Source of the DNA: a virus
Strand: one strand, 5' to 3'
Length of the DNA stretch: 64,000 nt
IMG/VR virus record: IMGVR_UViG_3300005573_001621
This document shows, piece after piece, positions 1 to 64,000 of the stretch (position 1 is its first letter; each line of letters starts with the position of its first letter). The notes beneath the pieces are model-generated. The model was given only the letters and a program-made list of their open reading frames with translations. It was not told the origin of the DNA and made no database searches. A program made the translations under genes and the position numbers.

Positions 1-408
1 GAACAGAAAAAAATCGAAGAAGCTATTTCTACCTATAAAGAAAAGCAGAGCTTAGAAGGGCTCTATAAAGAGTTCTGCACTGCAGGGTCTGGGCGCGCTT
101 CAAAAGCTGCAAATGCGCTTGAAGACGCTTTTGCTTTACTTAACCGATTGTTTCAGGCTTTCGCAGACAATATCTCAGAAGCTGAAATACAGTCCGACCC
201 AGAGCTAGGGAAGACATTAGTAGAGAGAATTCAAGAAGAGCGCGCTGAAGTAGAAGAAAATTGGCCGCAGCTTGTTCTTCATTCTTATAGTTTCTTTCTC
301 GGGACTCAAGCGTATGCTGAAGTCTTGCAGGCTATTATAAAAGACTATATTGAAGACACGCTAGTCGCTATAGAGAGCGTGCTCTACAGGGCTGAGGGAG
401 AACAATAG
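1..408 (+). CDS. Hypothetical helical protein, 5' partial
   Basis: Frame of ORF 148..408 is open back to base 1; E/K/L-rich. Confidence 0.7.
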   Translation, partial: EQKKIEEAISTYKEKQSLEGLYKEFCTAGSGRASKAANALEDAFALLNRLFQAFADNISEAEIQSDPELGKTLVERIQEERAEVEENWPQLVLHSYSFFLGTQAYAEVLQAIIKDYIEDTLVAIESVLYRAEGEQ

Positions 409-409
409 A

Positions 410-934
410 GTGCTTGTGGATCTAGAGTTTGATCTTGAGAAAGCTTTACAGACTATTCACTGCCATCGAGAGTTTAATAATACTAGCTGCCCGGGAGAGA
501 AGTTTGAGCTAGAGAGCTTCAAAGCTGTTATTCGTGAGACAGCGAAAGAACATAAATTTGATCTTTTTAAGCTTATTCCAGAGTATCTAGTCGTTCAGCC
601 GACTTCTAGAGTCTGGGAGGAGATTGTTATTCATCATTCAGCTTGTGATGATACCATTCTTTCAGATTGGGAGAGCATTTGGGCTTATCATCTTAAAGAC
701 CGAGGCTGGGGTGCTATCGGATATCACTTTGGTATCGAGAAAGTAAAAGACTTATACGTAATACGCCAGGGAAGGAGCTTGGATAAAGACGGAGTTCATT
801 GCAGAGGACATAATTCAAAAGCAGTCGGAATCGTGTTTGTAGGGAACTTCTCAAAGTATTCTCCGACTCTTGAGCAGCTCCGACTCGGAGCCAAGCTCTG
901 TTTAATGCTTTTCTCTTTAGGGATTGTCAAGTAA
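410..934 (+). CDS. N-acetylmuramoyl-L-alanine amidase (Amidase_2/T7-lysozyme/PGRP fold), circularly permuted
   Basis: IVIHHSA, GWGAIGYHF, GRSL..GVHCRGHNSKAVGIVFVGNF..PT.EQL; the HRE..TSCPG Zn-ligand segment is at the N-terminus. Confidence 0.88.
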   Translation: MLVDLEFDLEKALQTIHCHREFNNTSCPGEKFELESFKAVIRETAKEHKFDLFKLIPEYLVVQPTSRVWEEIVIHHSACDDTILSDWESIWAYHLKDRGWGAIGYHFGIEKVKDLYVIRQGRSLDKDGVHCRGHNSKAVGIVFVGNFSKYSPTLEQLRLGAKLCLMLFSLGIVK

Positions 935-936
935 CT

Positions 937-1434
937 ATGCCATCGATGGAAGAACTTATAAAGCTGACTAAATGGTTCTTATGTAATGAGCGGAGAACTT
1001 TTCGGCGAGCTTTAGAAGATGATGAGTCAGCATTTGTTATTGCTGTTGACTTCGATGGAGTGATTTTTGATCCTGAGACTTCGAAACTGATTCCTGGCGC
1101 AAAAGAAGCATTAGAGGAAATCAAGAGCCTCAAAGGAAAGATCGTTATTTTTTCTGGCAGATGCGGTCAGGGTGGAGAACTGATAAGGAAATACACTAAT
1201 AAAGACCCTGACGCTGAGATGAGATCATTTCTAGAAGAAAATAAAATTCCTTACGATGAGATCTGGACCGGGACTGCTAAGCCTCTAGCAGATTGGTTCG
1301 TCGAAGATAAAGCAATTCCGCCATTTCAGGGATGGGATCACGTTTTAGAGTTTGTCAAAAAGCAGTTAGACTCATCTTTTGAGTCGATCTTAGATCGTGA
1401 GATTGAAGAAGAGAAAGAAGCAGCTAAGAAATGA
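937..1434 (+). CDS. HAD-superfamily phosphatase/nucleotidase-like protein
   Basis: VIAVDFDGVI (motif I), IVIFSGR (motif II), FVEDKA (motif IV). Confidence 0.8.
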   Translation: MPSMEELIKLTKWFLCNERRTFRRALEDDESAFVIAVDFDGVIFDPETSKLIPGAKEALEEIKSLKGKIVIFSGRCGQGGELIRKYTNKDPDAEMRSFLEENKIPYDEIWTGTAKPLADWFVEDKAIPPFQGWDHVLEFVKKQLDSSFESILDREIEEEKEAAKK

Positions 1435-1613
1435 TTGCTTGTCCATCTTGTAAATCTTTAGAATGCGAGTGTGTAGATTTTGATTTAATTTATACTACAG
1501 TCTACCGCTGCAGGGAGTGTGGAGTTATCTTTGCTAAAGATCAAAAAGGTGAGTTTCGAGTTCTCTATCAGGGCTCTGCACTCAACAAGGAGATGAGCAA
1601 TGGGAGTCACTAA
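1431..1613 (+). CDS. Small zinc-ribbon protein
   Basis: CPSC...CREC; ATGA overlap with upstream gene. Confidence 0.65.
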   Translation: MIACPSCKSLECECVDFDLIYTTVYRCRECGVIFAKDQKGEFRVLYQGSALNKEMSNGSH

Positions 1614-2055
1614 TCGAGGAAAGAAGCTAATTTTAGAGTGGGCTTTCAGACTCAATAAGCCTTCAAACTTTTACGTTCTTTTAGCAACTTCAGCGGTCAC
1701 ACCGACTGAAGATACTAATATCGTAAATGACATACAAGAAATCGCAGCTGGAAATGGGTATTCTAGTGGGGGACAGCAAATTCCAGCTTCAGAAATAGGA
1801 TTTCCAATTTTAGTCGAAGACGACACTGCAAATCGAGGCTATATTAAAGTAGCAAATCTTTCCTGGACAGCTAGCGGAGGGAATCTTCCTCCTTCTGGAC
1901 TGGGAGCTAGATATGCGATTCTCACTGATGATGCTGATCCTAATCCTATCTATCGGAATGTCATAGCTTTCTGGGATCTGGGCTCAGATATTATTTTATC
2001 GCCAGGCCAAACTCTAGAATTGAATGGCTTGGAGCTTAGACTCAATGAGCCGTAA
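1600..2055 (+). CDS. Probable virion structural (tail/baseplate) beta protein
   Basis: VTNRGK..L, EIAAGNGYSSGG, WTASGG..L, AFWDLGSD pattern seen in phage tail proteins; AGGAG SD. Confidence 0.6.
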   Translation: MGVTNRGKKLILEWAFRLNKPSNFYVLLATSAVTPTEDTNIVNDIQEIAAGNGYSSGGQQIPASEIGFPILVEDDTANRGYIKVANLSWTASGGNLPPSGLGARYAILTDDADPNPIYRNVIAFWDLGSDIILSPGQTLELNGLELRLNEP

Positions 2056-2066
2056 GGAGGTCTAAA

Positions 2067-2438
2067 ATGAGCAATCTTTTAATTTCTTTACTCTTCTACT
2101 TTGTAGAATGCTTCGGAGAAGAGGGCATCTTCAGACTAGTTTTGATGAGCTTTTTGATGTCTCTTGGTGTTCCCGCACTTCTCACCGTTCTGATCGCTGC
2201 AGTTTTGTACGGACTTTCTCATTTTATTTTGTTCAAGCTCAAGATGGTTTTAGCAAGCGCTGTTTTAGGAATAGTTCTTGGACTGATCTTTCTACTTTTG
2301 TCTCATAACTTAGCACTTGCTTATTTCGTATGCAGCATAGTCCACTTCTTCGCAGGGGTTTGTTCTATTCAGATAGGTTTCACGCACTCACAGATGAGAG
2401 AGGCTTTCTACGATGTCAACGGCAGCAGTGAACAATAG
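2067..2438 (+). CDS. CPBP (CAAX protease/Abi) family intramembrane metalloprotease-like protein
   Basis: About four hydrophobic helices with EEGIFR, LYGLSH and terminal H motifs in family order. Confidence 0.65.
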   Translation: MSNLLISLLFYFVECFGEEGIFRLVLMSFLMSLGVPALLTVLIAAVLYGLSHFILFKLKMVLASAVLGIVLGLIFLLLSHNLALAYFVCSIVHFFAGVCSIQIGFTHSQMREAFYDVNGSSEQ

Positions 2439-2871
2439 CAGTAAGAAAGTTTTCTCGGTTAAAGAGATCATAGACTCATTAAATAACGGGGGCCGACTTG
2501 ATCTCTCGATGCTTTCTGAGGAGCAGATTCAGTCAGCAATTAGCTCTATTGAGAAGACGAAATCGAAAGCTGATATTCAGAGCGCTTTATGGGAGATAGA
2601 AAAGCTGCTGCTCACAGTATTACTTTCTACGAAAGCCGCTGAGAGCCGATTTCAGTCACTTGAGAAAGAAGTAAAAGAAATGATGGTTCTTCTTAGAGGA
2701 GACCCGCTTTCTAACAGTCAGCAAGTTCAAGAAGGGCTGTTAGGAAGAATTAGAACATTAGAAAGCGACTTCGGGAGAGCGAAATCTGCAGTTCGATATC
2801 TAAGCTGGCTATTAGTGGGTACTTTAGGGTGGATTGTTCGAGAGCTCTTGAGCAAGATTCTTCATTTTTAG
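2413..2871 (+). CDS. Coiled-coil protein with C-terminal TM helix (holin/lysis accessory candidate)
   Basis: Heptad-rich body, hydrophobic YLSWLLVGTLGWIV near C-terminus. Confidence 0.45.
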   Translation: MSTAAVNNSSKKVFSVKEIIDSLNNGGRLDLSMLSEEQIQSAISSIEKTKSKADIQSALWEIEKLLLTVLLSTKAAESRFQSLEKEVKEMMVLLRGDPLSNSQQVQEGLLGRIRTLESDFGRAKSAVRYLSWLLVGTLGWIVRELLSKILHF

Positions 2872-2887
2872 AGGTTAGAAGCAGAGC

Positions 2888-3442
2888 ATGAGTGAAGATT
2901 ATAACTTAATTCACCAGACTGAAGCTCCGCTAGATACAACTGGAACGACGGAGCTCTTATTTGCTATTTTCGATACGACAGGGAGTCCCGTGACGGGGAA
3001 GACTCAAGCTGATTTTACTATCTTAACTGCTTCTCCAGGGACTGGATATCCTTCTCCAACAGTAGTAATTTCTGAAGTGGGTGATGGAATTTATAGAGCA
3101 ACTCTTACATTTAGTACGAGCTCTGGCTGGAGTGTTCCGAAGTCTTATTTTATCCGACTCACTTGCGCAGGCACGACGTTAGACTATAGATGTAATCTGA
3201 TTCTATCACCTCTGCTCTCTAAGCTAAATAGAACTTTAGGACTAGAGAATGAAAATCAGTATATAGATCAGATGACTTGGCATACTCAGTTCAATAAGCT
3301 TACTAGTGCGAGGATCAGAGTTTATTCAAACTCCACTGATGTAGGAACTGATAATAACGTGATTGCGACGTATGACGTTAATATTTCGTATGACTCTGTG
3401 ACTGGCAGGATGACGTCATATAAAGTAACTCGAGTGAGCTAA
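2888..3442 (+). CDS. Probable virion structural protein (Ig-like beta domain)
   Basis: T/S/G-rich beta-strand composition, E.GDG.YR motif. Confidence 0.45.
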   Translation: MSEDYNLIHQTEAPLDTTGTTELLFAIFDTTGSPVTGKTQADFTILTASPGTGYPSPTVVISEVGDGIYRATLTFSTSSGWSVPKSYFIRLTCAGTTLDYRCNLILSPLLSKLNRTLGLENENQYIDQMTWHTQFNKLTSARIRVYSNSTDVGTDNNVIATYDVNISYDSVTGRMTSYKVTRVS

Positions 3443-3445
3443 AAC

Positions 3446-3655
3446 ATGGGAAGAGCTCAAGAGCATTGGAATTCAAAGATTTTTTGCCCAAAGTGCCGGC
3501 AAGAAATGATCAAAGTTTGGGATCAACAGTATGGTTTTGGGATTCTTTGTGAGCTCTGCAGGATTTTGATCTGGGATTCTGACACTTTGGAGCCGTACTT
3601 GGAAGCGACATTATTCATAGATCCCCAGCAAGAAATAAGAGCTCCTTCTCGGTAG
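3446..3655 (+). CDS. Small zinc-finger protein
   Basis: CPKC...CELC. Confidence 0.6.
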   Translation: MGRAQEHWNSKIFCPKCRQEMIKVWDQQYGFGILCELCRILIWDSDTLEPYLEATLFIDPQQEIRAPSR

Positions 3656-3690
3656 AGTTGCTTTTCTACTGCAAAGGACTACTTTGAGCT

Positions 3691-4584
3691 TTGTCAGGAA
3701 GCACTCGGTTCACGGTTATTACAGACTATTTAGGCGTCTCTGGTTTAGAGAGATATCAAGATGAAACACGCTATTGTAGATACTTAGTACTCGGGATAGA
3801 CCCGGGTTTAGGGATTGGAGGCCACGCAACTGGCATAGAAGGAGTCTCTCTACGAGACGGGACTCAACTTTTAGAATTTCGTTCTAACTCGACTTCACCA
3901 AGATCCGTAGTTGAAAAAGTTTTAACTTCAATATTTTTAGATCCCAGTTTTGAAACTGTCTTAGTTGTTATTGAATCTAATACAATTGGAAAAGACTTGA
4001 TTTCTAGATATCTAGAACTCCCGGAGTTCTGGGAGTCGAAAAAGATTTCTCTCAAACTTCCTCCTTTATATCAGAGTTTTAAGAAAGATCGACAGCCAAT
4101 ATACGGATTTGAAAGCTCGGCCGCTAATAAACAGATGCTAATTGCAGAAGTCCGAGAGCTGATTAAGCAAGATCCGGAGGTGATTAAAAGTCATCGTCTG
4201 GTGAATGAGCTTTTAGGCTTTCAAATTCTCCCTGGAGGAAAGCTCGGGGCTAAGCACGGATCAGCTCGAACTGATGATCTAGTAATTGCTTACGCTTTGG
4301 CTTTGAAAGGGAGACAATACTATTTTCTCCATAGTCCGGATCCAGCCGTGCTGAGAGCGCTGGATTTTCCAGCTGCTACGGCGTCAGCTTCCGAAGCGAG
4401 TTTGCTTCCTTATTTGGGAAGAATACACTACTCTGCAAGCGAAGAGCCTTTGAGAGTTTTTGATCTTGAAAGGGCTCGGCTGAAAGAAGAAATTTGGAAA
4501 GCGATAAGAGCGGGTCAGAACCCTCTTGAGCTGAGAAAAGCTTTAGAAGATCTTAAGCCAGAAGAGAGAAGTATTGCTGAGTGA
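3691..4584 (+). CDS. terL: Terminase large subunit, RNase H-like nuclease domain encoded as a separate gene
   Basis: VLGIDPG, VVIESNTIG, GFESSAANKQMLI, S.RLVNELLGF, DDLVIAYALA as in the T4 gp17 C-domain. Confidence 0.85.
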   Translation: MSGSTRFTVITDYLGVSGLERYQDETRYCRYLVLGIDPGLGIGGHATGIEGVSLRDGTQLLEFRSNSTSPRSVVEKVLTSIFLDPSFETVLVVIESNTIGKDLISRYLELPEFWESKKISLKLPPLYQSFKKDRQPIYGFESSAANKQMLIAEVRELIKQDPEVIKSHRLVNELLGFQILPGGKLGAKHGSARTDDLVIAYALALKGRQYYFLHSPDPAVLRALDFPAATASASEASLLPYLGRIHYSASEEPLRVFDLERARLKEEIWKAIRAGQNPLELRKALEDLKPEERSIAE

Positions 4585-5516
4585 TAGAAAATCTCTCAAG
4601 AGAAGAAATTATTGCAAGAGTTCTCAGGCTCCAGAAGTTGCCAGAGGGCTTTGAAGAGTGGTTCTCTTATGCTAGAGTTGTTCACCCATCAAAGGGACTA
4701 ATAGCTCCTACGTTTTATCCGAAGTTTAAAGAAATTGTCGAAGCTTTAGTCGAAAAACATTATGTAATTATCTTAAAATCTAGGCAGTGTGGTGTCTCGA
4801 CTCTTCTTTCGCTCTTCTCAATCTATGCTGCTTCGCTTTTCCCTGGCTGGAGTGCAGGAGTAATTTCTAGAAGGCGAGAAGACGCAGTTTCTTTTTTAGA
4901 AAAAGGAAGGATTGCAATTCAATATCTGCCTCTTTGGCTGAGGCCCAAGATCTCAACGTGGAATAAGCTTAGCTTGACTTTTTCTCATGCTTCAAAGATC
5001 TTGACTTCGCCTCCCTCGAAAGATGCATTTAGGGGAGAAACACTTTCTTTGTTAGTGATTGATGAAGCTGCTGCTTGCCGTAGAATAGATGAAGTTTATA
5101 CTGCAGCTTATTTAACTCTCTCAAAGAATTTTTCTTCTTTGCAAGAAGCTTCATCAAGTAGGCCAAAAATGCCCTTCGGGATAGTTATTATCTCCACTGG
5201 CGCAGTTTTAGATAATCCTTCTGCGCAATTCTTCTTTGATATGTGGGATAGAGCAATGATGGGAGCTAATAATTTTGTTCCTATCAAAATTCATTGGTCT
5301 GACGTAGGTTATACTCCAGAGTGGAAGATGGAACAAGCTAAAGCTTTAGGAGAAGATCCAGATAAAATTATGACGGAGCTCGAGTGCGGATTTGTTATAG
5401 CAAGGCAAGACGCGATGGTTTTTCCTCCAGACGTCTTAAGAAAAATTCAAACTCAAATTGCTAGAGCAGATCGTGTTCCTTATGAAAGATGGCAAGCTCA
5501 GAAAGTGGGAGTCTAA
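4581..5516 (+). CDS. terL: Terminase large subunit, ATPase domain encoded as a separate gene
   Basis: HPSKG, ILKSRQCGVST (Walker A), LVIDEAA (Walker B), IIST (motif C), FVPIKIHW...ELECGF; GTGA overlap. Confidence 0.9.
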   Translation: MIENLSREEIIARVLRLQKLPEGFEEWFSYARVVHPSKGLIAPTFYPKFKEIVEALVEKHYVIILKSRQCGVSTLLSLFSIYAASLFPGWSAGVISRRREDAVSFLEKGRIAIQYLPLWLRPKISTWNKLSLTFSHASKILTSPPSKDAFRGETLSLLVIDEAAACRRIDEVYTAAYLTLSKNFSSLQEASSSRPKMPFGIVIISTGAVLDNPSAQFFFDMWDRAMMGANNFVPIKIHWSDVGYTPEWKMEQAKALGEDPDKIMTELECGFVIARQDAMVFPPDVLRKIQTQIARADRVPYERWQAQKVGV

Positions 5517-5519
5517 ACG

Positions 5520-6959
5520 GTGCCAGAAGATACTCTTGTTCAGCTTTATCAAGAACCGATTCATGATTCTAAAGTCTCAGTTTTAGTCCCAAGTTTGACG
5601 CTTTACTTTGAGCCTCTATCTGGATCCGGAAAAGAAGAATCAATAACGGTCTTCGGCCAGTCATCTTTAGCATCAGCTTTACTCTGGAGTAGCTGGGGCG
5701 CTCCATTAGCTTTAGTTGCTAAGCAGCAGTCTCATTATGTTGAAAGATATCTCCAAGCTTTGAGTATGTTAGCTTTCTCTTCTAGAGGAGGCTATCTTCT
5801 TTTGAGAGAACTTCCACATTTTTTTAAGCAGAATACTCTGGGCTGCTTAGTTGGAGCTTTTTTAATAGGCGGCGATCTAGAGGTCTCAGCGATCTTAGCT
5901 CAGAGACAAGCTGGCAAGTATGTCACGAGAGTTATTCTTCATTTCCCGGTTGTCAAACAAGCTCAATACGACGAGGGCGGGCTTACGGGGGAGCTTGAGA
6001 TCCGAGACGTAGAGATGTCAGTGATGTTTCAAGGCTTATTCAAGACTCCTTCAAGATCTCCAGCTACGTTTAAGCCGGCTGGATCTCCAATTTCTGACTA
6101 CTATCGATTAGTTTGTGTTGAGTCGAGTCTATTTTCTTCTCTTTGGTATAAGCCAGCTGTAGTGACAACTGCTGAAACTGCTGCTTTACAAAAAATACTC
6201 AGAAGCTTAGCAGATGGGTTTAGCGGCGCATTACAATCAGAAATTACAGTTCCTATTCGGTTTTTTAAGAGTATATTTTTCCCTCAGCAGGCTCGAAGGC
6301 TTGATGTTGTAACAGATGCTTTAGTTGAGACTGCGCTTTCTAAAGGGACTAAAGACTTTCTGCTTGCTGGTAAGTTTTCAGCGATTTCTTTTGGAACAGA
6401 AAAAGGCTTCGGCCTTTTTAAGCTTAAAGACGTTGAAGGGCTTTTAGCAGATGAGAAGAATCAAGAAGCTTTAGATACGCAGATCCCAGCTATATCTCCA
6501 GGAAAGATGAGTGTCTCGGCAGATAAGACTGCTATTCCAGGGACAAAATCTTATCAAGAAGGCAAAGATGCTCTAGCAGGGCCGTCTAGATTCCCAATCT
6601 TCTTTACTCGTAGCGCTGTCAAAGTTTTAGAGTACAGAGAGATTTTTGCTCAAATATCGCCAGATTTTGAAAAAACTTCGAGTTCATTCTTTATTCTCAG
6701 ACTAGAGGCTTCTCAAGCTGCTCGGCTTACTCCAGGGCGAGTACTCCACTTTATTATTTTGCCAAGAATGCTTTATGTTAAGCTGTTTATAGTTTCTGCT
6801 GCTGTTTTATATTACAAAGTTACAGAATCTCCTATTGGAGAGATGGAGGTCATAGGGCTTGAGATCAAAAGAGAGCTGCTATCAGAGGTAGTAGATTACG
6901 AGACACTCGAGTCGATTTCTAAAGCTTTTGAGAAAGAGCTAACTGAAGAAGGGAGCTAA
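5520..6959 (+). CDS. Hypothetical protein, possible baseplate hub
   Basis: Beta-rich; C-terminal LTPGRV pattern loosely hub-like; weak. Confidence 0.3.
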   Translation: MPEDTLVQLYQEPIHDSKVSVLVPSLTLYFEPLSGSGKEESITVFGQSSLASALLWSSWGAPLALVAKQQSHYVERYLQALSMLAFSSRGGYLLLRELPHFFKQNTLGCLVGAFLIGGDLEVSAILAQRQAGKYVTRVILHFPVVKQAQYDEGGLTGELEIRDVEMSVMFQGLFKTPSRSPATFKPAGSPISDYYRLVCVESSLFSSLWYKPAVVTTAETAALQKILRSLADGFSGALQSEITVPIRFFKSIFFPQQARRLDVVTDALVETALSKGTKDFLLAGKFSAISFGTEKGFGLFKLKDVEGLLADEKNQEALDTQIPAISPGKMSVSADKTAIPGTKSYQEGKDALAGPSRFPIFFTRSAVKVLEYREIFAQISPDFEKTSSSFFILRLEASQAARLTPGRVLHFIILPRMLYVKLFIVSAAVLYYKVTESPIGEMEVIGLEIKRELLSEVVDYETLESISKAFEKELTEEGS

Positions 6960-6962
6960 AAG

Positions 6963-8447
6963 ATGCCAGGTCTTACGGGAACTACTTCTGAGTTTTATCT
7001 CATAAACAAGGGAAAGAAATCTTCTCCCTCTGTTCAAGAAGATCAAACTACTGGGATCTTAGTCCACAAAACGATGGCAGACGAGATCATTTCGTCGATC
7101 CCTATGCCAGGCGGGTTCGAGTTCGGGAAGCTCCCAAAGATTAAGAAATCTGCTAACACTCTTCTAGACCGAGCAAAACTTTTATACATCTATTATTTGC
7201 TGCAATCTGCTCAAAGCGTTCAGCTAAACGTGTTGAATCAATGGATGAATTGGGCAAACTTCTCGATCTCCGGGATAGGGAAAGTGATGTTTTCGACTAA
7301 TCCTTTATTTTATATTTCTGAAGCAAAAAGATTAGCAGCTCTGAGCTCTAAAGGGGGAGAGTCTAGAAAAGAACCCTGGGAAGATCTCCAGCTCTGGGAT
7401 AGAGAGTCAGGATTGAATATATCTGCTTTGGCTGCTGCTTTCTTAGTAGGAAAAGCGGGCAATTCTTTCAAAGCTTTCCCGTATGTTCCTCTTATGATTG
7501 CTTCAGTTGACTCAATGTCGGTTGAAGCGACAAATAAGTCACAGTTTACTTTCGATTTCTCAGACTATTTTCCTGCTGAATTTCAATTCTTAGCTATGTC
7601 GATTCAGGGCGGGAGGTTTATGAATGCTGCAGCAGAAGTCTTGAGTTTTCTAGTTAAAGCTCCTTTTTATCCCGTCGAAGCGATTGCTGGAAAAGCTGGA
7701 GAGGGACTGGTTAAGAGCGTTGGAGAAGCAGTTAAAAGGATTGTTAGAGATCCAGCTCAAATATTCACTGTGAGGGGTCCTCGTCTCTGGCGAGGTTCTT
7801 CAGAGCCTAACTATTCAATAAGCGTAACAGTTAGAATTCCGTATGTTTTAGGATTTGATGCTGATTCTCAAACAGATCTCGTCCCTCCAGTCGCTCTTTT
7901 AGACCCTTCGAGTCGATCACAGTATTCGGAAGTAATACAACAAGCTATTTACCGAACTATAATATTACCTTTTAGAGCTCTTCTCAAATATCAGCTTTAT
8001 GGAGCTTATCAGGGATTCTTGCTCTATATTGCTAGACCGGGCTCAGTCGGGGTTTCGGGTGCATTTACTAACTTAGCCGAGCTTTTCGAGCCTAAGACAT
8101 CAGGCTTTTCAAATTCAGGGCTTCTTCTTTATGGGATTCCTTCTAGTCCTATCACTGTAGACTTGCAAACGAATGATACTGCTGGGTATGCGCCGCAGAG
8201 CTTTAAGATCTCTATTCAAGGCTCACAGGCTTGGTATGCTTATCTGCCAGACTTGTCTCAGATGGCTTCAGCTTTAGCATCAGAAGAAGCTAGAAAACAA
8301 TACGAAGCAGATCTTATGAAACTGCAAAAAGAAGCTCAAGCGCCTGAGAAAGTAGAAGAAGAGAAACCCAAGCAAGGAGAGCAAGAATATCCCGACCTCA
8401 GTGGAGTAAACAAAGTGCAAACTGGCGAAATTGGGAAAGCGAAATGA
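6963..8447 (+). CDS. Hypothetical protein, possible tail-tube initiator
   Basis: PRLWRGSSEPNYSISV loosely resembles gp48/54-like proteins; weak. Confidence 0.3.
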   Translation: MPGLTGTTSEFYLINKGKKSSPSVQEDQTTGILVHKTMADEIISSIPMPGGFEFGKLPKIKKSANTLLDRAKLLYIYYLLQSAQSVQLNVLNQWMNWANFSISGIGKVMFSTNPLFYISEAKRLAALSSKGGESRKEPWEDLQLWDRESGLNISALAAAFLVGKAGNSFKAFPYVPLMIASVDSMSVEATNKSQFTFDFSDYFPAEFQFLAMSIQGGRFMNAAAEVLSFLVKAPFYPVEAIAGKAGEGLVKSVGEAVKRIVRDPAQIFTVRGPRLWRGSSEPNYSISVTVRIPYVLGFDADSQTDLVPPVALLDPSSRSQYSEVIQQAIYRTIILPFRALLKYQLYGAYQGFLLYIARPGSVGVSGAFTNLAELFEPKTSGFSNSGLLLYGIPSSPITVDLQTNDTAGYAPQSFKISIQGSQAWYAYLPDLSQMASALASEEARKQYEADLMKLQKEAQAPEKVEEEKPKQGEQEYPDLSGVNKVQTGEIGKAK

Positions 8448-9229
8448 ATCTCAAAAAGTCTGTCCAGAAAAGAGAAGAAGATTTATTCGCTAAGTTTGCT
8501 TCTCTTCTTTCTAGAAAGTCAAAGCTTTCTAAAGATAAGAAGCAGCTCTTGAAAACTCATAGAGATATTGTTAAACAAGTCTCTAAGTCGCTCTCTAGAC
8601 CGAAACTAAAGAGAAATCCTCTTCTTTTAGTCTTGTATCTTTTTTACTTGACTGCTCTGGACAATTTTGTGTCGAGTCTTTTAGGAGTTAAATCATCTCC
8701 TCCTCTTCCGAGTCTCTGGAAGAAATCTTCTAAAATCAAAACAGAAAAATTAGCGCTTGTTCTCTTAAAATGCTCCGGCTCAGAGACTCTCTCTCATATC
8801 ATCCAAGAACAAAAACAAATCCGTAGTTTAGTAGAGCAAGACGAGCTGCAGAAAGAAGACTCTGAGGAAGAAGGAGAGCTTGAGCCGGAGAGAATCCCGG
8901 GCGAATTCGAGACTGCTAGTCAAGCTCTGGGAGACGAAGAAGTTCAGCGAAGCTTAGATCTAGTTCATCAAGCTGAGACAAAAATCTCGGGCGTCATAAA
9001 GCGAGGCGAGAAGCTCTTAGAAGTCTTCTCTTCTATTTTGCCATTCTTAACTGAAGAAGAATATACCACTTTTTATGAAGCAAGAAATGAAGTTGATTCA
9101 ATGATTTATTTCTTACAGAGTAAGCTAGACGCGGGTGAAGCTTTTGATGAGCTCACTCTAGAGGCTGCTAAAGAAGCTGACTTGCTCTTCTCTCAACTTG
9201 AAGAGATCTTTTCTTCTCTGGAGAGCTGA
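8444..9229 (+). CDS. Hypothetical protein (basic N-half, acidic C-half)
   Basis: Long ORF with ATGA overlap. Confidence 0.6.
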   Translation: MNLKKSVQKREEDLFAKFASLLSRKSKLSKDKKQLLKTHRDIVKQVSKSLSRPKLKRNPLLLVLYLFYLTALDNFVSSLLGVKSSPPLPSLWKKSSKIKTEKLALVLLKCSGSETLSHIIQEQKQIRSLVEQDELQKEDSEEEGELEPERIPGEFETASQALGDEEVQRSLDLVHQAETKISGVIKRGEKLLEVFSSILPFLTEEEYTTFYEARNEVDSMIYFLQSKLDAGEAFDELTLEAAKEADLLFSQLEEIFSSLES

Positions 9230-9262
9230 TTTCTAAATTTCTTAAGAAGGAGAGAGATCCCT

Positions 9263-9481
9263 ATGCGCTGGTACGATATAGTATTTGGTGGATCTAAAGC
9301 ATTCCAGTCGACTCTAGCGATGCTACTGGGGTTCATAGCATATATGGGGCTTGAATCAAGTCTTAAAGCATTACACTTCTGGGAATTGTGTATCTTTCTC
9401 TGCGCGACAGCGGGAGTCTACGGATTTTTCCGAGTGAAAGAATATTCTGTGAGGAATGGGAATACGAACAATGGCAGCTAG
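9263..9481 (+). CDS. Small two-TM membrane protein (holin-like)
   Basis: Two hydrophobic segments, charged C-tail, AAGGAG SD. Confidence 0.5.
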   Translation: MRWYDIVFGGSKAFQSTLAMLLGFIAYMGLESSLKALHFWELCIFLCATAGVYGFFRVKEYSVRNGNTNNGS

Positions 9482-9517
9482 TCGAAGACAACATCTATAG
9501 GGAGGGAGAGCAACAGC

Positions 9518-10288
9518 ATGGATATTCTAGTTGATTATTTCCCTGAGTTAGCTTTTAGTGGAGAATTAAGAACTACGGAGAGTCCGACTGGTCCCATTAA
9601 AACGCTAGTTGAAGGGCTTTCGAAAGCTTCATTGACATCAGATTTGAAGCTTTATAAAGTAGGCCCTATCACTCTCCAGCGAGCTAATGTCAGATCCGGC
9701 AACGGAAGATATTATCCAGCTTCTGTTGTTGAAAAAGCTGTTGAAGAAATCCAGCCAATAGTCAAGTCTATGCGATGCATCGGAGAGCTCGACCACGGAA
9801 ATAATCAAGAGCCCTTCCCTAAGTTGAAAGAAGCTTCACACGTTATCACTTCTTTGTGGTTTGATAAGCCATCTAAAACAGTTCGAGGGACTTTTGTTAT
9901 TCTTCCTACTCCTAATGGCCAAGTTCTAAATACTCTTCTGGAAGCTGGAGTCAGCGTAGGAGTTTCAGTTCGTGGAGTAGGCTCTACGACTAAACGTTTA
10001 GTTGAAGGGCAGTCAGTAGAGTATGTCGATCAATTCAAAATCATTACGTACGAGTGTGTTTCGTGGGCTGGATTTAATGATCTGACTATCTCGAAGGAAG
10101 ATAAAAAGCTTGTTTCTACTCTGACTGAAGGGCTTAAGCTCTCAGCTCAAGATCCTTCACAGAGAGAAAAGCTAATTGAATCATTAAAAGAAGTTCAAAT
10201 GTGCTATTCGGGTCAATTACCAAAAAACCCGATGGAACGTTTGATCTTAGTCGCAAAACTTCTTACTAAAAGGAGGTTGCTTAAATGA
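9518..10288 (+). CDS. Prohead core protease (T4 gp21-like)
   Basis: QRAN..NGRYYP, GELDH, SHVIT, ILPTPNG, GVSVRGVGS. Confidence 0.92.
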   Translation: MDILVDYFPELAFSGELRTTESPTGPIKTLVEGLSKASLTSDLKLYKVGPITLQRANVRSGNGRYYPASVVEKAVEEIQPIVKSMRCIGELDHGNNQEPFPKLKEASHVITSLWFDKPSKTVRGTFVILPTPNGQVLNTLLEAGVSVGVSVRGVGSTTKRLVEGQSVEYVDQFKIITYECVSWAGFNDLTISKEDKKLVSTLTEGLKLSAQDPSQREKLIESLKEVQMCYSGQLPKNPMERLILVAKLLTKRRLLK

Positions 10289-11334
10289 ACAGGAAGATAT
10301 CAGAAATTCTTTCTAACGTCCCAATCAGTCTGGCTACTCCTATAGTCTCAGAGAAAACTGATATGACTTTGCTGAATGAGATCTCTGTTCTCCGTCAAAA
10401 CTATCAAGCTCTTAGAGAAGCTTTAAGGCAGATGGGCGAAGTTATTGAAGAGTCTCAAGAACAGGCTATTGCTCCTCTTACTGATGCTGTTAAGCAGTTA
10501 GGAACAATTCAAGAGAGCGCAGAAGGCGAACTTGAAGAGCTCAAGAAACGAGTAGAAGAGCTAGAGAAAGATCAGGCTGACTTAGTCGATGCATTCCAAG
10601 ATCTGTTAGATGTTTATGAAGCTAAAATCGAAGCAGATCGAGCTGCTGAAGAGGACTTGAGAGCTACGATTGAAGAGGCACTTGACTTAGAGACTGCGGT
10701 CGAGGAAGAAGAAGGCGTGAGCGACGAAGTTGTTGAGTTTGGGAACGCCGTTGTTGACGCGCTAGAAGACATCTACTCGAAAGTAAAAGATATTTCAGAT
10801 GCGATTCGGAGCCAGTTTATCGATACAAAGAAGATTATGGAAGCTGGCGAAACTGAGATCGAGACTGAAGAAAAGAAAGAAGAAGAAGAGAAAGGCGAAG
10901 AAGCTGATAAGGAAGCTATTGATGTGCTGGCTGACAAGTTCAAAAAGCTGCAGAAGCAATTGAGAGAGAAAGGCGAAAAAGAAGAGGAAGGAGAGAAAGA
11001 AGAATACGAAGATAAAGAGAAACCAGAAAGTGAAAAAGCTGACAAAGAAAAAGAAACAGACAAGAAAGAAGACGAAGATAAAGAAGAAAAAGCGAAAGAA
11101 GAAGTTCCTCCAGCTCCAGCTCCTCAGACTCAAGCGCCTGTTCCAGAAGAGACTAAGCAGAAGCCGATTTCTGAAACCGAAGAAGAAGAGGAAGACAAGA
11201 CTGGGATTGGGAAATTGATAGATCTTGCGAGGAAAGCTAAGCAAGTGAAGAAGACTCCCCAGCTCCCCCAGGGAGCAGAAGCATCTAAAGTTGAAACGAG
11301 TGGGGCAGTAGAAGAGAAGCCCTTTCGTACATAA
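10285..11334 (+). CDS. Prohead scaffold/core protein (gp22-like)
   Basis: Acidic coiled coil between protease and major capsid; many L/I-x-E sites; E/K low-complexity tail. Confidence 0.75.
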   Translation: MNRKISEILSNVPISLATPIVSEKTDMTLLNEISVLRQNYQALREALRQMGEVIEESQEQAIAPLTDAVKQLGTIQESAEGELEELKKRVEELEKDQADLVDAFQDLLDVYEAKIEADRAAEEDLRATIEEALDLETAVEEEEGVSDEVVEFGNAVVDALEDIYSKVKDISDAIRSQFIDTKKIMEAGETEIETEEKKEEEEKGEEADKEAIDVLADKFKKLQKQLREKGEKEEEGEKEEYEDKEKPESEKADKEKETDKKEDEDKEEKAKEEVPPAPAPQTQAPVPEETKQKPISETEEEEEDKTGIGKLIDLARKAKQVKKTPQLPQGAEASKVETSGAVEEKPFRT

Positions 11335-11452
11335 GGGCTGGTCCATTTACGAGGCTCGTGCAAATCTTTCTTCTTTAGATGAAAGTGAGCCCCAAACTGA
11401 GATGAGTCGGCTAATTGAGCTGACTCGTTCGACAAGGAGAAAAGGAAGATGA
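11312..11452 (+). other. Candidate +1 frameshift extension of the scaffold
   Basis: +1 frame is open 11312-11449 (..PFVHKGWSIYEARANLSSLDESEPQTEMSRLIELTRSTRRKGR*) and ends in an ATGA overlap with the capsid start; CCC TTT CGT at the junction. Confidence 0.5.
11404..11426 (+). promoter_or_regulatory. Stem-loop upstream of the capsid RBS
   Basis: GAGTCGGCT-AATTG-AGCTGACTC, 9 bp with one G.U pair. Confidence 0.4.
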
Positions 11453-12936
11453 TTAAACTATATCCTGATAAAGTAAGTTCTTCTGAGATTAGCTCTGAAG
11501 ATCGGGTGTTGATCGAAGGGCTCTTAAGAGAGAGCAAAACACTTCTGACGGAGTCTGCTCCATCGCCTCTTGCAACGCCAAGCGCCGTTTCAGCTAAGAG
11601 GTATAACTTGAAGGTGCTTCTTGAGAATGAAGCAGCCAGCCTCAAGCTCTTAACTGAAGGCTTGACAACTGGAGCAAATATAGCTCCGTTAGAAACGTAT
11701 ATCTATCCGGTCTTAACTAGGGCTTTAGTTAACTTACTTGCGTATGATCTGGTCTCTGTTCAGCCAGTTACTAGTACTTTAGCTCAAGTTCGTCTCTTAA
11801 AGTTCCGTCACGGCGTCAATCGTGGCAATATCTCTGAGGGAGCTCCAGCATTACCTTCTTTTGAAAGTAATGTTTCGTTCTCCCCATACTACAGCGGCCC
11901 GTATATAGAAGACGAACCCTGGAATCGAGACTCGGCTCAATTTACCGTGTCTGCTTCTGGAGGCACGGCATCGAAGTCAGTAGAGTATCCAATCACTGGT
12001 AATCTTACTCTTAAGGGTACTGTAGGCACAACGAGTTTTGAGCTGGATTTGACTGATGCTTTTGGTTCATCTAATAAGAAAACTATTATAACTAACATCT
12101 ACGCTTATAGAGACACTGGCAACAAAGTAACAATACTCAACGATGATGACGAAGCTGCTACTTTCACGAATGTGACGCTTTCTTACGTAACTTCGACTGA
12201 AGGCTTTCCAATTTCTCCGGAGTTTGAATTGACTCTAGAGAAATATCCGATCGAAGTAGAAGTCAGGAAGCTTCGCGCAACTGCAACGCTAGAAGCTTTG
12301 TTAGATCTTAGTTCTCATAATGTTGCATATGAGAGTGATCTAGCAGAGATTATGTCTGGAGAGTTGAGAGTAGAGCTCGACCGAACTGTTATAAGAGATC
12401 TTCTGAATGCTGCTACGAGTGCCGGCTATACGAGTACCTGGGACGGCGCGATTCCTGCTAATTGGCCAAGGCCCGTTGCAGATTACTACCGGAACTTGAT
12501 AGTAGAGATTGCAAAAGCTTCAGCAAAGATCTACAGACGGACTCGTCGAGCGCCAGCAAACTGGATCGTGACTTCGCCAGATATAGCGGCTCTCTTAGAG
12601 TCTGCGCAGTTGCTAGTTATGGGTGATACAGGCATAACAGATCTCCAGGGCTACGGCTTAATTCCTCTGGGAATTGTTTCAAGGAGATGGCGTTGCTACG
12701 TAGACCCTCTTATGCCAAGGAACAAAATACTCGTAGGTCTGAAAGGGGCAAGTATTTATGATGCAGGAGCGGTATTCGCACCTTATGTTCCGGCCATTCC
12801 AGTTCTCCAGCCGATTCGAGATGTGATGGTTCCTGAATTTGCATTCCACCTTGGGGTCTATACGGCCGCGGGGTATAAAGTCATAGATCCTGGCTTCTAT
12901 CATGTGATTACAGTGAATAATCTGTACGAGGCATAA
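11449..12936 (+). CDS. Major capsid protein (T4 gp23-like)
   Basis: LLEN, DLVSVQP, VRKLRAT.TLEA..DL, E.EL..IMS.E...ELDR.VI, ANWIVTSP, G....RW..YVDP, FAPYVP. Confidence 0.95.
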   Translation: MIKLYPDKVSSSEISSEDRVLIEGLLRESKTLLTESAPSPLATPSAVSAKRYNLKVLLENEAASLKLLTEGLTTGANIAPLETYIYPVLTRALVNLLAYDLVSVQPVTSTLAQVRLLKFRHGVNRGNISEGAPALPSFESNVSFSPYYSGPYIEDEPWNRDSAQFTVSASGGTASKSVEYPITGNLTLKGTVGTTSFELDLTDAFGSSNKKTIITNIYAYRDTGNKVTILNDDDEAATFTNVTLSYVTSTEGFPISPEFELTLEKYPIEVEVRKLRATATLEALLDLSSHNVAYESDLAEIMSGELRVELDRTVIRDLLNAATSAGYTSTWDGAIPANWPRPVADYYRNLIVEIAKASAKIYRRTRRAPANWIVTSPDIAALLESAQLLVMGDTGITDLQGYGLIPLGIVSRRWRCYVDPLMPRNKILVGLKGASIYDAGAVFAPYVPAIPVLQPIRDVMVPEFAFHLGVYTAAGYKVIDPGFYHVITVNNLYEA

Positions 12937-12955
12937 TAAAAGAGTAGTTAAAGCG

Positions 12956-13900
12956 ATGGTAGAGCTCGTTTGCTCGGTTTGCGGCAAGACTTATAGACGT
13001 AGGCCGAGTCATGTAGCAGGGAGCAAGTACTGTTCTGTTGAGTGCAAAAGAAAGGGCCTCTCAAAGATCATAACTCGAATCTGCCAGTACTGTGGAAAAG
13101 AGTACTCTGGGACTGCTCACGAGCTCAGCAGAAATCGTTTAAAATTCTGCTCAGCTCGTTGCGCGGCTCTTGCTCGTAAAGATCAAAGAGTCATAACTAG
13201 GGTTTGTCAGCATTGTGGGAAAGAATACTCTGGCTCTCCGTACCAGATGAAATTTCGCAAGAAGTTCTGTTCAGTAGAGTGCATGACTGCAGCACTCTCA
13301 AAGCCCAGAGTGTGCCAGCGATGCGGACAGCTGCTAGAAAAGACTAGAGGAAAGAAGATCAGGCGAAAATATTGCGATTCGTGTCGGCGAGAAGTTCTTA
13401 AGGAAAACGGAAAACGAAATGGAGCTTTAGCTCATGCTAAAGCACTCAATCTCCGTCGTACTCGAATATGCCGTCGATGCGGAAAAGAGTTTGTGCTTCC
13501 TCCTTTAGTCCAATGCCACAAGCGCTATTGTGATGACTGCCGTCGGATAGTTCACCGAGAGAACGGCGCTAAAGGAAATCTGGTTCTTGCTAAGAGAGGC
13601 AAAAGAACTTCAGCTGAGCTTCAAGCTAGGGAGTTCTTAGCATCTCTTGGGCTCCAGTTCGACGAGCAAGTGCAGATCGGTCCTTACGTCGCTGACTTTG
13701 TATTAAAAGATCAAAAAACGATAATCGAAGTCGACGGCGAGTACTGGCATTCTAGACAAGATGCAAAAGAGGCCGATACAGAAAAAGAGCAGTATTTAAG
13801 CTCTCTGGGCTATCGAGTCTTTCGTCTAGCTCAGAGCGCTAATCGTCCCTACGTCTTGACAGAATCGAGCAAACGAGCTCTGCTTGAAGCTTTAGCTTAA
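12956..13900 (+). mobile_element. Free-standing putative homing endonuclease: tandem Zn-ribbon repeats plus DUF559/Vsr-like (EDxHD) nuclease
   Basis: Repeated CxxCGKxY...KFCSxxC units; IGPYVADF..IIEVDGEYWH..D..K..YL..LGYRVFR. Confidence 0.75.
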
Positions 13901-13916
13901 TTAGAGGAACAAGAAA

Positions 13917-14234
13917 ATGAGGACTTTTAAGCTCTATATAGAAAAAGATGGCACTCCGACTCAGAACTTCAAACTCTGGATTGATGGAAAGCTTAAGCTC
14001 AACTTAACTCCGACTGAAGTAGGTAGCGGTGTTACTAAAGAAGTCAGTTGCTATCGCGATGGTCATTTCTTCAGCTTCCCTAACTGCACTCATAATCTGA
14101 ATGCCGGCTTTATGGGTTCTTCTCCAGTTTATACAATCATGACTCAGTATCCTTCTCGCAAATGGCTGTCTTATATTCCTCATAGAGATGCTGCTGGATA
14201 TAAAGTTGAAGTTGTGAGTGTCGTAGAGTCTTAA
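13917..14234 (+). CDS. Hypothetical beta-rich protein
   Basis: GAGG SD, intact ORF. Confidence 0.6.
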   Translation: MRTFKLYIEKDGTPTQNFKLWIDGKLKLNLTPTEVGSGVTKEVSCYRDGHFFSFPNCTHNLNAGFMGSSPVYTIMTQYPSRKWLSYIPHRDAAGYKVEVVSVVES

Positions 14235-14255
14235 ACTGTAAGTTAATCTTACGCT

Positions 14256-14298
14256 GAGAAGAGGGAGTTTGTAGCGAGAGCTGCAGCTTCCTCTTTTC
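14256..14298 (+). terminator. Long hairpin with GAGA (GNRA) tetraloop; terminator or RNase III site candidate
   Basis: GAGAAGAGGGAGTTTGTAGC-GAGA-GCTGCAGCTTCCTCTTTTC, about 19 bp with several G.U pairs, then TTGTT. Confidence 0.6.
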
Positions 14299-14299
14299 T

Positions 14300-14308
14300 T
14301 GTTAAAAT
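14300..14308 (+). promoter_or_regulatory. Extended -10 promoter candidate (TGtTAAAAT)
   Basis: 6 nt before the SD-less GTG at 14315. Confidence 0.4.
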
Positions 14309-14314
14309 GTTAAT

Positions 14315-14821
14315 GTGCTTAGAGCTTCAATCATCTCAGAAGAGCTACGTCAGACTCTCTTAAAGCTTCTTCAGTCAAAGCTCCCACTCGAAGCTCGACT
14401 CGATCTCCCTCCTTTAGTTTTTTCTAAATCAATATCAAATTTCCGATCTACTGTTTCAAAAGAACTCAAAAAGAGCGAGCTCTATTTGAGATATCGATTC
14501 GTCTTTGATCAGTTAGCTGAGCAGATCTTTGAGACTGATAAGTCTGGCGGGCTTAACTTTTTCCCTCTTTTAATAGAAGTAGTTTCAGGAGATCCAAGAC
14601 TCGAGCTAGCTGATTTCTGCGCTCGAGGGAGAGCTGCTGCGATAACTCTTGCTCCAAACAAATTTAATCATTGTATACTGAAATTGGGCTCTTTAGAAGC
14701 TTTATTCATTTATTCTATTACTCCAGGGTGGAGAGTCGGGAGATTTTTCTACTCTAAAAATCCAGGGGGCTTTTTGTGCTTTTGGGTAGCTCTAAAAGCT
14801 AAAAAAGCAAGAGCTAAATAA
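14315..14821 (+). CDS. Hypothetical protein
   Basis: Intact ORF, no SD. Confidence 0.55.
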   Translation: MLRASIISEELRQTLLKLLQSKLPLEARLDLPPLVFSKSISNFRSTVSKELKKSELYLRYRFVFDQLAEQIFETDKSGGLNFFPLLIEVVSGDPRLELADFCARGRAAAITLAPNKFNHCILKLGSLEALFIYSITPGWRVGRFFYSKNPGGFLCFWVALKAKKARAK

Positions 14822-14847
14822 GCATCGGACTCTCTGCTCTCAGTGCG

Positions 14848-14856
14848 TGCTAAAAT
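14848..14856 (+). promoter_or_regulatory. Extended -10 promoter candidate (TGcTAAAAT)
   Basis: 8 nt before the SD-less ATG at 14865. Confidence 0.4.
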
Positions 14857-14864
14857 AACTAGAG

Positions 14865-15143
14865 ATGGCAAGGACTTCTTATCGATCAGCTCTGCTTCCA
14901 GTAGAGTTTAAAAGAGTCTGGCATCTGCCACTAGTTAGAATGAAAGGCTTGAGTTTGATGCCATCGAATCCGTTTTCGGTGATCAGGGGACCTTTCTTTG
15001 GCATGAAGCTAGCTAAATCCCGATCAGCAGACACTATGAGTCTCTTCTGGAAATTTGACTCTTCTATTTCCGAACTCGGCGACGTCTATGCTTCAATTCT
15101 GCCTCGGAGGAGAACAAATATTTCTGTAGAGAAGCTTAACTAA
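14865..15143 (+). CDS. Hypothetical protein
   Basis: Intact ORF filling the gap. Confidence 0.55.
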   Translation: MARTSYRSALLPVEFKRVWHLPLVRMKGLSLMPSNPFSVIRGPFFGMKLAKSRSADTMSLFWKFDSSISELGDVYASILPRRRTNISVEKLN

Positions 15144-15145
15144 TT

Positions 15146-15553
15146 ATGTCTCGTTGGTCTTCAAAAAGTGATGTCTTAAATGTAGAAGCTTTAGAAGAGA
15201 TTTTTTCAGAAGTCAAAGCTCTTTCTGAAGCTGTTACAAAAGTTGACGACGAAATCAAGTCTGCTGTTGAGACTCTTACGAAAGCAATCGAAGAAGGAGC
15301 TTGGAAAGAGCTGCAACTCCCGGGTGTTTCATCGTTATTCAGAGACTTAGCAGATTTATTAGCTTCTAGAGAAAAGCTAGCTGGCTCTAAAAGAGCAGCT
15401 TTAGAATTAGCAGCAGAGCTGATTTTGCGTTTTAGAGAGCTCCAGCTAGAAGAGAAAAAATTAGAAAAAGATTCTGGATTAGACTTATCAGCACTCTTAT
15501 CTGCTCAGTCTGATCAGGAGTCTGAAAAACCAATAAAAGTTTTGAAAGATTAA
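15146..15553 (+). CDS. Helical coiled-coil protein, possible small terminase
   Basis: Size and two long amphipathic helices loosely like gp16-type TerS; unproven. Confidence 0.25.
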   Translation: MSRWSSKSDVLNVEALEEIFSEVKALSEAVTKVDDEIKSAVETLTKAIEEGAWKELQLPGVSSLFRDLADLLASREKLAGSKRAALELAAELILRFRELQLEEKKLEKDSGLDLSALLSAQSDQESEKPIKVLKD

Positions 15554-15569
15554 GAGAGGGTGATTTAAG

Positions 15570-16139
15570 ATGGCTAAAGATGTAATGCCAGAGTCTTGGC
15601 TTCCGTTTTATGGCGAGAGCGAATTACCCAGTAAGCACCGTGAGCCTTTTCGTCAAAATCTATTCATCTTAGAACTCTATCCGAAGACTTCTTCTCCTAC
15701 AGAAGATAATTTAAAACTGAAAATTTTCGGAAGGACGGCGTCTCTTCCTTCGATGACAGTCGCGGAGGTCGAGGATAACGTACTTACGCAGAGATATTAT
15801 CTGCAAGGGACTAAATATACTCCTGGAGAGCTCCGAGTTGACTTTCTTACTCAAATGAACCCAGAAGGGGGTAGAGGCACTTTTGACATTCTCTTCGAGT
15901 GGCTCCAGAAAGCAGTCCAATGGGTTTACCCTTGGGCAGCTGGATGGGCTCATAATTATTCTACTCACGGCTATATTTACTTGCTCGATTACAGCTTAAC
16001 TCCAGTCTTCGCATATGAGCTCTTTCGCTTGTGGCCAACTACTGCTGCGGATATCGCTCTAGATTATGCAACGGGAGAAATAATTCGGATCAGCACAACT
16101 TTCAGGTGCGACCGGTTTTTAGTACACCCTGTTGACTAA
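15570..16139 (+). CDS. Tail tube protein (T4 gp19-like)
   Basis: EP.RQNLF, TASLPS..V, LFEWL, YLLDY.L.PV..Y.L..LWPT...I.LDY......ISTTFRCD. Confidence 0.88.
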   Translation: MAKDVMPESWLPFYGESELPSKHREPFRQNLFILELYPKTSSPTEDNLKLKIFGRTASLPSMTVAEVEDNVLTQRYYLQGTKYTPGELRVDFLTQMNPEGGRGTFDILFEWLQKAVQWVYPWAAGWAHNYSTHGYIYLLDYSLTPVFAYELFRLWPTTAADIALDYATGEIIRISTTFRCDRFLVHPVD

Positions 16140-16149
16140 TTAGACTTCT

Positions 16150-16470
16150 ATGCCCTGGACGGATGCTAGCGCTTCAGATGTTATATCTCGAGCGCTAAAG
16201 TCAAGAAAATATAAGTCAGGATCAGATGAAATCAGCTTAGATGGGACCGTCTTGAGGTATCTTATCTATGGAAATGAAGTCGTCTCTTATGACTTAAGAT
16301 CAAAGCTTCTTAAAGTTCAGCTTCCGGTCTATATAGGAGACAAAGCTTCGGTTTCTACAGAAAGAAAGAAGAAACATTTTGTTCAGGGGCTTGTGCTTTT
16401 AGGATATTCACTCAAGCCCGCAGATAATTATACTGCGTCATTTCTAGAGCGTTTCATAAAGAGAGGCTAA
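16150..16470 (+). CDS. Hypothetical protein
   Basis: Intact ORF. Confidence 0.6.
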   Translation: MPWTDASASDVISRALKSRKYKSGSDEISLDGTVLRYLIYGNEVVSYDLRSKLLKVQLPVYIGDKASVSTERKKKHFVQGLVLLGYSLKPADNYTASFLERFIKRG

Positions 16471-16475
16471 TAAGA

Positions 16476-17060
16476 ATGAAAGGATTGAGAGAAAACGGGA
16501 TTGCAATTTCTCCCGAAGGGTTTGGTTTGAAACATCAATGGGGCTCTAGAGGGATCGCTAACCCCAGTCGTAAAACATTTGTATGTCCGAAGTGTCAAAC
16601 TCGAGTTAGTGTATGTACTCCAGCGAAGCCGATAATTGCTGGCGTTAAAGAAGAAGCTAAAGCAGTCGAGACTTTTGAGTGTCCTGTTTGCGGCACTCAG
16701 CTTTCATCGACATCTCTGAAAGAGCGCTTAGAAAGAATTAAGCAGCTTTCTAATGTCAGCATTTCAGAGAAAGAAGAGCCAGTAAAATTTGCTCAAGCTT
16801 CGATTAAGCAGATGGAAAAGAAAGGCACAATAGGAGCTTTAGGCAGACAGCTAAAGATCCCTGAAGGAAAAGATATTACTGATGTCTATTCCCCCGAAGA
16901 ACTCGTTTCTAAAGTTTATGAACCAGGTCGAGTCAGAACTCGGAGAAGGATTCTCTGGGCTGCAGCTCTGAATAAGAATAGGAGCCCATTCTGGGCGAAA
17001 GTTCTTTCTTTGATCAAGAAAGTTACGAAAAAAGAGAAGCGAGAAGAAGAGACAAAATAA
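16476..17060 (+). CDS. Zinc-ribbon protein with basic C-domain
   Basis: CPKC and CPVC; KGTIGALGRQLKIPEGK. Confidence 0.55.
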   Translation: MKGLRENGIAISPEGFGLKHQWGSRGIANPSRKTFVCPKCQTRVSVCTPAKPIIAGVKEEAKAVETFECPVCGTQLSSTSLKERLERIKQLSNVSISEKEEPVKFAQASIKQMEKKGTIGALGRQLKIPEGKDITDVYSPEELVSKVYEPGRVRTRRRILWAAALNKNRSPFWAKVLSLIKKVTKKEKREEETK

Positions 17061-17062
17061 GC

Positions 17063-17764
17063 GTGTCTAACAAGATCAAAAGGCTTTTCGAGTCGCTTCA
17101 ACGTCTTCGTCGCAAAGTTATCCAAGAAGACAATCAAGAAACAGGTCAAGAAATAAGCCCAAGCGAGTTCTATACACAGGAGGCAAAAAAAGAGCTCGAT
17201 ACTCGAGCGAAGGGCTTTCTCACGATGTCGAAGCGAGCTCTTAAAGAATTTATGCAAGATCCAGACACAACAGATCCTGATACTTACGGCTTGGGATCGG
17301 TCTTAGCACAGCACGATGATCCAGAATTATGGAAAGTCTGGGCTTCTAGACCCTGGGCGTTAGAGTGGATTGCAGCAGATTCATTAGTTGACTATCACGG
17401 AGGAGGACCGATCGGAATTGGCGAGACTGGTATTTCAGCTCTTATTCCGGAGCCAATCAAGAAAGAGGCTGTAAGAAAAAATAAGTTGAAATTCATAGAA
17501 ATTTTGAAAGACGCCGTTATACCAACAATCCACGTTGCTCGTTTTGACTTAAAAGAAGTAGGAGTGCCAGACGAGTTAGCTGACAAGCTCAAAGCTTACG
17601 CACAGCATCACGAAGGCGGATGGGTAGATCTCAAAGATCCAAGATTTGTTTCAATTACTCGAATAGACTCGGCAACTCGAGCAAAATATAAGATCCCTGG
17701 TTCAATCAAAAGCTTTTTTGACTTTTTATTAGAATGGATCTTTTCAAAAGTTCAAAAGTTGTAA
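17063..17764 (+). CDS. Hypothetical protein, candidate internal head protein
   Basis: N-terminal KRLFESL...VIQED protease-type motifs. Confidence 0.5.
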   Translation: MSNKIKRLFESLQRLRRKVIQEDNQETGQEISPSEFYTQEAKKELDTRAKGFLTMSKRALKEFMQDPDTTDPDTYGLGSVLAQHDDPELWKVWASRPWALEWIAADSLVDYHGGGPIGIGETGISALIPEPIKKEAVRKNKLKFIEILKDAVIPTIHVARFDLKEVGVPDELADKLKAYAQHHEGGWVDLKDPRFVSITRIDSATRAKYKIPGSIKSFFDFLLEWIFSKVQKL

Positions 17765-18087
17765 AGAGCCGAAAAGCCAGACTACAAGAAATCAGAAAGA
17801 TTTTGGAGTCTTTGTCTTCTAGCGGAGGGATTGCTCCTTTAGAATCTCCACTCCCAAGACCTGTCACACCACCGCTTTCAAGGCCTCCACTCAGAGCATT
17901 TGGCTCATCGAAAGCTCCACGAGCTTCAGTCCGAGGTTCTTTGTTGGCTAGATTTCAAGCAAACTTAGCTTTGATTGATGATTGGCTTTCGAGAGCATCA
18001 GCTGTTGATGAAACTAAATTCAATTTGCCCTCAGAATCAAAGAGAGTCTATATCCCTCTCTGGGCCGAGCTAGAGCTAGCAGAGTAG
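17734..18087 (+). CDS. Hypothetical Pro-rich protein, candidate internal head protein
   Basis: RLQEIRKILESL; start uncertain. Confidence 0.45.
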   Translation: MDLFKSSKVVKSRKARLQEIRKILESLSSSGGIAPLESPLPRPVTPPLSRPPLRAFGSSKAPRASVRGSLLARFQANLALIDDWLSRASAVDETKFNLPSESKRVYIPLWAELELAE

Positions 18088-18111
18088 CTCGCCGCAGAGC
18101 TATTCTTATAA

Positions 18112-18618
18112 GTGATGAGGAAAGTGGATGAGCTTGATTTATTAGTTCGAGAGCTCAACCAAACTCTGTGGCAGATTCAGGTCCTTTCTAACATCTTCAA
18201 AGCGCACCCTGAGAAACATCCCGAAAAAGCTTTAGATTCGTTGAGTTCTACCAGCAGAGTCTTGCTGGACTTCTTAGCAAAATTAGGGTGGGTTCGTCTC
18301 TCTGAAGTCTCTGATTCTGATCGCGAAGCATTTTGGATCTGGCATACAAGAAAGCAAAGAGAAATAACTTTAGTTCCTGGAGAAGTTTCAAAGGTCTACG
18401 ACCTTGAAAGAGCTTCCGTTGTTGAAGCGTTCCCTTCGATGTTGGTTAAGAAGTCAGGCCAGAAACTGACAGAGTCTGAGATGAAAGCCGTTACCGAGTC
18501 CATTAAACAGCAGCTTCGTGGTCATAAAGAATCTCCAAAAGAGTCTCTAAAAGGATCTCTGAAGCATCGAGCTGAAAAGAGAGCCCAAGAAAAGTCACGG
18601 CGGTCTGACGATGGCTGA
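18112..18618 (+). CDS. Hypothetical protein
   Basis: Intact ORF; LTES/VTES motifs. Confidence 0.55.
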   Translation: MMRKVDELDLLVRELNQTLWQIQVLSNIFKAHPEKHPEKALDSLSSTSRVLLDFLAKLGWVRLSEVSDSDREAFWIWHTRKQREITLVPGEVSKVYDLERASVVEAFPSMLVKKSGQKLTESEMKAVTESIKQQLRGHKESPKESLKGSLKHRAEKRAQEKSRRSDDG

Positions 18619-18883
18619 GAACTTTTTCTTGCAAGATCTTTACATCGCCTATTGTATGCTGATGTCTCTAGGGTTGAGCTTTGAAGAAGCAAGGAAATTG
18701 ACGCCGTCTCAGAGACGGATTCTTCTCAAAGAATATGAGAAGAAAGTCGCAGAAGAAACTGGCAAGAGCACTGCAGAAAGCGCTTCTACTGAGACTTTTG
18801 TTCTTCCAGAAGAGGTTAGAAAGAAGGTCGAAGCTTCGATAGAAAAAATTAAACAAAAGAGCATAATGGGAGGAAAGTTATGA
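18611..18883 (+). CDS. Baseplate/tail assembly accessory protein candidate
   Basis: LMSLGLSFEEARKLTPSQRRILL resembles tail-chaperone/gp51-type C-terminal helices. Confidence 0.4.
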   Translation: MAENFFLQDLYIAYCMLMSLGLSFEEARKLTPSQRRILLKEYEKKVAEETGKSTAESASTETFVLPEEVRKKVEASIEKIKQKSIMGGKL

Positions 18884-19155
18884 GAAAAGTTATCTGGATA
18901 GATCTCACGGGCTTTTCTTTCTGGATTCGTAAATATGACGGCTTCCCAGCTCATCAAATTGTCGCTGCTGGCAAGCGGGGTGAGAAGATAATGATTAAGC
19001 TTCTTAATCCCGCTACGCAGAGGACTTTTGGTGTGGATTCAGTAAATTTAGTTAGGTGGGAAGCTGGATCAAAGCCAGAAGGGCCCTTTGACCAGACCGC
19101 TCTGACTGTAATAGAAAAAATAAAAGAAGAGGTCGCTAAGAGCGCGCCACATTAG
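18880..19155 (+). CDS. Hypothetical protein
   Basis: GGAGG SD, ATGA overlap. Confidence 0.65.
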   Translation: MRKVIWIDLTGFSFWIRKYDGFPAHQIVAAGKRGEKIMIKLLNPATQRTFGVDSVNLVRWEAGSKPEGPFDQTALTVIEKIKEEVAKSAPH

Positions 19156-19214
19156 TCTGTTCTAGAGGATCAGCTAAAACGGAGTACTACCCGTATAATC
19201 AGTCGAGCGTAGCT

Positions 19215-20009
19215 TTGTACTTGCAGAGCTACGCTCTTTCTCGCTTTTTATTCAGAAGATTCGGCGAGTTTATTCAGAACGATGCAAGACGAGTCGTTTT
19301 TCGATCTGGAATGAAAAGATTCGTCCCTCATTTTGATATTCCCGCTCTAATTCTAGTCTGGGATGGGTTTGATACGGACGAAGATGTTGGGGTCTGGTCT
19401 TATCTGCCATTTAGAATTTCTTCCGAGTCTGGCGAATGCTTAGTTAGAGTTTCTGTCGAATTTCTCCACGATACTCCTACTGAATTGCTAGCTACACGAT
19501 CGCCAACGAGCCGAGCTATGGTTTCGGATCTCTTTGTCTTTCCCAATCTTCCACTCCCTGAAGAACTAGCTCATTTCATTGCGCCGCTTGAGAGCTCGAC
19601 AGGAGATACGAGTGCGCGGTTTGTGTGGTCTACTTATCAATATGTTTCTAATAAATTTCGTATAGAATATATTACTAAAGTTTTAGATCCTTTTGCTAAA
19701 GGATTTTCAGCTTTAGATTTTGCTTCTTCTTTGAAGGGGTATTTCCCTTTTCAGAGGTTCTTTTTGATCCCTATTGGAAAAGTCCCATTCCCTCTCCCTT
19801 CTTCTCCAGATAAAGTTGTCGTTTTTGATTTTTCTGCTTCTCAGTATTTTCTTTTTAGAATCAATGCTATTGATTTTGGTAATTCAATATATGAGACTGC
19901 AGAAACATCTGGCGAGAGATGGCTTCAAGTCACGGTCTCTGCTGAAACTCGCCAGCCTTTTCTCTCTTTCTTTCATCCTAACTGGGAAGCTTTTAGGAGA
20001 ACTCAATAA
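19215..20009 (+). CDS. Possible tail terminator/completion protein (gp15-like)
   Basis: IPALILVWDGF..D and C-terminal beta pattern; directly before tape measure. Confidence 0.35.
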   Translation: MYLQSYALSRFLFRRFGEFIQNDARRVVFRSGMKRFVPHFDIPALILVWDGFDTDEDVGVWSYLPFRISSESGECLVRVSVEFLHDTPTELLATRSPTSRAMVSDLFVFPNLPLPEELAHFIAPLESSTGDTSARFVWSTYQYVSNKFRIEYITKVLDPFAKGFSALDFASSLKGYFPFQRFFLIPIGKVPFPLPSSPDKVVVFDFSASQYFLFRINAIDFGNSIYETAETSGERWLQVTVSAETRQPFLSFFHPNWEAFRRTQ

Positions 20010-22912
20010 TGCCTGATCCCGAAGATACGATCCGAGCTGACAGCTCTGAAGAAGAAAAACTGAAAGAAAGATTAGAAGCTCTTAAAGCTGCCGCAGCGGC
20101 AGCTAAAGCTCGTGGGGCGAAGGAAGCTTGGAAGTTTTTAGAAGAAGAGTTCCAAAGAACTGCTAAAGCTCTAGCAGGACTCCGAAAGGAGATCAAAGAA
20201 ACTGAGGCAGCAGCTGCAGCGGCAAAAGCAGACCCTAAGCAAGTGAGAGAGTTTACTGCAGGAATAACTGAGAGCTTAGTTGGAGGATTTAAACAAGTTC
20301 GAAAGCATCTAGAAGAAAGAATCGCATGGCTGAGTGAAGAAGAAAAAGCACGAGCAAGAGTCTCATACGAAAAATTTGTTCAATCAATAGAAAAAATATT
20401 CGCTCCTCCAGAAAAAGCTCCACCAGCTCTCAAAGAGATAAGAGCTGCTTTTGAGAAAGGCAAAATTCCGACTCTCTTACAAACTGTTAGTTCAGTGATT
20501 GGCGCGAAAGAGCTCAAGAAGCTTCTTTGGCAGTTTGCAGAAAGCGCAGAAAAACTAGAGAAGCTACCTAAAGAAACTGCCGCTGCTTTACAGGGACCTC
20601 TGCAAGATCTTACTAAGATCTTTCATACACTCTTGAAGCAAGTTGCTTGGGAGCCGGGAGCAGCTCCCAGAGAGTTAGCTAAATTGGTCGAGCGGGGAAA
20701 GATTAAAGGCCTCCCGAGAATCCCGAGGGGTGAGTTTCCAGCTTCAGAAGCTCTGAAATACCAAAAGTCGTTTTTAGCTGATTTAGAAGAGACTCTCGAA
20801 ACCGCAGCTACAATTCGGGAAAAAGCGATAAGAGAAGCATTAAAGCCTCAAGCCGAAGCTATGGAAGCTTTCACTCGATTAGAAGCACCAGCTAAACTCG
20901 AAGACTTAAGAACACTCGCTGAAGAATTAGTAGGACATGCTAAAGAGCTTCCGTTACTACGACAAGCTGCTGTTGAGCAGGCAAAAACTGGAGAGATTAG
21001 CCTGTCAACACTTGAATCGACTCTCTCAACGATCGAAGCCCAGAAATCGGCGCTGACTTCTCTGAGAGCTCTCTTAGAGGAATATTTCCCAGGCTTCAAA
21101 GAGCTCTTTGCAGCTCAGTATGAAGCACTCGGAAAAGAAAAAGCGCCGGCGATAGAGCGAATCTTCAAGCTCTGGCCAGTCAGTCGACTTGGAGGGTTTC
21201 TTAAAGGATTGTTTAAAGTTGCTTTTCCGGGCTTCGAAGCTATGGGGAAAGTTTTCGCGAGATTAGGAGTACCGAGTTTCGCTACAGCATCGACTTGGCT
21301 CTGGAAGAAGATTTTCCCAGCCAAAGCAAAAACCGAAGAAGAAAGAGAGAGGCTAGCATTTGAGAAATCACTAGAACTCTATTTCAAAGAGCCTGGCCCT
21401 TTAAGAAAGATCTTGCAAAAGATTTTCCTTCCTACGCCTCGACTTGGAAAAGAAGAAAAAGCAAAATACGAGGAGTATCTAAAGTTATTAGTCGAAGCTG
21501 AAAAAGAGCGAGCTGCAAAAGAAGTTCCAATCGTGAAAGAAGGAGAAACTGCTGAGACATATACGGAGAAGAAATATCAGCGAGGGAGAAAGCGAAGAGG
21601 AGTAAAAGAAGCAGAAGAGAAAGTTGAAGAAGCGCTTTCAAAGAAGAAAGCCGAAGCCGAAGCTGAGAAGCCAGCAGAGCCGAAGAAGAAGCCAGCAGCA
21701 GAGCCGAAGAAGAAGCCAGCAGCAGAGCCGAAGAAGAAAGCCGAAGCCGAAGCTGAGAAGCCAGCAGAGCCGAAGAAGAAGCCAGCAGCAGAGCCGAAGA
21801 AGAAGCCAGCAGCAGAGCCGAAGAAGAGAGAGAAGCCGACAGAAGAAGAAGTTGAAGCAGAAGAAGCAGCTAAGCCGAAGAGGAGAGAGCAGCTGAAGCC
21901 GACAGAAGAAGAAGCAGCTAAGCCGAAGAAGAGAGAGCAGCTGAAGCCGACAGAAGAAGAAGTTGAAGCAAAAGAAGCAGTAGAGCCATTAGTTGAGAGC
22001 CAGGCTGAAGCGCTTTCAAAACTCTGTGCTCTAATTAGAGAAATAGTAAAAGGAGTATGTCAGTGTGTTCGAGAATCTACTGCACAGCTCACTGATGAGC
22101 TTCTTGATTTAGAGGCTAGAGAAAAAGAAGAAACTCAAGCCGAAGCTGAGAAGCCAACAAAAGAGGAAGGAGCGAAAGAAGAAAGAGAGCAAGAAAGCAA
22201 AGCTAAAAAAGAGGGAAGCTTGTTAGAAAAAGCGCTTAGTGGAGTCAAGAACCTTCTCGGTGGACTGAGAAAAGTAGGTGAGATTCCTGCTTTATTAGGA
22301 GGCGGGCTTCTCAAGGCGATTCCCAGCTTGCTAGGGCTTGGAGCTGGGGGAGCAGGGGGACTCGGAGCTGCTTTAGCAACAGCAGCGCCGATAGCACTCG
22401 GAGCAGTTGGTGTAGGCTTAGCTGGGTGGACAGCAGTAGAAGGCATTAGAGCACTTAAAGCTTCAGCTCAAGCAAAAGAGCACGAAAAAGCTCTTAAGCA
22501 ACAGCAGAAACAATGGCTAGAGTCAATTAAATCAAGGTATGGAGAAGAAATAGCTCGAAAAGCTGCTCCCTTGATAGCTGCAGGACAGTATCAAGAGGTA
22601 AGAAAACTGCTCCAGCTCCCTATTACAGCGCCGAAAAGAGAAGAACACAGAGTGAAGCGAGAAATCATAGCTCCTCAGAAGCCGCAGCAGATGCTTAGAA
22701 CTACAGAGAAAGCGCCTGCTCCAAAAGTAATTCTTAATCAAGAGTCAGTCGTTTCGGAATTAAGAGATGTTAAGACTTATCTAAAAAATCTGGTAGAAGT
22801 CTCCCAAGCAGGGCAGAAGCTGAAAGAGAGAGTTGTTGATCAAGCTGCCAGAAATGAGAAATTCAGGGATATTTATGGGAGTTCAAGCTTTACTGAAACG
22901 GCGCTTCTGTGA
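20009..22912 (+). CDS. Probable tape measure protein with internal K/P/A/E repeat insertion
   Basis: 967 aa, helical, Gly/Ala hydrophobic stretch (LLGLGAGGAGGLGAALATAAPIALGAVGVGLAGW); tail context. Confidence 0.65.
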   Translation: MPDPEDTIRADSSEEEKLKERLEALKAAAAAAKARGAKEAWKFLEEEFQRTAKALAGLRKEIKETEAAAAAAKADPKQVREFTAGITESLVGGFKQVRKHLEERIAWLSEEEKARARVSYEKFVQSIEKIFAPPEKAPPALKEIRAAFEKGKIPTLLQTVSSVIGAKELKKLLWQFAESAEKLEKLPKETAAALQGPLQDLTKIFHTLLKQVAWEPGAAPRELAKLVERGKIKGLPRIPRGEFPASEALKYQKSFLADLEETLETAATIREKAIREALKPQAEAMEAFTRLEAPAKLEDLRTLAEELVGHAKELPLLRQAAVEQAKTGEISLSTLESTLSTIEAQKSALTSLRALLEEYFPGFKELFAAQYEALGKEKAPAIERIFKLWPVSRLGGFLKGLFKVAFPGFEAMGKVFARLGVPSFATASTWLWKKIFPAKAKTEEERERLAFEKSLELYFKEPGPLRKILQKIFLPTPRLGKEEKAKYEEYLKLLVEAEKERAAKEVPIVKEGETAETYTEKKYQRGRKRRGVKEAEEKVEEALSKKKAEAEAEKPAEPKKKPAAEPKKKPAAEPKKKAEAEAEKPAEPKKKPAAEPKKKPAAEPKKREKPTEEEVEAEEAAKPKRREQLKPTEEEAAKPKKREQLKPTEEEVEAKEAVEPLVESQAEALSKLCALIREIVKGVCQCVRESTAQLTDELLDLEAREKEETQAEAEKPTKEEGAKEEREQESKAKKEGSLLEKALSGVKNLLGGLRKVGEIPALLGGGLLKAIPSLLGLGAGGAGGLGAALATAAPIALGAVGVGLAGWTAVEGIRALKASAQAKEHEKALKQQQKQWLESIKSRYGEEIARKAAPLIAAGQYQEVRKLLQLPITAPKREEHRVKREIIAPQKPQQMLRTTEKAPAPKVILNQESVVSELRDVKTYLKNLVEVSQAGQKLKERVVDQAARNEKFRDIYGSSSFTETALL
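21641..21980 (+). repeat. Nested coding tandem repeats (90-bp duplicate containing 24-bp units, then KPTEEE repeats)
   Basis: 21641-21730 = 21731-21820; unit GAGCCGAAGAAGAAGCCAGCAGCA (EPKKKPAA). Confidence 0.95.
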
Positions 22913-23280
22913 AGCTAGACATTAAAGTTCCAGCTGAAGCCGAGCTTTTTATTTCATTTATTAGAGGAAATCGAGTAGTCTCGAATTGGTATATCGCTGC
23001 TCTTAATCTAGAGTTTCGAGATAAAAACTCTTTTGTTCCCACAAGACTTGAGCTCGTTGAAGAAACAGCTTCAAAAAGGCAAATTCTTTTGTGGAAAGAG
23101 CTAATTAGATTGTTTAGAGCAAAAAGATTAGAAGTTACTCTCTGGCACCAGAAAACGAAAGCTTCGACGCTTTTGACTCCTTCGGAGCTTTTAAAATATC
23201 TTTTAGCTCTCAGTGATTTCAAAGCGAAAAAGCTTGTGGGTACTGTTGTGGTCAGTAGTGAAACAAAGAGCGTAGCTTGA
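22909..23280 (+). CDS. Hypothetical protein
   Basis: GTGA overlap. Confidence 0.6.
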   Translation: MKLDIKVPAEAELFISFIRGNRVVSNWYIAALNLEFRDKNSFVPTRLELVEETASKRQILLWKELIRLFRAKRLEVTLWHQKTKASTLLTPSELLKYLLALSDFKAKKLVGTVVVSSETKSVA

Positions 23281-23921
23281 TATTTCCACTAGCAATCTCT
23301 ATCCCTAAACAATATCAAGTTCTGACCGAGAAGAGAGCAGTTCAACACTCTTGGGACGTCATTGGCGTTTCTATAGTTCCCTCAAAAGCAATAGGACAAA
23401 CTCGAGTCCAAGCGATCAAAATCGCCAGATTCTGGGCTTCTTTTCAAAGGACTTTTTATTCGGAGCTCTTATTGGAGAAGACGATTGCAAGAAAATGGAA
23501 ATTTTTTGACAAAACGCAAAATTGCTTCTTAACTTTTCAAGAGTTCGAAGCTGGAATATACCGCTTGACTCGAGTCGCGCTACAATCTCGACAACTGCAT
23601 TCGAAGGGCCGAGTCATATTTAATAAGCTCTGGGCTTCAGGGAGAAAGCCGCTTATTTTAGCTTCAAAAGATCAGACTATTGAGTTTGTAGTAGCTGGAG
23701 TAGAATTTACTGTTAAACCGACTCAGTTTATTCAATTAAGCGGGATTTTCTTAGCTCAAAAAGAAGGAGATGCTCGATTACAAAACTTAGCTCTAGTAAC
23801 TTTTGAAGACTTTATTAAGAGCATAAGTTTAGGAGAGTCGTTTTTGAAGAGCTCCAGTCTTCTTTCTCCTCAAGATCTTCTGATGAAACTCATCGCAGAT
23901 ACTGCGCTTGTAGAGAGTTGA
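23277..23921 (+). CDS. Hypothetical protein
   Basis: TTGA overlap. Confidence 0.6.
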   Translation: MIFPLAISIPKQYQVLTEKRAVQHSWDVIGVSIVPSKAIGQTRVQAIKIARFWASFQRTFYSELLLEKTIARKWKFFDKTQNCFLTFQEFEAGIYRLTRVALQSRQLHSKGRVIFNKLWASGRKPLILASKDQTIEFVVAGVEFTVKPTQFIQLSGIFLAQKEGDARLQNLALVTFEDFIKSISLGESFLKSSSLLSPQDLLMKLIADTALVES

Positions 23922-23945
23922 GTTCACCGTCTATCTACTATATAG

Positions 23946-26726
23946 ATGATAGTTTTGATTGATCGTCACAAGGCTATCACCCGAGGCGAAGCTCAACTGC
24001 TTTTTTCTTTGATTCCAGAAGAACATCGTCCGGACTCTCAGCTCTTCTGTGTTCTGCCAGAAGGGAGGAGTTTAGAAGACTTTAAAGAAGCTAGCAAAAA
24101 AGTCTGGGAGAAACTAGATACTTATCTAACTCCCGAGCAAGTCATAGTCGCTTTCGGTAGTGCATCGAAATCAATCGTTCCTCAATGGAAAGCAGCTCCT
24201 TTTTCAGTTTCGAAAATCACTAAAGGCTCAAAAACATTCGCGCTCATTGGGATGCCAGCATCAGCAGATGTCATTCCCGGGTGGGGAATAGAATGTTATT
24301 ATTCTGCAAAGAATATCTCCGAATACCTGAGAGAAATAATCAGAAAAGCCAGATCTGGCGAGCTCAAAGATCATTTCAAGCTCCAGATAGAAGAAGAAAG
24401 CATCGAAGTTGTTAATCAAGGAACCGAGCTCCCCAGACTGGCGGTTTCTGTGGGTCCAGAAGCTCTGAGAGATTTTCTGAAAGCTGTTGATTTTTCACGT
24501 CCTTTGAGCTTAGACTTAGAGACTACTGGTTTACTTTTTTATAAAGCTAAAATTCTTTCAATCGCTCTCTCTCAAAGAAAAGACTCTGGAGAGATCGTAT
24601 CGGTATTTACTCATTGGGATCAAACTACAAAAGAACTGATGAAAGATTTCTTAGAAAGAGCGCCAGAAACACTCTTGATCCTGGGAGCGAACTTAAAATT
24701 CGACTTTTTAGCTCTAGCGTGGGAGTGGAGAGCTCAAAAGGATCAAATGATCGATCTTTTTACTAAGTTTCGGTGGGGAGATGTAATTCTTCGTTTCATT
24801 TCGCAAGATACTTCTCGAGTTCGAGCGAAAAGTTTAAAATATCTGGCAGCTCGGTATCTTTACTGGCCAGATTATACTTTAGCTGTGACTCAGTCAGATT
24901 CTTCTCGTCAGACTCTACACGGATTCTTCGCAAAGCAAGAAGCTGGATCAGACACAGAATCTTACCTGACTTATAATGTATTAGATACAATTGCTCCTAT
25001 TCTCCTGTGGGAAATAGCTGAGCAAGACCCTTCTTTATCAAGCTATGAGATTAGTTCAATCTATTGGATCATTCTAGAAAGGATTTCGAAGCTTCTTTTT
25101 GCCGTCTCACTAAAAGGAGTTCATATCGACTGGGCGAAATGTCAAGCGTGGGGGGACATCTTAAAGCAAGGCTTAGAAGAGAAAAAAGCTGAGATTCAAA
25201 AACTGAGCTCGATCACAAATCCTAACTCGACAAAACAGGTCGTTCCTGTTTTGAAAGCGCTGGGCGTTGATCTTTCTTCTCTTAAAAGAACTGATTCGGG
25301 TGAATTGTCAATTAACGCTGAGAATTTAGAAGCGCTTCTAGAGAAATTAGACCCTAACTCAAAAGAGTATACTCTAATTCAGGCGTTATATCAATATAGA
25401 TCAGGTCGTCACTTACTGGCGAATTTCTTAGACCCTGAAGTCTGGAAGCGGTATTCTGACGACGAAGGGATTCTTCATAGTGATTATAATCAGCATCAAG
25501 TTTCAAGCGGGAGGCTTTCTTCTTCGTCTCCCAACTTACAACAAGTAGGAGCTTTAAGAGTCATTTTCAAAGCTGGAAGACTCGCATTTGATGCTTACGA
25601 TAAAGTCAAAAATATCCGAGAGCTCTTTATCCCTCCGAGCCCTTCTGAGAAGGTTGGGGAGATCGACGGCTCTCAGATGGAGCTCAGAATTTTTGCTCTC
25701 TTAATGCAAGACCCTGAGCTTTTGTCCAGATTCAGAGCTCAAGAAGATCTATATAAGAGCTTAGCTTCGTTAGTTCATAATAAGCCGATGGATCAAATCA
25801 CAACAGAAGAAAGAAGCTGGGTTAAGACCATGACTTTAGGCGCTCTGTACGGAGTCTCTCTGAGAAGAGCGATCGCTTTAATAAAAAACGCTGATCCCGA
25901 AAGCATAAAGAGAACGTATTTCTTATTGCATTCAAAAGTAAAAGGGATCGATGAGTTAGCTCAGTGGGGAGAACATCAGGTCGCTTCTAGAGCAAATACT
26001 CCAGAGCGCTGGAGTGATCCAGTACGAGGAGTTACGAGAGAGAGAGTTCTTTTAGCTTTAGAGGGCTTCGTTTATACTCCAGACAGGTTCAAACGAGTCT
26101 TCTATGATCTTAAGTCTTCTATACTTAATTTCCCTGTTCAGGGCTTCGCATCAGACGTGATGCTTCAGATGGCTTGGGGCGCTTGGAAGAATTGGAGGAA
26201 AGCTGGACTCTCGATTTTTAATGTCGTTCACGACTCTTTTTTGTTTTCTGGAACAAAAGAGCTATTAGAAGAGTTCAAAGATTGGGCTGTTAGATATCTG
26301 CCTGAAGTTTTAACAACGAGATGCCAATTCTTAACAAAAGAAGATCTAGAGTTTTTCTATAGAAGACTTCTAAAGTATTTCCCTTCGAAAGACGGATTTT
26401 ATGAGATCCCGAGGATAGAGATTGACTTCGGGATGGGCTCTAATTGGGGAACAGTCCAAAAAAGCGTTCAGTCTTCTGCTCTAGCTAGGGGATTGGTAGT
26501 CCCAGATAATCTCAGGCTTCTCAGCTCATCTTTTTATAGGATTCTTCCGATCTTAGAAGTAGACGACGCTCTAGCTGTAGGCTCTCATATTTTAATCCAG
26601 CAATCTAGAGTCTTAGTACCGGTCTCGGTCTTCTCTCAGCTAAAAACTCAATGCCGCTCTGGACTTAATTGGATAGGGACTAGACTGACGCCAGAGCCGA
26701 GTTTTGAGCTGCTTTCGAGAGGATGA
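23946..26726 (+). CDS. polA: DNA polymerase family A with 3'-5' exonuclease
   Basis: SLDLETTG, GANLKFD, YNVLD; SGRLSSSSPNLQQ, DGSQMELR (A), RSWVKTMTLGALYG (B), VHDS (C). Confidence 0.95.
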   Translation: MIVLIDRHKAITRGEAQLLFSLIPEEHRPDSQLFCVLPEGRSLEDFKEASKKVWEKLDTYLTPEQVIVAFGSASKSIVPQWKAAPFSVSKITKGSKTFALIGMPASADVIPGWGIECYYSAKNISEYLREIIRKARSGELKDHFKLQIEEESIEVVNQGTELPRLAVSVGPEALRDFLKAVDFSRPLSLDLETTGLLFYKAKILSIALSQRKDSGEIVSVFTHWDQTTKELMKDFLERAPETLLILGANLKFDFLALAWEWRAQKDQMIDLFTKFRWGDVILRFISQDTSRVRAKSLKYLAARYLYWPDYTLAVTQSDSSRQTLHGFFAKQEAGSDTESYLTYNVLDTIAPILLWEIAEQDPSLSSYEISSIYWIILERISKLLFAVSLKGVHIDWAKCQAWGDILKQGLEEKKAEIQKLSSITNPNSTKQVVPVLKALGVDLSSLKRTDSGELSINAENLEALLEKLDPNSKEYTLIQALYQYRSGRHLLANFLDPEVWKRYSDDEGILHSDYNQHQVSSGRLSSSSPNLQQVGALRVIFKAGRLAFDAYDKVKNIRELFIPPSPSEKVGEIDGSQMELRIFALLMQDPELLSRFRAQEDLYKSLASLVHNKPMDQITTEERSWVKTMTLGALYGVSLRRAIALIKNADPESIKRTYFLLHSKVKGIDELAQWGEHQVASRANTPERWSDPVRGVTRERVLLALEGFVYTPDRFKRVFYDLKSSILNFPVQGFASDVMLQMAWGAWKNWRKAGLSIFNVVHDSFLFSGTKELLEEFKDWAVRYLPEVLTTRCQFLTKEDLEFFYRRLLKYFPSKDGFYEIPRIEIDFGMGSNWGTVQKSVQSSALARGLVVPDNLRLLSSSFYRILPILEVDDALAVGSHILIQQSRVLVPVSVFSQLKTQCRSGLNWIGTRLTPEPSFELLSRG

Positions 26727-26732
26727 GACTCA

Positions 26733-27308
26733 ATGAAAGATATTTTAAGAGCAGTGATAGTAGGAGTATTTTGCGGACTTACTTTGTTCGCTTTTGAAAG
26801 AACTTTTCTTCACACTCAGATAGAAGCTAAAGAGGCTTCAGAAAGAACTCTCAGCTCTGTTCTTCTTCATTCAGCGCTTGAGAGATCTATCTTAGATTCA
26901 ACAAAAGCCTTTATTTATAGAGTTAATCCAAACGTGCGTCCCGCAGTTGCTGACTCAATAGCTTTCTGGGCGCTGTACTGGAGTAAATATTATGGGGTCC
27001 CTCTCTGGAGCTTGGTCTCAATTATAGCTGCAGAGAGTGAGTTCGTTCCTGATGCAAAAGGAAAAGCTTTAGAGATCGGATTATGCCAGATTCACCCAAA
27101 GACTGCTCAGCTCTTCTTAAAAGAAATGAAAAAGAATCCTAAAGATTTTTCTAGAGCGCAGCTTGAAAGGATTGATCTGAACATTCGGCTCGGAGCATAT
27201 CATCTTTGGAGGAGCAATTTTTTCTCTGCAATAGAATACTCTCAATACAATCGCGCAAAGAAATACAGACGCTTCGTCTTCGAGCGCATAGTGGCAGCTG
27301 GGCAGTGA
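26733..27308 (+). CDS. Lytic transglycosylase (SLT) with N-terminal membrane anchor
   Basis: IIAAESEF.PDA, GLCQI.P.TA, NIRLGAYHL; hydrophobic N-terminus. Confidence 0.85.
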   Translation: MKDILRAVIVGVFCGLTLFAFERTFLHTQIEAKEASERTLSSVLLHSALERSILDSTKAFIYRVNPNVRPAVADSIAFWALYWSKYYGVPLWSLVSIIAAESEFVPDAKGKALEIGLCQIHPKTAQLFLKEMKKNPKDFSRAQLERIDLNIRLGAYHLWRSNFFSAIEYSQYNRAKKYRRFVFERIVAAGQ

Positions 27309-27346
27309 TTGAATTGAAAAATAAGAATGAGAAGCTTTAAGTCATA

Positions 27347-29389
27347 ATGCCAGCCTCGAAAGATCTTGATTTACTCAGCAGCCCAGTTATGCGAGTGAAA
27401 GAATCGTTTCGTCGATTTCAAGAGCTCGGGGAGAGATATGACTCACCAGGGACTTACGGTTATATCGCATTGAATCTAACAAGTCGGGCTCTAGAGTCGG
27501 GAGATTTGATTTATACTACTTATTCTAACTTCACCGGGCAAGCTAAAGTCGTAGAGATTCAATATGCAGAGTCAAGTCCGTCTTCAGCTACGATTCGGCT
27601 TGCAGAAATTCAGGGTCAGTTCCATAAAGATGGCCAAGTCTACAAAGACTCGACTTTTGTTGGAGTGATAACGAGTGATGGAGTATTTAACAAAAATTTA
27701 GCTTGGTTTCTTACTTTAGTTGAGGAATTCAGAGAAGCTTCTTCACATCTTCTTTTTAGCCCGACAGGGATAATCTTCTGGATCTTTTACTGGGAAGCTG
27801 AGACGCTAGAGACTCTCGGAGTTCATAAAGCTCGAGCTTTAACAGATCAGAATAAAGATTTTGTAGTTTCTCCTATATACTCTTCTCAGAGTCCAGACGA
27901 TCCTACTTTTTACAAACTAGAGCTAACTGTTAATGATACTACTGTAGAAGTTCCGCTTTCATCATTAGACTCGATTTTAGTTTATGACTCTGGCGAGCTC
28001 AAAGCTCGAGTCCCTTCTATAACAGCTTCAGCAGATTATACTGTAAGAGATTATGCTTCTGCGTTTAGAGCTATTACAGATCTCATAAGCTTAACAGACC
28101 CTGATTTAGCTAAGCTCCTTGGTGCTCCTGGCTCTGCAGATTCTTTGCTTTTAGATGTTTTAGCATATCTATATGACAGGCTTCAATTCTACGTTGATTT
28201 ATCAAACTCTTCTTGGGATATAGAATCAGCTTCAGGCGAACTGCTAGATATTTTAGCTAGAAATCTGGGCTACGAGCCAGTTCCTCCTCTTCCATCTAAG
28301 CTTCGAATTTATGTCTCATTTCGCCCAGAATTTACTTCTCAAGTTGCCGCATATCTCTTAACAAAACTTCCTATGACTGACTCTGAGAAGCTGACGCTTG
28401 TTGATGCTTATAATTCCCCAGATTTGAGCGTGAAGCTTTCAGCTCCAGCTTGGGCAGGGCTCGCTGAAGCTCTACCCAAAAAGATCACGCTAGAAGGCTT
28501 TTCTTTTTATCCGGAGTCTTCATCTGATGAACTGTCTAGAGAGCTCTCTGTATCTTTAACTTCTAGCCGAGCTTATCGCGTGGTTGGTTCAGAGGTTCCC
28601 AGAGTCTATGTACAGAGAGTTCCAGTTTCAGAAGTTGTTCATATTGATTTAGCATTGAGCAAATCAAGAGAAGTTTCTCTACAATACGTCCCGGTTGATC
28701 CTTCGTCGATCAAGCTCTCCTCTCCAGAAAATTCTTTTGTGGAGTTCGTTTTAATCACTGGCGCTTCAGATCTAATGGCAGCTTTCCACGATATAGCTCT
28801 GTCATATCAATCTGATCCTTCAAAGATCAAAGTTCCAGTCTTCGTTTCAATAAATCGAGCTGGGAAAGCAACTTTAACTTTCTTAGCGCCTATCACTGGG
28901 TCTTTTGCTCCATCTTCTTTGGCAGTAGAGGTTTCTTACGCGACTCACGACGCAGAAAGAGCAAACGCTATGTTCCCAGAGGGTTCAGTTTTTGTTCCGA
29001 TTGATTCACAAGGGCTATCGAGCTTGACCGTCTCTTATGGCAAGAGCAGAAAAGTAATCACGATGTCAGAATTACTGGACTCGGGATTTTGGTCAGCATC
29101 TCCCGTAGCTTATTGGAGGATCGATCCAGACTACTCAACTTATGGGGGCTATTCTGGCGATACCGATCAACTAGTTCGAGCAGCAATTCGAGAGTATGTT
29201 TCGGGAGTAAAAGCTTCTACTCTGTCTCCAGTGAAGTTCTTACAGAGAGCAGTAGTTGAAGAAGACTACGAGCTGCTTTTGAAGTCTTGGAATAAACAAA
29301 AGATTCTGGATGTAAAAGTCGTCCCTCGGGCTAGACAGATTAGATTAGTTATCCCGGAGAAAGAAAAACAAGAGGTTACGACGTCATAA
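27347..29389 (+). CDS. Baseplate wedge subunit (T4 gp6/baseplate J-like), N-part with about 230-aa extension
   Basis: LLLDVLAY...LQFYVD......ESA......ARNLGYEP; RAVVEEDY. Confidence 0.8.
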   Translation: MPASKDLDLLSSPVMRVKESFRRFQELGERYDSPGTYGYIALNLTSRALESGDLIYTTYSNFTGQAKVVEIQYAESSPSSATIRLAEIQGQFHKDGQVYKDSTFVGVITSDGVFNKNLAWFLTLVEEFREASSHLLFSPTGIIFWIFYWEAETLETLGVHKARALTDQNKDFVVSPIYSSQSPDDPTFYKLELTVNDTTVEVPLSSLDSILVYDSGELKARVPSITASADYTVRDYASAFRAITDLISLTDPDLAKLLGAPGSADSLLLDVLAYLYDRLQFYVDLSNSSWDIESASGELLDILARNLGYEPVPPLPSKLRIYVSFRPEFTSQVAAYLLTKLPMTDSEKLTLVDAYNSPDLSVKLSAPAWAGLAEALPKKITLEGFSFYPESSSDELSRELSVSLTSSRAYRVVGSEVPRVYVQRVPVSEVVHIDLALSKSREVSLQYVPVDPSSIKLSSPENSFVEFVLITGASDLMAAFHDIALSYQSDPSKIKVPVFVSINRAGKATLTFLAPITGSFAPSSLAVEVSYATHDAERANAMFPEGSVFVPIDSQGLSSLTVSYGKSRKVITMSELLDSGFWSASPVAYWRIDPDYSTYGGYSGDTDQLVRAAIREYVSGVKASTLSPVKFLQRAVVEEDYELLLKSWNKQKILDVKVVPRARQIRLVIPEKEKQEVTTS

Positions 29390-30048
29390 TGCCACTGGCT
29401 TCTTCTGTCCAAGTCACAACTTTTCCTTTCTTCTTGGACGTCTATATAGTCCCGATCGGGACTAAATTAGTTAAGCTTCAAATCGGAGGCAAAGAAAAGA
29501 AGTTTTTTGTAAATGTTCCTTTTCAATTCAGCTCTTCAGACCCTTTAGCATCATCTATTTATGAGTATTTATCTAAATATCGCTTAATGCATCAATATTT
29601 AAGAGTTTTATCGGCTACTTTAGTTCCTATTAGAATTCGAGGGAAGATCTATGCTGATGATCAAGATGCGTGTTTAGCAGCTTTAATGGATGCTCAGTCT
29701 CGGTTTCTGGACGAAGCTAAAATAGGGAAAGTTCCAGTGCCTTCTGACGCTTTCAAAGCTCTGACAGCTTCTAAAAAGTTTACAGCAGTATTTCAGTTAG
29801 ATTGGACGGAAGTTTTAGCTGAAGTTGCTCAACTGTCAAAGCGCTCGGATCTTGACTCTTGCTTTGCGTTTTTTACGATTTTAGATGCAAATGATGCTCT
29901 GACTGTTACTATCAAGCCTCTGTCTGAAGCTGCAGCAGCAGAAGATACGACTCAGATGCGAGAGCTGCCAGTACTCTTCGAAATTCCGCTTGAGAGCGCT
30001 GAAGGACTCGTAATTCCGCCATCAGAACCACAACAATCGACGGAGTAG
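29389..30048 (+). CDS. Baseplate wedge gp6-like C-terminal part encoded separately
   Basis: DVYIVP...IYEYLSKYRLM...V.SA..VPI.I.GKI; TAATG coupling. Confidence 0.6.
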   Translation: MPLASSVQVTTFPFFLDVYIVPIGTKLVKLQIGGKEKKFFVNVPFQFSSSDPLASSIYEYLSKYRLMHQYLRVLSATLVPIRIRGKIYADDQDACLAALMDAQSRFLDEAKIGKVPVPSDAFKALTASKKFTAVFQLDWTEVLAEVAQLSKRSDLDSCFAFFTILDANDALTVTIKPLSEAAAAEDTTQMRELPVLFEIPLESAEGLVIPPSEPQQSTE

Positions 30049-30094
30049 TCGAGTCTACTCTCCAGAAGACTATCCTTACTTTTGAGGAGGCAGT

Positions 30095-31000
30095 TTGCAA
30101 AAGTTAGTTGTCATAGGAAATGCGTTGTCGGGACTTACTTGGCTTTGGAGAGTAAGTCGCCAGTACCCTGATGTTCTTAAATCTAGAAAAATTCAAGTCT
30201 TCGGAAAGCCATTTGTTCCGACAACTTATGCGCCTCTGGTCTCAGATGGCGTCTTTCAATTTCTTCTGAGCCAAGGGCTCGATTCTGTTAAGCTTCGCAA
30301 GCTCAAATATACCTATTGGGACGGCAAGCAGTTTATATCGGCTAAAGAAGGGAAAGAAGCATATCTAAAGAAGTTTCCTTCAAACGCTGATACTTCTCTC
30401 CGTGGCTCGGCAGTGGTTAAAAGAGAAGGTGACTTCATCTTAGCTGACGATTCTTTGTTCGTAGCATTAGAGAGATTCCGGAGCGAATTAAAAGACTGTT
30501 TCAACGCGGAGTTTATCCCTAGAGTTCTTCTATCAAAAGCTGACTGGGAAGAGATCACTGAGGACTCAGACTTGATAGTCTGGGCGACTGCTATTCGGAG
30601 CTTATTTGAATGGTTATGTGATGAAGATCGTTGGTTTAAAGAAATTTTAGACGAAATTGATAGAGCATTACTTCCTATAACAGTTGTGGGAACTGAAGGG
30701 CTGGAGAGCGAATGTTTGAGCCTCTTCGAGACCGAGTATGATTATATTTACGATGCTAGAGAAGCTTCTCGGTATTATCGATTCTGGCCGCAGTATAAAG
30801 CAGCTGAAATCAGGCCCGAGACGCAATCGCTTTCTGATAAAGTTTTGTTTAAAGGAGACAAAAATTTATTCGAGCTCTGGCTGAAACCTTTTATATGGAG
30901 AGATAAGCGAGTGATCCCATTCGCTCGTGGAGCGTTAATCGCTCAAATAGTATGGCGAGATCTTTTTGAAATTGATCTCGGGCTCTACGAAGGAGGATAA
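30095..31000 (+). CDS. FAD/NAD-binding oxidoreductase-like protein (degenerate Rossmann motif)
   Basis: KLVVIGNALSGL, DLIVWATAI, YDYIYD, VIPFARGA; GAGGAGG SD. Confidence 0.5.
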   Translation: MQKLVVIGNALSGLTWLWRVSRQYPDVLKSRKIQVFGKPFVPTTYAPLVSDGVFQFLLSQGLDSVKLRKLKYTYWDGKQFISAKEGKEAYLKKFPSNADTSLRGSAVVKREGDFILADDSLFVALERFRSELKDCFNAEFIPRVLLSKADWEEITEDSDLIVWATAIRSLFEWLCDEDRWFKEILDEIDRALLPITVVGTEGLESECLSLFETEYDYIYDAREASRYYRFWPQYKAAEIRPETQSLSDKVLFKGDKNLFELWLKPFIWRDKRVIPFARGALIAQIVWRDLFEIDLGLYEGG

Positions 31001-31001
31001 C

Positions 31002-33155
31002 TTGAGAGAAGATATTAAAAAAGAGAGACATAAGCTTGGATCTTTGCCCTTCGGAGACTGGCTAGATGAGAAATTAAAGCCGACTGAAGTTCGCTTAATA
31101 CGAGGGGCTTCGAAACTCGAGCTAGAGTGCATCTCAAGGCCAGAAGATACTTTTTATCGAGGCATGTTTGATATGGCTCTAGCAACTTGGGGGACTAATG
31201 AATTCCCTAATAAGTGGAATCAGTCAGACCCTCTTACTCGATTCAAAGTGATCTGGGACGTTTTACACGGGAAAGTAGGAGGACATGCTTTAGAATCGCC
31301 TTCTTGGTCATTTATTGTTAGAGGAATGCCCAGGCACGGGTTCTGTGTAGCTCCAGGGACTCTGATTCAGCTTGCTTCTGGCGCAGTAAAGCCCATTGAA
31401 GAAGTCACTAGAGGAGAGAAAGTTCTAACTGTAGAGGGCTTTCAAGCAGTTGAAGAAACTCTATATAGAGATGTTAAAGAAGAGCCGATGATAAAAATAT
31501 CTCTTTTTGGAGTTCCCCAAGCTCCGATCTTTGTGACTTCTGATCACTCAGTTCTGGCTTTCCGTCCGAAGCTTAGAACGATCGAAGAGCTGATATCTGC
31601 TGATCAGAGTGATTTCGACTGGATTCCAGCAAAAGATATTCGACCGGGCGATTATCTAGCTCAGCGACTCCCAGATTTTCCCGAAGAAGATATTCAGATT
31701 GACTTCTCAAGATACGAATCGCCGACAATTGGAAGAAATCAATACGGAATAACACATCACGCAGTTAGATTTGATGATAAAGATCGTCTGGGAAAGCGGA
31801 CGATCGATGAAGATCTGTGCAGAATAATTGGATGGTATCTAGCTGAAGGATGGGTGCCTAAAACTTCCCGTAAGAGACAACGCGTTTGTTTCTCTCTAGG
31901 GCGCTCGGATTTATATGCTCAAAAGTTAAAAGACTCCGTCTTAAAAGTTTTCCCTTCAGACGCTAGATTCCCTGTAAATGCTTTGACTAAAAAGCTCTCT
32001 CATGGGTTTGAGATCCAAAATAACGCTTTTGCGAAGTTCTTAAGTGAACAATTCGGACGGACTGAGATAGAGAAACGCCTCCCTTCTTGGGTATATTCTT
32101 TGAAGAAGCCTCTAGCTAAAGTTCTTTTAGAAGCATATCTCGAAGGCGATGGCTGGAAGTCTAAACACGGATGGAAAGCTTGCAGCATTTCACTCGAACT
32201 TATCTTGGGAATGAAGACTCTGGCGGAAAAGCTTGGTTTATCTACTCGGTTTAGAATACTCCGAGCTCAAGCGTCAAAGAGATATAGAAACCCGCATGAT
32301 CAAGGTTGGTTAATATTGCATGATACTACTGAAGATCTAAATGAAGTACCCAATCTTTATCCAGCGCAAAAGAAAGTAATTCGAGTCGGAGACTTCTTGC
32401 TTCGTCTTGTTAGGAAGACTGAACAAGTCTTATATACTGGGCGAGTTTTTAATTTAGAAGTTCCAAGAGGGAATAGCTATACAACTCTCGGCGCGACGAT
32501 TCATAACTGCCAAGATCGTACTTCGCGAGTGGGTAGTGTTTTTGGGAGTTCTGGATGTAGGGACAATGCGAGAGGACTCGATTGCGATTTTATTTTATAC
32601 CCCAGCTTGTATGATGATCCAGAGATTCGAAAGAAGCTTGAGAAACATTTTAAAGAAGTTCGAAAGCTGTATCATTGGCTAATCACAAAGAAGCTGCTCT
32701 CGTACCAAGATGCAAGAAGCATACTCCCGATGTCATATCATCATCCCTATACAGTTCAGAGAAATCTTCGAGCTTGGTTAGCATTTTTCTCTGGAAGAGC
32801 CTGTTTCGGCGAAGAATTCGCTATAAATTCTATGTCGTGGCGACTCCGTCAGTTTATGATCGATGAGGGATGGTATATGATAGCAGATGTGATGAGACCA
32901 AGATGCGATTATGCTAAGAAATGCTTATCGACGAACCCTTATTATGCAGCACTTTTCCAGGGCTGTGGAAGATGGCCTATGCCAGAAGAAAGTAAAGATG
33001 CTGCATCTTTTCCTTTCCCAAATACTAGTAAGAGGATCCAAGAAGAATGTCTGGGGTTTAAAATCCCTGCGCCAAACGAGTATCTAGACATTACTCGAGA
33101 TGAAGCAGGATTTGAGAAAATAAGCAAGAAAGAAAAAGAAGTTTTCTGCAGTTAA
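31002..33155 (+). CDS. thyX: ThyX-like flavin-dependent thymidylate synthase, divergent, intein-containing
   Basis: ALE..SWSFIVRGMPR, Q.R..R......S...R, YQDARSILP, NLR..LAFFSGR; TTG start after AGGAGG preferred over 30966. Confidence 0.75.
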   Translation: MREDIKKERHKLGSLPFGDWLDEKLKPTEVRLIRGASKLELECISRPEDTFYRGMFDMALATWGTNEFPNKWNQSDPLTRFKVIWDVLHGKVGGHALESPSWSFIVRGMPRHGFCVAPGTLIQLASGAVKPIEEVTRGEKVLTVEGFQAVEETLYRDVKEEPMIKISLFGVPQAPIFVTSDHSVLAFRPKLRTIEELISADQSDFDWIPAKDIRPGDYLAQRLPDFPEEDIQIDFSRYESPTIGRNQYGITHHAVRFDDKDRLGKRTIDEDLCRIIGWYLAEGWVPKTSRKRQRVCFSLGRSDLYAQKLKDSVLKVFPSDARFPVNALTKKLSHGFEIQNNAFAKFLSEQFGRTEIEKRLPSWVYSLKKPLAKVLLEAYLEGDGWKSKHGWKACSISLELILGMKTLAEKLGLSTRFRILRAQASKRYRNPHDQGWLILHDTTEDLNEVPNLYPAQKKVIRVGDFLLRLVRKTEQVLYTGRVFNLEVPRGNSYTTLGATIHNCQDRTSRVGSVFGSSGCRDNARGLDCDFILYPSLYDDPEIRKKLEKHFKEVRKLYHWLITKKLLSYQDARSILPMSYHHPYTVQRNLRAWLAFFSGRACFGEEFAINSMSWRLRQFMIDEGWYMIADVMRPRCDYAKKCLSTNPYYAALFQGCGRWPMPEESKDAASFPFPNTSKRIQEECLGFKIPAPNEYLDITRDEAGFEKISKKEKEVFCS
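31344..32507 (+). mobile_element. Intein (388 aa) with LAGLIDADG homing endonuclease
   Basis: Starts CVAPGTLI, VTSDHSV block B, IGWYLAEG and LEAYLEGDG, ends VFNLEV....YTTLGATIHN/C. Confidence 0.95.
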
Positions 33156-33174
33156 AGTTTCAAGGAGGCAAGAA

Positions 33175-33567
33175 ATGCCATATTATTATCCAAACAGAAG
33201 AGGTAACCAGCTTCCGCTGGATTCAAGTCAGCAGCAAGGTGCTCAGCACCAGTCTGATATAACTTGGGTTGCTAGAATCCCTAAGAACTTCAGGCAGTAC
33301 TTAGCAATAGGAACAAGGTCTTATAAAGGGCAGATTTATATCTGTCTAGCAGTAGTTGATCAAGCAACAGATAGAATCAGACGAATGATAAATCTGACGC
33401 CTCAGCAGGCTCTGGACGTAAGCACAGCGTTGTCAAGGACAGCAAGCAGCTTCCCTGCTCAGGGCTCTCAACAGCCAGTCCCTCCAGCTTCTCCCGTCAC
33501 ACAAGCTCCGCAAAATCCCCCAGCTCAGCAATCTGGCTCGCCTGGAGGATCTTATGGAAGATTCTGA
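33175..33567 (+). CDS. PC4/YdbC-like ssDNA-binding protein with Q/P-rich tails
   Basis: IPKN....IGTRSYKGQIYI.......INLT...A.DV..AL. Confidence 0.5.
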   Translation: MPYYYPNRRGNQLPLDSSQQQGAQHQSDITWVARIPKNFRQYLAIGTRSYKGQIYICLAVVDQATDRIRRMINLTPQQALDVSTALSRTASSFPAQGSQQPVPPASPVTQAPQNPPAQQSGSPGGSYGRF

Positions 33568-34138
33568 AGCCACTTTTGAAGATGTAAAAAAGCTCCTTGA
33601 AAAGGCTGCTTCTCTGCCTTTGCTAGAGAAAGAGAGCGTTTATCGAGTCGATGAGCATGCTTTTGCTCCTTTAGTGTTCGAGATTCACTCTAGTAACTTC
33701 AATCAAGAATTCAAAACTCTAGCTCGTCTCTTAGAGCCATACTCTTTCCGATCTCATTTTAATGCAGAACTAGTCCAGTATCGGGCTTTCATTGCTCTCT
33801 TATCTGCCCAGATCGAAACTCTTAAATACTTCTTCGGACAGATAGGAAGAAAATTAGTAGTAGCGCGCCCTGATGAATGTATATCTTTGATTCAGATCTC
33901 GTATGACGACGCAATAGCAGTGACTTCAGCTCATCTCCGGTCTTCTTCTTTAGAGCTCTTTGCTTCAGATCTCTTATTCTTGTTTTCTGTCCCTCATCTT
34001 CTGGACTTAAAGAGCTCTATCTGGGTTTATCAGATTTCTGTTAATAATCTTCATCGAGGGGTACGAGCAGCTCTTCCAAAGGAGCAGCCAAAGGCTTTTT
34101 CCATAAAAGACTTCGAAAAAGCAAAGAAGCAAAAGTGA
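33554..34138 (+). CDS. Hypothetical protein
   Basis: GGAGG SD, intact ORF. Confidence 0.65.
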   Translation: MEDSEATFEDVKKLLEKAASLPLLEKESVYRVDEHAFAPLVFEIHSSNFNQEFKTLARLLEPYSFRSHFNAELVQYRAFIALLSAQIETLKYFFGQIGRKLVVARPDECISLIQISYDDAIAVTSAHLRSSSLELFASDLLFLFSVPHLLDLKSSIWVYQISVNNLHRGVRAALPKEQPKAFSIKDFEKAKKQK

Positions 34139-34165
34139 GTTAGCAAGTCTCTACTGCGGCGATCT

Positions 34166-34171
34166 TAAAAT
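34166..34171 (+). promoter_or_regulatory. -10 element candidate (TAAAAT) before SD-less rpsU
   Basis: TAAAAT-caatagaa-ATG. Confidence 0.4.
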
Positions 34172-34179
34172 CAATAGAA

Positions 34180-34413
34180 ATGGGAAAAACGTCTTGGGCT
34201 GAAGAAAATGGCTTGTTTAAGTGGGGAGCAGCAGTCTATCTGCGTCCCGGAGAGACTCAAGAGCATTTGCTCAAAAGGTTTAGCAAAAAAGTCTGGAAGC
34301 TCGGAATTCTTAAAGCCGTGCATGCGAAAGAATATTATCAAAAGCCCTCTGAAAAAAGAAAGCAGAAGCAATTTCGAGCGAGGAAAAGAGCAGAAGCTCT
34401 GTTAAATGGATGA
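34180..34413 (+). CDS. rpsU: Ribosomal protein bS21
   Basis: VYLRPGE..E.LLKRF.KKV.K.GIL......EYYQKPSEKRK.K...ARKR. Confidence 0.9.
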   Translation: MGKTSWAEENGLFKWGAAVYLRPGETQEHLLKRFSKKVWKLGILKAVHAKEYYQKPSEKRKQKQFRARKRAEALLNG

Positions 34414-34751
34414 AAAAGACTCTATATCCATACAAGCAGAAGACTGCGGGAGAATTTTTTACTAAGTCGTTAGTGATCTTACTAACGGGCGAAGACTTGG
34501 TGCTACTCAGGGAGTCTTTGGGCTATAAGTCGATTTTTTCTAGAACGGAAGTAGCTGCTTGGCTCCAAGCTAATTGGAGTAGAGTATGGGGATTTTCAGC
34601 TCTTGGAGAAGCTAAAATTACAGCTCTTAAGTCTGATGATCCCACTGTTCAAGAATTTAGAATCGATATTGAGCTGCCTGAAGACTCCCCATTTAGATCA
34701 CCCGAGACAGAAACTACTATAAAAGTAAAAGTTCCAGTCGAAGTCGAGTAA
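34410..34751 (+). CDS. Hypothetical protein
   Basis: ATGA overlap. Confidence 0.6.
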   Translation: MKKTLYPYKQKTAGEFFTKSLVILLTGEDLVLLRESLGYKSIFSRTEVAAWLQANWSRVWGFSALGEAKITALKSDDPTVQEFRIDIELPEDSPFRSPETETTIKVKVPVEVE

Positions 34752-34757
34752 GGTTCT

Positions 34758-35471
34758 ATGCCTTCTACTAAAGATCAAGTTCTAAACATCAAGAAGCCCC
34801 GAGGACCCAAGAAAGACTGGTGGCTCAAGAACCGTGAAGATTACTGGAATTTATGGCTGATAAACAGCGCTCTGTTATGGGGAGTAACAATAAGATACTA
34901 TCTTCTCTGCGCTCGATTTAACCTGGGAAGACTTGTTTCTCCTACTCCAACCGAAAAAGAAAACTTAGATCTACCGACGTCTCCTCGAGAGTTCTTCAGA
35001 GAGGAGTTTGTAGCTGGCTCGATCAAAGAAGAAAAAGAAGCAAATGTCCCTTCTAAGTTCTGGGTGTTTGAGACAAAAGCTTTCTATCGAGAGGAGCCGA
35101 CTAGCTTGGAGCTAGCGGTCTTTGGGATCAGTGAGAAAAGAAATCTCTTGATAGGGATCCCTCTTGATTCTTGGAGAGCAGATGCTAAGCAAGTGATTGA
35201 TCAAAACAGCTCTTTTTTTAGAGATCCTTTCATGCCTTTACCTTTAGATTTCGTAGAAGTTCAGCCCTTTGGCTACTTAGACTCGAGTTTTGAGGATGTT
35301 ACTCGAGAGTCACAATACTATGCTTATTATCCGGGAAGCAGATTTTATAGAATAACAGAAGCTCTTCCCGTGGCTGGGACGCTTGTTGGTCCCTCTTTAG
35401 GATGTGTTCTGACAGCAGTTTTTGATCTTGAACATAGAAAGCTCTTAACTCTCAACAGAGTGCCAGATTAA
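34758..35471 (+). CDS. Hypothetical protein, possible neck/head-closure protein
   Basis: LLWGVTIRYY pattern loosely like gp14-type neck proteins. Confidence 0.3.
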   Translation: MPSTKDQVLNIKKPRGPKKDWWLKNREDYWNLWLINSALLWGVTIRYYLLCARFNLGRLVSPTPTEKENLDLPTSPREFFREEFVAGSIKEEKEANVPSKFWVFETKAFYREEPTSLELAVFGISEKRNLLIGIPLDSWRADAKQVIDQNSSFFRDPFMPLPLDFVEVQPFGYLDSSFEDVTRESQYYAYYPGSRFYRITEALPVAGTLVGPSLGCVLTAVFDLEHRKLLTLNRVPD

Positions 35472-35473
35472 CT

Positions 35474-37018
35474 ATGTCTCTGCTTTTTAACGAGCTCCTT
35501 CTTAGGTATCGTGATCTGAATTTTGATATCATCCCAGATGATGAAACTTCAGAAGTTTTAATCACTGGGTTTTGGAGTCTCTATCTTTTCTTAAGAGACC
35601 AGATCTTCAAAGAAAGAGTTGTAGATCCGAGCTCTTCTGAGCTGCTTCTTCTTCGGAGAGGCGAGCTTGTCCCAATACACAACGAGCTAAGAGGCGCGAC
35701 TTCAAAAGTTTTTCCTTCTATTGTGAGATCGCATCTCCGTTTGAGTTCTCAAGCAGCGAAGGGCTGTTTAGAATCGATCTTTGCTAAAGCTGCTTTAGCT
35801 GGAGTTTATTTGAAAGAAGTCTATCATCAATTCTATAATTTAAATACTGAGCAGCTAGAAGATATTTTAGTATTTGATTCTAAGTCTAGAGATCGAGCTC
35901 GAGACTTAGCTTTTAAAGACTCTCTAGTCCCTACGAATTTCTTCAAATTCAAGTTCGGATTTTTCTACTCGCAGAACCCTTCTGTGTGGCTTCCGTATCC
36001 AGTTGGTGGTTCTAAAGTTTCATTTATTCCGATGGTTAGAAGATTTCTTCGGGCAAATACTCCGGCCGAAGTCTGGTATGACTTTTCTTTTCTTATCGGA
36101 GAGCCACTCCCTCGAATAGATTTAATCAAAAGCCGATTTAATTCTCTTAAGCAGCTTGATTATATAGAGTTTCCTGAAGAACTTTCAACTAGCTACGCTC
36201 TGAAGTTTGATGGCATAGATGATTATGCTAACTGCGGAAACGACTCAAGCTTGAGGCCTCAGGATTTAACGATCGAGCTACGAGTTAAGCCGGCTGTCGT
36301 TGATGAAAATATGTATGGCATCATCGTGAATGGCGGGCAGTGGGGAGGATTTAGTTATGGCTGGAGAATCTGGCAGGGTGGTAGTAGAATGTCAAAAAGA
36401 CTGGGGATTCAGATGAATTTTGGAGACCCGGGCCCAAGGAGTATCGATGACTGGGATGCGTTAAGTGAAGGCGCAAATGTTTGGTATCAGATTGCAGTAA
36501 CTTATGATCACCATTATTTACGACTCTATGTTAATGGCGTCGAAAAAGGAAGACTTGCTGAGACAAGAGATATTAACTATTCGTCTGAAGATTTATTGAT
36601 CGGACGAGCTCAGTGGTTTTATAACGGAGAAATAGCTGAAGTGAGAATTCATAACCGAGCTCTAGATCCGACAGAGATCGCCTATAATTGTCTTCATTCT
36701 ACTCCATATTCAACAGAGAGCTTAGTGCTCTGGCTGAGACTGAAGGAAGGGTCGGGAACGATAGCTTATGATGCTTCTGGGCATGATAATAATGCAACTC
36801 TCAGTGGAGCAACTTGGGTACAAGAATCGCTCCCTTGGCTAGCGAGGACTCATTTTAAGCTTCAAGTCCCGACTTTAAAAGCAGTGGAGTTTGATGAGCA
36901 CTTGCTTCTTAAGGGTCCAGCTAGCGTTGAAACTTCAACTGGAGTAGAATTAGTGAGAGTCGCGATCCGGCCTACACCAGCTCCAGCAGAAAGCTCGGCA
37001 GAGTCTGCTATGGGCTAA
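35474..37018 (+). CDS. Baseplate/tail protein with inserted LamG (concanavalin A-like) domain
   Basis: Wedge-like N-part; LamG insert at aa 240-449. Confidence 0.65.
   Translation: MSLLFNELLLRYRDLNFDIIPDDETSEVLITGFWSLYLFLRDQIFKERVVDPSSSELLLLRRGELVPIHNELRGATSKVFPSIVRSHLRLSSQAAKGCLESIFAKAALAGVYLKEVYHQFYNLNTEQLEDILVFDSKSRDRARDLAFKDSLVPTNFFKFKFGFFYSQNPSVWLPYPVGGSKVSFIPMVRRFLRANTPAEVWYDFSFLIGEPLPRIDLIKSRFNSLKQLDYIEFPEELSTSYALKFDGIDDYANCGNDSSLRPQDLTIELRVKPAVVDENMYGIIVNGGQWGGFSYGWRIWQGGSRMSKRLGIQMNFGDPGPRSIDDWDALSEGANVWYQIAVTYDHHYLRLYVNGVEKGRLAETRDINYSSEDLLIGRAQWFYNGEIAEVRIHNRALDPTEIAYNCLHSTPYSTESLVLWLRLKEGSGTIAYDASGHDNNATLSGATWVQESLPWLARTHFKLQVPTLKAVEFDEHLLLKGPASVETSTGVELVRVAIRPTPAPAESSAESAMG
36191..36820 (+). 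other. LamG/Laminin_G_3 domain cassette
   Basis: YALKFDGIDDY, TIELRVKP, WYQIAVTYD...LYVNG, FYNGEIAEVRIHNRAL, EGSGTIAYD.SG..N..L.GATWV. Confidence 0.88.
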
Positions 37019-37042
37019 AATAAACGAGAGAGGACAGAGGAC

Positions 37043-37606
37043 TTGGCTTTTTGTGTTCCAACAGACAGATTTCATCAAATATTAGTCACTTCACTCAAGA
37101 CTGGAGGATCAGCTGATCGCTTATTGCAGCGTCTTAAGCTGGGATACGACTCTAGCTTCTGGGATTCAACTGAACTAGTCCCTAAAATTCCCAATCCTTT
37201 TGTCGCTTCTGAGACTGGAAACGACAGAGATATCGAGACTCCTTATCTCACGATAAATTTAGAGTCTTCTTGGCTTTTAACTATACAAAAATTATATAAA
37301 GCTTACAATCCTGATCCTGTCGAATCAAAGCTCACAACTGTTGGGCTTATCTTGCCACTCCGTCTTTTAGGAGGGTCTGCTAACTCGTATCAATATAATT
37401 CCCAAACTCAGAAGCTAGAAATCACTCTTGCAGTTCCTTCGCCGGGCTCTTTAACAATAAATGCTTTTTCATTCTCATTTTTGAGTGGCTCATATTATAG
37501 AACTCTTTTCTTGATTTCAACGCCTTTGATCAATCTAGAGACTGATACTGATGCTTATTTAGATCTGAATCTAGAGTTTGGGTTCTCAGGAGGCGAAGAA
37601 CAGTAA
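37043..37606 (+). CDS. Probable baseplate/tail structural protein
   Basis: Beta-rich, in tail operon. Confidence 0.45.
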   Translation: MAFCVPTDRFHQILVTSLKTGGSADRLLQRLKLGYDSSFWDSTELVPKIPNPFVASETGNDRDIETPYLTINLESSWLLTIQKLYKAYNPDPVESKLTTVGLILPLRLLGGSANSYQYNSQTQKLEITLAVPSPGSLTINAFSFSFLSGSYYRTLFLISTPLINLETDTDAYLDLNLEFGFSGGEEQ

Positions 37607-38583
37607 TGAGCGCTCCTACTTGGACGCCTTACTATTTTGACAGCTCAAGAAAAGGACTCAGAGTTTTGCAGTTTTTGCCGCTTTCTGGCTATCCGACTGA
37701 TCAACTAGCTGCCAGAATTGCGAGTGCTCAGAGAGGCTCTTTAGGGATAGAGTCAGGTTTTCTCTTAGCAGGTCTTTATCCAGGAGTCGCTGGATCGAGC
37801 TACGATATTTCTGCCCAAATTCCGCTTACTTCGTGCTCGATCGTCCAACTCAGTTCTATAAATGATGGCGGGATAGAGCGAATCAATCAAGTAATTTCGA
37901 CTTTTGGATCTTATTTTATAGAAATTCCTCTTTGCGGATTGGGAGGCGAATCTCTAGAAATGCCAGGAGGAGAGTCAGAATCTAATATTCATACTGCTAT
38001 TGTTCCAGCTTACGTCTCAAACAGCAGAGGAGATGAGATCTTAAAAGGATATTATACAGTTTATATGCTTGAGAATCCGAAGATCTATGTTCCAGCAACA
38101 GCTCAAACTAGACCCAGATATTTTGGAGTATTTCTAAAAGCCTGTCAGCGGCAGTCAGCTCTTGCAACTTACGCTTCTTCTTTAACCGTTAAAATTGGAG
38201 TAGCAGAGTATGATCCTACTGAGGGTGACTGGTCTTCTTTAGAAGAAGATGAAACTAAGGCAATTAGCCCTTGGTATACAGATTTCTCTTTAGTAAGAAT
38301 AGGAACAGTAATAGTAAGTGCTTCGAATGTTTCTGGCCAGACGTCGTCAAGTGGATCAATCTTAGGGCTGGACGCTCATTTGAAGCCATACTTTGCTTTC
38401 TTAGAAGAAGAAACTTTATCATCACTGAATGTAAAAATTTCTTATGCTCTTAGAGATGAGCGTCAAGAAATCGTTCAATCTCTATTAGAAGAGCTAGACT
38501 TAGCAATACGATCCTTGAGCAATGCGATTGCTCTGTTTGAGCTTTTGTTGGGACTAGGGTCTAGAGAGGAGACAACGACATAA
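37606..38583 (+). CDS. Probable tail/baseplate structural protein
   Basis: TAATG coupling, tail operon. Confidence 0.45.
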   Translation: MSAPTWTPYYFDSSRKGLRVLQFLPLSGYPTDQLAARIASAQRGSLGIESGFLLAGLYPGVAGSSYDISAQIPLTSCSIVQLSSINDGGIERINQVISTFGSYFIEIPLCGLGGESLEMPGGESESNIHTAIVPAYVSNSRGDEILKGYYTVYMLENPKIYVPATAQTRPRYFGVFLKACQRQSALATYASSLTVKIGVAEYDPTEGDWSSLEEDETKAISPWYTDFSLVRIGTVIVSASNVSGQTSSSGSILGLDAHLKPYFAFLEEETLSSLNVKISYALRDERQEIVQSLLEELDLAIRSLSNAIALFELLLGLGSREETTT

Positions 38584-40727
38584 TGAGTTTGAGAATTACT
38601 ACTCTTTTACAAGATTTAGCTAATAAGCTAAAAGATCTAGAATCAAAGCTCACTGTAACATTACAGTGGCTCCCGTATATTGTTCAAGAAATCTGGGGTC
38701 TTACGATGTCTCAAGCTTCGCCTACATCTCCTTCTAGAATAGACAATGCGGTGAGTGACATATCAAATCTATCTTCTAGCTTCGACTCTCACACGAAGTA
38801 TCCCTCAGGGTCTTCTCCAGCTCCAGCTTCTCACTGGGCTGCAGCAGTTAAAATCTCTGGCACTTACCCTGGATTAGTTCCTTATAATTCTAATCCGACG
38901 AGTGAGACTTTAGCGCAATTCTTAGATTTTCATAGAAGAGCAAATTCTTTCGGTGGGTCATCGATAAGCTACACAGAGGTCGGAGCGAATGGGCCTCAGC
39001 ACTGGGCTAACGCAATCTCGTTGAGTGATGGGACTTCTGTTGAAGCTAGAATCTCTTGGCTTTTAGATCAAATCAGCAACGCTTGGGCGATCAAAGAAAT
39101 CTATCTGACTACTGACGTAGGATCTGGGGGCGCAGAGAACGTTTACTCTACTCTAAAAGATGCTATCAATGCTGTCAATCAAGCTCCAGCTACGGCAGCA
39201 GTGATCGTTTATGTTGGAAGAGGAACGTTTTCTGCGAACGAGCCTTTGGCATTGAGAAAAGACAATGTCGCTTTTGTTAGTTTAGGCGATTCTTCAAAGC
39301 TAGATTTTTCTGGCGGGCTGAGTTTATCTAACTGCTCGAATATAATGTTTGAAAACTTAAGATTCTTAGTGACGTCCACTAGTGAGCAGATCACGGGGTC
39401 AAACGTAAAGAATTTAGTCTTCCTCCGATGTATTCTCCCTGCTTATACAGGCGAGTTCTCAAACGGAGAAGGAGCTTTCTTGGATTTAACAAATTCAGAA
39501 AAGATCTGGATTCAAGATTGCTACTCTGATGCTGCAGCTGGGAGGCTGCTTTTAACTTTCGACGCTTCAGAAGTTGTTATTTTAAGCTCAAAACTTCCTT
39601 TAGCTGAAGTTAGATTCAAGAGAGACGAGACTTCTCTTGCAGTAAGAAAAGATATCTTGATTCAGTCGTCATCGTTAAAATCTGTCAGCTTCGCTCTTCG
39701 CTATACTAAATTTCATAATATTCAGATTCTAGATAATGATCTCCAGAGCTTGAAATGGACAATCGATGAAGCACTTTATACAAATTATCCCGCTAGTTGT
39801 ATTCAAGTTATTGGGAACAGAATTATAGATCTTGCAAGCTCAATCGAAATTACTGTTAACGGCTTAATTTTCTCTAAAAACTTCATAAAAGCTAGTCCCT
39901 CTATTTCTACTAACCTCTTCGCGGGATCTTTCGGAAAAAAGTTCCTCGAAAATCCCTCATACATTGAAGCAGACTTAGCAAATCTGATAAGCGAGAATAC
40001 AATAGTTAGAGAGGGAACTTCCAACTCTTACTTAGTTTCTGTTATCTTATGCAGAGGAGCAGACCCAAATCGTTATGATGCAAATCTAGCAAATTACTTG
40101 CAACTGCGCGCAGAGCAGAGCTATGAGCTTGTGCCGTTGCGTTTACAACTTTTAGGCAACAAAATCATCTGGAAAGGAGCTCTAAGAGAGCCCAGCGCAA
40201 TTGGGAGCACAAATCTTGTTGTTCCGTTGATAGATCTTGCAGGGACTCGAATTGAGGTCGCAGAGAACAGCTTTTATATCTACGTTAGAGAATACCAGGG
40301 AACTACGGGATCAACGTCATTTGACGTGATCTCTCTAACTGGCTACGACTCTAGAATTGAAAATAATTTGTTCTTGATTGAGGGAGATACTACTACTAGA
40401 CGCAGTGATCCCGAAAGCGGTTATTATCGAGGCTTCTTGCGAAGAATAATCCACACGAAAGGGTTGTTCTTAGGAGTAAATAGCAATTATCTAACAATCG
40501 GAGGTCCAAGCACAGTACAATTTCCTTCATCTGGCGGGTACGGAATCTTAGCAGAGCCAGGAAGCTTCACAACAGGGACTCCTATGCACGCTTTTGTTAT
40601 GATTCAATCAAACATAGCTTCAGATCGATATCAGCCGACGACAGCTTTAGCAATCGATGAAACGTTAAGTACAAATGGCTTCGATGCTTACTTGCTCACA
40701 GATAACTTAAATTATAGCGCACCATGA
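38583..40727 (+). CDS. Tail fibre/tailspike with right-handed beta-helix (pectate-lyase-like)
   Basis: YSTLKDAINA...VIVYVGRGTF entry helix, N/I/S-rich rungs; duplicated HWAxA motif. Confidence 0.7.
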   Translation: MSLRITTLLQDLANKLKDLESKLTVTLQWLPYIVQEIWGLTMSQASPTSPSRIDNAVSDISNLSSSFDSHTKYPSGSSPAPASHWAAAVKISGTYPGLVPYNSNPTSETLAQFLDFHRRANSFGGSSISYTEVGANGPQHWANAISLSDGTSVEARISWLLDQISNAWAIKEIYLTTDVGSGGAENVYSTLKDAINAVNQAPATAAVIVYVGRGTFSANEPLALRKDNVAFVSLGDSSKLDFSGGLSLSNCSNIMFENLRFLVTSTSEQITGSNVKNLVFLRCILPAYTGEFSNGEGAFLDLTNSEKIWIQDCYSDAAAGRLLLTFDASEVVILSSKLPLAEVRFKRDETSLAVRKDILIQSSSLKSVSFALRYTKFHNIQILDNDLQSLKWTIDEALYTNYPASCIQVIGNRIIDLASSIEITVNGLIFSKNFIKASPSISTNLFAGSFGKKFLENPSYIEADLANLISENTIVREGTSNSYLVSVILCRGADPNRYDANLANYLQLRAEQSYELVPLRLQLLGNKIIWKGALREPSAIGSTNLVVPLIDLAGTRIEVAENSFYIYVREYQGTTGSTSFDVISLTGYDSRIENNLFLIEGDTTTRRSDPESGYYRGFLRRIIHTKGLFLGVNSNYLTIGGPSTVQFPSSGGYGILAEPGSFTTGTPMHAFVMIQSNIASDRYQPTTALAIDETLSTNGFDAYLLTDNLNYSAP

Positions 40728-41203
40728 TCTACTCTGCAAAAGTCGTAGAAGTGACAAGCGATGATGTGGTAGTAGATGTTAAAGAGCTTGGTTTAGAGTC
40801 GCTTCGAGTAGAATATATCTTGATTCCCGGACAACTCCCTTCTGAGACGGGTCTTTTGAATATCCTCCCTAAAAAGGGCGATGACGTAATGATCTTTTTA
40901 GAGGGAGGAGAGCTTCACAGAGCAGTTCTTTTGCCAGCTAAAGTAAGGATTAAAGATCTTAAAGAAGACTCTCTGAAATTGAAGACTCCCACAGATACGA
41001 TTTTGATGGACTCAGCTGGAATCAAAATCGGCTCGGAATCAGCTTCGCAACCTCTAGTTTTAGGATATCAGCTCTTATCTTATTTAGCAAAGATCTACTC
41101 TTATCTTCAAGTTGTAGGCTCTATAATTGGTGTTCCTCCGTCTCCGATGTTTGTCAGCCCTCCGAATAAGTCTTTGCTTTCTTCCCGACATAAAACTTGT
41201 TAA
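40724..41203 (+). CDS. Baseplate central spike (gp5/gpV-like OB fold plus short beta-helix)
   Basis: AKVVEV, LPKKGDDVMIFLEGG, IKIGS.SASQPLVLG. Confidence 0.65.
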   Translation: MIYSAKVVEVTSDDVVVDVKELGLESLRVEYILIPGQLPSETGLLNILPKKGDDVMIFLEGGELHRAVLLPAKVRIKDLKEDSLKLKTPTDTILMDSAGIKIGSESASQPLVLGYQLLSYLAKIYSYLQVVGSIIGVPPSPMFVSPPNKSLLSSRHKTC

Positions 41204-41216
41204 GGAGATTGCTTTT

Positions 41217-41462
41217 ATGATGAACGGAGCTTTATTAGCTCAGCAGATAAAAAATCAATTACCCAAAACCGTCTCATCTACAGAAATAGATCCCGAGACT
41301 GGCCAAGAAACTACTGTTACGAAGACCGTTCCTGCTCCAGCTGGATTGATAGACATTTTAGCAGAGCAGATTGTTCTTCATATTAAAACTGCAGCTCAAG
41401 CTACTGGAATTGGAGGAGCAATTCCTGGACCCGTAACTATCCCTCCGGGAGGAATCCAATAG
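41217..41462 (+). CDS. Small spike-associated protein
   Basis: ATG after AAGGAG is the probable start; LAEQIV.HIK..A. Confidence 0.5.
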   Translation: MMNGALLAQQIKNQLPKTVSSTEIDPETGQETTVTKTVPAPAGLIDILAEQIVLHIKTAAQATGIGGAIPGPVTIPPGGIQ

Positions 41463-41466
41463 AACG

Positions 41467-41802
41467 ATGGCTAGAACTCCTATAACAAAAGAAGAAGTTG
41501 CTCAGTTTATTAAAACTTATGCCGGTCAGAGCCCAGATCAAGTAATTAAAGATTCTTTAAAAGAAGGAGGGACTGCTTGGAATGCTGATTATGATGACGG
41601 AGTCTTTTCTATCTGCGAAGCAATAGCAAAAGCAATAAATCAAGAGCTAGATGAAGAGCACAGTATAATTCAAGCAAAAATTGATATTTTAAAGAATAAA
41701 ATCAACCAGCTGATAAGCGCTTATAATCAGCTCAGATCTGATTATAACAATGCGATCGTTCCAACTTCAGCTCCTGAAGTGACTTTGCTAGGAGAAGTCT
41801 AA
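41467..41802 (+). CDS. Small spike-associated/coiled-coil protein
   Basis: Intact ORF. Confidence 0.55.
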   Translation: MARTPITKEEVAQFIKTYAGQSPDQVIKDSLKEGGTAWNADYDDGVFSICEAIAKAINQELDEEHSIIQAKIDILKNKINQLISAYNQLRSDYNNAIVPTSAPEVTLLGEV

Positions 41803-41819
41803 GAAGAGGGCAACAAGCT

Positions 41820-42095
41820 ATGAATAAGTCTGATGTTGAAAAAGCAATTAAGAAATATAAAGAAAAGTGGGCAGAGATTCCGGGATTTTTAAATGCTTAT
41901 GCAGTTAAAATTGATCTTAACGGGTTTAAATGGGCGATTTTGCTTCAGATAAAGAAAAGCTATTATCCAGAGACTTCTGGACTCTATCCTGATTCAGTCG
42001 ATGGAATTCCAGTAGTCTTAGAGCTAGTCTCGGGATTGAAAGCGCTTAAAGCAAGGCTTTCAGCTGCTAAAAGAGAAGGAGAAAGTGAGCAATGA
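41820..42095 (+). CDS. Hypothetical protein
   Basis: Intact ORF, VDGIPVVLE. Confidence 0.6.
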   Translation: MNKSDVEKAIKKYKEKWAEIPGFLNAYAVKIDLNGFKWAILLQIKKSYYPETSGLYPDSVDGIPVVLELVSGLKALKARLSAAKREGESEQ

Positions 42096-42253
42096 CTCTT
42101 TTAGGGATTTTTATAAAAGTCTTCGTTGTTGCTTTTGCTTGGTTCTCGGCTCTGTCTTGGGTTCTTGATCCTGCATATAAAACACAATGGAAAATCTTTG
42201 TCTCGGCTTGCGCGGCTCTAGTGACTTTCTTCATGCTTTCAAGTCTCAGATAA
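42092..42253 (+). CDS. 53-aa two-TM membrane protein missed by the ORF track
   Basis: AAGGAG SD, ATGA overlap; MTLLGIFIKVFVVAFAWFSALSWVLDPAYKTQWKIFVSACAALVTFFMLSSLR. Confidence 0.75.
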   Translation: MTLLGIFIKVFVVAFAWFSALSWVLDPAYKTQWKIFVSACAALVTFFMLSSLR

Positions 42254-42280
42254 TAACTTTGAGAGAGGGATCTTTTCTTC

Positions 42281-42670
42281 ATGAAAAAGCTCTTTGCATT
42301 ACTTTTGTTATCTTCTTTGATCTTTGGAGGAGAGCAGCTTCTTTCAAGGGGAGAAGAAAAACAGATCTTCAGCTTCTCTACTCCCACGACAGATACTCTT
42401 TCTGATACTTTGAGGCTTTCTCCTTTAGTAGAGGGATACTTTTCTGTTCTGAGTGATAATGATCTGACTGCTGGCTCTGTGATTCTTTACGGTTCTTATT
42501 CGTATAACAAAAGCTTGTAGTCTGGCTGGGACTCGCTAGCTGTTTTTGCTTCTGGAGACAGCAATAAAATGGTCGGACTAGATATCCCTGTCTGTAATTA
42601 TCTGCGCTTCAGAATACACTTAAGCGCAGATGCATCAGGGTCTTTCAAAGCTCAAGTTTTTGCTAAGTGA
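42281..42670 (+). pseudogene. Signal-peptide beta protein interrupted by an in-frame TAG (nonsense allele or readthrough)
   Basis: MKKLFALLLLSSLIFG signal; TAG at 42518-42520 followed by 49 sense codons to TGA at 42668-42670, then the SD of the next gene. Confidence 0.65.
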
Positions 42671-42686
42671 AAAAAGGAGATTTAGC

Positions 42687-42950
42687 ATGTTACGTACTAG
42701 ATTGTTACTCGCAGCTCTCTTATTGAGTTTTTTCTTGGTTTCAAGTCCGAGTCTTGATCAGAAGCAACCAGTCCCTCTTCCCTGGGATACTGCGAAAAGA
42801 CTTTCTCAAAGTAGCGGTGGTAGTAGTAGTAGTGGTAACTTCTGGCGGACAGATGTAGTGGATACAGCAGCAGCAAATGGTGATACAATAGTGACTTTTG
42901 ATAATTCGTATCCTGCGGTTTTGATCATTTTTTTGCTGCGAGGTGGCTAA
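42687..42950 (+). CDS. 87-aa protein with N-terminal signal/anchor
   Basis: AAGGAG SD before ATG 42687; MLRTRLLLAALLLSFFLVSS. Confidence 0.65.
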   Translation: MLRTRLLLAALLLSFFLVSSPSLDQKQPVPLPWDTAKRLSQSSGGSSSSGNFWRTDVVDTAAANGDTIVTFDNSYPAVLIIFLLRGG

Positions 42951-44353
42951 TGAACTTTGTTGAACTCCCTCTTGACCAAAGTGTCTGCTATGGAAATGTC
43001 GAATTAAAACCTGCTTCTGGGACTCTCCCTCAAAGACTGACGATAGAGAAGTTAGTGAAAAGATACGTCATCAGCGGATCTTATGATACATTTTATGTTT
43101 TTCTTGAAGGAAACAGAATGTGGATGACTCGTAGTAGAACTGGCGGGACTTATCCCTGGTTAGTAGAAGTTGATCCGGAGACTCTAAATATCCTTCAGCA
43201 AAGAACAGACAACGAGTTAGCAAATTACCAAATTTTCGGAAAAGATGCCAGCTATTTGTATTTATGGAGTGGTAATTACATCAAGAAAGTCCGCCTGTCA
43301 GATTTCGGGACAGAGCTGACTTCTGCAGCAGTGGTAGGTAATGTCTATTGCCCTCCATTTTTGGCTTTAAATGCTATATATTGTGGAACGGGTTGGCCAG
43401 GGATACTACGGAAAATCAGTAAGGCAGATTTAAGCATCATAGAAGACTTTGGAAGTGTGTTAAACTACCGGATTAGTAATATTTACACTGAAGATGAAGA
43501 CATATTCTGGGCCTGGAGATACATAGAATTCGCGAAGTACTCTAAGAGTTCAGACAAGATATTATGGTCCAAGAAGCAGTATGGGGAGACTGATGACTTA
43601 GCAAACTCTAACTTTTACTTCAGCAGCTCTCCCCCTGATTTTCTTATGTTGAGGAAGAAGTTTGATGGTAACTTCTGTATCGTCGCTGGGCTAAAGATAC
43701 TATTCTATGATGCTGAGACTTGTGAGAACAGAAAACTCATAATTCTTCCTTCGAAGGTAGGTCGTTTTGATGGATATGAGGGAGTCCCCAGCAGTTACTG
43801 TTTATCTTTTGATATGAGTGAGAGTTATATAGCATACTTTCCATTCAAAGGTATTTGGGGTTACTACACTCAAGAGCCGATTTTTGTTATTCGTTGGGGT
43901 GATAATACTTTTTCGAATTCTTATGCCGAGTTCACCAAAGACCTTTTACCGGGCTCGGTCTTAAAGAAGATCATCGTTGAAGGTGGTTTCAGCAAGGGCT
44001 ACAGTGATTCTTATGCAGATGCTCAGCAAATAAGAGTCCAATACTGGGATGGGACTGGCTGGGTTGAATATGATCTTGATGCTCTGCCTGACATAAATCT
44101 CCAGACCAATCAAGTAAAGATCCGAATCGGCTTGCAAGATCGGTATCTGGCGTCAGATCGCTTCCCTTATGTGAGTAAAGTTGGTATTCTCTATGACCCT
44201 CCGTATGACACTACGCCCCCGGCAAAACCCGAAGGGATATCAGTAGATCTACCTCCGTCAAGACCCACAGGGCTTAACATAGAAGAAGCATCAGACGGAG
44301 GCGGACTACTTCCACCTCCTCAACCTCCACTTCCACCTCTACCAAAAAGATAA
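42950..44353 (+). CDS. Receptor-binding/tail-appendage candidate: beta-propeller in beta-sandwich, Pro-rich C-terminus
   Basis: Repeating WxxR/K beta blades; C-terminal YDTTPPAKPEGI. Confidence 0.5.
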   Translation: MNFVELPLDQSVCYGNVELKPASGTLPQRLTIEKLVKRYVISGSYDTFYVFLEGNRMWMTRSRTGGTYPWLVEVDPETLNILQQRTDNELANYQIFGKDASYLYLWSGNYIKKVRLSDFGTELTSAAVVGNVYCPPFLALNAIYCGTGWPGILRKISKADLSIIEDFGSVLNYRISNIYTEDEDIFWAWRYIEFAKYSKSSDKILWSKKQYGETDDLANSNFYFSSSPPDFLMLRKKFDGNFCIVAGLKILFYDAETCENRKLIILPSKVGRFDGYEGVPSSYCLSFDMSESYIAYFPFKGIWGYYTQEPIFVIRWGDNTFSNSYAEFTKDLLPGSVLKKIIVEGGFSKGYSDSYADAQQIRVQYWDGTGWVEYDLDALPDINLQTNQVKIRIGLQDRYLASDRFPYVSKVGILYDPPYDTTPPAKPEGISVDLPPSRPTGLNIEEASDGGGLLPPPQPPLPPLPKR

Positions 44354-44365
44354 TGAGGAGCAACT

Positions 44366-44878
44366 ATGAGTGTTAGAATCTATTGGACACCAAACTCCGA
44401 GCCCGACATCAGCAAATACAACATCTATCGCCAGGACATAAAAACTGGCGAAATTACCAGAATTGATGAAGTTATGCATCCAACTTGCGAGTATATTGAT
44501 ACGAATGGCTCGAGTGATTATCGATATTTCGTCAGTGCTGTCGATGAAGCCGGCAATGAAAGCCCGCTTGCTGGTCCAGTTCGTCTTCCTCCTGACAATA
44601 CAACTTGTCAGATTTATGATAGCTTTAAGATGCCATCTGGGAGTCCAGCTTCGGGAAGAACAATTCTTTTTAAGATCATTTCTTTGCCCTATAATTATGC
44701 CGGGAGCTGCTGGAGCGGTCAAGTCATAACTTGCGTAACTGACTCTGATGGGAATCTAGAAGTGTTTTTGCCACGGGGAGCGAAAGTTCAAGTTACTTCT
44801 AGCGAGTTTGGTTTTTCTTCTATAATAACAATTCCAGATGCTGCGACTAGTCGACTAGCCGATTTGTTAGGGAGCTAG
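44366..44878 (+). CDS. Fibronectin type III domain plus prealbumin-like domain protein
   Basis: IYW.PNSEPDI.KYNIYR...Y.D.....Y.YFVSAVDEAGNES; TDSDG.LEV.LPRGA.V. Confidence 0.75.
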   Translation: MSVRIYWTPNSEPDISKYNIYRQDIKTGEITRIDEVMHPTCEYIDTNGSSDYRYFVSAVDEAGNESPLAGPVRLPPDNTTCQIYDSFKMPSGSPASGRTILFKIISLPYNYAGSCWSGQVITCVTDSDGNLEVFLPRGAKVQVTSSEFGFSSIITIPDAATSRLADLLGS

Positions 44879-44906
44879 TTGAGAGAGAGAGAGGAATCAG
44901 CTACAA

Positions 44907-45176
44907 ATGCTCTCAGAAGCAATTTATTCGGGGATGTTAGGAGCTACAGAGCTCGTTAAGTTCTATCAAAAAGCTAACGAAGCAGAAATTAAAGAGTTTG
45001 AAGAACTTCTTTTTAAGAAGAAAGATGTCAAGGGCGCTCTTTCAATAGTTCAAAAGACTTTGAAGCTCTCTGACAGAGACATCGAGACTTGGCTTGCATC
45101 GATGAAAGTAGCAGAGCGTCTAGAGAACATAAGAACGAAGCTCCGGATGATTTCGGAGAGGAAGAAGTCTCAATGA
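44907..45176 (+). CDS. Hypothetical protein, candidate internal head protein
   Basis: MLSEA N-terminus; G.MELVKFY..A. Confidence 0.55.
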   Translation: MLSEAIYSGMLGATELVKFYQKANEAEIKEFEELLFKKKDVKGALSIVQKTLKLSDRDIETWLASMKVAERLENIRTKLRMISERKKSQ

Positions 45177-45541
45177 AGACTCTTTTATCTGAAACTCGAG
45201 TTATTTTGAAAGATCCTGACAAAAATGAGTCGATTTTTTGTTTTAGCAATACGGAGTCAATAAGCACTACAGGAGAGACTCGATACGAATCTTTCGTCGA
45301 AACGCTAGCTACTGGAGAGACTAGATCACACGAGTTTTCTTTTCCGATCAGAAGAATTTACCTCAAAACTACTCAGCCTCTAAAAATTGAGATCGGTCAA
45401 GAGGGCACTCCAGATGATGTAATTTATGTGAGCTCTAGTCTTTTGATCTCTCTGCAAGAACCCTCGAGATATCTAGTTTCGATAACTAATCAATCTGCAA
45501 GCCAAACAGCAACGGTCGAGGTCTTAGTTTCAGAAAACTAA
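45173..45541 (+). CDS. Probable structural beta-sandwich protein
   Basis: ATG 45173 (ATGA overlap) preferred over 45089. Confidence 0.55.
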   Translation: MKTLLSETRVILKDPDKNESIFCFSNTESISTTGETRYESFVETLATGETRSHEFSFPIRRIYLKTTQPLKIEIGQEGTPDDVIYVSSSLLISLQEPSRYLVSITNQSASQTATVEVLVSEN

Positions 45542-45823
45542 TGCCCGTCTCTCCCGCTCTCTCTAGAGCGCTCTCTTAGGGAAAGCCTTAGAAGCCACGT
45601 TTCTGCATTTAGCCCTAGATAAACCCTTATCTCCCTCTAGAAATCCCTATGAGCTTTTTCGAGGTCGAAAAAAGTGCTGATTTTCTAAGGAGATTTCGAG
45701 CCCATTTTTGGCCGAAATCCAGAAAATCCCCCTTTTATTGCGGATTTTCGGATTCTCGGAAATCTGGGTTTTCTCCCCCTCTCGAAGGGAGTTTGCGAAA
45801 AGCTATTTTAATCAAAAGGAGTT
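45542..45823. promoter_or_regulatory. Largest non-coding gap; iterated GAAA(A)TC(C) motifs and hairpins; candidate replication origin/control region
   Basis: About nine motif copies in both orientations at 45640-45773; stems 45692-45719 and 45722-45749. Confidence 0.5.
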
Positions 45824-46705
45824 ATGATGAGACTTCAAGACACTTGGACTTATGAAGAACTTTTGAAAGAAGATCAAAAAGAAGAAGCTCTCATAAACGA
45901 GAGAGCGAAGTCTAGACCAGCTGCTCTCTCAGAGTGGAGGTTAGAAAGATTCGACTCTTTACTAAATCTAATAGTTTCAGATCCACAAGCAAGATCTTTA
46001 GGCGTTGCTTTGATCCCTCTTCCAAACGAATACCCCTACCCTTGGGTTAAAAGACCAGTTCATTTTATCTTAAAAAGGATCAAAAATCCTACTCTGATGA
46101 ATTCTCCAGTAGCAAAATTGATAACTGACAAATCTCAGCCACCTTGCTTGGGCGCTCTGAAATATGGGTTCCCAAAAGCTAACGTCCCTCCCCATCTTGG
46201 AGACCTGTGTCCAATCTGTGAGATTGATCCCGTGCCATTTACTCTATATCATTTCTTAGCAGTCAAGCTTCAGTGGATAGATGTTTCAGGAAAGCTCACT
46301 GTCTCTCCAGCGGGAGATCCTTTCTTAGCGTCGCTCAATACACCCGAAAAAAGCAAATTACTCCGATCTGGGCAGTTTATTTCGCCTGAGACTAACCAGA
46401 CTCATCCGGTAGCATTTTTCTCTTCTAGCATCAACGTCCCTCAAGCTTTAAACTGGAGTCAGGGAATTTCTTTCAAAGCAATAAGCCCCGCAGCAGAGTT
46501 GAGAGCTCAAGTTCTATCTAGTATTGAAGTACTTCGAGCTAAAGATCCTGCTTCGTTGATGAGGTCGATTCTTTTTGGGCCTTTTAGAGATCTGCTTTAT
46601 TCTCCTAACTTCTACCAAGAAGTCGCGATTTTCTACGCTCAAGCAGCTAGAGCGTTTTTAGCGCAAGAACCACAGAATGGAGCTCAACTCCAAACAGCAG
46701 TCTAA
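45824..46705 (+). CDS. Single-stranded DNA-binding protein candidate (gp32-like)
   Basis: LIPLP...PW....HF, PCLG....CPICE; heads the replication operon next to RecA. Confidence 0.5.
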   Translation: MMRLQDTWTYEELLKEDQKEEALINERAKSRPAALSEWRLERFDSLLNLIVSDPQARSLGVALIPLPNEYPYPWVKRPVHFILKRIKNPTLMNSPVAKLITDKSQPPCLGALKYGFPKANVPPHLGDLCPICEIDPVPFTLYHFLAVKLQWIDVSGKLTVSPAGDPFLASLNTPEKSKLLRSGQFISPETNQTHPVAFFSSSINVPQALNWSQGISFKAISPAAELRAQVLSSIEVLRAKDPASLMRSILFGPFRDLLYSPNFYQEVAIFYAQAARAFLAQEPQNGAQLQTAV

Positions 46706-46721
46706 TAGGAGACACTAGCTT

Positions 46722-47744
46722 ATGTTTTCACCAATAGAGCAAGCTTCAGAAGGAAATCTTATTCCTACAGGGATTACTCTGCTCGATTATCTTCTTAATG
46801 GAGGGTTAAGAAGCGGAGCGTTTCAAGTCTTCTCTGGATTCCCTGGTGGTGGGAAGTCTACGCTCGCCGCAAATTTGATATCTGCAGTTATAAAAGCTAA
46901 GCAAGTTCCACTCTTTATAGATTCAGAATGCTCGATGAGCAAAGATCGGCTAGAAGCTTTAGGAAAGAGCAAAGACATCTGGATCCTGAAACCAACTTCA
47001 TTAGAAGAAGTTTTAGAGGCGATCATTATCATTTTGATGACTAGCAGAAAAAGAAGAAAGCCGGAAGAGGCTCTAGAAAAGCTCGGGCTCCCTAAAGAAA
47101 TCTTTGAATCGCCTATTGTTATCATCTGGGATTCAATAGCAGCAAGCCCTTTATCTCTTGAGCTAGAAGCTTTAGAGAATGTTTTTTCAGCGAAGAAACC
47201 AGAGTTTAATAGAAAATTAGTCCCTGTGGGACTGAATGCTCAAGTCATGTCGATCGCGTTAAGAAACTTGGTTCCTCTCATGGATCAAGAGCCAAGGGTA
47301 ACACTGATAGCTACTAATCAATATAGAGGAAAACTTGACTTGGATATGTACTCTCCTCTCCCGAAGTCTTTCTATGGAGAAAGAGGAGAGATGCCAGGAG
47401 GATATGCTGTAAAACACTGGGCTTATCAGCTCTTGGAATTGTCAAGTCTCAAAAGAGAAGAAGACGGTCAGTGGGTTGATTTACGAGTACTGAAGAACAA
47501 ACATGGGCCTCTCAGGAGAGGAAAAATCTTTTTCGATTATGAAAGAGGATTTGAAGACATCGCTTCTTTTACTCGCCCGGCTTTCAAGCTCATAGGAACT
47601 CCCAGGATCCCATTCGAAGGGAAAAACTATCTGAGAAGCGAACTAGTAGAGCTCTTTAGACAAGCTCCAGAAGCTTTTGAAACATTCAAAAATTCTATCT
47701 TACAAACTCATTCTTTACAAGATCTATTAGACGTCGGAATCTAA
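46722..47744 (+). CDS. recA: RecA/UvsX recombinase
   Basis: TGITLLD.LLNGGL, GFPGGGKST, FIDSE, IIWDSIA, TNQYR, PGGYA. Confidence 0.92.
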   Translation: MFSPIEQASEGNLIPTGITLLDYLLNGGLRSGAFQVFSGFPGGGKSTLAANLISAVIKAKQVPLFIDSECSMSKDRLEALGKSKDIWILKPTSLEEVLEAIIIILMTSRKRRKPEEALEKLGLPKEIFESPIVIIWDSIAASPLSLELEALENVFSAKKPEFNRKLVPVGLNAQVMSIALRNLVPLMDQEPRVTLIATNQYRGKLDLDMYSPLPKSFYGERGEMPGGYAVKHWAYQLLELSSLKREEDGQWVDLRVLKNKHGPLRRGKIFFDYERGFEDIASFTRPAFKLIGTPRIPFEGKNYLRSELVELFRQAPEAFETFKNSILQTHSLQDLLDVGI

Positions 47745-47746
47745 AT

Positions 47747-48478
47747 GTGTTTAGAGTCCGAAGAACTACTCTCAAGCAGCTTTTTTCGAAAAAAGCTCAG
47801 TCTTCTCACGAAGACGAAACTATTTTAGATACTCCGCTAGAAGTTTTGTTAAGGGATCGAGCTCTTTTAGAGAGAGCGTTGAGAGCTGCTCTGCTTCAAG
47901 ACGGATTTGCTAAGAGCGAGCTCATCTGGGCTTGGTTAGAACAAACTTCAAAAAGAATCAAAGTCACTCGAGGGTATCTACGTCGAGAGGACCGAGAAGA
48001 GATAGTATCAGAAGCTTTTTTCGCAATTATCAATTCAAAAGCAAGATACGACCCTTCTCAAAAGCCTTCTTCTTGGCTGATCAAGATCTTTCAGAATACG
48101 ACTCGAAATTACTTGAAAAGAGCTTATTATACAGACTTGAAATTAACTGATCATGAGTCAGAGTCTTCATCATCTCGAAATGAGAGACGACGAGTCTCAA
48201 CGGTCTTTTTAATTAACCAGATCATAGCTGCTCTAAAAAAGCACCGAGTTCAGACTGCTCTAGATCAAATGCCAGCAGAAAAAGTTCTAAAGATTTATGA
48301 TCTTGTTGAAAAAGCTCTTTTTGACGATCCGGGAGATTTTCAGCTTGATGTGACGAAGACCTACTCTGGAGAAGCTATTTTAGATAGAGTGCTCAGAGTG
48401 CTAGCAGAGAAAACGAAAGACGACACTTTTTTGATAGTAGATCGAAAGGAGCTCTTAAAATGGATTCGGAAAAAGTAG
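47747..48478 (+). CDS. Sigma70-family factor (region 2 recognisable)
   Basis: EDREEIVSEAF.AI.....YDPSQ.PSSWL.KI.QN...NYLKR. Confidence 0.7.
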   Translation: MFRVRRTTLKQLFSKKAQSSHEDETILDTPLEVLLRDRALLERALRAALLQDGFAKSELIWAWLEQTSKRIKVTRGYLRREDREEIVSEAFFAIINSKARYDPSQKPSSWLIKIFQNTTRNYLKRAYYTDLKLTDHESESSSSRNERRRVSTVFLINQIIAALKKHRVQTALDQMPAEKVLKIYDLVEKALFDDPGDFQLDVTKTYSGEAILDRVLRVLAEKTKDDTFLIVDRKELLKWIRKK

Positions 48479-49560
48479 TTATCTGGGATTTTGGTGATTT
48501 TTATACTCGAGCATTAACTACTAGTCAATCTCTTGCTTCCGAATATTTTTTATGGAATTCGATGCGAAGACTCCTGGGACTCGGGATCTCCTTGACTCGA
48601 GGAGCTCCAGCAGTTTGGATATTAGCTTTAGATTCTCCAGATCCGGACTATTGGAGAACAAAAGTCTATCCTGACTACAAAAAAGGAAGATCTCTAGCTC
48701 GACAGAAGCTCGTTCAGAAGCTTGCTGATAATTTAAAAGCTATGGGTTACGAGATAGATACTCTCGAAAAGCTCATAAGCCAGCATCGAGAAACTGCTTG
48801 TAAAGTCTTTCGAGAATGCGGAGGCTATGTGATATCTCAACCAAAGCTTGAAGCTGATGATATAATTTCTTTAGCTCTTGAGAAGCTCTTAAGCCAGGGT
48901 TTTGAATCTATCTCTATAGTTGCTGGAGACAGCGATCTTCTACAGCTTCTGACCAGAAAAGACAAAGATATTTCGTACTTGAGACTAGCACCATTTGGGT
49001 CTGGAGTTTGGTATAGATCAAAAAACACCGAGCAGCTCTATGCTCAGCTTGGGCAGCTTCTAACAAAAAAAGTCGGAGTAAATTTCAGCCCGGCAGTTAT
49101 TCCAGTATGGAAAGCAACCGTCGGAGATCCATCAGACAACATCCCTGGCGTAAAGGGAATTGGACCGAAATTTTTCTACGAAGTAATGAAAACCTCGGGA
49201 GATGAATTTCTTAAAATGAGTGCTAAAGAAGCTTTTTCTCATCTTCAAGCGCTAGCTACGAAAAATGTAGTTTCTACTAAATTCAAATCTAAGCTCAAAG
49301 CTCTTCAAGAGTTCCCGGAAGCTTCTTGGATTCTATTTTATAATATAGTGAATTTGAGGCCAGATCATCTCAGAGCTATGAGCTCTGAGGCTCGCAGCTT
49401 AGTTCTCCCAACTTTCTCGCCAGATTCTAAAATAGCAGAGAGAGCGAAGGAAAAACTTCTCCAGCTCAGAGAGCAAAAGATTTCTGCTGAGCTTGATCGA
49501 TTCTCACTCCGAGAGCTGGAGATCCAAGAAGCTAATTCACCAGTTGTTGACTTGATTTAA
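48460..49560 (+). CDS. 5'-3' exonuclease/flap endonuclease (T4 RNase H-like)
   Basis: WRTKVYPDYKKGR, EADD, GDSDLLQL, GDPSDNIPGVKGIGPK. Confidence 0.92.
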   Translation: MDSEKVVIWDFGDFYTRALTTSQSLASEYFLWNSMRRLLGLGISLTRGAPAVWILALDSPDPDYWRTKVYPDYKKGRSLARQKLVQKLADNLKAMGYEIDTLEKLISQHRETACKVFRECGGYVISQPKLEADDIISLALEKLLSQGFESISIVAGDSDLLQLLTRKDKDISYLRLAPFGSGVWYRSKNTEQLYAQLGQLLTKKVGVNFSPAVIPVWKATVGDPSDNIPGVKGIGPKFFYEVMKTSGDEFLKMSAKEAFSHLQALATKNVVSTKFKSKLKALQEFPEASWILFYNIVNLRPDHLRAMSSEARSLVLPTFSPDSKIAERAKEKLLQLREQKISAELDRFSLRELEIQEANSPVVDLI

Positions 49561-49565
49561 TTCTG

Positions 49566-50585
49566 ATGCTACTAGACTTCATCAAATCTAGAGTAGAATT
49601 CAGAGAGAGCGTAAAAGATCTCAATATTAGATGTCCGTTCTGCGACCCTGAGCAAGTCAGAGACTTCCATCTGGGGATCAGGAAAGCTGACGGAGTATGG
49701 CATTGTTTCCGATGCGGGCGGAGTGGGAGATCTTTAAGAAGCCTAGAGCGCGCTTTAGGAAGGTTCTCGGCAAATACTACTAAAAAGCTCTCGATTATAA
49801 AGAAAAATCAGCTCTCAGTTTACGACGGGCTCTCTGTTTATTCAGACTCGACTTTTGATAAAGAAGCGATTCGTCGACTGACAGCTTTCTTTAGTTCTAA
49901 AAATTATCGTCCGGAGTATATTCCCTGGGCTCTTGAGACTGCTGAGTCTTTATTTAGAATACAAAGTATTGCTCTTACTCCGATTAGATTAGAGAAGTTC
50001 AAAATATTTGAGAATCGTTTAGTCTTCTGGTCAAGAGATAAGCTTTGGGGGACAGGAAGAACTCTAGACTCAGCTTCTCCCAAATTTTTAACAGCATATC
50101 ATCCGCAGAGCAAGAGAGAAGATCGAATCTTTGAGATCGGCTCGCTGCAGTCAGCTCAGAGAGTATTTGCCACTGAAGGCCCTTTAGATGCTTTCGTCTT
50201 TTATACTTTAGCTAAAAAATTCTATCCAGACCAGACTTCAAATATTGGAGTAGTTTCTCCCGGAGGAGTAGGAGCTCTATTCAAGTTGATAGAGTCTCTG
50301 AGTAAAGAAAAAACTCTGACATTAGTTTTAGATACAGATCTCAAATTCTCTACTTACAAAAAACTCTTGAGTCTCAAGCATCACTTTTTTATCTCGTTAG
50401 TTCTTTTTAAGACTCGATTTTTTCAGAAAGGGAAAGATTTACAAGACTTAACTCGAGTTGAATTAAAAGAAGCTAAAGAAGTTATAGGCAAGATCTTAGA
50501 TCTCAAGCTGAGCGCTGAAGTTCGTCCTATTTCTTATATAAAGAATATTTCTGCGTTCTGGAAGGAGCTTTATGAACAATCGTAA
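49566..50585 (+). CDS. dnaG: DNA primase (Zn finger plus TOPRIM)
   Basis: CPFC..H...WHCFRC; TEGPLDA; LVLDTD. Confidence 0.85.
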   Translation: MLLDFIKSRVEFRESVKDLNIRCPFCDPEQVRDFHLGIRKADGVWHCFRCGRSGRSLRSLERALGRFSANTTKKLSIIKKNQLSVYDGLSVYSDSTFDKEAIRRLTAFFSSKNYRPEYIPWALETAESLFRIQSIALTPIRLEKFKIFENRLVFWSRDKLWGTGRTLDSASPKFLTAYHPQSKREDRIFEIGSLQSAQRVFATEGPLDAFVFYTLAKKFYPDQTSNIGVVSPGGVGALFKLIESLSKEKTLTLVLDTDLKFSTYKKLLSLKHHFFISLVLFKTRFFQKGKDLQDLTRVELKEAKEVIGKILDLKLSAEVRPISYIKNISAFWKELYEQS

Positions 50586-51198
50586 AACTAAGAAGAAGCC
50601 GAGCAAGCAGCTCGCAGTCTATGTTTTGAGCGCAAAAGAGCTAGAGCCCAAAAAAGCTTACAAGCTTGAGATCTTTACACCGAAGATCCCTTCTGTCAAT
50701 GTCAGGTTAATCCCGATTAGAAGCGGAAAGCGTTGGGCGCTTCATCCTGTCTACCGGACTATGAAAGAAGCTTTTAAGCAAGCTATAATGAAGCTTGATC
50801 TCCCTACTTATAGCCCTCAAGACTTTACTAGCTTGTGGCACTTCAGAGTATATATTGCATGCTTCTATAAAGATCAGCGCGCTCTCCGACGAGATCCCGA
50901 CAATTTCTTAAAAATAATTCAAGATGGCGTCTGCGTTTCGCTACTCCAAAAGCTCTTTCAGACGGGCGATGATAAGAATCTGAGAAATCTCGCTCTCACT
51001 TTAGAAGAGTTTCCTCTGATTAAAGATGACACTAGCTTAAATCAAGCAATTGATTCAATAAAGTCGGACTTGCCTTCTTCTTTTGAAGAAGAAGATCAGC
51101 TCAGAGCGCACTTAATCGCTCGAATTCAGGCTTCTTCAAAACAAGAAAAGCTTTTGGGGGCTTACTTAAATCTCGCTTTAGTTGCTATAAGGAGATAA
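50572..51198 (+). CDS. rusA: RusA-like Holliday junction resolvase
   Basis: PSVN, RRDPDNFLKIIQDG, DD. Confidence 0.75.
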   Translation: MNNRKTKKKPSKQLAVYVLSAKELEPKKAYKLEIFTPKIPSVNVRLIPIRSGKRWALHPVYRTMKEAFKQAIMKLDLPTYSPQDFTSLWHFRVYIACFYKDQRALRRDPDNFLKIIQDGVCVSLLQKLFQTGDDKNLRNLALTLEEFPLIKDDTSLNQAIDSIKSDLPSSFEEEDQLRAHLIARIQASSKQEKLLGAYLNLALVAIRR

Positions 51199-51200
51199 CT

Positions 51201-51923
51201 ATGGGAAGAATCGTAGCAATTTCTGGACCTGCTGGGGTAGGGAAATCTTCTATCTTGAAAAGAGTCTCTGAAGCTCCCGAGATGGGGAAAGTTCTTGTCA
51301 TCGATGAAGCGATAAGAGAAGTCTTCCAAAACTATCAGTCAGAGAAAGTAAAGTCAGTGAGTGATTTGTTAGATTCCAGTCTAGAAGGGAGTCTCTTATA
51401 TCTGAGTCTTTCAGCAGAGTTAGCAGAGAGGATCTATTCTAAGCTTAAAGAAGCTGACGAAAGGAGATTAGAGTACGATCTTATCTTATGTGATCGACAC
51501 CCTCTAGATATTCTGATGTTTTTAGTTTTTAATGCCGGGAAGATCACTGCGCCAGTCGGAGTAGCTTATTTATCTTCTTTGACTCAGAAGATTGTAAAAG
51601 CTTCGGCTTTCATCGATCATATAATTTATGCTGAATTTCCCAGAAAGCTCTTATTAGAGATTTCTAAATATGAAGCTTCAGCTGAGAAGCCAGAGTGGCT
51701 CAAGAGCGTTTTAGAAGATTCTTTCAGATATTCAGAACTCTTGACAGTTTGGGGGATTCTGAGACAGACAGCTACTTGGATCGGAGTCTATCGTCTGGTT
51801 TCCAATCAAGTAAAAGCTCCGGTTTCTTTTGTTAGAAGCCAGACTAGGGAAGATCTCATAGAGAAGATTCTAAATCTCCTGAGCTCGATAAAAACTGGAG
51901 AGTACTACAAAGAGTCATCTTAA
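51201..51923 (+). CDS. Deoxynucleoside monophosphate kinase-like P-loop protein
   Basis: ISGPAGVGKSS, LCDRHPLD. Confidence 0.7.
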   Translation: MGRIVAISGPAGVGKSSILKRVSEAPEMGKVLVIDEAIREVFQNYQSEKVKSVSDLLDSSLEGSLLYLSLSAELAERIYSKLKEADERRLEYDLILCDRHPLDILMFLVFNAGKITAPVGVAYLSSLTQKIVKASAFIDHIIYAEFPRKLLLEISKYEASAEKPEWLKSVLEDSFRYSELLTVWGILRQTATWIGVYRLVSNQVKAPVSFVRSQTREDLIEKILNLLSSIKTGEYYKESS

Positions 51924-51942
51924 CAATTAGGAGAATTCTAAT

Positions 51943-53292
51943 ATGCTCCAAGTGCAACAGAAAAATGATGCTTTAGATTTGATAAAGAGCACGCTACGTC
52001 TTTTGATTAGTTTAGATCCGAATAATCCTGAGAGCTGGGAGCTAGTGAGGCTTCTCATCTTAGGGCAGAAATATTTTTATGCTGTAGATGAAAAGCTCCC
52101 TTCAGGTTTATCTTGGGGAGAAATCTTGGGAGAGAGTATCAAGTTCTTCTCTCAAAGCATCAAACAATCTAAAGAGCTCATCACGCCCGGAGTAGATGTA
52201 GAGATGCTCCTCAAGAAGTTGGGAATTTTGGATGAGATCAATCAGTTAGAGCTGCCAGAGCTCAAAAGGACGATCGCTAGAGTTCGATATTACATTCAGA
52301 GCGAACAAGTCAAAGAAGCAGCTTCATCTATAGTGCAAGCGACTATGGACACAGAGTTTCCGTTGGAGAAAGTCAAACAGACATTAGATTTATTGCAAAC
52401 TTCTTTGAAGCTAACTTACGAGCCAGAAATAAGAGAGATCTCTCTGGGCTCAGTTAAAGAGACTGATCCTGTGTGGGAATCAGAAACTAAGTTTGAGAGC
52501 CCTATACCCGATCTAATAAATTATTTTGGAACAAGACGATTCTACATCATCGCTGGAACTTGGGGAGAGGGAAAATCTTTCTTTGCATCTAATTTAGGAT
52601 ATTTTTTCGCCAAGCAGAATCATCGAGTTCTGCACTTGACTCTAGAGATCCCTTTGCAAGAAGTAGTTATTCGATATCTAGCTCTGGCTACAGGCGCTGA
52701 ACTCGATGAAGTCGCATCTTGGCCTAAAGAAAAAGTTATCTCAACCCTGAATTCTCTCCAGGGAATAGGGTGTCTTTCGATCGTCGACGCAGCTGGGATA
52801 GATGTCGCTTGGCTTAAGTCGTACTTAGCAGCACGCCGATTTGATATTGTTTTAATTGACTATCTAGATCTAGTTTCTCCAGATACGACGTCTCTTGGGG
52901 GCGGGAGCTTATTTAGAGATTATGCAAAGATCGCTGCAGATCTTTATAATTTAGCTAAAGAAGAAAAGATCTGCTTAATCGCGACTTCTCAATTAAATCG
53001 AGCAGCAGCTCTAACTCCGGATCCAACTGGAGCGAATCTTTCAAGATCAATAGGAAAAGCTGAAGCTGCAGATGGAATCATCATCTTAAAACAGGTCTCT
53101 TCCAATGGAATGAATTATCTTAAACTCTATACTGATAAGCTCAGATATTGGAAAAGAGGCCAAACAGTATACGTTCCGATCGACTTCTCTAGAGGACGCA
53201 TAATGTTTTCTAAAGCAGTAAAACTAGTCGACTCAGCTCTATTGAAGAAGAGCTCAGACTCGGAAGTCTTAGCAGAGACCAAGCTTCTTTAA
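51943..53292 (+). CDS. dnaB: Replicative helicase (DnaB/gp41-like)
   Basis: AGTWGEGKS, TLE, IDYLDL, TSQLNR, S.SI...ADGII. Confidence 0.9.
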   Translation: MLQVQQKNDALDLIKSTLRLLISLDPNNPESWELVRLLILGQKYFYAVDEKLPSGLSWGEILGESIKFFSQSIKQSKELITPGVDVEMLLKKLGILDEINQLELPELKRTIARVRYYIQSEQVKEAASSIVQATMDTEFPLEKVKQTLDLLQTSLKLTYEPEIREISLGSVKETDPVWESETKFESPIPDLINYFGTRRFYIIAGTWGEGKSFFASNLGYFFAKQNHRVLHLTLEIPLQEVVIRYLALATGAELDEVASWPKEKVISTLNSLQGIGCLSIVDAAGIDVAWLKSYLAARRFDIVLIDYLDLVSPDTTSLGGGSLFRDYAKIAADLYNLAKEEKICLIATSQLNRAAALTPDPTGANLSRSIGKAEAADGIIILKQVSSNGMNYLKLYTDKLRYWKRGQTVYVPIDFSRGRIMFSKAVKLVDSALLKKSSDSEVLAETKLL

Positions 53293-53323
53293 GAGAGGAG
53301 AGACGAAAGCTGAGAGTTCACCG

Positions 53324-53845
53324 GTGACTACGTGCATTGATCTTAAAAACTTAGAAGACTTTACAAAGAAAGTCAAAGAGCAGACTGATCTAGATAAGCA
53401 CTTCGGGATTCTTCTTGGTATTGCGCTGGGTAAAGAGAAGGGATTAGAAATTGGAACCGGCTGGGGAACTTCAACACTAGCTTTATCTGCTGGGCTCTCG
53501 CTTTCTCAGGGTGTATTATTTACTTGTGATCCAGTAAACAGACTCACAATCAAACTCCCAAGCAACGTTATCTTCTATAATATGACCTCACAGCAATTAG
53601 CAAGCAGCTGGAAAGAAACGATTGACTTTCTCTTCATCGACGGAGATCATTCTTACGAGGGAGTCAAATTTGATTACTCGACTTTTTCTAAATGGGTCAA
53701 GCTCGGTGGCATAATCGCTATTCACGACATTGCTCACCCGGCTTTTCCAGGGGTGTCTGAGTTCTGGCAAGAGCTAAAAAGCTTGCAGAATTCAGTTGAG
53801 ATGTTAGAGTTCCCTGGATTAGGGATTCTTCAAATAAAACAATGA
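53324..53845 (+). CDS. Class I SAM-dependent methyltransferase (Methyltransf_24-like)
   Basis: LEIGTGWGTS, IDFLFIDGDHSYEGV..D, GGII.IHD. Confidence 0.88.
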   Translation: MTTCIDLKNLEDFTKKVKEQTDLDKHFGILLGIALGKEKGLEIGTGWGTSTLALSAGLSLSQGVLFTCDPVNRLTIKLPSNVIFYNMTSQQLASSWKETIDFLFIDGDHSYEGVKFDYSTFSKWVKLGGIIAIHDIAHPAFPGVSEFWQELKSLQNSVEMLEFPGLGILQIKQ

Positions 53846-54474
53846 TCGAAGCAAGAATTTTCGTATTCTCTCCTGAAGCTCGCATAGATATCCCGCATCC
53901 TGAGAGCATCCCTCTTGTTCATATCAAGACCGAATTTTCGCCAAGCTTCTCTCACTCAAAAGAGCTAAATAAGATACTCCCAAGCATAGACACGCCTTAT
54001 TTCTTTTTAGCAGATGACGATATCATTGTTCAAGACAAAGATCTTTGGCTCTCTCTTTTAGAGGTCTTAAAGCGCGACCCAACAATAGGAGCTGTAGCTC
54101 CAGTACTGTACGAAGCTGATGGTGAGACGATTCGAGAAGCAGGGAAAAATCACATTTTCGGTCCCAGAGGGCAGTACACTTTTATAATTAACTTAAAGCT
54201 TAATCTGCCTTATAATGCTCTCTGCGGTGCGTGTATGGGCTTGAATACTTCTATCGCTCGTCAAGTAGGCCCTTTTGACGAAGCTTTAGAGTGGTATTTT
54301 TTAGACGACGACTACTGTCTTCGGATCTTAGAGCAGGGATTTAAGATATTCTTAGCACAAGATCTGAAATGCATTCATAATCAAGCACAGGGAAAGAAGC
54401 GGAAGCTCGATTTTCTAGCTAAATACTCAAAAGACGCTGCTCGCTTTAGACAAAAACATTTTAGAGAGCAGTAA
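53842..54474 (+). CDS. Glycosyltransferase family 2 (GT-A)
   Basis: FFLADDD, GACM, GPFDE, DDDYCLR..E.GF, CIH. Confidence 0.85.
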   Translation: MIEARIFVFSPEARIDIPHPESIPLVHIKTEFSPSFSHSKELNKILPSIDTPYFFLADDDIIVQDKDLWLSLLEVLKRDPTIGAVAPVLYEADGETIREAGKNHIFGPRGQYTFIINLKLNLPYNALCGACMGLNTSIARQVGPFDEALEWYFLDDDYCLRILEQGFKIFLAQDLKCIHNQAQGKKRKLDFLAKYSKDAARFRQKHFREQ

Positions 54475-54489
54475 AGGAGTCATAACCAA

Positions 54490-55617
54490 TTGAAGATCGC
54501 CGCAGTCGGAGATCTCCATTTCGGGCATCTGCCATATTTTATAGCTTCAGTTAAAAGCAGAGCTGACAAAGTAGAGAAGAAGCGAATAGAGATGATCAAA
54601 GAGATTGTTTCTGCAGTTACGGGATACGACAAGATCATTTTACTGGGAGATCTTTTGCATAAGGGCGCTCAGTCTACTCTAACTGTGACGTCTGTAGGGT
54701 CTTTGATTTATCTGACAAAATCTCTCTCTAAAGAACTTGATAATGTAAGAGTGATCTTAGGAAACCACGACTTAGACTCAGAAGCTATTTTGAAGCTGCT
54801 TTATCCTAAAGTCATCACCGAGATAACTTTTGAAGATGAAGAAAATTTTCAGATAGTCTATATGCCGTATGGCGAGAAATTCAGCACACTGATCTCAAAG
54901 CTAGATCCGAAAGATCAGAGGCCTCTATTCTTGTTTATGCATATTGATTTACAAGAATATTGGAATCAGCCGATGATCGGAGAGTCTTGGCTGAGCTTTT
55001 TATCAGTCATAAAACCAAGACGAGCTCTGGGGATCAATGGGCATCTTCATACCAGAAGACTCTTACGAAGCTGTATCGTAGTCGGAGCGCCATTTGATCT
55101 TACTTTTAATAGCTCGATTCCGATAACTCCCGTCACAAACGTCCAAGTCTTAGACGCTCTCTTAATGGGCGGAGTTGAACTCATAGATACCGAGCAACAA
55201 GTTCGAAAGAGCTTGATCTTAAAAACGAAGCCCTTATTCTTAACAGCAGACTGCACGAGCATACCGTCGAGCTGGATAGAAAATAAGCTCGAAGAGATCC
55301 GTGATAAATATCCAGAGAGATTGATCTTTTTAGAAGTGATTTTCAGTGAAAAGACCTATCAAGAGTTCTCTACAGAACTAGTAGATGGACTCCGAGTCAG
55401 AGTAGTTGCAGAAGACGCTAAAGACTCCGGATCGAGCATCAAAACTCTCCAGGACTTCTCAAAAACTGATATTCTGGAGGAGTTTAAGAACGCTCTTAAA
55501 AATAAAGTTCAGTCTGCTGAAGCTAAAGCTGCCGTCGAAAAGCTCTTCTCTGATGAAGCAAAGACTGCTATCTTGAAGAGTTCTTTTGCTCCCGAAGAAG
55601 AGGGCAGCTCTCTGTAA
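54490..55617 (+). CDS. sbcD: SbcD/Mre11 (gp47-like) nuclease
   Basis: GDLHFG, LGDLLH, GNHD, HID, NGHLH, GAP. Confidence 0.88.
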   Translation: MKIAAVGDLHFGHLPYFIASVKSRADKVEKKRIEMIKEIVSAVTGYDKIILLGDLLHKGAQSTLTVTSVGSLIYLTKSLSKELDNVRVILGNHDLDSEAILKLLYPKVITEITFEDEENFQIVYMPYGEKFSTLISKLDPKDQRPLFLFMHIDLQEYWNQPMIGESWLSFLSVIKPRRALGINGHLHTRRLLRSCIVVGAPFDLTFNSSIPITPVTNVQVLDALLMGGVELIDTEQQVRKSLILKTKPLFLTADCTSIPSSWIENKLEEIRDKYPERLIFLEVIFSEKTYQEFSTELVDGLRVRVVAEDAKDSGSSIKTLQDFSKTDILEEFKNALKNKVQSAEAKAAVEKLFSDEAKTAILKSSFAPEEEGSSL

Positions 55618-57221
55618 TGGCAACGATCAAATCTTGCAAGCTTAAGAACTTTCTATGCTTCGACTTCTTAGAGCTTGATCTGTCCTCTAGAATCACTTGT
55701 ATAACTGGAGCTTCTGGAGCTGGAAAGACAGCAATAGAAGAAGCGATTCTTTTTACGCTATTTAACGCATCTCCCAGATCAGTTCTTCCGAGAAAGGGAC
55801 CCTCATCTTTAGTCAAAAGTGGAGAAAAAACAATGAGCGCTGAGCTTGTCATTGATACTGAGACGAATGGAGTTATCATTGTTCGAAGGATTCGAGACTC
55901 TAAATCAACTCGTCTGGAGATCAAAACTCTTACAGAAGAATTATCTTTTACTAACTTAACTAGAGGAGAGCAGAAGCTGCGAGACTTATTGAATTTTCCT
56001 TTTCCCTTAACAGCGAAGTTTCTTCCTTTAGTCTTCTTTTCACATCAATCTTTGAAGTCTGGGCTAGTGAGTGAGCTAGAAAAAGTCTGGCTAGAGGCTA
56101 TTTATAAATCTTTGAAAGAACTTTTGAAATCTTATATGGCTGACGCAGAGAGCGCTGAGCAGGAAAAAGCTCGACTCGTCTATCAGTTGAGAGGTATGAT
56201 TTCTAAACTAGAAGAACAGTATGAGTCAGTGAAAAGCTTAAAGCCCAAAGAAGAGCTCCAAAAGATCCATTCTGAGCTCCAGGAAGTGAATCAGGAGCTT
56301 CAGAGATTTGAGGGCCAGCTGAACGAGAGATCTACAGCTTATACCGAACTAAGAAAACAGATTATCTCTACTCAGCAGCAGATCTCTGCTGCTCAGAAAC
56401 TTCTAGCTTTAGATCGATGCCCAGTCTGTACTCAAGCTATTCCGAGAACTCTAAAAGAATCTCAACTTAAGATCATTGAAGATTTAACTGCTTCTTTAAA
56501 AGATTCTGAAACTCGGGGAGACTCTCTAGAAGAGGAGATCAAATCACTTCGTCAAGCTCTTGATAAGCTCCGTCAGAAGCAAGTTTCGCTTTCAGCAGAT
56601 CTTGCTGTTAGTGCAAGAACTCTGAAAGGATTCGAAGAGCTCGACGCTGAGATAAAAGAAAAGCAAGTCATCTTAAGAGCTTATGAAGAAGACTTAAAGA
56701 GAGCTTCTGCAGAAAAGACGGGGCTCTTAGAAGTCCGAGACGCTCTGGGAGATGCTTACTTAGACCTCTTGAAGAAAATTTACGATTCTTATATCATAGC
56801 TTTGATGACGAAGTGGTCTCCCAGACTTTTTTCTTCTCCAATTAAATTGACTACTCAAAAGACTACTAATCAAATAGCGCTTAAAGTTACTCTGCAAGAT
56901 AAAACGGAGAGAGACTACGAGCTCTTCTCTACTGGAGAAAAGATCCGGCTACAGCTCTTGCTGAAATTAGCTGTCTCTAAGTTTCTAGCTGACTTCTCAG
57001 CTTCTCCTATATTAGTATTTGATGAGATTATTGATTCTTTAGATCTAGAAAATGCTAAGTCAGTCTTAGAGCTTCTCTTAGAAGAGTTCCCTGCTCAAGT
57101 AATCTTGACTTCCCATCGCCCAGATTTAGCAGCATCTTCAGATGAGATCAAAGTCTTGAAGCTTGAAGATCGGAGAATCGTGAGTTCAGCTGTCAGTGAG
57201 CATCAAGAGTTTGAGCTATGA
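55617..57221 (+). CDS. sbcC: SbcC/Rad50 (gp46-like) ATPase
   Basis: GASGAGKT, CPVC hook, FSTGEK, FDEIIDSLD, TSH. Confidence 0.92.
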   Translation: MATIKSCKLKNFLCFDFLELDLSSRITCITGASGAGKTAIEEAILFTLFNASPRSVLPRKGPSSLVKSGEKTMSAELVIDTETNGVIIVRRIRDSKSTRLEIKTLTEELSFTNLTRGEQKLRDLLNFPFPLTAKFLPLVFFSHQSLKSGLVSELEKVWLEAIYKSLKELLKSYMADAESAEQEKARLVYQLRGMISKLEEQYESVKSLKPKEELQKIHSELQEVNQELQRFEGQLNERSTAYTELRKQIISTQQQISAAQKLLALDRCPVCTQAIPRTLKESQLKIIEDLTASLKDSETRGDSLEEEIKSLRQALDKLRQKQVSLSADLAVSARTLKGFEELDAEIKEKQVILRAYEEDLKRASAEKTGLLEVRDALGDAYLDLLKKIYDSYIIALMTKWSPRLFSSPIKLTTQKTTNQIALKVTLQDKTERDYELFSTGEKIRLQLLLKLAVSKFLADFSASPILVFDEIIDSLDLENAKSVLELLLEEFPAQVILTSHRPDLAASSDEIKVLKLEDRRIVSSAVSEHQEFEL

Positions 57222-57290
57222 TGCGGCTCTCTCCGGTCTTTAGAGCTCTCTAAGAGCTGCGTTTTGGGATTATAGTGAGAGAAGGGACAA

Positions 57291-57557
57291 GTGAAGAAAC
57301 GATACTTTTTATGGATTGTTGAAGAGGGAATAATGGATCCTCGATACAGTGGGTTTGCTGGGGGCAGAATAGAAGTTCATGATGCAGACCGGCAATTTGC
57401 TATCGATGAAATCAGATTTTTTCTTCCTCGAAGACTTTTTGAGCCGCTAAGAGAAGTTTGGGATGGCGCTGAGCTCTCAGCGAAAGAGCTAAAGAACTTT
57501 CTATTAGTTTTTAGAGGAGAAGAGATCTTAAAAGAAGAAAACGAGCAAGGAGGCTAA
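57291..57557 (+). CDS. Hypothetical protein
   Basis: Intact ORF. Confidence 0.6.
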   Translation: MKKRYFLWIVEEGIMDPRYSGFAGGRIEVHDADRQFAIDEIRFFLPRRLFEPLREVWDGAELSAKELKNFLLVFRGEEILKEENEQGG

Positions 57558-57612
57558 CTTGCAATTGATCAAGCTCGTTCGAATCGCTGAATAGAAGCTA
57601 GCCGAGCTGAAG

Positions 57613-58635
57613 ATGACGACTTTCAAAGCGGTCATTTACGATTATATGATACATAAGCTAGGGGGAGGTCAGAAAGTTGCTTGCTTTATTGCTTCTATCT
57701 TAGCTGAGCAGAATGACGTTTATCTTGTCGTAGAAGATAATACTTTAATTCCTTTTTTAGAAAAAAGTTATTCTGTTGATCTAAGCCGAGTGAAGACAGT
57801 TAGCTTGAGTAAAGTAAGTTCTATTGGTGATATAGACTTATTTTTTAACGCTGAACATGCTTACTGGGTGTCTCCTCCTAAGCGATCAATTAGAAAGCTA
57901 ATGTATTGCCAATTTCCGCTGCCTTTAACTCGCCCTTCTGCTCTCAATGAGTATGAGAAGATCTTTGCTAATTCTACTTTTTCTCAAAAATGGATCAAAA
58001 AGATGTGGAATAGAGATTCAGAGATCTTAGAATTATTTCACAACATCCCAGAGAGCAGTAGCAAGATAGAAAAAGAAGACATAATACTCTCTGTCTCAAG
58101 GATTGATGTAAATAAGCAGCAAACAACGATGGCTAAAATTTTTCTAGAATCAGACTTAAAAGACAAATATAAGTTTGTTATTATAGGCGATTCTTCTTGG
58201 TCAGCGCCGTATGTCTCGGGGCTTAGATCAATCGTCGAGAGAAGTCAGGGCTCTATCCAGCTCTTATTAGATCTGCCTTTTTCTGAAGTCGTCAACTGGT
58301 ATCGCAGAGCTAAAGTCTTCTGGCATATAGAAGGTTTAGGCGTCTCTGAAGCTCGATCTCCGAGTCTGTTCCAGCACTTTGGCTTGGTCACAGCAGAAGC
58401 TATGGCAAGCGGAGCAGTTCCAGTGGTCTTCAAAGGAGGAGGACATTTAGATATAATTACAGATGGCGAAGATGGATTTCTGATCGAGACGCCAGATGAG
58501 CTCGTTCAAAAGACCAAGCGCTTGCTCGAAGATGATTCTCTCAGAGAGAGAATTCAGCTAAAGGCTCTAGAAAGGAGCCGGCATTATAATCTGTCAGCTT
58601 TTAGAGAACGGCTCTACAATGCTCTACAGAGCTAA
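57613..58635 (+). CDS. Glycosyltransferase family 4 (GT-B)
   Basis: GGGQKV, ANSTFS, ILSVSR, HFGLVTAEAMASGAVPVV...GG..DII.DG. Confidence 0.9.
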   Translation: MTTFKAVIYDYMIHKLGGGQKVACFIASILAEQNDVYLVVEDNTLIPFLEKSYSVDLSRVKTVSLSKVSSIGDIDLFFNAEHAYWVSPPKRSIRKLMYCQFPLPLTRPSALNEYEKIFANSTFSQKWIKKMWNRDSEILELFHNIPESSSKIEKEDIILSVSRIDVNKQQTTMAKIFLESDLKDKYKFVIIGDSSWSAPYVSGLRSIVERSQGSIQLLLDLPFSEVVNWYRRAKVFWHIEGLGVSEARSPSLFQHFGLVTAEAMASGAVPVVFKGGGHLDIITDGEDGFLIETPDELVQKTKRLLEDDSLRERIQLKALERSRHYNLSAFRERLYNALQS

Positions 58636-58661
58636 AAAGAGATGAGAAAAAGGAGGAAATC

Positions 58662-58859
58662 GTGTTTAATAGTCTAGTTGGTTTGAGCCTTCTTATTTGG
58701 TCTGTAGCAGCTGTCGTATGGTTAATACTTGCAAAAATCTACGGCAAGAGAGTGGCGGGAGTAGATAATGAACAATTGAGTTCGGGAGAAATAATTCGTC
58801 AAGTATTTCATGTGCCAAAGGGCACTGTTGTTCGGACTTTATCTCTTGATTTACATTAG
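58662..58859 (+). CDS. Small single-TM membrane protein
   Basis: AGGAGG SD; hydrophobic N-terminus. Confidence 0.6.
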   Translation: MFNSLVGLSLLIWSVAAVVWLILAKIYGKRVAGVDNEQLSSGEIIRQVFHVPKGTVVRTLSLDLH

Positions 58860-58873
58860 AGAGGAGTGCAACG

Positions 58874-59203
58874 ATGTTAGGTTGGAAGTGGACCAAAAAT
58901 GAATGGGCTTCAGCTTTTTTAGAAGACCCTTTGAGCTTCCCTAATCGGCTCGTAGGGAATACTGCTGGTACTGGGTGGCCTGATAAATTCTGTCACTTTT
59001 TGCTTCATTTATTTCTAGTAGTCTTTCTTCCTTGGAGCTTAGAAACAAATCTAGTCATCTCCGTAGTTTTGGGGTTTCTCTATGAATGGATAGTCGACTG
59101 CTGGATTCTCGACGACGGCGCTAGCGCTCTTGACATAGCTGCAAATCTCTTCGGTGCTATTGTGGGAAGCTTAATCTGGGTCAAAATGGGAGCTCTCGTC
59201 TAA
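58874..59203 (+). CDS. VanZ-like membrane protein
   Basis: DKFCHF, LYEW..D, G.S.LD..AN..G. Confidence 0.55.
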   Translation: MLGWKWTKNEWASAFLEDPLSFPNRLVGNTAGTGWPDKFCHFLLHLFLVVFLPWSLETNLVISVVLGFLYEWIVDCWILDDGASALDIAANLFGAIVGSLIWVKMGALV

Positions 59204-59269
59204 TTTTGCCTCTGCTGCAGAGAGAAGCTGTCTGGGCTATGATAAGCTCTAGCGCGCACAAACGGGTAC

Positions 59270-59275
59270 TAAAAT
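59270..59275 (+). promoter_or_regulatory. -10 element candidate (TAAAAT) before an SD-less gene
   Basis: TAAAAT-agaa-ATGATG; second ATG is 7 nt downstream. Confidence 0.35.
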
Positions 59276-59279
59276 AGAA

Positions 59280-60341
59280 ATGATGGAAGATCGAATCACT
59301 CGAGCAGCTCTTGAACTCAGAAAGCTCTTGTTTGAAGCTCTTCGAATGGAAGAGTTTGATTATCGCCCTCTGAGCGCTTCAGCTTATGAGCCACATCCAA
59401 TAACTCTAGTTTTAGATCCAAAATACTTACGCCGTTTAAAGAGTGGAGCGCGAGAAGCTGGAGATCCAGGGATTTTAGCTTTCAGAATAAATCGACTTCT
59501 CCAAACTCATCCCGACATTATTGAGAAAATCCAGCAAGAAGATGATAGATTCTTAGGGAAAAAAGAGGGATTTTATCTAGAACATCCAGAAGGGTTTTAT
59601 GATTTACCTGAAGAAGTAAAACGCCGGCGATATGAGCATCTAGTCGCGACTTTTCCTACTCTAGCTTCAAAGATTCGTAGGTATATCCCTCAGAAAAGAA
59701 CTAAACTCAAAGTGATTGATCCTAAAGAATTCTTCAAAAAGAAAGCTCCAGGAGAAGCTCGCCCGACTGAAGTCCTTGATAAAAGCGTCGAAGCTCTTTT
59801 ATCTAAACTAGAAGCAAATGCTAAAAGAACTCTAGCTGGAGTGCTCTCACCAAAAGCTAAAGAGGCAATAGTGATTAAGGCTCTTATCAAATCTATCATA
59901 ACAAGCGACCCGAAGACTCCTGTTGGAAAGATAAATAAAGAGCAGCTCTTGTTATACTGCTTAAATAAAGGGTATTCTATAGATGACAGAACACTAACAA
60001 AGCTTTGGAATGACATAGCTGCTCAATTAGCGCCAGAAAAAGAAGTATTAGAGACAAAGCCAGTCACAAAAGTAGAGCCAGTACTGAAAAATCCTCTCTT
60101 AGAGAAAAAGCTCAGGTCTATACTCCAACAAGCCTGGGATCGAGCAGTTGGTAGAGTTCCAAAAGTTTTTTCTGAGAGCGTGAGAAGCCGACAGATCTTA
60201 ACTTACTTCTTAACTGATCTTAAAGCTCTTGCTAGAGGTCATCCTGTCGAAGCAGTACGGACTCTAACTTCGGAGTTCTTGACATCAAAAGGCTATAAAG
60301 ATGTTGAGGAATCGCTTGATAAATTCTTTCCCAAAACGTAA
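59280..60341 (+). CDS. Hypothetical basic protein, candidate internal head protein
   Basis: RKLLFEALR N-terminal motif. Confidence 0.55.
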   Translation: MMEDRITRAALELRKLLFEALRMEEFDYRPLSASAYEPHPITLVLDPKYLRRLKSGAREAGDPGILAFRINRLLQTHPDIIEKIQQEDDRFLGKKEGFYLEHPEGFYDLPEEVKRRRYEHLVATFPTLASKIRRYIPQKRTKLKVIDPKEFFKKKAPGEARPTEVLDKSVEALLSKLEANAKRTLAGVLSPKAKEAIVIKALIKSIITSDPKTPVGKINKEQLLLYCLNKGYSIDDRTLTKLWNDIAAQLAPEKEVLETKPVTKVEPVLKNPLLEKKLRSILQQAWDRAVGRVPKVFSESVRSRQILTYFLTDLKALARGHPVEAVRTLTSEFLTSKGYKDVEESLDKFFPKT

Positions 60342-60355
60342 GGAGTAAATAAAGC

Positions 60356-61216
60356 ATGAAACTCACCGAGAGCTTATTTGCAAGATCAACTTGGAGTTCT
60401 GCTCGGCCAGGGACTGTCGCGTATGATATTTTGAGACGTCTTGTTGAGCTGTCTGGGCCAAACAGAGACTGGGTCTCTGCAGCTCAACTAGCTAAAGAGT
60501 TCCCTGCATACGCCGAGAATTTTTATATCTCGCAACGAAACTACGAACCTCCCCCTTTCTTCGAATTCGTAGAAACAAAAGCAACGTATCAAAATAAAGA
60601 TATTTCGCTTGATGATGAGATTCAACTCCGAAAGTCTGGTGTTCCCGGAGCTTATATTCATCGCTTCTTTAGGCCTCTCCCGGGATTAGCTCAGGCCCTT
60701 GCGCAGCGCCCAGCGGTCTCAAGACCAGTTCGAATAAAAGAGCCATTTCAGATAGGTCTTCCTAAAAAAGAAAGAGAGGATAGAATTCCACCCGAATACT
60801 TTCTGCATCCAGCTATCGGAACTGATGCTTTCGAAGTCTTATCTTATATTGACTCTAAAGGATCAGTGAATTCATCAGATTTAAAGAAAAAATTTACTGA
60901 TCTTTATAATCAGCAGAAGGATGTTTTCTCTGCGACTGGGCCTCTAGCGAGATCTGGAGCAGTCGACGTTCAGAAAGTCGGAGTGGAGTTAATCTTTTCT
61001 CTCAGTCTTCGAGGGAAAGCACTTTTAGCGAAAGCTCCTACTTTGAAAGCATACCCTCTGACTTTTGCTCAAAAGCCAAGAAAAGCAGCGATCCGAGGCG
61101 AGATAGCCGGACTTTTTGAGAGACTTAAGAGCCTCAAGCAGAAAGTTGCTACATTTGATCGACAGTCTCCCAAGACAGAAATTGAGTTAGATCCCCTCCG
61201 AGGGCAGAAATTCTGA
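60356..61216 (+). CDS. Hypothetical basic protein with possible winged-helix, candidate internal head protein
   Basis: MKLTES start; AFEVLSYIDSKGSVNSSDL. Confidence 0.55.
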   Translation: MKLTESLFARSTWSSARPGTVAYDILRRLVELSGPNRDWVSAAQLAKEFPAYAENFYISQRNYEPPPFFEFVETKATYQNKDISLDDEIQLRKSGVPGAYIHRFFRPLPGLAQALAQRPAVSRPVRIKEPFQIGLPKKEREDRIPPEYFLHPAIGTDAFEVLSYIDSKGSVNSSDLKKKFTDLYNQQKDVFSATGPLARSGAVDVQKVGVELIFSLSLRGKALLAKAPTLKAYPLTFAQKPRKAAIRGEIAGLFERLKSLKQKVATFDRQSPKTEIELDPLRGQKF

Positions 61217-61229
61217 CCTATTTTTAATT

Positions 61230-61760
61230 GTGCGAGTTCAAGTTATCACATCGATCTTATCTCAGCCTGAAGCTGTACAGTTTGATAACTTTCTAGGGCG
61301 TACTCTACAAGCTGAGAAAGGCCTCTCTTGCTATCTTTTTTCTACTCTAGAACTCAAAAAGCCTGATTTCGTCGAACAGCTTGTCTTCTCTCAAGACTTA
61401 AATGTTTTGAGGGAAGCTGCGGCTAAAGCGATAAGCTCGTCTACGGCAGATTTTTTGATGTTTCCCACGCCAGGAACGATGATCTTTCCGGGGATGATTC
61501 AAGAGATGATTAAAGAGCTCTTTAATTCTCGGGCTGCTTTAGTCTGTGGAGCGACGCTCTTTGTTGAAAGATCAACTGGAAAGATATTTGCTTCTGTTAG
61601 AACCGATAGCTTCTTCCCTAACTCTATTCTATATAATTTCAAAGCATACGTCACAAGCATCTCTCTAGACGCTTGGAGTTTTTGGGGGAGCTTCAAAGAG
61701 AAGAACGTCTCTCATCAGTTCTTCTATGAGCCAGTCAGCTTAATAGAGCTCATACACTGA
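61230..61760 (+). CDS. Degenerate GT-A-fold-like protein
   Basis: ADFLMF, LVCGA..F topology resembles GT2 but lacks a clear DxD; weak. Confidence 0.3.
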   Translation: MRVQVITSILSQPEAVQFDNFLGRTLQAEKGLSCYLFSTLELKKPDFVEQLVFSQDLNVLREAAAKAISSSTADFLMFPTPGTMIFPGMIQEMIKELFNSRAALVCGATLFVERSTGKIFASVRTDSFFPNSILYNFKAYVTSISLDAWSFWGSFKEKNVSHQFFYEPVSLIELIH

Positions 61761-61764
61761 CTTT

Positions 61765-63186
61765 ATGATGAACTTCAAACTCACTATTTTAAAAGATCTT
61801 ATCTTTGCTAGATCTTTCTGTCTAGCTGACTACGATCCTGACTTAGAGCTTGAATTTACTAAAGATTTTGTTCTTAAGCCGCTAGATGAAGCTGAAGCGG
61901 TAGTAGTCTTAAAAGAAACTGAAGTCTCAGAGAAAGAAATCCCTCGAGCGAAGTTTTTAGTTTCTAAAAATCTTTTAGATTTAGAAAAATATCCTTCATT
62001 TAAGCTAGCAGATCAACAGATAGCTGACTCTTTCTTTCTGTATGAAAGAAAAGGGCTGAAAAAGATCTTAATCATCACTACTCAGACTGCTGGAGTTTAT
62101 TACTATCGGCTAGAGATCCCTTATACTCGGCTCTTAGAAGAGTATCCACAGTTTGCTCTTAAAGTCACCAGAATCCCGCCTTCGATCTATAGTATTCAGT
62201 CAGCAGATCTAATAATCATCCAGAGACTCTTGACGATGACTGCTCCTGGTTATGAGCTGGGTCTGATTCGATACGCTCATGCTCTAGGTAAGAAGGTCGT
62301 CTATGAGACTGATGACTTAGAATACGAAGCAAAAGTGCTCCCTCAATATACTGCAATCGCAAAAATTCCCTTTCTTTTTGATCTTCTAAAGTCTGCGATT
62401 TCTTCTGTTGATCTCGTTATAGCGTCGACGCCTATCTTAGCTGATAACTTACGGTGCTTAAATCCTAACGTTCGAGTGTTAGAAAATCACATCGATCTTT
62501 CAGCAAATATGTGGAGAGCTCCGAAAGCTGAGCACGAAGGAATTCATTTTGGATGGGCTGGGGGAAGCACTCACTATTATGATATGCAGATCATTTTAAG
62601 AAGCCTCAGACCGTTGTTAGATCGAGTTCCTAATAGCAAATTTGTTTTAGCAGGGTATGATAAGAGAGGGTCTATACTCCAAGTCGTACAAGATCCGCAG
62701 AGTGGAGGACTTCGTGTAGTATCTAAGCCACTCCCAGAAGAAGAGAACATTTGGTTTAAGCTCGTAAAAGAGCTCGAAACTGAGATCGGAAAAGACCGCT
62801 TAATTGTTCAAGAGGCTCTCCCTATTTATGAGTACGGACAGCATTATAAAACTATGGATGTCGTCTTGATCCCTCTGGGAGATTCTCAATTTCATGCTTC
62901 GAAGTCTTGCCTCAAGCTTTTAGAAGCTGGAGCTTACTCTTTACCAGTCGTCTGCTCGGATGTTCCTCCTTATAATCAAACTATTACTCATAAAGTCAAT
63001 GGATTTTTAGCATCTAAACCCAAACATTGGATTCAATACGGAGTTCTCTTAGCTTCTAGACCTGATCTCAGAAAAGAAATCGGAGAGAGCCTCAATAAGC
63101 TTATCAGAGAGAAGTACTCGTCTGAACTCGTCGGGTCTAAGCTAGCTAAAATTTTAGTAGAAGTCTTGAATCAAGAGGAGAAGTAA
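61765..63186 (+). CDS. Glycosyltransferase (GT-B, GT4-like) with N-terminal extension
   Basis: VVYETDD, DLVIAST..LA, VLENHID, GWAGGSTH, SK.CLKLLEAGA...PVVCSDV.PY. Confidence 0.85.
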   Translation: MMNFKLTILKDLIFARSFCLADYDPDLELEFTKDFVLKPLDEAEAVVVLKETEVSEKEIPRAKFLVSKNLLDLEKYPSFKLADQQIADSFFLYERKGLKKILIITTQTAGVYYYRLEIPYTRLLEEYPQFALKVTRIPPSIYSIQSADLIIIQRLLTMTAPGYELGLIRYAHALGKKVVYETDDLEYEAKVLPQYTAIAKIPFLFDLLKSAISSVDLVIASTPILADNLRCLNPNVRVLENHIDLSANMWRAPKAEHEGIHFGWAGGSTHYYDMQIILRSLRPLLDRVPNSKFVLAGYDKRGSILQVVQDPQSGGLRVVSKPLPEEENIWFKLVKELETEIGKDRLIVQEALPIYEYGQHYKTMDVVLIPLGDSQFHASKSCLKLLEAGAYSLPVVCSDVPPYNQTITHKVNGFLASKPKHWIQYGVLLASRPDLRKEIGESLNKLIREKYSSELVGSKLAKILVEVLNQEEK

Positions 63187-63188
63187 TT

Positions 63189-63596
63189 ATGGCAAGAAAA
63201 AAGAAACAATACTCTCCAGAACCAGCTCCTTCAGAAGAGCAAGTTCAGCAAGGAGAGCTCGCTCAACAGCTTCCAGTTTCGGAAAGTGCTGCTACAGCTT
63301 CTCCAACTCCTGAACAGTCTGTTGTTCAGACAGCTGAGATCCAAGAAAGTGCTACAGTCTCGGTGAAAGAGACCGAAAGCTCGCCAGCTACGGAGCCAGA
63401 GACTAAAGAGACCGAAACTTTCGAAGCAGTTGTGATGAAAGTTTATAAAAGACGCCCGGACTTGCAAAGAGCTTTTCCAGATCCACACTCTAGCTTTGGA
63501 CCTTTTGCTGATATCTTCGCTTGGGCTAAGACTTTTGGAGTTAAAGAAGAACCAGAGATTGCTGAAGCTCTTACAAAACTGGAGAAAGCAAAATAG
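63189..63596 (+). CDS. Low-complexity acidic protein with C-terminal YxxRPDLQxAFP motif
   Basis: VYKRRPDLQRAFP...WA..FG..E. Confidence 0.55.
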   Translation: MARKKKQYSPEPAPSEEQVQQGELAQQLPVSESAATASPTPEQSVVQTAEIQESATVSVKETESSPATEPETKETETFEAVVMKVYKRRPDLQRAFPDPHSSFGPFADIFAWAKTFGVKEEPEIAEALTKLEKAK

Positions 63597-63910
63597 ACCG
63601 CTCGAATTTTTTAAACAAAGTTCATCAGACATTTGACGATTGCTTGAAGCTCTTGCAAGCTAAAGGAGACTCTTATGCGGGGGCGCAAGATGTTACGGCT
63701 AACTTTAAAAGAGCCGCGAGTAGAGCTAAAATTACCCCTCTACAAGCATGGCTGGTGTTATTCAATAAGCACTTAGATGCCGTTGAGAGATACATTAGAG
63801 GAGAAAATTTAGAAGATCTGGAGAGCCTCCATTCAAGAGTAGTTGATCTCATAAACTATCTATTTCTTTTAGAAGCAATCGTTGACGAGAGGACAGATAA
63901 CAATGTTTAA
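63593..63910 (+). CDS. DUF1599/Nmad1-like (nucleotide-modification-associated) protein; probable ATA start
   Basis: KGDSYA...D..ANF, W.V.FNKHL, ES...RVVDLINY..L; frame open to ATA 63593 after GGAG. Confidence 0.7.
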   Translation: MDRSNFLNKVHQTFDDCLKLLQAKGDSYAGAQDVTANFKRAASRAKITPLQAWLVLFNKHLDAVERYIRGENLEDLESLHSRVVDLINYLFLLEAIVDERTDNNV

Positions 63911-64000
63911 ATTCTACACTGAAAAAATCTCTACTCTAAAAACTTCTGTTCTGCAAGTTCTAAAAGAAGCACTAGAGCTGCTCACTGAAATGCTGATCGT
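63903..64000 (+). CDS. 3' partial hypothetical protein
   Basis: ATG 63903, open to window end (MFKFYTEKISTLK...). Confidence 0.5.
   Translation, partial: MFKFYTEKISTLKTSVLQVLKEALELLTEMLI

Follow-up and report, generated by a model that had tools for sequence, protein, structure and literature searches.

Phage endolysins rely on the Amidase_2 domain as one of their principal catalytic modules, and the same domain is the scaffold of the peptidoglycan-recognition proteins (PGRPs) of animals. In the active site of PGRP-LB and T7 lysozyme, two histidines and a cysteine hold the zinc and a tyrosine is essential, the four residues following one another in PGRP-LB in the order H42, Y78, H152 and C160 (PMC8124813). 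Non-catalytic PGRPs are also described, and these are devoid of the zinc ligands (PMC8124813). Solved examples of canonical phage enzymes are LysCS/LysC of Clostridium intestinale (6srt, 6ssc) and the amidase endolysin of C. perfringens (7f5i). The segment with the H...CPG motif and the final helix stand last in the chain of the canonical phage proteins.

Circular permutation has been described for a different group of cell-wall hydrolases, the YaeF/poxvirus G6R and LRAT-like NlpC/P60 proteins (Anantharaman and Aravind 2003, cited in PMC6403190), which are papain-like Cys peptidases of unrelated fold and chemistry. The citing paper, a broad review of cell-wall hydrolases, mentions permutation for NlpC/P60 only (PMC6403190), and a full-text literature search for permuted forms of Amidase_2, PGRP, T7 lysozyme or endolysin domains came back without a relevant report. 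The literature matches to "circularly permuted" concern phage genomes, NlpC/P60 or the Lipocone superfamily.

Here we describe a gene from a viral metagenome record (IMG/VR IMGVR_UViG_3300005573_001621), of which a stretch of 64,000 nucleotides, hereafter the window, was analyzed. The encoded protein has in common with canonical phage Amidase_2 proteins the motifs IxIHHS, GYHFG and HR.F..K/T.CPG.KFD, and resembles the canonical short phage endolysins, such as the metagenomic P0154, P0010, P0012 and P0014, in core sequence (40-49% identity), single-domain size and phage origin. In contrast to these proteins, it has the H...CPG segment and the final helix at the front, with a 20-residue linker behind them, and its chain stops just past the PT..Q helix. 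The arrangement is like that of the permuted NlpC/P60 proteins in that the catalytic residues swap sequence order with retention, here predicted, of fold and site. The protein is best read as a functional natural circular permutant, a zinc N-acetylmuramoyl-L-alanine amidase of the Amidase_2 fold with predicted activity, a reading to which we assign a probability of roughly 0.8.

Results

The gene is complete and extends from position 410 to 934 on the + strand, with a GTG start codon and a TAA stop codon at 932-934, encoding a protein of 174 aa (P0001) that is present on 4 contigs. A Shine-Dalgarno-like sequence, GAGGGAG, was read at 394-400 (+), 9 nt 5' of the start codon and within the 3' end of the upstream ORF that stops with TAG at 406-408. 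The genes are tightly packed, with the upstream stop at 408 and the next gene from 937. Residues 13-49 (446-556, +), comprising strand 16-18, H19, C27 and helix 34-47, are the counterpart of the C-terminal segment in canonical Amidase_2 domains based on a custom profile and alignments with PDB sequences. Residues 46-68 (545-613, +), delimited by a four-way alignment of permuted proteins and by AlphaFold2, form a linker from the old C-terminus to the old N-terminus that is poorly conserved save for an ...R.W motif at its end belonging to the canonical N-terminus; residues ~46-66 are not conserved in the four-way alignment, and each of the four permuted proteins has ~20 residues that the canonical profile does not cover. 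Residues 69-174 (614-931, +) constitute the domain core, with strand 71-76 that contains H75, followed by Y105 and helix 154-169, as defined by Pfam, the custom profile and the ESM Atlas. H19 (nt 464-466) and C27 (488-490) are located in HCHREFNNTSCPG, H75/H76 (632-637) in IVIHHSA and Y105 (722-724) in GYHF, each at the position where the first-pass annotation of the window had placed it. The same annotation had described a protein that stops just after the PT.EQL helix, which is borne out by a chain terminating five residues past PTLEQL (helix 154-169 of the model), the point at which canonical relatives go on into the strand preceding the second His.

The match to the Amidase_2 family is significant, residues 69-167 aligning with positions 5-104 of the 131 in the Pfam profile PF01510 (37.1 bits, cut-off 26, E = 4.6e-9). 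Since the match ends at profile position 104, the last 27 positions are without a partner at the C-terminus of the protein. Residues 1-60 and 1-68 gave no Amidase_2 match in Pfam even at E ≤ 10, and a DUF5398 match of the N-terminal piece (E = 0.14) was dismissed as chance. A phmmer search of PDB sequences aligned residues 13-41 out of order with the C-terminal residues 128-166 of 6srt, 7f5i and 4z8i, and in this second stretch the His and the Cys each align with their counterparts; the N-terminal segment was placed on residues 141-166 of 6srt and 128-153 of 7f5i. Because the Pfam model has too little power at its end to detect the N-terminal piece, a custom profile was built from 232 canonical single-domain homologues, and the scores that follow are on this profile of canonical relatives rather than on Pfam's own model. 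The native protein aligned as two out-of-order domains with 174.9 bits in all, residues 13-49 matching profile positions 133-169 (30.1 bits) and residues 67-168 matching positions 25-126 (145.3 bits). When the core and N-terminal segment were rejoined in silico in the canonical order, a single collinear domain was obtained with 172.9 bits over profile positions 27-164, versus 145.5 bits for the core alone and 145-146 bits for the core joined to a shuffled or reversed segment. Rejoining also restored one collinear domain for the related proteins P0005 and P0007, with P0006 remaining as two collinear pieces. The N-terminal segment alone scored 32.5 bits versus a maximum of 6.1 bits for 2000 shuffled versions and 3.3 bits for 755 natural 46-aa sequences taken from the other ORFs of the window. 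Since these segment scores far exceed those of the shuffled and natural controls, the swapped order is real and far beyond chance. The proposal in the first-pass annotation that a segment with two of the three Zn ligands sits at the N-terminus is therefore upheld, with 30-32 bits for the segment, and the check that it had named, a better score of the rejoined sequence, is passed with the 172.9-bit domain. In the canonical order, the strand with the first His ligand (His1) and the Tyr precede the strand with the second His (His2) and the Cys, with a final helix; here residues 13-49 precede His1 at residue 75. The protein was classed as a permuted variant rather than an ordinary member because this order of elements is the sole departure from the Amidase_2 family.

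Proteins of the same order were identified with HMMER among 1.84 billion representatives, which yielded at least three more permuted clusters (P0005, P0006 and P0007); all other matches listed are canonical. The three proteins, of 167-183 aa and 39-43% identity, are collinear with the query over residues ~10-173 and show H.HR...CPG first and IxxHHSA and GY[HN][FY]G later, ending right after the last core helix. They derive from contigs of JGI 3300033149 and of ENA assemblies ERZ27236675, ERZ23486261 and ERZ18638592, and the two P0007 contigs, from separate assemblies, differ by one synonymous base within the gene. In total, the permuted order is found in six loci from different assemblies. A six-frame check of the fetched loci revealed it in four lineages only, the other amidase ORFs (91 of 91) being canonical. 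All four permuted proteins share H19, R20, C27, P28, G29, H75, H76, S77, A78 and Y105 without variation. The sharing of order and residues by these relatives argues that the permuted order is inherited and conserved as opposed to a one-off rearrangement. The family is tiny and rare, with at least four clusters among the matches listed from the 1.84 billion representatives searched. No further permuted members were detected in IMG/VR viral contigs, one-genome-per-species prokaryotes or JGI metagenome contigs, and no prophage copy was detected in the one-genome-per-species prokaryote data. Two phage tblastn matches, H1 and H2, that align residues 14-168 in one piece proved canonical, with an N-terminal extension aligned by chance; P0100, P0220, P0058, P0024 and P0167 and the loci L011, L057, L059 and L060 were likewise set aside as canonical.

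The window derives from a metagenome assembly, which raises the alternative that two parts of an ordinary amidase gene were joined in the wrong order during assembly. Over 1500 bases, the window is matched exactly by an ENA assembly (112.7 kb contig) and by the Logan assembly of a public run, and contigs of two Logan runs labelled "hot springs metagenome" cover positions 1-2000 with zero differences, although these two runs are possibly the source sample and hence not fully independent. The three assemblies, produced with differing software, agree base for base. Furthermore, the GC content is even across the gene with no compositional break, and the diverged homologues from other metagenome assemblies keep the permuted order. 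Since the assemblies are identical and diverged homologues from other assemblies share the order, a misassembly between 410 and 934, which the first-pass annotation had raised as a possible objection, is excluded, leaving a probability for the artefact that is practically nil. Two DNA runs, and no RNA sequencing runs, are listed as carrying the sequence of the window.

AlphaFold2, supplied with an alignment of 148 sequences of which four rows only cover the N-terminal segment, predicted one compact domain with a mean pLDDT of 91.5 and a pTM of 0.88. The N-terminal segment has a pLDDT of 92-98 and the linker, with a short helix at 52-55, a pLDDT of 79-92. The predicted elements are strand 16-18, helix 34-47, the linker, strand 71-76, helix 86-97, strands 107-112, 115-120 and 138-143, and helix 154-169. 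In Foldseek searches the model matched PGRPs, T7 lysozyme and phage amidase endolysins, all with a probability of 1.0, over ~110-130 columns only and with a TM score by query of 0.46-0.56. The partial cover is explained by the sequential nature of the aligner, the remaining segment being at the other end of the chain. Matches in the ESM Atlas and in the AlphaFold DB clusters span residues ~57-66 to 174 only, the best being an ESM Atlas amidase model aligned over residues 66-174 (109 residues, rmsd 1.4). No full-length match of the same topology was found in the ESM Atlas or AlphaFold DB clusters with these sequential aligners, a result that is weak evidence of rarity because the aligners are sequential and the libraries are incomplete.

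The relationship between the two parts was further evaluated with ESMFold2 by predicting residues 1-57 and 58-174 as separate chains with Zn. The split-chain score was 0.76, versus 0.01 for the best of 3 controls; in a calibration performed without ligand, 51 of 78 solved complexes attained this mark, as did 2 of 108 mismatched pairs. The runs agreed in at least 81% of contacts, with a partner pLDDT of at least 72. The most confident contacts paired residues 15-19 with residues 70-75 of strand 70-76, placing H19 with H75, and residues 36-45 with residues 154-165; among them were 16-19 with 72-75 and 37-45 with 157-165. The pass may reflect likeness to solved Amidase_2 structures. Nonetheless, the predicted contacts support the canonical geometry, in which the His2 strand lies beside the His1 strand and the last helix lies on the PT..Q helix. 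The zinc-site geometry is thus a predicted one, read from contact lists rather than distances. The predictions show a sheet flanked by helices in which the His2 strand adjoins the His1 strand, in agreement with a natural permutant that folds as one domain.

That the two pieces associate as separate chains in the split-chain prediction is also compatible with a real order in which the active site is completed in trans, as in a dimer or oligomer formed by domain swapping, where the core of a subunit would be complemented by the N-terminal segment of a different one and activity might be controlled by oligomerization. Circular permutants and duplication intermediates can domain-swap. Against this proposal, the AlphaFold2 monomer, with a pTM of 0.88, places the segment in cis, and the linker, at ~20 residues, can span the distance between the old termini within one chain. 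Completion in trans is considered unlikely, and a site formed within one chain is preferred.

For the single-chain permutant, the following pathway from sequence to site is proposed. The strand-loop-helix that ends the canonical domain, with the second His and the Cys ligands, would be encoded first (H19 and C27), and the ~20-residue linker would then lead to the rest of the domain with H75 and Y105. On folding, strand 16-18 would take its place next to strand 71-76 in the central sheet, with helix 34-47 packed on helix 154-169, rebuilding an ordinary H/H/C zinc site. The chemistry would be unchanged, namely cleavage of the MurNAc-L-Ala amide bond, and is presumably ordinary.

The four active-site residues align with the zinc ligands and catalytic Tyr of canonical proteins. 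H75 corresponds to H17 of T7 lysozyme and H42 of PGRP-LB, Y105 to Y46 and Y78, H19 to H122 and H152, and C27 to C130 and C160, respectively. The predicted fold and the Zn His/His/Cys site with Tyr are thus like those of T7 lysozyme (1LBA, 1ARO) and Drosophila PGRP-LB (1OHT, 7NSX), but in sequential structure comparison with these proteins the permutant aligns over ~110-125 residues only, because one segment is at the other chain end. T25, two residues before C27, occupies the position of K128 in T7 lysozyme. A Thr at this position is the state in catalytic PGRPs. The spacing of H19 and C27, 8 residues, equals that of H152 and C160 in PGRP-LB (PMC8124813). The statement of the first-pass annotation that all catalytic residues are present has held, these residues being unchanged across the four permuted lineages. 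With all three ligands invariant, and with non-catalytic PGRPs lacking zinc, the protein is best read as a catalytic amidase; it is therefore predicted to bind zinc and to have amidase activity, and the conserved residues suggest an active enzyme.

The window belongs to a large tailed phage, a T4-like myovirus, with a T4-type portal, an 881-aa tail sheath and a T4-type terminase; its DNA is found in runs labelled hot springs metagenome. The sheath and terminase are only 25-30% identical to those of any cultured phage, the cultured T4-like myoviruses being distant. All ORFs of at least 120 aa judged real in the window (1-64000) are on the + strand. The terminase region (window 3691-6959) contains a 311-aa ORF (4581-5516) with the Terminase_6N T4-type ATPase signature, flanked by ORFs of 297 and 479 aa with no Pfam matches, and the large terminase may be split or unusually organized. 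Abutting the amidase gene, the ORF at 937-1434 encodes a HAD-like hydrolase with a DFDGV motif and weak Pfam Hydrolase matches; it also matches a PHROG labelled phosphoheptose isomerase and may be an auxiliary gene for cell-envelope sugar phosphates.

The amidase gene lies among structural and packaging genes, with the tail sheath upstream and the terminase downstream, and no holin or spanin was recognized beside it in the window. In the phage contig L005, the gene for the permuted protein P0006 is followed by a 99-aa multi-TM holin-like ORF and then by a 120-aa spanin-like ORF (L005 8635-9297). The former has two or three hydrophobic helices and the latter an N-terminal TM segment and a coiled coil, the likeness to holin and spanin having been judged by eye from TM segments only. 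The location of this relative directly upstream of holin-like and spanin-like genes makes an endolysin role likely, and the protein is most likely the endolysin of its phage. Both contigs also encode, a few kb or less from the permuted amidase, a small (~120 aa) multi-TM protein of the Rce1-like/CPBP family (window 2067-2438 and L005 5106-5471); this proximity could be coincidence, or the protein could represent an accessory of lysis or immunity. No synteny was found between the window and L005, and the neighbors of the permuted gene differ in each phage, indicating that the gene moves as a self-contained module.

The position among tail and packaging genes, with no holin recognized alongside, also allows for a virion-associated or other role. 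On this alternative, the protein would be a folded but non-lytic permutant, either a virion-associated protein for peptidoglycan binding or entry, or a regulator. T7 lysozyme, which inhibits T7 RNA polymerase, is a model for the latter. Nothing points to RNA polymerase binding, or to an immune role such as that of PGRPs, in the permutant. The existence of non-catalytic PGRPs is a precedent for loss of activity, but those proteins are without zinc ligands (PMC8124813) and all three are invariant here. The different neighborhood in each phage, with no common synteny, and the resemblance of the L005 neighbors to a holin and a spanin likewise argue against a non-lytic function, which is regarded as highly unlikely relative to that of a lytic amidase.

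The origin of the permutation was investigated with a tree of the four rejoined permuted proteins and 233 canonical proteins. The permuted proteins are monophyletic (support 0.79) with the canonical protein P0154 (153 aa) as sister (support 0.93), and the clade together with P0154 is nested among canonical amidases. Nesting of the four-member clade among canonical sequences points to one permutation event, in a subfamily of short phage amidases, after which the lineages diverged for a long time under constraint. The break point falls in the loop joining the PT..Q helix to the strand ahead of the second His, with the old termini bridged by ~20 residues. Circular permutants usually originate by tandem duplication, fusion and trimming. 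In this family, a gene probably duplicated in tandem, the copies fused in frame and the outer parts were then lost. Tandem canonical Amidase_2 paralogues of the wider subfamily occur at L061 3434-4885 and L062 1661-3200, and also at L066, L068 and L069. Those of L061 and L062, on a high-GC metagenome contig, are in the same reading frame with one stop codon between them, and fusion and trimming of such a pair would yield the permuted order. The tandem genes indicate that the raw material for permutation occurs in nature. No duplication intermediate was found within the permuted clade.

Tandem genes also bear on the interpretation that the gene is a remnant in decay, in which the 3' end of one amidase gene was joined to another copy truncated at its own 3' end, with an open frame and a non-working product. 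Tandem genes are natural, deletions between them would give exactly the permuted order, and the family is very small. However, the order has been kept in four lineages at 39-43% identity with the Zn ligands and catalytic Tyr invariant, none of the permuted copies contains a frameshift or stop, the predicted models are confident and compact, and the context in L005 is like that of a lysis cassette. A remnant is thus very unlikely. The earlier view of an intact natural permutant and not a pseudogene is well supported by the conserved order, the invariant residues and the one confident predicted domain (pTM 0.88), with H19 set against H75 in the split chains and with the order shared by P0005, P0006 and P0007.

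Discussion

The results are probably the first recognition of a natural circular permutant of the Amidase_2/PGRP fold, which would represent a small phage-borne clade of working endolysins whose segment with two zinc ligands was probably transferred from the C- to the N-terminus by duplication and truncation. Evidently the fold tolerates a re-threading that opens new termini between the PT..Q helix and the His2 strand, with the catalytic residues kept. The family also exposes a blind spot of annotation in that profile searches report only a C-terminally truncated domain, so that a permutant could be dismissed as a pseudogene. With a small family and presumably ordinary chemistry, the finding is a solid curiosity rather than a new mechanism. 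It offers a clean example of permutation by what appears to be duplication, and would be useful for the engineering of endolysins, for instance by providing new fusion points for binding domains. If the reading is true, the clade would provide a natural test case for the tolerance to re-threading of a scaffold widely used in lysins and immune receptors.

Follow-up and report, generated by a model that had tools for sequence, protein, structure and literature searches.

A conserved large terminase encoded by two genes, nuclease before ATPase, in a phage genome from hot-spring metagenomes

In tailed phages, the fusion of an ATPase and a nuclease in a single large terminase (TerL) chain has been called universal (PMC7824862). 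A 64,000-nucleotide stretch of phage DNA assembled from hot-spring metagenomes (IMG/VR record IMGVR_UViG_3300005573_001621; hereafter the window) carries, on its plus strand, two ORFs at 3691-4584 (297 aa, TTG start) and 4581-5516 (311 aa, GTG start) that lie in different frames, overlap by 4 nt, and encode a TerL nuclease domain followed by a TerL ATPase domain. Is this pair a working large terminase made of two polypeptides, or is it the product of decay, misassembly or a joining process that restores one chain? We conclude that it is a real, conserved two-gene large terminase in which the nuclease gene comes first, and a variant of a known enzyme. The ORFs, homology searches and structure models agree on the domain order reported in a first-pass annotation of the sequence, and the GTGA junction described there can be read directly in the DNA (Table 1).

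Table 1. Features of the two terminase genes (window coordinates).
Feature	Coordinates	Strand	Basis or remark
Putative Shine-Dalgarno-like AAAGGA, ~13 nt before the TTG start	3673..3678	+	Read from sequence
Stand-alone TerL nuclease gene, 297 aa	3691..4584	+	TTG start one codon past an in-frame stop; homology, fold
Nuclease residues 5-15, N-terminal strand, predicted contact of the ATPase tail	3703..3735	+	Co-fold interface
Asp37, nuclease motif I, in GIDPG	3799..3801	+	Invariant in sets of 30 and of 148 nuclease domains
Glu95, nuclease motif II, in VIESN	3973..3975	+	Nearly invariant
Asp196, nuclease motif III, in TDDLVIA	4276..4278	+	Invariant
Nuclease C-terminal tail, residues 215-297	4333..4581	+	Tail lengths compared with 80 fused TerLs
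GTGA overlap	4581..4584	+	ATPase start GTG (4581-4583) overlaps nuclease stop TGA (4582-4584)
Stand-alone TerL ATPase gene, 311 aa	4581..5516	+	Pfam, PHROGs, PDB profile, model and fold search
Deviant Walker A, K-S-R-Q-C-G-V-S-T	4776..4802	+	Lys66 at front; alignments A2, A8
Walker B Asp161 and catalytic Glu162, in VIDEAA	5061..5066	+	Invariant or nearly so in A2, A8; aligned with T4 gp17
ATPase tail, residues 278-304, predicted nuclease docking	5412..5492	+	Ex-interdomain linker plus clade-specific aromatic end

The long ORFs of the window are nearly all on the plus strand, as in a phage genome, and its head genes are of T4 type, encoding a Peptidase_S77 prohead protease (9518-10288) and a Gp23 major capsid protein (11449-12936). 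A Portal_T4 gene (8393-9985 of L039) lies outside the window, ~9 kb upstream of the terminase genes; it is not near terL, and between the two are a gene for an amidase and several others of unknown function. Directly 3' of the Gp23 gene is a gene for a Vsr/DUF559/MTES_1575-type endonuclease (12956-13900) that looks like a free-standing homing endonuclease. The same phage, with its T4-type head genes, encodes a DNA polymerase of family A that includes a 3'-5' exonuclease domain (23946-26726); the DNA polymerase of T4 belongs to family B. A scan for promoters and terminators returned sites no more numerous than in shuffled sequence, and a search for RNA runs with the locus found none.

The homology of the nuclease ORF to terminases is visible only through BLASTP against particular TerLs and through a clade profile. 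No Pfam or PHROG family matched the ORF at E<=0.1 or 0.01; BLASTP aligned it with residues 370-561 of a 613-aa TerL (3e-11) and with residues 314-475 of the 537-aa fused TerL P0028 (2e-17). A profile built from the ORF and two relatives matched 1328 proteins at E<=1e-3, and the best 150 of these 1328 were mostly long TerL-like proteins matched in their C-terminal part. The AlphaFold2 model (pLDDT 84.2, pTM 0.81) has an RNase H-like fold, and its best Foldseek matches were the terminase structures 5m1f (G20c; 2e-6), 3cpe (T4 gp17), 3c6h (RB49) and 5tge (P74-26), with the herpesvirus terminase nucleases HCMV UL89 and HSV pUL15 also among the top matches; TM scores by target against terminase nucleases were 0.62-0.68. 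Of 148 aligned domains, 143 have the D-E-D catalytic triad, as does every one of the nine members of the split clade described below.

Both ends of the nuclease chain can be compared with those of its relatives. The N-terminus lines up with the N-termini of stand-alone relatives, and the model places strand E7-11 there, at a position where all stand-alone nucleases conserve the motif I-x-D-F/Y-L-x-I/V-x-G-L. The C-terminal tail had been described at first as a gain of about 85 residues, a claim that the comparison with fused enzymes overturns: 101 residues follow the motif III Asp here, against a median of 74.5 (IQR 64-93, maximum 138) in 80 fused relatives, and the range within the split clade is 76-101. 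This tail, which has low model confidence at residues 230-258 and a small helical end, falls outside the interface predicted below. As judged from these sequence lengths, it is the C-terminal tail of the ancestral TerL, lengthened by ~25 aa at most.

The ATPase ORF is recognized by family searches directly. It matches Pfam Terminase_6N (PF03237; 25.5 bits, cut-off 22) and phrog_5989 (6.6e-24), its clade profile matches T4 gp17 in the PDB (6e-18), and it shares 31% identity with residues 8-266 of a 540-aa TerL from a huge phage. The AlphaFold2 model (pLDDT 91.4) resembles the gp17 ATPase domain (Foldseek match to 2o0j, 2.3e-19; TM by query 0.67-0.70). Together with the Walker B pair D161/E162, the S-T-G coupling motif (S205-T206-G207) is invariant in alignment A2 and invariant or nearly so in A8. 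The classical Walker A G-K-[ST] is missing, with no Lys after the Gly and a Val aligned with T4 Lys166. However, the fused relatives L001 and P0028 carry the same variant, with the Lys five residues earlier, which indicates that it is a trait of the subgroup and not a sign of decay. The first-pass description of the ATPase as keeping the native gp17 N-terminus is right with respect to these fused relatives (residue 26 of P0028 aligns with residue 29, and residue 8 of L001 with residue 7) and fails with respect to T4 gp17 itself, which has ~95-120 more residues at this end.

Alignment with fused TerLs locates the point at which the chain is divided. Residues 26-287 of P0028 align with ATPase residues 29-290 (32% identity) and residues 314-475 with nuclease residues 32-212 (31% identity); between the aligned parts there are 26 residues in P0028 and 52 in the split pair, leaving ~26 extra residues at the break. 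Similarly, along 22 fused TerLs from IMG/VR the two clade profiles abut, one ending for example at residue 302 and the other beginning at 304. The ATPase had been proposed to end just after the interdomain linker, and it does: its tail aligns with the linker of P0028, and the ex-linker helix stays on the ATPase, lengthened by ~12-20 residues that end in a clade-wide aromatic motif (V-P-Y-x-x-W here). Four ATPase-only relatives (306-315 aa, 43-53% identity) share this end point. On the other side of the break, the stand-alone nucleases start a few residues before the conserved strand motif, which is also found in P0028.

Contigs from eight or more further samples show this split, in several layouts. 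The order seen in the window recurs in L004/L005 and L008/L009, where a nuclease gene of 264-270 aa immediately precedes the ATPase gene. L006 and L007 carry the two genes divergently, one on each strand, and in L010 they stand in the canonical order, ATPase then nuclease, as two ORFs with a 17-nt overlap. The window's order, which the first-pass annotation suggested looking for in related contigs, is present in some members of the clade and not in others. At 7 of 10 loci the two genes either adjoin or overlap. L011, L012 and L013 carry a stand-alone nuclease gene with no ATPase gene anywhere on the contig examined. Just upstream of the terminase genes, L009, which has the same split terL, also carries a tubulin-family gene (618-1772) and a 46-aa Ribosomal_S18-like ORF (2488-2628).

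An unrooted maximum-likelihood tree built from 148 nuclease domains groups the nine stand-alone nucleases in a single clade (SH-aLRT 90), with fused P0028 as its sister (97), so that a single fission event is enough to account for the clade; other short hits, which the tree places among fused proteins, are probably gene fragments. The two halves diverge in parallel (58/41, 54/45, 47/33, 46/30 and 34/about 27% identity). Because L010 retains the canonical order, the non-canonical layouts were probably produced by later gene movements, as far as sequence comparison can tell. The clade is small and known only from metagenomes: among 1.84 billion representatives it makes up ~10 clusters at 50% identity, and word-index protein searches added few further members. 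The nearest isolated phages examined all have fused TerLs, and searches of isolated phages with P0001, P0013 and P0014 as queries returned no stand-alone nuclease. A single-sequence scan of IMG/VR found no split relatives, and an alignment scan found 22 loci, every one with a fused TerL. Three of these fused proteins are much longer (834-1372 aa) and have a large insert within the ATPase domain (L034, 5977-10092; L035, 5941-8442; L036, 5815-8355); the inserts are probably inteins.

Do the two chains bind each other? Co-folding of the ATPase and the nuclease, a check proposed in the first-pass annotation, gave an ipSAE of 0.77 (three runs), whereas the best of three controls scored 0.00. A pass may, however, reflect one-chain TerL structures that the model has learned, and it shows likeness, not binding; the mark applied is reached by 51 of 78 solved complexes and by 2 of 108 mismatched pairs. 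Confident contacts join ATPase residues 278-304 to nuclease residues 5-15, 22 and 151-186, so that the predicted interface uses the tail of the ATPase and not its core. When the ATPase is folded alone, this tail forms helices at 283-295 and 301-309 with lower confidence. The prediction supports a model in which the two chains rebuild a TerL protomer non-covalently, and we read it as leaving the hinge covalently joined to the ATPase core, with the cut lying behind the docking element. It had been suggested that new tails on both chains act as a docking interface; the prediction is consistent with this for the ATPase tail, but the C-terminal tail of the nuclease takes no part in it and, as described above, is not new.

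We put the probability at roughly 0.8 that the large terminase of this phage consists of two polypeptides, derived by one cut after the linker, with the nuclease moved to the first position and the protomer held together through the ATPase tail. By this account an ancestral one-chain T4-type TerL would have been cut once, just after the interdomain linker, and, in the lineage of the window, the nuclease gene would later have been relocated to a position 5' of the ATPase gene. The 311-aa ATPase would retain the linker as its C-terminal tail, and this tail is predicted by the co-fold to bind the N-terminal strand and the adjacent helix and hairpin of the 297-aa nuclease. The GTGA overlap may couple translation of the two genes. 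In the assembled enzyme the ATPase would drive headful packaging and the nuclease would cut the concatemer; we take these roles, as well as a role of the nuclease tail in binding the portal, from T4-type terminases. The two-subunit packaging motor that had been proposed for this locus thus gains support, at the level of sequence and models, from the clade-wide split, the gene layouts and the co-fold.

Several alternatives have to be weighed against this two-polypeptide terminase. The least probable of them, in our judgment, is that the arrangement arose in assembly or sequencing, or that the chains are joined by recoding, RNA splicing or protein trans-splicing. The data are all metagenomic, yet the sequence is identical in the window, a 7.7-kb JGI contig, a 112,703-bp ENA MEGAHIT contig (ERZ27247228, k141_1315169) and the Logan contigs of two runs, and the Logan contigs bridge the junction at 4581-4584 with zero differences (a 3018-nt contig of run X2 over 3300-5141 and a 701-nt contig of run X1 over 4515-5215), answering the concern about read support raised in the first-pass annotation. 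As for joining, L010 alone, with its canonical order and 17-nt overlap, could in principle hide a frameshift; but the reversed order, and the opposite strands of L006 and L007, make a translational fusion impossible in several members. Against splicing of the RNA, Rfam gave no match in 1-12000, and with only the overlap between the ORFs there is no intervening sequence and no room for an intron or intein, as had been noted for the junction, where no homing endonuclease lies either. Against trans-splicing, the two new chain ends add just ~12 and ~10 residues, which we judge insufficient for the halves of a split intein. Hardly more probable is that terL was duplicated or rearranged and the ORFs are what decay has left of it, with an intact one-chain terL elsewhere doing the work. 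The search for such a gene covered the window and two further pieces of the 112.7-kb contig, together 87.5 kb (78%) of it, and within those 87.5 kb neither tblastn nor profile scans found a second TerL ATPase or nuclease. Moreover, across the clade the catalytic residues and both chain termini are conserved at 25-58% identity, and decay would have lost them; the recurrence of the same split in other samples likewise speaks against remnants.

A weightier, though still improbable, alternative is that there is no stable protomer: the ATPase would form a phi29-like ATPase-only ring, and the nuclease would be free, transiently recruited, or engaged in some other DNA-processing role. The contigs L011-L013, as far as they were examined, fit a nuclease with a possible role outside packaging, and in L012 the nuclease gene adjoins genes for UDG, ThyA, dUTPase and dCMP deaminase. 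The limitation of the predicted interface to the ATPase tail, and the possibility that the co-fold recalls fused TerLs, point the same way. On the other hand, the co-fold score stands well apart from that of its controls, the conserved ATPase tail comprises the whole ex-linker together with the aromatic motif and has a matching N-terminal strand in all of the nucleases, and the genes stay together at most loci. Between this alternative and a permanent complex lies a tentative proposal, which we consider somewhat unlikely, that the nuclease is dissociable and joins an ATPase-only ring solely for the initiation cut and the headful cut. If so, a T4-type motor would translocate DNA without a covalently attached nuclease domain, cutting would be separately regulable, and it would be explained why the nuclease gene was able to switch strands or settle at a remote site.

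The region 3' of the ATPase gene was also considered. A single codon separates the ATPase stop TAA (5514-5516) from the GTG that opens the next ORF (5520-6959, 479 aa), which shares the frame of the ATPase, and tblastn with a fused TerL weakly crosses the stop. We rejected the idea that this ORF is a degenerate piece of the nuclease or is reached by read-through: its hhalign probability with the nuclease profile was 0.2%, and in relatives the gene 3' of the ATPase uses a different frame and has a non-conserved N-terminus. Since the layout is not conserved in relatives, its in-frame arrangement at 5514-5522 is probably a coincidence. A portal was ruled out as well, given the Portal_T4 gene ~9 kb upstream. 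The protein, which has no Pfam, PHROG, PDB or Atlas match, belongs to a conserved group of 421-479 aa and unknown function encoded directly 3' of the ATPase gene in the window, L004, L006 and L008.

Compared with known systems, the pair is closest to the one-chain TerL of the T4 gp17 type (PDB 3cpe, 2o0h; Pfam Terminase_6N/6C): both domains are homologous, with the same fold and catalytic motifs, and the T4-type head module (Gp23 capsid protein, S77 protease and Portal_T4) is present too. It differs in having two genes and two chains, the nuclease first and the cut after the linker. The fused TerLs of the huge phages LR756508 and LR756511 and of Flavobacterium phage immuto belong to this one-chain type. 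Genes for terL are also divided into several ORFs, as here, in the Jug phages (PMC12880540) and cyanophage Mic1 (PMC7156551), where group I introns or inteins are responsible; in those cases, however, the order is canonical and an intervening element is spliced out to give one chain, whereas here the order is reversed, the overlap is 4 nt and no intron was found. The phi29-type packaging ATPase has a vestigial nuclease domain, a degenerate C-terminal domain in cis, in a system that needs no cutting (PMC7672431). It is thus similar in being a packaging ATPase without an active nuclease in the same chain, but here a nuclease with intact catalytic residues is kept as a separate protein. Full-text searches of the literature found no stand-alone, order-reversed TerL nuclease subunit, only terL genes split by introns or inteins in canonical order.

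The finding bears both on annotation and on the mechanism of packaging. Because the nuclease has no Pfam or PHROG match, genomes of this kind can look like carriers of a truncated terL, and their annotation is affected by the unmatched subunit. With regard to mechanism, competing motor models differ in the role they give to the nuclease domain and the interdomain hinge in translocation, and in the domain to which they assign contact with the portal. A two-chain TerL conserved in nature, in a thermophilic setting, would let wild-type proteins show whether the halves need to be joined in a single chain. With such an enzyme it can be asked whether the ATPase alone forms a ring, whether the contact between tail and nuclease is load-bearing, which subunit binds the portal, and whether the nuclease is present during translocation.

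Follow-up and report, generated by a model that had tools for sequence, protein, structure and literature searches.

Does a phage scaffold gene end at its own stop codon, or does part of it continue in another frame up to the capsid gene? The question is raised by a T4-like phage from the IMG/VR virus record IMGVR_UViG_3300005573_001621, of which a 64,000-nt stretch (hereafter the window) was analyzed. A first-pass annotation, made from the sequence alone, noted that the scaffold ORF stops at 11334, that the +1 frame is open from 11312, and that this frame ends in an ATGA overlap with the capsid gene. It proposed a +1 frameshift, by re-pairing of tRNA-Phe from TTT to TTC, that yields two scaffold isoforms, with and without a capsid-binding C-terminal helix. 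The observation proved to be correct. The frameshift interpretation is supported, although by comparison with relatives and not by the window alone, and we consider a programmed +1 frameshift probable.

The Head Module and the Overlapping Frames

All features described here are on the plus strand. The gene at 9518–10288 encodes a prohead maturation protease of the T4 gp21 type (256 aa; Pfam Peptidase_S77, E 6.5e-16; PHROG 207 head maturation protease, E 1.5e-28). The gene at 11449–12936 encodes a major capsid protein of the Gp23 family (495 aa; Pfam Gp23, E 2.1e-48; PHROG 138). Between them lies the ORF at 10285–11334, whose 0-frame product of 349 aa is acidic, has coiled-coil character and ends in EEKPFRT. 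This ORF has no relevant Pfam or PHROG hit, only sub-threshold matches at chance level (SKA2 and a tape-measure PHROG), and a profile search found only clade members. It has no detected sequence homology to gp22, and its assignment as a gp22-type prohead scaffold (core) protein is by position only. It is syntenic with the scaffolds of two related contigs, L002 and L004, and with the related scaffold protein P0126.

The 0-frame reads GAA GAG AAG CCC TTT CGT ACA TAA, with the stop at 11332–11334. The +1 frame has a TAG at 11309–11311 and is then open from 11312 to a TGA at 11450–11452, which overlaps the capsid ATG at 11449–11451 to give ATGA. Its translation is KRSPFVHKGWSIYEARANLSSLDESEPQTEMSRLIELTRSTRRKGR, as the first-pass annotation had it. 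Such ATGA overlaps occur at 11 of 81 plus-strand gene junctions in the window. The median gap between genes is a few nt, and the 114-nt gap between the scaffold and capsid genes is the third longest of the 81. The Shine-Dalgarno sequence of the capsid gene, AAGGAG at 11434–11439, lies within the last tail codons, 9 nt before the ATG. The two frames are both open only in the 23 nt at 11312–11334, so the shift must occur here. Within this stretch only CCC_U and UUU_C allow a tRNA to re-pair in the +1 frame, and the proposed shift site is CCC_UUU_CGU at 11320–11328, read as CCU_UUC after the slip. The +1-frame tail at 11327–11452 consists of 41 codons plus TGA (VHKGWSIYEAR to MSRLIELTRSTRRKGR), and the trans-frame product (P0127) would be 388 aa long. 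It would carry the junction peptide EEKPFVHK and peptides such as GWSIYEAR and ANLSSLDESEPQTEMSR. In the window, the +1 ORF has no ATG, GTG or TTG before tail codon 26.

Openness on its own is weak evidence. A 41-codon open frame of this composition has P = 0.065 by shuffling in the window alone, while the other two frames hold 4 and 5 stops in the same stretch. The signal exceeds chance only once relatives are added.

Conservation in Relatives

Two diverged lineages of uncultured relatives have the same layout. In the first, represented by L002 and L003 (two samples; capsid 66–67% identical), the 0-frame ends in EEPFRGASPV, and from PF the +1 frame runs 42 codons to the capsid ATG. In the second, L006 (a different project; capsid 49–50% identical), the 0-frame ends in EKPFRGTEGETGV, and the +1 frame runs 38 codons to 15 nt before the capsid ATG. 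The probabilities of an open frame by shuffling are 0.065, 0.048 and 0.025 for the window, L002/L003 and L006, a product of 8e-5. However, only these three lineages with DNA show the layout, and they may share it by descent, so they are not three independent origins. The first-pass annotation had named loss of the +1 ORF in relatives, or a single-base error, as grounds for rejecting its reading. The relatives carry both the +1 ORF and the TTT CG site, and an independent Logan assembly of the same phage (L001, SRR5248875) is identical over 5,429 nt, which makes a single-base error very unlikely.

The site itself, CCCTTTCGT, is the only invariant 9-mer in the three-way DNA alignment, and flanking identity is near saturation. 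This is so although CCC, TTT or CGT are disfavored codons in one or other of these phages. CCC is 0 of 41 Pro codons and CGT 1 of 18 Arg codons in the other L006 genes, TTT is 6 of 33 Phe codons in L002, and in the window CCC is the rarest Pro codon and CGT is 4.7 per 1000. CCC and TTT are exactly the synonymous choices that permit +1 re-pairing. In contrast, CGT is the commonest Arg codon in L002 (13 of 46), so the argument from a hungry A-site codon does not hold in every lineage. Part of the CGT conservation can be explained by the C needed for UUC plus the GU of the +1 Val codon.

The tails are conserved in a frame-specific manner. The window and L002 tails align only in the +1 frame (score 49 against 20 and 18; 0/500 shuffles). 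Changes between them include Ser TCC to AGT, Arg CGG to Lys AAG and Arg CGT to Lys AAA, which points to selection on the amino acids. The ratio of nonsynonymous to synonymous change between these two tails is uninformative because both rates are near saturation (pN/pS, 0.50 against 0.66). The L006 tail is not significantly similar to the other tails.

The window tail contains the motif TEMSRLIELTR at 11396–11428, which corresponds to SPMDKLLSLAK in the L002 tail. The motif, [ST]PMxxL[IL]xx[AT][KR], lies in frame 0 at the scaffold C-terminus of two other relatives, L005 (ending in QQPFISPITPMGDLINKAKKIL, with PMGDLINKAK) and L004 (ending in PPMSDLIKKVRDQFKEDKKE, with PMSDLIKKVR), whose scaffolds end 6 nt before the capsid gene. 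The S77 protease ends with the same motif in all four relatives with data. In the window it is NPMERLILVAK (10226–10258), and it is SPMEKLILMSK in L002, SPMGKLLIISK in L004 and SPMEKLILITE in the related protease P0123. In six-frame searches the L002 +1 tail matches the protease motif at 0/2000 shuffles. The window tail matches the four protease motifs at 52–262 of 2000 shuffles, depending on the query, but the best match is always at the same +1-frame spot. The L006 tail does not match the motif significantly. The 0-frame product of the window has an internal helix, GIGKLIDLARKAK (11203–11241), that resembles the protease and tail motif and aligns with DKMAALLRLSKDA of L002. The unshifted product may thus keep one copy of the motif, and the tail might be dispensable.

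Searches for further relatives added little. A blastn search of phage records found nothing. Searches for related loci in viral, metagenome and genome contigs gave only one distant locus, L007, whose scaffold is in frame. A word-indexed search with the scaffold was swamped by low-complexity candidates and returned only the scaffold itself, a protease search at E <= 1e-20 returned only the protease itself and P0123, and an exhaustive profile search with two scaffolds added only P0126. The lineage of P0002 and P0126 (SRR31131354) is known only to have DEPFR, then 24 more residues, then a 115-nt gap.

Proposed Mechanism and Function

In the most likely reading, most ribosomes would read CCC UUU CGU ACA UAA and release the 349-aa scaffold. 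A fraction would slip one base forward on CCC_UUU_C, with peptidyl-tRNA-Phe re-pairing from UUU to UUC. This is the junction that the first-pass annotation proposed, and it fits the 23-nt overlap. We add that the preceding tRNA-Pro can re-pair from CCC to CCU as well. The shifted ribosomes would then read GUA CAU AAG and onward for 41 more codons and terminate at the UGA that overlaps the capsid AUG. The resulting 388-aa product (EEKPF-VHKGWS to TEMSRLIELTRSTRRKGR) would gain a tail whose last helix carries the motif that also ends the prohead protease. It is proposed that this motif is a shared address that ties scaffold and protease to the same partner inside the assembling head, which could be the capsid protein interior or propeptide, or the core itself. 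The ORF geometry, the conservation of the site, the frame-specific conservation of the tail and the sharing of the motif are established by the sequence comparisons. The slip itself, its efficiency, the trans-frame protein, the coexistence of two isoforms and the binding partner, including any binding to the capsid, are inferred.

Two further claims of the first-pass annotation concern the tail. Protease-type (L/I)xE sites are visibly present in it (IYE, LDE, LIE). The amphipathic terminal helix is only partly borne out. A single-sequence AlphaFold2 model (mean pLDDT 66) places a helix on MSRLIELTRSTRRKG and also predicts the internal motif-like helix, but the helical hydrophobic moment of the window tail is not significant (76/1000 shuffles). 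A predicted complex of the capsid protein with the tail gave scores of 0.00, 0.61 and 0.00, which count neither for nor against binding.

As for stimulators of the shift, CGT as a possible slow A-site codon is rare in the window and L006 but common in L002. No conserved downstream RNA structure and no upstream SD-like element was found in the three lineages, and folds downstream of the site were not better than shuffles except in L002 (z = -2.2). In all three lineages the shift site can pair with a downstream AAGGG/GAAGG element, but that hairpin includes the site itself and we do not claim it as a stimulator. In-frame TTT_CGT is not avoided in other window genes (6 observed against 2.7 expected), and a second in-frame CCC_TTT_C exists at 62368. 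The site alone is therefore unlikely to give a high shift rate. A genome-wide rule that TTT_CGT always shifts is rejected, because five other in-frame TTT_CGT sites continue in frame. Transcriptional slippage is rejected because there is no homopolymer longer than 3 nt. Bypassing is rejected because a matching landing codon exists only near the end of the tail, which would skip the conserved part.

Alternative Explanations

An unlikely alternative is that the gap holds a separate small gene, whose peptide of about 31–34 aa with the protease-like motif would be initiated on its own within the +1 ORF (AUU in the window, GUG in L002 and L006). L006 has AAGGAG, then 6 nt, then a GTG in the +1 frame. 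L002 has a weaker equivalent, GGAG/AAGGG upstream of an in-frame GTG, and the window has AAGGG 7 nt before an in-frame ATT. The absence of an independent start is thus less clean in L002 and L006 than in the window. However, the candidate starts are not at homologous positions, since in L006 the start lies before the FKSF element while in L002 and the window it lies after KGWS. KGWS, upstream of the candidate starts, is kept through the synonymous TCC to AGT Ser change. This reading explains neither the invariant 9-mer made of disfavored codons nor the in-frame PF-I...motif arrangement of L005. Gene callers placed no separate gene in the gap in L001 and L002, and the 5'-truncated call at 2–136 in L006 is the +1 ORF itself, read through the shift site.

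It is equally unlikely that the tail is a relic, in which a one-base mutation in an ancestor cut the tail off the scaffold, the internal helix took over its role and the +1 ORF is an untranslated remnant. The frameshift-type scaffolds do have the internal in-frame motif-like helix about 40 residues upstream. More distant relatives (L007, T4) and the L004/L005 pair have uninterrupted scaffolds, so the interrupted form is probably derived. A remnant should collect stops and indels. Instead, the frame is open for 41, 42 and 38 codons in lineages whose flanking DNA is near saturation (46% nt identity), and the frame-specific tail similarity, the L002 match to the protease motif and the 9-mer that is invariant against local codon preference all speak against it.

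Still less likely is a non-coding leader of the capsid gene with a +1 frame open by chance. The P of 0.065 for the window alone, the purine-rich SD region that makes up the last tail codons and a possible 7-bp hairpin (11318–11339) are compatible with it. However, no promoter-like site, no plus-strand terminator-like site and no T4-type late-promoter box (TATAAATA) lies in the gap, folding energies are not better than shuffles in two of three lineages, and conservation is frame-specific and at the protein level. A sequencing or assembly error, with one base wrongly inserted near 11326 in an ordinary uninterrupted scaffold gene, has nothing in its favor beyond the general frequency of indel errors and is very unlikely given the identical independent assembly, the same frame break at the same 9-mer in L002, L003 and L006, and a 0-frame stop that is positionally conserved across the three lineages, overlapping the +1 [H/Y/F]-K codons.

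Comparison With Known Systems

The core UUU_CGU is identical to that of the influenza A PA-X site UCC_UUU_CGU, which the first-pass annotation correctly cited as a +1 site, and PA-X-like UUU_CGN sites are predicted in amalgaviruses, fijiviruses and chronic bee paralysis virus (PMC3498833). In PA-X, and in the mechanism proposed for the phage, the P-site tRNA-Phe re-pairs from UUU to UUC. In both there is no adjacent stop codon and no known RNA structure, the site is conserved at synonymous positions, and CGU is rare (4.7 per 1000 in the window, 4.5 in human), although not in L002. The phage site differs in its setting of a DNA phage and bacterial translation, in a shifted ORF that is a short C-terminal tail of a structural protein, and in its upstream CCC, which can itself re-pair to CCU. 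In PA-X, changing UCC to CCC lowered shifting by 40–70%.

In bacteria, UUU_Y (Schwartz and Curran 1997, cited in PMC5009743 and PMC3789692) and, for tRNA-Pro, CC[C/U]-[C/U] (PMC4519876; PMC7577736) are documented +1-prone tetranucleotides. The phage site places these two back to back in phase (CCC_U + UUU_C). Those reports concern error-level or reporter-level shifting (about 1%) and do not describe a conserved, utilized tandem site, and we found no description of a used CCC_UUU_C site.

The +1 frameshifts in cps and tsh of Listeria phage PSA and the -1 frameshifts in T7 10A/10B and the T3 capsid gene (PMC5009743) recode, as is proposed here, the 3' end of an abundant morphogenetic gene to give a minor C-terminally extended isoform at a fixed ratio. 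PSA shifts on a proline codon just 5' of a stop codon or a pseudoknot. Here neither is adjacent, as the 0-frame stop lies 1, 5 and 8 codons after the CGT in the three lineages and no significant fold was found, and the gene is the internal scaffold and not the capsid or tail tube protein. The site is also not of the prfB type (CUU_UGA with an SD-like element 3 nt upstream), since the upstream sequences GAAGAGAAG, GAAAGAAGAG and CCTGAAAAA have no GGAGG and no adjacent stop.

In phage lambda C/Nu3, P2 gpO and the HK97-type protease with a C-terminal targeting segment, protease and scaffold share a C-terminal capsid-directed region. Here too, protease and scaffold end in the same short motif, which implies a common docking partner inside the prohead. 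In lambda and P2 the shared end comes from nested in-frame genes, whereas here the two are separate genes with a duplicated motif, and in three lineages the scaffold copy is reachable only through the +1 frame. The gene order of S77 protease, acidic scaffold and Gp23-fold capsid is that of the T4 gp21-gp22-gp23 module, and (L/I)xE sites are visible in the capsid N-terminal region as well as in the tail. T4 gp22, however, is uninterrupted and ends 18 nt before gene 23, and the T4 gp21 and gp22 ends (YMALAEAMKKAL, IVSVYAKVASRF) do not show the [ST]PMxxL[IL] motif.

Implications for T4-Like Head Assembly

Recoding at the 3' ends of phage capsid and tail genes is known. We found no report of it for a scaffold gene or for any T4-like head module, and a large recoding review has no occurrence of "scaffold" in the text that was searched (PMC5009743). 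The site would be the first bacterial or phage use of the PA-X-type UUU_CGU motif, and its CCC_UUU_C form suggests a two-tRNA forward slip. Such a tail is missed by gene callers in every contig examined with the full scaffold. The C-terminal motif shared by protease and scaffold is a concrete candidate for how core proteins are targeted into T4-like proheads, a process that a recent T4 review calls "mysterious" (PMC9958956). A more tentative possibility is that CCC_UUU_C is a tandem +1 slippery heptamer, a forward-direction counterpart of the -1 X_XXY_YYZ motif, on which the adjacent tRNA-Pro and tRNA-Phe would re-pair together. The phage clade would use it, without a stop codon or RNA structure, to set a fixed ratio of untailed to tailed scaffold, and the tail would carry a head-core address motif shared with the prohead protease. 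If so, it would identify the long-sought signal that localizes gp21/gp22-type proteins in a T4-like prohead core.

The Scaffold Gene and Its Overlapping Frames

The region is the head module of a T4-like phage. The ORF at 9518-10288 encodes an S77 (T4 gp21-type) prohead protease (Pfam E 6.5e-16; PHROG 207 E 1.5e-28) and the ORF at 11449-12936 encodes a Gp23-family major capsid protein (Pfam E 2.1e-48). The acidic, coiled-coil ORF between them (10285-11334, 349 aa) has no relevant family hit, and it sits where T4 has gene 22, the scaffold. The first-pass annotation placed the scaffold stop at 11334 and described a +1 frame that is open from 11312 and ends in an ATGA overlap with the capsid gene. 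These coordinates are exact and the observation is confirmed. The 0-frame reads GAG AAG CCC TTT CGT ACA TAA, with the stop at 11332-11334, while the +1 frame has a TAG at 11309-11311 and is then open to a TGA at 11450-11452 that overlaps the capsid ATG at 11449. ATGA overlaps occur at 11 of the 81 plus-strand junctions. The 114-nt gap between scaffold and capsid genes is the third longest in a genome whose median gap is a few nt. By itself the open frame is weak evidence, with P = 0.065 by shuffling. Another unusually long apparent gap (109 nt) lies between plus-strand ORFs at 42520-42630. It coincides with a noted in-frame TAG inside a beta-rich protein, so it may be a second recoding or pseudogene candidate in the same genome. 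An assembly error is very unlikely to account for the frame break, since a Logan assembly of run SRR5248875 (L001) is identical to the window over all 5,429 nt, including the site, and the same break is present in relatives from other projects.

Relatives of the Head Module

The capsid protein has only five close relatives among 5.8 billion proteins, at 49-67% identity, and the next hits are at 31% or less. Genomic context could be read for four of the five. In the window, the 0-frame scaffold ends in EEKPFRT, the +1 frame from PF runs for 41 codons to the TGA that overlaps the ATG, and the gap to the capsid ATG is 114 nt. In the related locus L002/L003, recovered from two samples, the 0-frame ends in EEPFRGASPV, the +1 frame from PF reads VERVRYKGWSLVEKLSHSAPKSQDVSPMDKLLSLAKGDKKNG over 42 codons running into the ATG, and the gap is 101 nt. 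In the related locus L006, the 0-frame ends in EKPFRGTEGETGV, the +1 frame reads VEQKEKPVFKSFLKPKNKKEIELTTINLLKTAKKLFKS over 38 codons with a stop codon that ends 15 nt before the ATG, and the gap is 103 nt. On this 5'-truncated contig, the public gene caller chose the +1-frame ORF (L006:2-136, 44 aa, through the shift site) as the partial gene rather than the 0-frame scaffold end. The loci L005 and L004 each have one uninterrupted scaffold ORF, ending in QQPFISPITPMGDLINKAKKIL and PPMSDLIKKVRDQFKEDKKE, respectively, so that no +1 frame is needed, and in both the gap is 6 nt. The fifth relative is the P0002 contig, for which no DNA is available. Its scaffold P0126 ends in DEPFRESEEKPEEESDEGDSDGKSKASS and is followed by a 115-nt gap.

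In a capsid tree the six form one clade (100/100), in which L004 and L005 are a tight sister pair and the rest is unresolved. More distant phages have uninterrupted scaffolds, namely the distant locus L007 with a 29-nt gap and T4 with an 18-nt gap. The interrupted form is therefore probably derived, and it has been kept through long divergence, with capsid branch lengths of 0.2-0.9. The region downstream of the capsid gene also varies. In the window, a 314-aa ORF directly after the capsid gene (12956-13900) has zinc-ribbon repeats and a Vsr/DUF559-type endonuclease domain (PHROG HNH/homing endonuclease). It is absent at this position in the P0002 contig, L002, L004, L005, and L006, where a ~105-116-aa gene follows the capsid gene directly. 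It is probably a mobile homing endonuclease insertion.

The Proposed Shift Site

In a three-way DNA alignment of the scaffold 3' end and gap (the window, L002, and L006), the only invariant block is CCCTTTCGT. Elsewhere, aligned codons of the window and L002 tails are 46% identical, which is close to saturation. The block is built from codons that are disfavored in one or other of these phages. In L006 genes, CCC is 0 of 41 Pro codons and CGT is 1 of 18 Arg codons. In L002, TTT is 6 of 33 Phe codons and CCC is 7 of 76 Pro codons, although CGT is common in this lineage. In the window, CCC is the rarest Pro codon (6.4 per 1000) and CGT is 4.7 per 1000. The use of CCC rather than CCU/A/G, and of UUU rather than UUC, are precisely the synonymous choices that let tRNA-Pro (CCC to CCU) and tRNA-Phe (UUU to UUC) re-pair one base forward. 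The remaining C-G-U is needed for UUC and for the +1-frame Val codon (GUA or GUG). In the window the shift can only happen within 11312-11334, and no other codon there allows re-pairing. Both tetranucleotides are documented +1-prone sequences in bacteria, UUU_Ynn (PMC5009743) and CC[C/U]-[C/U] (PMC4519876), while UCC_UUU_CGU is the proven influenza PA-X site, with about 1% efficiency (PMC3498833).

High efficiency from the site alone is unlikely. In-frame TTT_CGT is not depleted elsewhere in the window (6 observed against 2.7 expected). The only other in-frame CCC_TTT_C in the window lies at 62368 (62368-62388), where it is followed by TT (CCC TTT CTT) and the +1 frame stops after 6 codons. 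No conserved stimulatory structure was found. In all three frameshift lineages (window 11318-11339; L002:2037-2066; L006:15-32) the CCCUU(U) of the shift site can pair with a downstream purine-rich, SD-like AAGGG/GAAGG element. The window stem is 7 bp (AGCCCUU/AAGGGCU) with an 8-nt loop, and TAAGGG also contains the 0-frame stop.

Protein-Level Constraint on the +1-Frame Tail

Translations of the window and L002 gaps align with a score of 49 in the +1 frame, while the other two same-frame pairs score 20 and 18. No shuffle out of 500 reaches 49 in any frame. Substitutions between the two tails include Ser TCC to AGT, Arg CGG to Lys AAG, Arg CGT to Lys AAA, and synonymous Leu and Gly changes. 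The L006 tail is too diverged to score. We take the similarity between the window and L002 to mean that the tail is under protein-level constraint in the +1 frame.

A Motif Shared With the Prohead Protease

The tails end in a motif [ST]PMxxL[IL]xx[AT][KR]. The instances are TEMSRLIELTR in the window, SPMDKLLSLAK in L002, TPMGDLINKAK in L005, and PPMSDLIKKVR in L004. The S77 protease of every relative with data ends with the same motif. The instances are NPMERLILVAK in the window (9518-10288), SPMEKLILMSK in L002 (L002:3-767), SPMGKLLIISK in L004 (L004:3405-4136), and SPMEKLILITE in the related protease P0123. The protease ends of this clade were also summarized as [NS]PMxKL[IL]. All six frames of each gap were scanned with the four protease motifs. 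The best hit in L002 is the +1-frame tail, at 0/2000 shuffles for all four queries. The best hit in the window is always the +1-frame TEMSRLIELTR, at 52-262 of 2000 shuffles depending on the query. L006 is not significant.

A scaffold and a protease that share a C-terminal address are familiar from lambda C/Nu3 and P2 gpO. Here the sharing argues that the +1 tail is a real, functional protein segment, and we infer that it docks to a common partner in the prohead. A complex prediction returned no verdict and does not enter this inference. The frameshift-type scaffolds also carry an in-frame, motif-like predicted helix about 40 residues upstream, GIGKLIDLARKAK in the window and DKMAALLRLSKDA in L002. 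The short form may therefore not be address-less, and the tail could add a second copy.

Interpretation

A separate small gene in the gap remains a possible, though unlikely, alternative to frameshifting, because L006, and more weakly L002, have an SD-like element plus a GTG inside the +1 ORF. However, those starts are not positionally homologous, the window lacks a canonical start, and this reading does not explain the invariant 9-mer.

The first-pass annotation had read the junction as a probable +1 frameshift that extends the scaffold to the capsid start, and the comparison with relatives supports that reading. The most likely mechanism, which we consider probable, is a programmed +1 slip on CCC_UUU_C that yields a 388-aa tailed scaffold (P0127, the trans-frame product) beside the 349-aa form. 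The arrangement of the frames, the invariance of the site, the frame-specific similarity of the window and L002 tails, and the sharing of the motif are established by the sequences, whereas the slip itself, the presence of both scaffold forms, and the docking of the tail are inferred from them. In mechanism the proposed slip resembles PA-X-type and bacterial UUU_Y/CCC_U shifting, and in logic it resembles the PSA and T7 capsid isoforms. It differs from both in the gene involved, in the apparent tandem re-pairing, and in the end motif shared with the protease. The T4 gp21 and gp22 ends do not show this motif. In the phage clade examined here, the motif that ends both the S77 prohead proteases and the scaffold is a candidate head-core targeting signal.
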